Notes: generated by a model from the sequence alone, not told the origin. Positions 1-12,567 are shown, counted from the stretch's first letter. The stretch is 12,567 nt of DNA from an uncultured archaeon (GCA_964583985.1 CAZOYD010000085.1:1-12567); one strand, 5' to 3'. Translations and numbers: made by a program.

Positions 1-575
1 TTTAAACCATAATTTTTGACATAATCTTTTAACAAAAGCTCTTGTTCCATTTTAGAAATGCTATATTTATTTGGAGGATTATAAGATTCCTTTTCATTTG
101 CGGGAATTGGGTATCCATTCTTGTTTTTTTGATATTTCGGTTCTCCATATACACCACACGTGCTCCAATGAATAAATCGTAAACTTGTTAAATCTTGAGT
201 TTCTAGTATCATATCAAGCAAATTTCGCGTCCCCTCAACATTGATTTTTCGTAGTACATCTAAATCCGCGAAATAGTCATATAAACTTGCAGTATGGAAG
301 ATGATGTCATATTGTTTCTCGAATAATAGGGTCCTAAGAGATTTTTGGTCAGTCAGATCAGCAGGAATGAATGAAACTCTTTCATTCTCCAATACATCAA
401 TCATATTTTTGAATCTAGTGCTAAAAACGGTTTCCTTGGACATTATAAATTCTCTTTTTTCAGGAGGTAAATCTGTGGCAATGATTCTCCAATTAGGTTT
501 AGATTCTAAAATCTCCTTGATAAGGAATGATCCCGTATGTCCTTTCGCACCATCTACCAGTACTAATTTACTCAT
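1..575 (-). CDS. NAD-dependent epimerase/dehydratase (extended SDR), runs off the left window edge
   Basis: Manual translation from ATG at 575: MSKLVLVDGAKGHTGSFLIKEIL (Rossmann GxxGxxG), IIFHTAS, INVEGTRNLL, RFIHWSTCGVYG, YSISK (catalytic YxxxK). Not in the ORF track because its stop lies outside the window. Confidence 0.9.
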   Translation of the reverse strand, partial: MSKLVLVDGAKGHTGSFLIKEILESKPNWRIIATDLPPEKREFIMSKETVFSTRFKNMIDVLENERVSFIPADLTDQKSLRTLLFEKQYDIIFHTASLYDYFADLDVLRKINVEGTRNLLDMILETQDLTSLRFIHWSTCGVYGEPKYQKNKNGYPIPANEKESYNPPNKYSISKMEQELLLKDYVKNYGL

Positions 576-803
576 TCTCTAATATATATCATGAGGTCTT
601 AATTAATTAATATTCGGATTTTATAAAATCCTAATGTCCGGTTATTAAGCTATTTTGAGAAGGACTACTATAATTATTAAATAAATTTATGAACAAAAGA
701 CCATAATAATTTGAAAACTATGTGACTGACAAATCTTAAGGGAATCGAGGATCTACTTTAGGATATTATTAGGAACTCGATTTCACGAAATATTATCGTA
801 ATA

Positions 804-857
804 TTACAATGATATTTTATCTAAATAAAGCTCCTAATTATTAAAATAACATTGTAA
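804..857. promoter_or_regulatory. 16-bp inverted repeat upstream of the RHH gene, candidate operator
   Basis: TTACAATGATATTTTA (804-819) and TAAAATAACATTGTAA (842-857) are reverse complements at 15/16 positions, with a 22-bp AT-rich spacer. Confidence 0.45.
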
Positions 858-880
858 GCTAATATTTAAGGTGATCTTAT

Positions 881-1036
881 ATTAAATTAATTACATGTCA
901 TATCCCAGAAGCCTATTTAAAAGGAATCGAAGATTTAGTTAATATGAACTTATATCCAAATCGTTCGGAAGTAATAAGGGTTGCAATAAGAGACTTGCTT
1001 AAGATTGAACTCAGTACAATCCTAAGAAAAGAATAA
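881..1036 (+). CDS. Ribbon-helix-helix (CopG/Arc/MetJ-like) transcriptional regulator, 51 aa, probable ATT start
   Basis: Translation (M)KLITCHIPEAYLKGIEDLVNMNLYPNRSEVIRVAIRDLLKIELSTILRKE has the archaeal RHH pattern YPNRSExIRxAIRDLL. SD AAGGTGA at 868-874, in-frame TGA at 872-874, T-rich tract after the stop. Confidence 0.88.
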   Translation: MKLITCHIPEAYLKGIEDLVNMNLYPNRSEVIRVAIRDLLKIELSTILRKE

Positions 1037-1060
1037 TTTCTTTCTTTTTTTCTCTATTTT
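1037..1060 (+). terminator. Oligo-T archaeal-type terminator after the RHH gene
   Basis: TTTCTTTCTTTTTTTCTCTATTTT immediately follows the stop codon. Confidence 0.5.
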
Positions 1061-1226
1061 ATATTATGGTAATATGCATGGTACTCATATAGTCATATAG
1101 AAGATGGTGTGATTGATTATAGAGTCATGATATTGAAAGCGATTTTTATAAATATTTTCATTATGATTTAAAATTATTCGATAGTAATGCTCAATCTTTT
1201 TATGGAATTTCTCATTTTCTTAAATA

Positions 1227-2096
1227 ATGGTCTATACTCATCAAGATTTTGAATATATTGATTCGCATGTGCATTTCTTTCCTCCAAATCTCTTCAAAGC
1301 AATTTGGGATTTTTTTGAAACGCCTGCTGAAAACGGACAGTCTCGTGGGTGGTCCATCAAATATAAGTTAGAGATTGAGGAATTAGTCGAATTCTTAAAA
1401 TCTGAAAAGATCATCTCATTTACAACATATAATTATGCTCACAAGAAAGGAATAGCCGAAGATATTAATGAATGGACCTACCATTTTTGTAAAAAACATC
1501 CTGAAGCGATTGCTTTTGGATGTGTTTGGCCTAGTGATGATAATAAACTCGATTATGTTCAAAAAATTATTGATGAATATAATTTTCAAGGTCTCAAATT
1601 ACAGCTATTAGTTCAAGATTTTTATCCGAATGACAAAAGAATGTTTGAAATTTATAATTTCATGTTGGATAGAGGAAAATGGATTAACATGCACTGTGGG
1701 ACAGCTCCTTATTCCAACAAATTTGTTGGTTTCAAGCATTTTACTAAATTTATTCAAAAATTTCCTGATTTAAAGATAATCGTGGCTCATTTTGGAGCAT
1801 ACGAGCATGAGAAATTTTTCAAATTAATAGATAAGCACGATAACTTGTACTTGGATACCGCAATGGTATATATTCCTTCCAATTTATTCTACAAATGGAA
1901 TAAAAGCATACATTATCCGAATAGAGAGTTATTGATATCGTATCAAGATCGAATTCTTTATGGGAGTGATTTTCCTAATATTCCTTATGATTATGAAGTT
2001 TCCACGAAAGGATTATTGGATCTAGACTTGGAAAAAGGTATATATCAAAAGATATTCAGTGAAAATGCCAGGAAAATATTTAATGTCTCAAAATGA
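1227..2096 (+). CDS. Amidohydrolase family protein (Amidohydro_2-like TIM-barrel metallohydrolase)
   Basis: Motifs IDSHVH, GLKL, MHCG, IVAHFG, LYLDTA, RILYGSDFP, ENARKIF. Confidence 0.9.
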   Translation: MVYTHQDFEYIDSHVHFFPPNLFKAIWDFFETPAENGQSRGWSIKYKLEIEELVEFLKSEKIISFTTYNYAHKKGIAEDINEWTYHFCKKHPEAIAFGCVWPSDDNKLDYVQKIIDEYNFQGLKLQLLVQDFYPNDKRMFEIYNFMLDRGKWINMHCGTAPYSNKFVGFKHFTKFIQKFPDLKIIVAHFGAYEHEKFFKLIDKHDNLYLDTAMVYIPSNLFYKWNKSIHYPNRELLISYQDRILYGSDFPNIPYDYEVSTKGLLDLDLEKGIYQKIFSENARKIFNVSK

Positions 2097-2125
2097 ATCT
2101 TTAAAATTTATTTTTCTAATATTGT

Positions 2126-3028
2126 TCATACTAGCACTAAACTGATGGTCATAACAAACATACCAACAATTATGCCAAGAATGGAGAGATGCTCGTTCCC
2201 TAGTGATCTTGAAGCGGGTAATAACTCATCTATTGAAATATAGACCATTACGCCTCCAACGATTGCAAGCATTGCGCTTAATAAAAAGGGGGTAATAAAA
2301 GGAGTTAGCACTATCCATGTGATAACGGCACCTAATGGTTCACTGATCCCAGAAAGAAAAGACCATTTAAACGCTTTCTTTTTACTTCCTGTACATGCAT
2401 AGATAGGTACGGCGACAGCAATTCCCTCAGGAATATTATGAAGAGCTATAGCTACTGCCAAAATAAGTCCTAATTGAATTTCGGTGATTGTTCCTATAAA
2501 AGTAGTCATTCCCTCAGGAAAGTTATGAATGAAGATGCCTAAAAACGTAAAAATTGATGTTTTTACAAGATTGACTTCAGATCCACGACCATTCCCATTA
2601 AGTTGTTTTCTTCCGCTTCCATCTTTTGATCCTTGACGAAGACCCCGGCGAGCTCTATGTCTTTGTGTAATATCTTTTTTATGATAAAGAATGTGATGTG
2701 GGTGAGTTTCGCAGGAACCATTGGTATTCATTAAAATTTCAATCGAATCTTCGAACTCATATTCATGAGAGATGAACGCATCAATACCAAACATTATCAG
2801 CATCCCTAAGAAAAAAAACAAGGAAGCAAATAATATCTTGATAGATGCAATACTTTGTTGCAATAACTCTACAAACGAAATATATAACATAACACCGCAA
2901 GCGAAACCCATAATAAAAGAAACAAACCTTGGATTAGGTTTTTTCATGAAGAAAGCAATCAGACTTCCAATTGTTGTAGATAAACCCGCAAATAAGCTTA
3001 ACAAAAGAGCAAGGATATAAGTTTCCAA
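2126..3028 (-). CDS. zupT: ZIP-family divalent metal transporter (ZupT-like)
   Basis: AGLSTTIGS, GVMLYISFVELL, IHNFPEG, AIALHNIPEGIAVAVPIY, SGISEPLGA, GVMVYISIDELLP, plus a His-rich loop (THPHHILYH). TTG start. Confidence 0.92.
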   Translation of the reverse strand: METYILALLLSLFAGLSTTIGSLIAFFMKKPNPRFVSFIMGFACGVMLYISFVELLQQSIASIKILFASLFFFLGMLIMFGIDAFISHEYEFEDSIEILMNTNGSCETHPHHILYHKKDITQRHRARRGLRQGSKDGSGRKQLNGNGRGSEVNLVKTSIFTFLGIFIHNFPEGMTTFIGTITEIQLGLILAVAIALHNIPEGIAVAVPIYACTGSKKKAFKWSFLSGISEPLGAVITWIVLTPFITPFLLSAMLAIVGGVMVYISIDELLPASRSLGNEHLSILGIIVGMFVMTISLVLV

Positions 3029-3077
3029 ATTATATTCCCAAATTTAATTAATTTAATAAAATTTAAAATGTATTAAT

Positions 3078-3091
3078 TTAGATTATCCTAA
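3078..3091. promoter_or_regulatory. Candidate DtxR/MntR-type metal-responsive operator upstream of zupT
   Basis: TTAGATTATCCTAA is TTAG-N6-CTAA, one mismatch from TTAGG-N4-CCTAA, about 50 nt upstream of the zupT start. Confidence 0.4.
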
Positions 3092-3317
3092 TTAAGTTAT
3101 AATTTTTAGTAAATATAAAGGTTTAGGATCATTAAAATAGAATTATATTTTCTAATTTATTAAATTTAAATATTGAAAAATATCTTATTGGAAAAGTGAT
3201 TAATGAGAATTAGAAAAATCTAATTTTAATGCGAATCTGTTATCTTACAAAATACTAATTACTATAAATATTGAAATACATTTTCTTAATTAAATCTATA
3301 CTCTAAATTTTTAGATC

Positions 3318-4346
3318 ATGAATGATTTAACAGTAAAAGATAAGCTCTTCTTTTTTGAAAAACAATTTTTTACTCTTGATGGATTGTGGATGATTGAAGT
3401 CGAGAAAAAGACGGATTGGGATACGGCTTTAAAAATAGATTTAAACGTCTGGCTAAAATTGTTAAAAATTATTTTTCGAAGAATAACAAAATATCTTCAT
3501 ATTCAAAGTAATGATATAGTTGACTTACTTGAGATTCTTACATTTAGATGGTCGGTAGAAGGTTGGAAATATGACATCATAAATACGAATTCTGACAAAA
3601 TAGATATCAGCATTAAACGTTGCCCTTACAAATCTGCGATGGATAGAAATCTTGAAAGGCACGAGAAGATACCATTAATCTGCAATAACATGTGCAGACC
3701 ATTTTATCAGGAGATAGTTAAGGAATTTAATCCTTCAATTTCGTTAGAGAGAACTAAATTTATGGGTTTAGGAGATGATGAATGTGATTTTCACCTTTCC
3801 ATGTTACAAAATCAGAAAATTGATAAAGAGAAATTAAAAGAAAAAGTTCTACTAAAAAATATTCAAGATGAGGATAAACTCTTCTATTTTGAGAGCCATT
3901 TTCGTACTTTAGATGGGTTATGGGTAATTGATACTGAAGAAGAGATTGATTTTAATACAGCATTAGAGTTGGATATAATTGTATGGCAACGATTATATTC
4001 AATTATATTTCGTCGCGTAATTAAGTATTTAAAAATAAATGGTAATTCACTTGAGGATTTAATAGCAATTCTTTCTTTTATTTGGAACTGCGAGGGAAAT
4101 TTACATGAGATTATAATATATAATGAGGAAGAAGTCCAAATGAACATAACTGTGTGCCCTTACATCGATGCCATGAAAAGGAATATTGATAGACACGATA
4201 AAATTGCTTCTATTTGCAAAGATATGTGTGTTTCTTATCTTGATCCCGTTATCAAAGAATTTAATGACCATATTAAGATTCATAGAAGTCAATTTATGGG
4301 ACTTGGAGATAATAAATGTGATTTTCATCTAACATTAAAAGAATGA
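3318..4346 (+). CDS. Tandem two-domain DUF6125 / ATC-hydrolase / V4R-like protein
   Basis: Two homologous halves: DKLFFFEKQFFTLDGLW...CPY...CNNMC...FMGLGDDECDFHL and DKLFYFESHFRTLDGLW...CPY...CKDMC...FMGLGDNKCDFHL. Family assignment is from recalled motifs. Confidence 0.7.
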   Translation: MNDLTVKDKLFFFEKQFFTLDGLWMIEVEKKTDWDTALKIDLNVWLKLLKIIFRRITKYLHIQSNDIVDLLEILTFRWSVEGWKYDIINTNSDKIDISIKRCPYKSAMDRNLERHEKIPLICNNMCRPFYQEIVKEFNPSISLERTKFMGLGDDECDFHLSMLQNQKIDKEKLKEKVLLKNIQDEDKLFYFESHFRTLDGLWVIDTEEEIDFNTALELDIIVWQRLYSIIFRRVIKYLKINGNSLEDLIAILSFIWNCEGNLHEIIIYNEEEVQMNITVCPYIDAMKRNIDRHDKIASICKDMCVSYLDPVIKEFNDHIKIHRSQFMGLGDNKCDFHLTLKE

Positions 4347-4356
4347 ATACTAATGC

Positions 4357-6282
4357 CTAACAACGAGGGGATCGCTTAATCCTCGTCCAACCTTGATCTA
4401 AAATATAATCATAATCTTTTTCATATACTCTGTTAAAGTAAGAAACATGTTCAGAAACTTTTGATAAAATTAATTTCTGTTCATGTTCAGTAATAGAATA
4501 GATTTGAAATATGAGTTTATCCAATTCCCTGGTTGAATAATGAGTAGTATCATCAAAATTTCCACCAGTATTCGCTAAATAGTTCGAAATGAAATCTACT
4601 CTTTCGGAGATCTCTTCCTTTATATCTTCTCCGCATCTCTTAACCGGAAAATGACGAATCATGTACTGATTTAAATTAATAGTTGTACCTTTCTGATTAT
4701 TAATTCCAAAAATGCAATAAAATTGCATTAACGCTGAATTTATAATTCCACAAAGATATTTTAGTTCAATGATATTTTTATGAAGTATCGAATATATTGA
4801 GGAGGTAAAACAAACTTTCTTTTCTGTATAAACTGCTTGAGGAATTACGTTATTATGTTTTATTAATAACTTTTGATTATTATAATATTCAAAATTTCGC
4901 CCCTTTAGAGAATAAGGGCTAATAAATTCAATATTAAACGATTTATTTGGCTTAATTAAATAAAAATCAAAATCATCTTTCGCATTAATGAACAAGCAAG
5001 AAGCATTGGTATGTTCATTGATGATAGCTCTAATTTCCTTTAATCCTTTATCTTCTTCTCCTCGAATGAAAAGAGGGAAATCAAGGGTATTTATATAATT
5101 AAGATCTCCAACATTTTCAATTTTATCTATTAGGTTCAGAATTTCAACGGTCGCTTTAATCCGTATTCTGTTTAATGGTATAGTTTCACTCTTGCAGTAA
5201 GGACAATTTAAATCTCTTGTATACACGTGGATCTTTTTTGATTTCTTTCCCATTTGGCACTTTGAACTTTGACACATTCTTAATTTATCAAATGATTGAT
5301 CATTATACGTGATTATTTTATTATTCGGATAATCCCATACCTCTAAATTCTTAAATTTTTTACCTTTATTTTGATAAATTACGATTTGAACTTCATTAGT
5401 AGCTTTTTTAAATAAATTTGGACCAATATCAATTATTTTTAGTAAATTCGCTTTTAATAAAAGTAGATTTCTAAATCTAACGTAGCCCTGCCGTAATAAA
5501 AAGCTTTTAGGGACTAAAAAACCAATCAAACCATCACTCCATTCTAATGCTTTCAAAATGAAAATACAATAAATATCATTAACAAAAACGCTTTCAGTTC
5601 TTAATTTTTGTTTTATTGATTTTTCTAAGATATTTCCATAAGGAGGATTGCCAACTAAAAGTCCAAACTTTAAGGTTGGAGGATCTTTTATAATATCTCT
5701 AACAGTAATATGAGATTCTAAAACACATAATTTATTTAGTAAATCAATTGATTTGTTTTTTGATATATTTCTCAGCAATTTTAAAATACATAGTTTAATC
5801 GAATTATCATTTATATCATACCCATAAACATTGCTAATGATCACTTCTTTAACTGCTTCAAATTCATCTATAGGACAAATTCTTTCATATAGATTAGTTA
5901 TAATATCAATATAGCTTAGAAGAAATACTCCTGAACCACAAGATGGATCACAAATCAAAGTTTTTTTAAGTAGATTTAAAATAGATTTAGATTCAACTTG
6001 ATTTAATGATTTTATTTCACCCAAACTTTTTAGATTCACATTTTCAATTCGAGAATTAATATATTCCATAAGCGTTTGGGAAATAATATATTCCGCTATG
6101 TATTTTTGAGTGAAAAATACTCCTTCATTTTTTCTTTTACTATAATTTTGTAAAAAAAAATGTTCAATCTCATTAATTTGGCTTAATTTTTCCTCAAGAG
6201 CTATTTCATTATCTGACTTTAAAGCTATTCGGACAGATTCATATAATTCAAAGATAGATTGATTATTTTGCACATTCACCAT
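4357..6282 (-). CDS. N6-adenine DNA methyltransferase, gamma class (TaqI/Eco57I-like), with C-terminal target-recognition region
   Basis: EGVFFTQKYIAEYI (motif X), ICDPSCGSGVFL (motif I), NVYGYDI, VGNPPYG (motif IV), GFLVPKSFL, and TaqI-C-like LKYLCGIINSALMQFY...FPV. Confidence 0.88.
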   Translation of the reverse strand: MVNVQNNQSIFELYESVRIALKSDNEIALEEKLSQINEIEHFFLQNYSKRKNEGVFFTQKYIAEYIISQTLMEYINSRIENVNLKSLGEIKSLNQVESKSILNLLKKTLICDPSCGSGVFLLSYIDIITNLYERICPIDEFEAVKEVIISNVYGYDINDNSIKLCILKLLRNISKNKSIDLLNKLCVLESHITVRDIIKDPPTLKFGLLVGNPPYGNILEKSIKQKLRTESVFVNDIYCIFILKALEWSDGLIGFLVPKSFLLRQGYVRFRNLLLLKANLLKIIDIGPNLFKKATNEVQIVIYQNKGKKFKNLEVWDYPNNKIITYNDQSFDKLRMCQSSKCQMGKKSKKIHVYTRDLNCPYCKSETIPLNRIRIKATVEILNLIDKIENVGDLNYINTLDFPLFIRGEEDKGLKEIRAIINEHTNASCLFINAKDDFDFYLIKPNKSFNIEFISPYSLKGRNFEYYNNQKLLIKHNNVIPQAVYTEKKVCFTSSIYSILHKNIIELKYLCGIINSALMQFYCIFGINNQKGTTINLNQYMIRHFPVKRCGEDIKEEISERVDFISNYLANTGGNFDDTTHYSTRELDKLIFQIYSITEHEQKLILSKVSEHVSYFNRVYEKDYDYILDQGWTRIKRSPRC

Positions 6283-6362
6283 TATAAAGAAAAATAAAAT
6301 TATAGATTAATTGATATATGCTTTAGGTTTTTATAGGTAATATTATTTTATTATATTAGAAG

Positions 6363-6860
6363 ATGACAAAGCAAGACGAAGAAGAAGATTATCACGGAGT
6401 CGCTCCAATAAAGCCCATAATTAAAAAAATGAAAAAGGATTATGATAAAGATCCTAAAGGATGGAGTGTTGTTGGATCTCATGATGATCAAGGGAATTCA
6501 GATACAGTAATACTTAAAAATTCTAATGCATTTTGGCTGAAATCAAAAATGCTTAGCCCATATTCAGCATTATCTATGGGTTCGATTGTTAAAAATATAG
6601 ATAAAGAAATTGATGAGAGTATTGGTATTAAAAGAGAATTATCTCCCGATGAAATGCTTCGATTATTTGGCATGATAGTTCCAATTAACCCTGATAAAAA
6701 TATTATCGCTACCGGAATCGAAAGATATTCTCAACATCAAGGAAATATCTTGAAAAAAGTAATTTATGAACAAAATCCAAATTTAGATCATCAGCTTGCA
6801 AAAAGAATTGATGATGAATTTACCAAAAAATATCCACAACGAAAGAACATGTACATTTGA
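6363..6860 (+). CDS. Hypothetical protein, 165 aa
   Basis: Non-overlapping ATG ORF with typical composition, divergent from the MTase. No recognisable motif. Confidence 0.75.
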   Translation: MTKQDEEEDYHGVAPIKPIIKKMKKDYDKDPKGWSVVGSHDDQGNSDTVILKNSNAFWLKSKMLSPYSALSMGSIVKNIDKEIDESIGIKRELSPDEMLRLFGMIVPINPDKNIIATGIERYSQHQGNILKKVIYEQNPNLDHQLAKRIDDEFTKKYPQRKNMYI

Positions 6861-6880
6861 TAATAAAAAGAAATTTCTTA

Positions 6881-7306
6881 TTAGGGTATTTTCTCTTTTA
6901 AAATGTCAACTTCACCTTTCCCTTTTATTATGGGAAAATTCGAAGAATAAGTAGCTGAATTCCTAATTAATTCAGCAATGAATGCCTTAATTTTTTCTGG
7001 TCCAGATTTATCTTCGAGTGACTTTGCAAAATCTTTAATCAAGGGAATCTTTAAGTCTTCAACGTAGAAAGATACTCCCTTTTCAACTTCTTCCATTAAG
7101 AATTGAAAGGATAATTCTGCCGATCTTTCTGTTTTCGACAAGGGCTCATCTGGATCTTCATATGTGTATGAGATTTCCGTCCATCGTTCACCGTTGGAAT
7201 CTGCGGGTACCATTCCAAAAATATAATCGCTTGTATGTAACCAAATAGGCGTTCCATTATCAAAAGAAGCATCAATAATAGTCTTCATTTCTTCACTCAT
7301 GATCAC
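6881..7306 (-). CDS. Hypothetical acidic protein, about 140 aa (start may be ATG at 7300)
   Basis: Non-overlapping ORF with protein-like composition. No recognisable motif. Confidence 0.75.
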   Translation of the reverse strand: MIMSEEMKTIIDASFDNGTPIWLHTSDYIFGMVPADSNGERWTEISYTYEDPDEPLSKTERSAELSFQFLMEEVEKGVSFYVEDLKIPLIKDFAKSLEDKSGPEKIKAFIAELIRNSATYSSNFPIIKGKGEVDILKEKIP

Positions 7307-7429
7307 TCATTTTTTAAAATGTAAATTTTGCTTTTCGTGCAATAATTATGAAAACAATTTTATTTTAATCTTATCTTTTCTATTCATTTAAAAATGAACG
7401 ATTAGTAACATAAAAAATTAATTCGAATC

Positions 7430-8215
7430 ATGAGACAACTAAATTACGATGAATTATGTTCTGATATTCAGTCTTGGATCAAACTATATGTACGTTCAGC
7501 AGGAGCAAAAGGAGTAGTAGTTGGGTTAAGTGGGGGAATCGATAGCGCTGTCACTGCTGCACTTTCGGTCAATGCAGTTGGGAAAAGAAATGTGATTACT
7601 GTTGGATTACCATGTGAGTCCATGAATAAAGATTTAGAAGATGCAAAATTAGTAGCAGAGTCATTAGGGGTTCGATTTTATACTGTAGATCTCTCTTCGA
7701 CATATAAGGAACTCTTAGGTTCTCTTCCTTCACAAATTGAAAAAAAAAAAATTTCATTATCAAATATCAAACCAAGATTGAGAATGTTAACTTTGTACTT
7801 TATAGCTCAATCAATGGGATATATTGTTGGTGGCACGGGAAACAGAACTGAGATTGCAATTGGTTATTTCACGAAATATGGTGATATAGAATTACTTAAC
7901 GTATTTCTACACTAAGGTGGTGTGGATATTGAACCAATTGGAATGCTTTATAAAAGAGAAGTAAGAGAGATCGCCAAAATTTTGAAGATCCCCGATAGAA
8001 TTATTATGAGAGTGCCGAGTGCTGGACTTTGGCCAGATCAGACCGATGAAGGTGAAATTGGGTTAACCTACGATAAGCTAGATGAAATCATATATAGAAT
8101 CGATTACAATTTAACTCTCGATAACTTAAACAATGAAAACGTTGAAAAAGTTAAAAATATGATGAAACTTGCTGAACATAAGCAAAAAATGCCACCTACA
8201 TACCGAATAGATTAA
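7430..8215 (+). CDS. nadE: NH3-dependent NAD+ synthetase, join(7430..7885,7916..8215), 251 aa after removal of a 30-nt intron
   Basis: VVGLSGGIDSAV (PP-loop), NIKPRLRMLTLY, GTGNRTE, GYFTKYGD|GGVDIEPIG, LYKREVR, PSAGLW..QTDE.EIGLTY. Both halves are in the same frame and otherwise intact. Confidence 0.93.
7886..7915 (+). other. Putative bulge-helix-bulge (tRNA-endonuclease-type) intron in nadE mRNA
   Basis: Central helix GGUG(7880-83)/CACU(7910-13), bulges AUA(7884-86) and AAG(7914-16), intron stem UAGAA/UUCUA plus UAC/GUA, exon stem UAU/GUG. Cuts after the 2nd nt of each bulge remove exactly 7886-7915 and restore YGD-GG. Confidence 0.85.
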
Positions 8216-8317
8216 AAACTGAATGATTTAAATCAAGATGATGTCAATAAAGTACTTAACCTAATGAAAAAAGCAGAACATAAAATTCAAATGCCACCTT
8301 CTTACAAGTTCTCATAA
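8216..8317 (+). pseudogene. Diverged orphan duplicate of the nadE 3' end
   Basis: In frame after the nadE stop, KLNDLNQDDVNKVLNLMKKAEHKIQMPPSYKFS* aligns with the NadE C-terminus TLDNLNNENVEKVKNMMKLAEHKQKMPPTYRID*. Confidence 0.8.
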
Positions 8318-8327
8318 AGAGTCCAAT

Positions 8328-9794
8328 TCATAAACTGGAGATTAATCTCCTTATTGTTGTTATCCGTTCGGTGATTTGTAACATTTTTGTTTTTATCTCA
8401 TCATTCTTTTGTTTATATTGCGTATCCGCAATTGAGCCCTTGTTATAACTCGCTTCTAATTCCTTGAATCCTTTTTCGACGGCATATCTCTTGCCCTCTA
8501 GAGCAATTAACTCTTGATAAAGAGCATCTTTATCAACTGGCATTTCATTAGTATCTTGTTCAGGAACGTGTTGACTTTCAGCATTTTTTTTGGTAAAATC
8601 TATAAATGAATTAATATGGATTTGTTCAGATTCTTTTATTTCTTTAACTTCAATAATCGGTTTAATATCTTTGTTTTCCCTGGTTTTGGGGTACTCTATT
8701 TCTTTTTTTGGCAATATGTGTTGCTTTTCTCCAACTTGTGAAAGTACATTGAATAGATCGTTTCCGCTTGATTTTATTGATTCCGTTTCAACTTCCTCCA
8801 CACTCACGCTTCTAATTTTAGGAGGTTCAACAGAAAAAGCTTGAATTATTTTTTCCTCGGTTGTTTCTACTACGTGAGGAGACTGATTAGAACTCTCTCT
8901 TACCATAGGCATTATTTTTCTCTTTTCTGTTATGATTGGTCTATTCTTAGGCTCTTCTATTACCTCAGTTATGATTTCTGGTTTCTTATTAGCTTTATTA
9001 ATAGGAATAGGAGTTAAATCTTTATTCACAACTTCCCTTGCAATCAAGGTTTCCGGTTTTGTAGGAATAGGAGTAAAATTTTCAAGTTCCACTTTTTTTA
9101 AGGGTATTTTCACTTCTTCAATTACCGGTTCTTTTTGTTCCTCTTTTGGAAGAATAGGTGAAATCGATTTTTCAATCTGAATTTCAGAGAGGGTCATCTT
9201 TTTTATATTTGGAATTTTAATCACGGGTGGAGCCAGTTTAGGGGTTTTTCTAGGAGTAATTTTTTGAACGTTCTTCTCATGTGAAATCTTATTTATCGTT
9301 TCGCTTTTTTTGTCTAACTCTTTCTTTAGACCATCAATTGTATTCTTTAGACTATCAATCTCTCCCTTGAATCGCTCAGAAACTTCACTCACGATTTCAT
9401 TTACATCTAAATTGGATGGAGTTTGTGCTATTTCACTCGATTTTTTTATTTGAACATCCTCTAATTGCTTACTAGTTTTTTCTGTTAACTCTAAAGTGTG
9501 ATCTATCTCTAATTTGTCATAAAAGTTTAAAAATACTTTAATATCCCCTGGAATTGTGGTTTCTGTGAACCAAAAATCTAACGTATCCCATTTTTCAAGT
9601 TTATCTCTTATCACTTCAACAAGATCTCTTTGTTCGGGGGTCAACAATTTACTTGCTAACCCATTGAATAATAGCAATAATTGCTCTCGAGCATCGATTT
9701 CATCATCTGGTGTCGGTTCCTTTTCTGTAAGAGAAATAAATATCTCTTTAATCGATGCCAATGACTCCTCAAATTTTTGTTCTTCTGTCATCAA
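8328..9794 (-). CDS. Hypothetical 488-aa protein: helical N-domain, coiled coil, Pro/Glu/Lys-rich linker, C-terminal helical hairpin (start may be ATG at 9791)
   Basis: Long ORF with a heptad segment (FKGEIDSLKNTIDGLKKELDKK), a low-complexity middle with repeated TPIP, and C-terminal ELEASYNKGSIADTQYKQK. Confidence 0.8.
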   Translation of the reverse strand: MMTEEQKFEESLASIKEIFISLTEKEPTPDDEIDAREQLLLLFNGLASKLLTPEQRDLVEVIRDKLEKWDTLDFWFTETTIPGDIKVFLNFYDKLEIDHTLELTEKTSKQLEDVQIKKSSEIAQTPSNLDVNEIVSEVSERFKGEIDSLKNTIDGLKKELDKKSETINKISHEKNVQKITPRKTPKLAPPVIKIPNIKKMTLSEIQIEKSISPILPKEEQKEPVIEEVKIPLKKVELENFTPIPTKPETLIAREVVNKDLTPIPINKANKKPEIITEVIEEPKNRPIITEKRKIMPMVRESSNQSPHVVETTEEKIIQAFSVEPPKIRSVSVEEVETESIKSSGNDLFNVLSQVGEKQHILPKKEIEYPKTRENKDIKPIIEVKEIKESEQIHINSFIDFTKKNAESQHVPEQDTNEMPVDKDALYQELIALEGKRYAVEKGFKELEASYNKGSIADTQYKQKNDEIKTKMLQITERITTIRRLISSL

Positions 9795-10056
9795 GAATAG
9801 TTAAAAGATTATTATTATATAGTGTAATTTTATTCTATTTAAGAATTTAAAAGCATTTCACTAATTTATTTTTATGTAATATCCTCAATAAATCTATTCA
9901 CCTCTTACTCCACGCTAAAACCCAATCAGTGCCGTGGTGAAAATCCGTTCTGAAAAAATAGAAATAAATTAATAAAGTTCAAATTTTACAATGGATTAGT
10001 TTTTATATCAAACCAATACATTGTATTGTGTATTAAAAATTTAAGGTGTATATCAG

Positions 10057-10449
10057 ATTAGTAGAGATGAAAAATGGGCTATTATTCATCTGTTTAGCTC
10101 ATATAATAATACCATCGTGACCGCAACTGATTTGAGCGGTGGCGAGACCTTCGCAAAATGCACTGGTGGAATGGTTGTAAAAGCTAGTAGGGATGAATCC
10201 AACCCCTACGCTGCCATGCAGTGTGGCTTTCGAGTTGCAAATGACATACGCGATAAAGGAATTACTGGTGTTCATATTAAAGTGAGGGCACCAGGAGGAA
10301 ACAAGAATACTACACCTGGTCCAGGAGCGCAAGCTTGCATTAGAGCACTCGCCCGATCTGGCTTGAAAATAGGTAGAATAGAGGAGGTCACTCCCAGATC
10401 TCACGATCACTGCAGGCGTAAGGGTGGTCATCGAGGGCGACGAGTTTAA
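10057..10449 (+). CDS. rps11: 30S ribosomal protein S11 (uS11), 130 aa, probable ATT start
   Basis: The frame extends upstream of the called GTG to include the conserved [24 protein letters not shown]. Also [45 protein letters not shown]. In-frame TAA at 10042-44 and SD AAGGTG at 10043-48. Confidence 0.96.
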
Positions 10450-10498
10450 AGACTTTTTCTTATTATTTTTTATTCCGTTTATAAGAATCAATAAGGCC

Positions 10499-10530
10499 TT
10501 CTCTTTTAAAAATTCTAATTTAAAAGAGAA
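10499..10530. repeat. Perfect 12-bp inverted repeat downstream of rps11
   Basis: TTCTCTTTTAAA (10499-10510) / TTTAAAAGAGAA (10519-10530) with an 8-nt loop. Confidence 0.7.
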
Positions 10531-10905
10531 ATTAGGGTATGGGGCTTTGTTTAATGCTCTTATATTCTCGAAGATGTGATTATCCTTGAAGTAGCTTTTG
10601 AAGAAGTATTTTAATATTACCATTAACATAAAGCAATATACCTGATACAGTTGGAATCCTGAAATATTTATTATTTTATTTCTAGATTATGTGTTTTTCA
10701 ATCTTGAAGGTCAGCTAAATCGAATTTAAAATTTGTTAATAGGGAAATTCTATTTACAGATCCCAATAAACATGATCTTTTTTATCTTACTTGTTAAGAA
10801 AACGATATTTGCTAAGAAAATGTGAGTTTGTATAAACGTTTAAATAAGAAGTTATAATTTTTAGTATCATCTATAAAAAAATAATTTTTATGAATGTGAA
10901 GTATA

Positions 10906-11388
10906 TTGGACATAAATACATTTAAAAAGACATTTACATTAATCTGTGATGAATGTGGGGAATTTGCACACACACAAATGGAATATTGCGAAAATTGTGG
11001 GGCACAGGCTATAAGGAATGCAACAAATGAGGATTATACGAGATATGAAATGGAGACAATAAGTGACCTTAAAAACCAGGAAATAGGTTTTGAGAAAGCT
11101 GAGGAAACTAAGATGATTAGAGAGAGAGCTGAGAAGGTATCTGAGAAAGCTAGGATTGTTGCTGAGAAAGCTGAGAAGACAGATGAGAATACTGAGAAAG
11201 TAGCTGAGAAAGCTAGGATTGTTGCTGAGAAAGCTGAGAAGAAAGTTAAGAAGAGGGCTGAAAAAGCTAAGAGGAGAGCAGAGAAAACTAAGGATGTTGC
11301 TGAGAAAGCTGAGAATGATGCTAGCAAAGCTAGGAAGAGAGTCAAAAAAACTAAAGAGGAAGCTAAAACGAAGGCAGAGAAATCTTGA
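10906..11388 (+). CDS. Zinc-ribbon protein with AEKA-repeat coiled-coil tail
   Basis: CDECG...CENCG at the N-terminus, followed by an Ala/Glu/Lys heptad repeat region. TTG start and strong oligo-T tract after the stop. Confidence 0.8.
   Translation: MDINTFKKTFTLICDECGEFAHTQMEYCENCGAQAIRNATNEDYTRYEMETISDLKNQEIGFEKAEETKMIRERAEKVSEKARIVAEKAEKTDENTEKVAEKARIVAEKAEKKVKKRAEKAKRRAEKTKDVAEKAENDASKARKRVKKTKEEAKTKAEKS
11129..11242 (+). repeat. Intragenic direct repeat, 63-nt period, built from GCTGAGAAA units
   Basis: CTGAGAAAGCTAGGATTGTTGCTGAGAAAGCTGAGAAGA occurs identically at 11141-11179 and 11204-11242. Confidence 0.85.
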
Positions 11389-11418
11389 CTTTTTTGTTTT
11401 TTTTGTGATTTTTTTTTT
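11389..11418 (+). terminator. Oligo-T terminator
   Basis: Three long T runs directly after the TGA at 11388. Confidence 0.65.
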
Positions 11419-11914
11419 CAAAAATTTATCCAAACCTACCGTTGCTCAAATTCGCGGATATTGAACTGATTAGGTGTGTCATTTACAACTTCTCTGTGAT
11501 ATTTCAATAGTTGCTGAAGATGCTATTTTGGGGCACCGTGCTCAGTTGTGGGGAGTGCACAGAAAGCTGTTTCACTTTGAATAAAAGTGCAAAACACAAA
11601 AAATGCTATTTCCTAAGTTAAGGGACTTAATCGACGTTTTTATATTATTCCAAACAAAGAGAAGACTTAAAAAACATCTAGTAAAAAAGTATTACTTATT
11701 TTTACTTTAGATATGTGTTTCAAATAAGAAGAAAAATGTTGCTGTTGCAATATTAGATTAATTGGAGTATTTATTCATATTTTTGGATATTATTACGATG
11801 ATTTACTCATATATTCACTTCAAAACGGGTGGGTAGAGATCAAATGTCCTATTTTTTTTACTTTTTCTTTTAATTTTGTTGGTAAATGTTTATTTAGACG
11901 TCTTATTCATCGTT

Positions 11915-12130
11915 TCATCCTTTACGAGAGAGAGCGCGTACCCCGTATATTATCAATATGATCCCTAAGATTGCTATGATGGGTAGGAAGTATTGAATGG
12001 TTAAAATCTTAAGTCCGAAGAGTTCTTTGGCATTAATGACTCCTGCATAGAGTAATAGTGGGAAAGCCATAAGGATACTTCCCATAATAATAAGGATGAT
12101 ACTTATAATGATCTTTTTTGCTTTGGTCAT
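11915..12130 (-). CDS. Small two-TM membrane protein, about 71 aa
   Basis: MTKAKKIIISIILIIMGSILMAFPLLLYAG...YFLPIIAILGIILIIYGVRALSRKG has two hydrophobic helices with basic flanks. ATG at 12130 is preferred over the longer ORF start. Confidence 0.7.
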   Translation of the reverse strand: MTKAKKIIISIILIIMGSILMAFPLLLYAGVINAKELFGLKILTIQYFLPIIAILGIILIIYGVRALSRKG

Positions 12131-12254
12131 ATGGTTCACAATTGGGTTATTTGATTCTATATCAAGTATAACATATAAAATTATCAAGTTTGGTTATATT
12201 AATATGGAAGAGAAGCTTTGTATACTAGTATACAAAGAAAAAAAGGTGATTTTC

Positions 12255-12530
12255 ATTAGCACCGTACGAATTGATAAGAGACATCTAAAATTATTGGATA
12301 AATTGATTTCACATTTAACCTTAAGAGGAAAAAAAATAAGCAAAAAGGATCTTATTGCCAAATTGATTGAAGAGGCAATGACAGCAGAAGGTCTTGAAGA
12401 GAATGAATCTTCAAATTCAATTATCGATGATTATGCATGGAAAGGATTGGATGATGTTTTTGAGTTAGGTATTAAAGATTTATCAGAAAAAGTTGATGAG
12501 GTTTTATATCAGATTAACGAGGAAGAATAG
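12255..12530 (+). CDS. Putative antitoxin (VapB-like, RHH-type N-terminus), probable ATT start
   Basis: (M)STVRIDKRHLKLLDKLISHLTLRGKKISKKDLIAKLIEEA, acidic tail, DLSEKVDEVLY motif. SD AAGGTGAT at 12243-50. Abuts a PIN-like gene. Confidence 0.7.
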   Translation: MSTVRIDKRHLKLLDKLISHLTLRGKKISKKDLIAKLIEEAMTAEGLEENESSNSIIDDYAWKGLDDVFELGIKDLSEKVDEVLYQINEEE

Positions 12531-12567
12531 ATGGTTGTTTTTTTAGATACGGGATTTATCTTAGCAG
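12531..12567 (+). CDS. PIN-domain (VapC-like) toxin, N-terminal 12 codons only
   Basis: ATG directly after the upstream TAG gives MVVFLDTGFILA, the typical PIN beta1 (hydrophobic-D-T) start. Confidence 0.7.
   Translation, partial: MVVFLDTGFILA

What the first reader, a model, noticed from the sequence alone, without database searches (positions are those of the whole stretch)
7877..7919. Canonical bulge-helix-bulge intron inside the mRNA of NAD+ synthetase (nadE)
Seen in sequence: nadE is split by a 30-nt insert, ATAGAATTACTTAACGTATTTCTACACTAA (7886-7915). It ends in an in-frame TAA and sits in the middle of the conserved GYFTKYGD-GG motif. Sliding the 30-nt removal by one base gives Glu or Ser instead, so the boundary is fixed. 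Independently, the RNA folds as a textbook BHB. The 4-bp central helix is G7880-U7913, G7881-C7912, U7882-A7911, G7883-C7910, and the 3-nt bulges are AUA (7884-86) and AAG (7914-16). The inner stem is UAGAA/UUCUA plus UAC/GUA around a UUAAC loop, and the outer pairs are U7879-G7917, A7878-U7918, U7877-G7919. Established: the archaeal splicing endonuclease EndA cuts after the 2nd nucleotide of each bulge, here 7885/7886 and 7915/7916, which are exactly the boundaries the protein requires. BHB introns are common in tRNA/rRNA, while the well-documented mRNA case is crenarchaeal cbf5. Inference: this is EndA/RtcB-dependent splicing of a core metabolic mRNA, in a probable Asgard archaeon. I know of no described nadE case. 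Automatic annotation would call such a gene a pseudogene, so more such introns could be hidden.
Basis: partly seen in the sequence, partly recalled or inferred. Interest (0 to 1): 0.96.

Follow-up and report, generated by a model that had tools for sequence, protein, structure and literature searches.

The report
tRNA-type mini-intron splits Asgard nadE
The NAD synthetase gene of this Asgard archaeon is interrupted by a 30-base insert shaped like an archaeal tRNA intron; seven related genomes keep that shape through compensating mutations, so the mRNA almost certainly has to be cut and rejoined, which the papers I could search report inside a coding sequence for only one archaeal gene (cbf5).

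Summary
A 30-nt insert (7886-7915, in-frame TAA) splits nadE. The Pfam NAD_synthase match ends at profile position 143 in exon 1 and resumes at 144 in exon 2. The flanks form a canonical hBHBh' motif whose predicted cut sites are the boundaries the protein needs.

The same 30-nt insert sits at the same codon boundary in 7 genomes of 5 genera of one Asgard family, and in at least 20 metagenomic protein clusters truncated at 161 aa. Across the seven, 93% of pair cells pair (31-49% in slid controls), 8 pairs show double-sided compensatory changes, and the central helix pairs in 28/28 cells. All seven spliced genes are intact; dN/dS, computed for six of them, is 0.09-0.21. Wobble positions in the exons support bracketing helices only in intron-bearing alleles. 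One allele (G016) is a mosaic that acquired the intron with about 95 nt of flanking exon. The genome encodes (alpha-beta)2-type EndA and RtcB.

No RNA evidence exists: no spliced junction was found in public contigs. Earlier notes of this scan report similar mini-introns in other genes of this same genome. I verified one (leuS) independently; the nadE case itself was not noted before.

Verdict: a very probable EndA/RtcB-spliced mRNA intron, a new member of a kind known only from cbf5.

The parts
7430..7885 (+). nadE exon 1 (152 codons, ends ...GYFTKYGD; contains the SGGIDS P-loop)
   Evidence: Pfam NAD_synthase E=5.8e-43, profile 3-143; ORF list
7886..7915 (+). 30-nt BHB mini-intron, phase 0, ending in an in-frame UAA (7913-7915)
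   Evidence: The same length and site occur in 7 genomes of 5 genera. The 30-mer is single-copy in the genome.
7916..8215 (+). nadE exon 2 (99 codons plus stop, starts GGVDIEPIG)
   Evidence: Pfam NAD_synthase E=7.9e-25, profile 144-242
7877..7919 (+). hBHBh' core. Outer helix 7877-79/7917-19; central 4-bp helix 7880-83/7910-13; 3-nt bulges 7884-86 and 7914-16; inner stem-loop 7887-7909. Predicted cuts at 7885|7886 and 7915|7916.
   Evidence: fold; covariation. The central helix pairs in 28/28 cells, including U-A to C-G in G054.
7861..7872 (+). 5' strands of two exon-exon helices that bracket the BHB (7861-65 and 7868-72)
   Evidence: RNAalifold; pair counts. The wobble-position pairs form in 78-89% of intron-bearing alleles against 29-43% of intron-less alleles.
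7922..7936 (+). 3' strands of the same exon-exon helices (7922-26 pairs with 7868-72; 7932-36 pairs with 7861-65)

Best explanation
The 30 nt at 7886-7915 are a tRNA-type (bulge-helix-bulge) intron in the nadE pre-mRNA.

Shown here by computation: the last codons of exon 1 (GGUG) pair with CACU near the 3' end of the insert to form the 4-bp central helix. This helix is flanked by two 3-nt bulges, an inner stem-loop made only of intron, and an outer helix extended by about 10 more exon-exon pairs. The geometry is conserved by compensatory change in 7 genomes.

Inferred from the established properties of the enzymes: the (alpha-beta)2 splicing endonuclease EndA cuts after the second nucleotide of each bulge (7885|7886 and 7915|7916). 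RtcB then joins the exons, and probably circularises the 30-mer. The spliced mRNA encodes a 251-aa NH3-type NAD synthetase with an intact YGDGGVD loop.

Unspliced mRNA would terminate at the UAA built from the last central-helix base and the 3' bulge, giving an N-terminal 161-aa fragment.

The intron is polymorphic among relatives. In at least one lineage (G016) it arrived by recombination together with about 95 nt of flanking exon.
For: (1) Seamless join: Pfam profile 143|144, phase 0.
(2) The canonical BHB cut sites coincide with the boundaries the protein requires.
(3) A 30-nt insert sits at the identical site in G000, G016, G054, G056, G079, G087 and G061, five genera in all. At least 20 protein clusters of exactly 161 aa exist in public data, with conserved stem-encoding ends and a hypervariable middle that encodes the loop.
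(4) Covariation: 93.1% of cells paired against 31-49% when slid; 8 pairs with double-sided changes; 0/500 shuffles reach the observed score; central helix 28/28 (six-sequence version; independent RNAalifold prediction).
(5) All seven spliced genes are intact (251-253 aa); pairwise dN/dS, computed for six of them (G061 not included), is 0.09-0.21.
(6) Synonymous exon sites pair only where the intron is present.
(7) Contigs whose nadE is 9% diverged carry an identical intron, and the only variant seen is a loop substitution.
(8) The genome encodes a catalytic and a structural EndA subunit and RtcB. PMC5829648 reports the (alpha-beta)2 type with the L1 loop in Asgard.
(9) A second interrupted gene in the same genome (leuS, C64:4237-4266) passes the same seam test.
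(10) ARAGORN finds only 22 tRNA genes, 13 with introns, so BHB splicing is heavily used here.
Against: There is no RNA-level evidence. A search for the exact spliced junction in metagenome contigs returned only the unspliced form, and no full-length protein above 70% identity exists in the protein collection. Nearest-neighbour energies favour a slightly different register (5-bp helix, 2-nt bulge), and in G016 and G054 the MFE is not the BHB; enforcing it costs 5-8 kcal/mol there. Spliced G016 would read YGD-SGVD, with Ser at a Gly conserved in all other short-type copies. The genome also has a glutamine-dependent NAD synthetase (C67), so this gene need not be essential. My motif-plus-ORF genome scan showed no overall enrichment over a mirror-image decoy. 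Seven sequences are few and related, so the shuffle statistics overstate significance.
Confidence: 0.85

Rival explanations
1. Decaying pseudogene: a 30-nt insertion scar with a stop codon has inactivated nadE, and the glutamine-dependent paralogue covers the function.
For: There is an in-frame stop, and a second NAD synthetase is present at G000:C67. Gene callers report a truncated 161-aa product.
Against: The same insert is kept in 7 genomes of 5 genera whose exons have diverged to 57-81% aa identity (six compared) with saturated synonymous sites. Even so, every copy is otherwise intact, and dN/dS is 0.09-0.21 in the six pairs computed, including the closest pair. The insert keeps its length and structure through compensatory changes.
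Confidence: 0.03
2. Translational bypassing (a T4 gene 60-like hop): ribosomes take off at one codon and land about 30-36 nt downstream without any RNA processing, with the hairpin acting as the bypass element.
For: There is a stable hairpin inside the gap and a stop codon in the gap. GGY codons lie on both sides (GGU...GGU in most copies, GGC...GGC in G054).
Against: A GGU-to-GGU hop would delete the conserved Asp-Gly (giving KYG-GVD). The flanking GGY codons do not match in G016 (AGU) or G061 (GGA). The G054 change in the intron (A to G at column 63) is explained only by the exon-intron central helix. The two 3-nt bulges and the 4-bp spacing, which mean nothing for bypassing, are invariant. 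The stop lies at the end of the gap, not directly after a take-off codon.
Confidence: 0.04
3. Split gene or read-through: either the two halves are translated separately and assemble, or the stop is read through to give a 10-residue insertion in the loop.
For: G000 has a GTG at 7922 that opens a 97-aa ORF.
Against: That GTG is GTA in five of the other six copies (GTT in G054), and the internal Met (IGMLYK) is Ala in all six, so there is no conserved start for exon 2. Several variants have additional in-frame stops (TGA at codon 2 in G054; tails LGINI* and LGIKL*). The middle codons are hypervariable, so no insert peptide is under selection.
Confidence: 0.03
4. Assembly or binning artefact, or a dispersed mobile mini-element (MITE-like) that happened to land in nadE.
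For: The genome is a 138-contig MAG with 5% estimated contamination. G000's nadE groups with alleles of other genera in the gene tree.
Against: The insert is present in six independent metagenome contigs and in seven genomes. The 30-mer has no other copy in the genome at up to 7 substitutions. There are no target-site duplications or terminal inverted repeats beyond the BHB itself.
Confidence: 0.01

Closest known systems
cbf5 pre-mRNA BHB intron of Desulfurococcales and Sulfolobales (Watanabe 2002; Yokobori 2009, PMC2738675)
   Same: A BHB-type intron inside a protein-coding sequence, in archaea that have the heterotetrameric (alpha-beta)2 EndA. It is small (tRNA-intron size range), patchily present among relatives, and mis-annotated by gene callers.
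   Different: A different phylum (Asgard, not Crenarchaeota) and a different kind of gene (a metabolic enzyme, not an RNA-modification enzyme). The length is a constant 30 nt. There is evidence here for lateral acquisition by exon co-conversion, whereas the cbf5 story was told as one gain plus losses. The cbf5 intron has RT-PCR and in vitro cleavage evidence; this one has none.
Archaeal pre-tRNA/rRNA BHB introns (hBHBh' motif cut by EndA, joined by RtcB)
   Same: Identical motif geometry: two 3-nt bulges, a 4-bp helix, and cuts after the second bulge nucleotide. The same enzymes are encoded in the genome, and the tRNA genes of this genome are heavily interrupted (preprint 10.64898/2026.10.13.758758 for Asgard tRNA genes).
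   Different: The host RNA is an mRNA. The outer helix is built from codons of a conserved peptide motif, and the intron carries an in-frame stop.
BHB intron in the 5' UTR of Haloferax volcanii HVO_1309 (PMC7714728)
   Same: An EndA substrate in an mRNA, detected as a circular excised intron.
   Different: It lies in the untranslated leader (46 nt), so splicing is not needed to restore a reading frame.
IRE1/RtcB splicing of HAC1/XBP1 mRNA in eukaryotes
   Same: Spliceosome-independent excision of a short intron from a coding mRNA, by a structure-specific endonuclease followed by an RNA ligase (RtcB for XBP1 in metazoa; HAC1 in yeast uses the tRNA ligase Trl1), which changes the protein that is made (from my own knowledge of the field and PMC13149111).
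   Different: A different endonuclease (IRE1 recognises paired stem-loops, not a BHB). It is regulated by ER stress; no regulation is known here.

Membership tests
Archaeal BHB (hBHBh') intron | Two 3-nt bulges on opposite strands separated by a 4-bp helix | tested here: met
   The G000 pairs were verified. The central helix pairs in 28/28 cells and bulge sizes are invariant in 7 sequences. Caveat: thermodynamic MFEs prefer a 5-bp/2-nt register.
Archaeal BHB (hBHBh') intron | Flanking helices h (exon side) and h' (intron side) | tested here: met
   Outer helix 90.5% of cells paired, inner helix 89.3%, with 4 compensatory pairs. Further exon-exon helices are 91-97% paired.
Archaeal BHB (hBHBh') intron | Cleavage after the 2nd nucleotide of each bulge yields a functional mature RNA | tested here: met
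   In silico only. The predicted cuts give a seamless NAD_synthase domain, profile 143|144, and intact 251-253 aa proteins in all 7 copies.
Archaeal BHB (hBHBh') intron | Host encodes splicing endonuclease EndA and ligase RtcB | tested here: met
   PF01974+PF02778 in two genes, one with the catalytic Tyr/His and one without. RtcB E=3e-167, 523-aa open frame.
Archaeal BHB (hBHBh') intron | Actual excision and exon ligation in RNA (spliced junction, circular or linear intron) | not testable with these tools
   No transcriptome was accessible. The junction search of metagenome contigs found only unspliced DNA.
cbf5-type pre-mRNA intron (BHB intron inside a CDS) | Intron interrupts a coding sequence that stays under purifying selection | tested here: met
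   dN/dS 0.09-0.21 in six copies; no other defects in any of the seven.
cbf5-type pre-mRNA intron (BHB intron inside a CDS) | Orthology to the cbf5 intron (same gene and site) | tested here: not met
   The host gene is nadE. This is an independent instance of the same kind, not a homologue of the cbf5 intron.
Group I / group II self-splicing intron | Ribozyme core of hundreds of nucleotides | tested here: not met
   The insert is 30 nt. There is no Rfam family hit in the window.

The most novel reading that the evidence does not exclude
nadE is one visible member of a population of roughly 30-nt tRNA-type mini-introns in this Asgard family. These introns sit in many protein-coding genes and are obligatorily spliced by EndA/RtcB. 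They also move between alleles and lineages by recombination with exon co-conversion (possibly seeded by reverse splicing), preferentially at sites where the codons of a conserved peptide motif are already self-complementary. On this reading, routine protein-enzyme-catalysed mRNA splicing, with intron gain and loss dynamics, exists in the closest prokaryotic relatives of eukaryotes, and current annotations hide it as truncated genes.
Probability: 0.5. Interest if true: 0.92.

Novelty: new member of a known kind. Interest (0 to 1): 0.8.

Why it matters
In the papers I could search, splicing of a coding sequence by the tRNA-splicing enzymes is documented in archaea for one gene only (cbf5, in Crenarchaeota).

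A second, independent and comparatively well-supported case in a core metabolic gene of Asgard archaea shows that the phenomenon is neither a crenarchaeal nor a cbf5 oddity. It comes with a ready set of natural variants for experiments: seven genomes and at least 20 metagenomic clusters.

It also bears on annotation. The gene is called as a 161-aa fragment in every public record I saw, so metabolic reconstructions of these organisms would wrongly score NH3-dependent NAD synthesis as absent or broken.

The exon wobble-site covariation and the co-conversion mosaic give a concrete, testable picture of how such introns persist and spread. That is relevant to how intron-bearing genes could exist before the spliceosome.

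Tried and rejected
(1) Genome-wide BHB motif plus ORF-restoration scan against a mirror-image decoy. With strict geometry the totals were equal (36 against 35), with only a small excess at 28-32 nt (6 against 1). The relaxed geometry was pure noise (425 against 397). A loose BHB-like motif occurs about once per 75 nt per strand (about 50,000 hits per strand, lengths 18-48, over 3.8 Mb), so any close gene junction scores. I therefore make no genome-wide enrichment claim from this scan.

(2) Of the strict hits, C4:48869-48899 joins two separate genes (ATP-synt_D | V_ATPase_I) and is a false positive. C88:9330-9360 (SDH_beta | SDH_alpha) most likely joins adjacent genes too, though these two chains are fused in some organisms. 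C123 (AIRS family) is only plausible.

(3) Pattern hits in G076, G290 and G326 are chance matches in unrelated genes.

(4) The search for a spliced junction or an intron-less near-identical allele found none.

(5) Rfam gave no family in the window.

I could not fetch DNA for the roughly 20 further 161-aa clusters, and used their protein tails instead.

(7) The mosaic test for G054 and G056 against intron-less congeners was inconclusive, because they are too diverged.

(8) Pseudogene, bypassing, split-gene, read-through, self-splicing and artefact readings were considered and rejected, as set out under the rival explanations.

(9) My first energy evaluation of the BHB (+3.4 kcal/mol) used mis-indexed apical pairs and should be ignored.

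Full report
**1. The observation.** The window is contig C85 of a 3.8-Mb, 138-contig archaeal MAG. An NH3-type NAD synthetase gene runs from 7430 to 8215 on the + strand. Its reading frame is closed by a TAA at 7913-7915. Translating 7430-7885 and 7916-8212 separately gives Pfam NAD_synthase matches to profile positions 3-143 and 144-242. So exactly 30 nt (7886-7915) are surplus, in phase 0, inside the conserved GYFTKYGD|GGVD loop. The layout is outer helix, 4-bp helix, 3-nt bulge on the 5' strand, and inner helix, 4-bp helix, 3-nt bulge on the 3' strand. This is the canonical hBHBh' arrangement of archaeal pre-tRNAs, and the canonical cut after the second bulge nucleotide falls at 7885|7886 and 7915|7916, the boundaries the protein needs.

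In my genome scan a strict BHB occurs with a frequency of about 4e-5 per pre-specified position and length, so the coincidence with the protein-defined boundaries is not expected by chance. Thermodynamics give moderate support. A 57-nt excerpt folds otherwise. From 77 nt upward the MFE contains the BHB bracketed by exon-exon helices (z = -3.44), although with U7879-A7914 extending the central helix to 5 bp. Enforcing the canonical register costs 4-8 kcal/mol across relatives.

**2. Organism and machinery.** The nearest named homologues are NAD+ synthases of Promethearchaeota, Lokiarchaeota and Hodarchaeota MAGs, so this is an Asgard archaeon. The genome encodes two EndA-family proteins with both Pfam endonuclease domains. 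One carries the catalytic Tyr and His, and the other has Phe and no His. This is the (alpha-beta)2 architecture that PMC5829648 reports for Asgard archaea, with the L1 loop linked to broad substrate range. RtcB is intact. ARAGORN finds only 22 tRNA genes in a genome scored 100% complete, 13 of them with introns. This fits the heavy interruption of Asgard tRNA genes described in preprint 10.64898/2026.10.13.758758.

**3. Comparative evidence.** A gapped pattern over the 153 genomes of the order, a looser one over 399 genomes of the phylum, and a motif-free census by open-frame length over the 134 genomes of the family all agree. They find a 30-nt insert at the identical codon boundary in G000, G016, G054, G056, G079, G087 and G061, which belong to five genera of one family, and nowhere else. 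About 105 other family genomes have the uninterrupted gene.

In the public protein collection, the six best-matching clusters (72-97% identity) and about 20 in all are exactly 161 aa, that is exon 1 plus nine intron codons. Full-length proteins appear only from 69% identity downward. The nine-residue tails have conserved ends (I/L-G/E... and ...F-L-H-stop, the stem and central-helix parts) and a hypervariable middle, sometimes with extra stops. That is what an RNA stem-loop predicts and a peptide does not. Six independent metagenome contigs carry the insert. Two of them, whose nadE is only 90.7% identical to the window, have a 30/30 identical intron, and the only variant seen is one loop substitution.

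**4. Structure under selection.** On the ungapped seven-sequence alignment (A2), the BHB plus bracketing helices pair in 93.1% of cells, against 31-49% when the 3' partners are slid by 1-3 columns. Eight of 25 pairs show changes on both sides, and no shuffle out of 500 reaches the observed covariation score or compensatory count (six-sequence version).

- The central helix pairs in 28/28 cells. In G054 a synonymous GGU-to-GGC change in exon 1 is matched by CACU-to-CGCU in the intron.
- The inner stem shows A-U/G-C, U-A/A-U and A-U/U-A exchanges.
- RNAalifold, given no structure, predicts the same fold.
- The shuffle control does not correct for relatedness and seven sequences are few. However, the intron-bearing alleles are scattered on the gene tree, which reduces that concern.

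As a control for the exon-exon helices, I compared 9 distinct intron-bearing and 68 distinct intron-less alleles. Pairs at fixed codon positions form in both groups, so the coding sequence of this conserved motif is inherently self-complementary. The four pairs that involve wobble positions form in 78-89% of intron-bearing alleles but only 29-43% of intron-less alleles.

**5. The gene is alive.** With the 30 nt removed, all seven genes give 251-253 aa proteins with the SGGIDS P-loop and no other lesion. Pairwise dN/dS, computed for six of them, is 0.09-0.21, including the closest pair (dS 0.5). This excludes a pseudogene.

Separate translation of exon 2 is unlikely, because the GTG at 7922 and the first internal Met are not conserved. 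Read-through is unlikely because of additional in-frame stops in some variants. A gene 60-like ribosomal hop would delete the conserved Asp-Gly, lacks matching take-off and landing codons in two of seven copies, and does not explain the exon-intron compensatory change or the invariant bulges. The 30-mer is single-copy in the genome, so it is not a dispersed repeat.

**6. History.** On a maximum-likelihood tree of 34 NadE proteins, the intron-bearing alleles are not a clade. Well-supported branches force at least two changes, and parsimony needs four. G054, G056 and G016 each group with intron-less alleles of their own genus.

G016 is a mosaic. It is 92-99% identical at the nucleotide level to the intron-less G009 and G020 over the first 400 nt. 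Between alignment positions 450 and 545 (intron site at 483) it follows the intron-bearing G079/G087 at 16 of 17 informative sites, then returns to its kin. A second foreign tract lies near the 3' end (Fisher 8e-7, but the window was chosen after seeing the data). The foreign segment is the one in G016, because G009/G020 match the other alleles of their genus there. So in at least one lineage the intron was acquired by recombination together with about 95 nt of flanking exon. For G054 and G056 the kin are too diverged to tell.

**7. Mechanism.**
- Shown by computation: the fold, its conservation, the seamless join, and the presence of the enzymes.
- Inferred from the known enzymology of EndA and RtcB: cleavage in both bulges, exon ligation and probable intron circularisation.
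- Inferred: unspliced mRNA ends translation at the UAA formed by the last central-helix base and the 3' bulge, which is conserved as UAA or UAG in all seven.
- Not shown: any RNA species. The exact spliced junction is absent from the metagenome contigs searched.

**8. Context and novelty.** The papers I could search report a BHB intron inside an archaeal coding sequence only for crenarchaeal cbf5, plus one 5'-UTR case in Haloferax. A 2020 paper says so explicitly. Searches combining Asgard or Prometheoarchaeum with BHB, intron, RtcB and mRNA found nothing on protein-coding genes.

Earlier notes of this scan report similar mini-introns in other genes of this same genome (cdhD, RNase HII, thiolase, a VWA gene, leuS, acetoacetate-CoA ligase, uL11). 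I treated these as leads. My own scan independently recovered one leuS intron (C64:4237-4266, junction DPNYY-K-WDQWFF), and the Pfam seam test confirmed it. The same test exposed one of my other strict hits as a plain gene junction and a second (SDH beta|alpha) as a probable one. My motif-based scan gave no genome-wide enrichment over a decoy, so I cannot say from my own work how many such introns exist. The nadE intron itself had not been noted before.

**9. Verdict.** This is a very probable EndA/RtcB-spliced mRNA intron (confidence 0.85). It is a new member of the kind represented so far by cbf5, in a new phylum and a metabolic gene, with unusually good comparative support and first evidence for lateral spread by co-conversion.

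Noticed in passing
window 8216-8318 (+): Directly after the nadE stop, and in frame, lies a diverged second copy of the last ~33 codons (KLNDLNQDDVNKVLNLMKKAEHKIQMPPSYKFS*; 60% nt identity to 8116-8215). None of 11 relatives checked has it. It could be a tandem partial duplication or a recombination scar. An earlier scan note (e1-5794703) reads it as an allele-replacement scar.
   Followed up: partly
L160 (G056:C143:3588-4040, minus strand) and L180 (G058:C29:204-656, minus strand): In genus g16 an exon-1-only nadE fragment (~158-aa open frame, ~48% identical to the query) lies immediately upstream of the intron-bearing nadE. It ends at ...GYFTKY, two codons before the intron site. The breakpoint next to the splice site might reflect recombination or an RNA-mediated event at the intron.
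   Followed up: partly
G000:C64:4237-4266 (minus strand; L130): A 30-nt strict BHB insert splits a leucyl-tRNA synthetase gene (junction DPNYY-K-WDQWFF). Pfam tRNA-synt_1 continues across it. This is a second mRNA mini-intron in the same genome.
   Followed up: yes
G000:C123:4513-4542 (minus strand; L131): A 30-nt strict BHB insert lies in an AIR-synthase-family gene. Exon 2 starts at AIRS profile position 43, while exon 1 had no significant Pfam hit, so this is only a plausible intron.
   Followed up: partly
whole genome G000: ARAGORN finds only 22 tRNA genes (13 with introns of 8-53 nt, plus one call of 575 nt) in a genome scored 100% complete. Many tRNA genes are probably too interrupted to be detected.
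   Followed up: no
L119 (G016 nadE), alignment positions 667-751: There is a second tract near the 3' end of G016 nadE that also follows the intron-bearing alleles rather than its close kin. In addition, the first codon of exon 2 is AGU (Ser) where all other copies have Gly.
   Followed up: partly
L182 (G082:C28, nadE): An intron-less nadE with an in-frame TAA inside exon 1 (GTSNRT*LVIGYFTKYGDGG, where relatives have Glu). It could be a nonsense mutation, a sequencing error or recoding.
   Followed up: no
window 7740-7751 (+): A run of 12 A inside nadE exon 1 (coding EKKKI). This is a slippage-prone homopolymer in an otherwise intact frame.
   Followed up: no
window 4357-6282 (-) and 8328-9794 (-): Neighbouring genes: an Eco57I/TaqI-type fused restriction-modification methylase (640 aa), and a 488-aa Lys/Glu-rich ORF with no Pfam match. 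Three further ORFs (6363-6860, 6881-7306, 10099-10629) also have no Pfam family.
   Followed up: no
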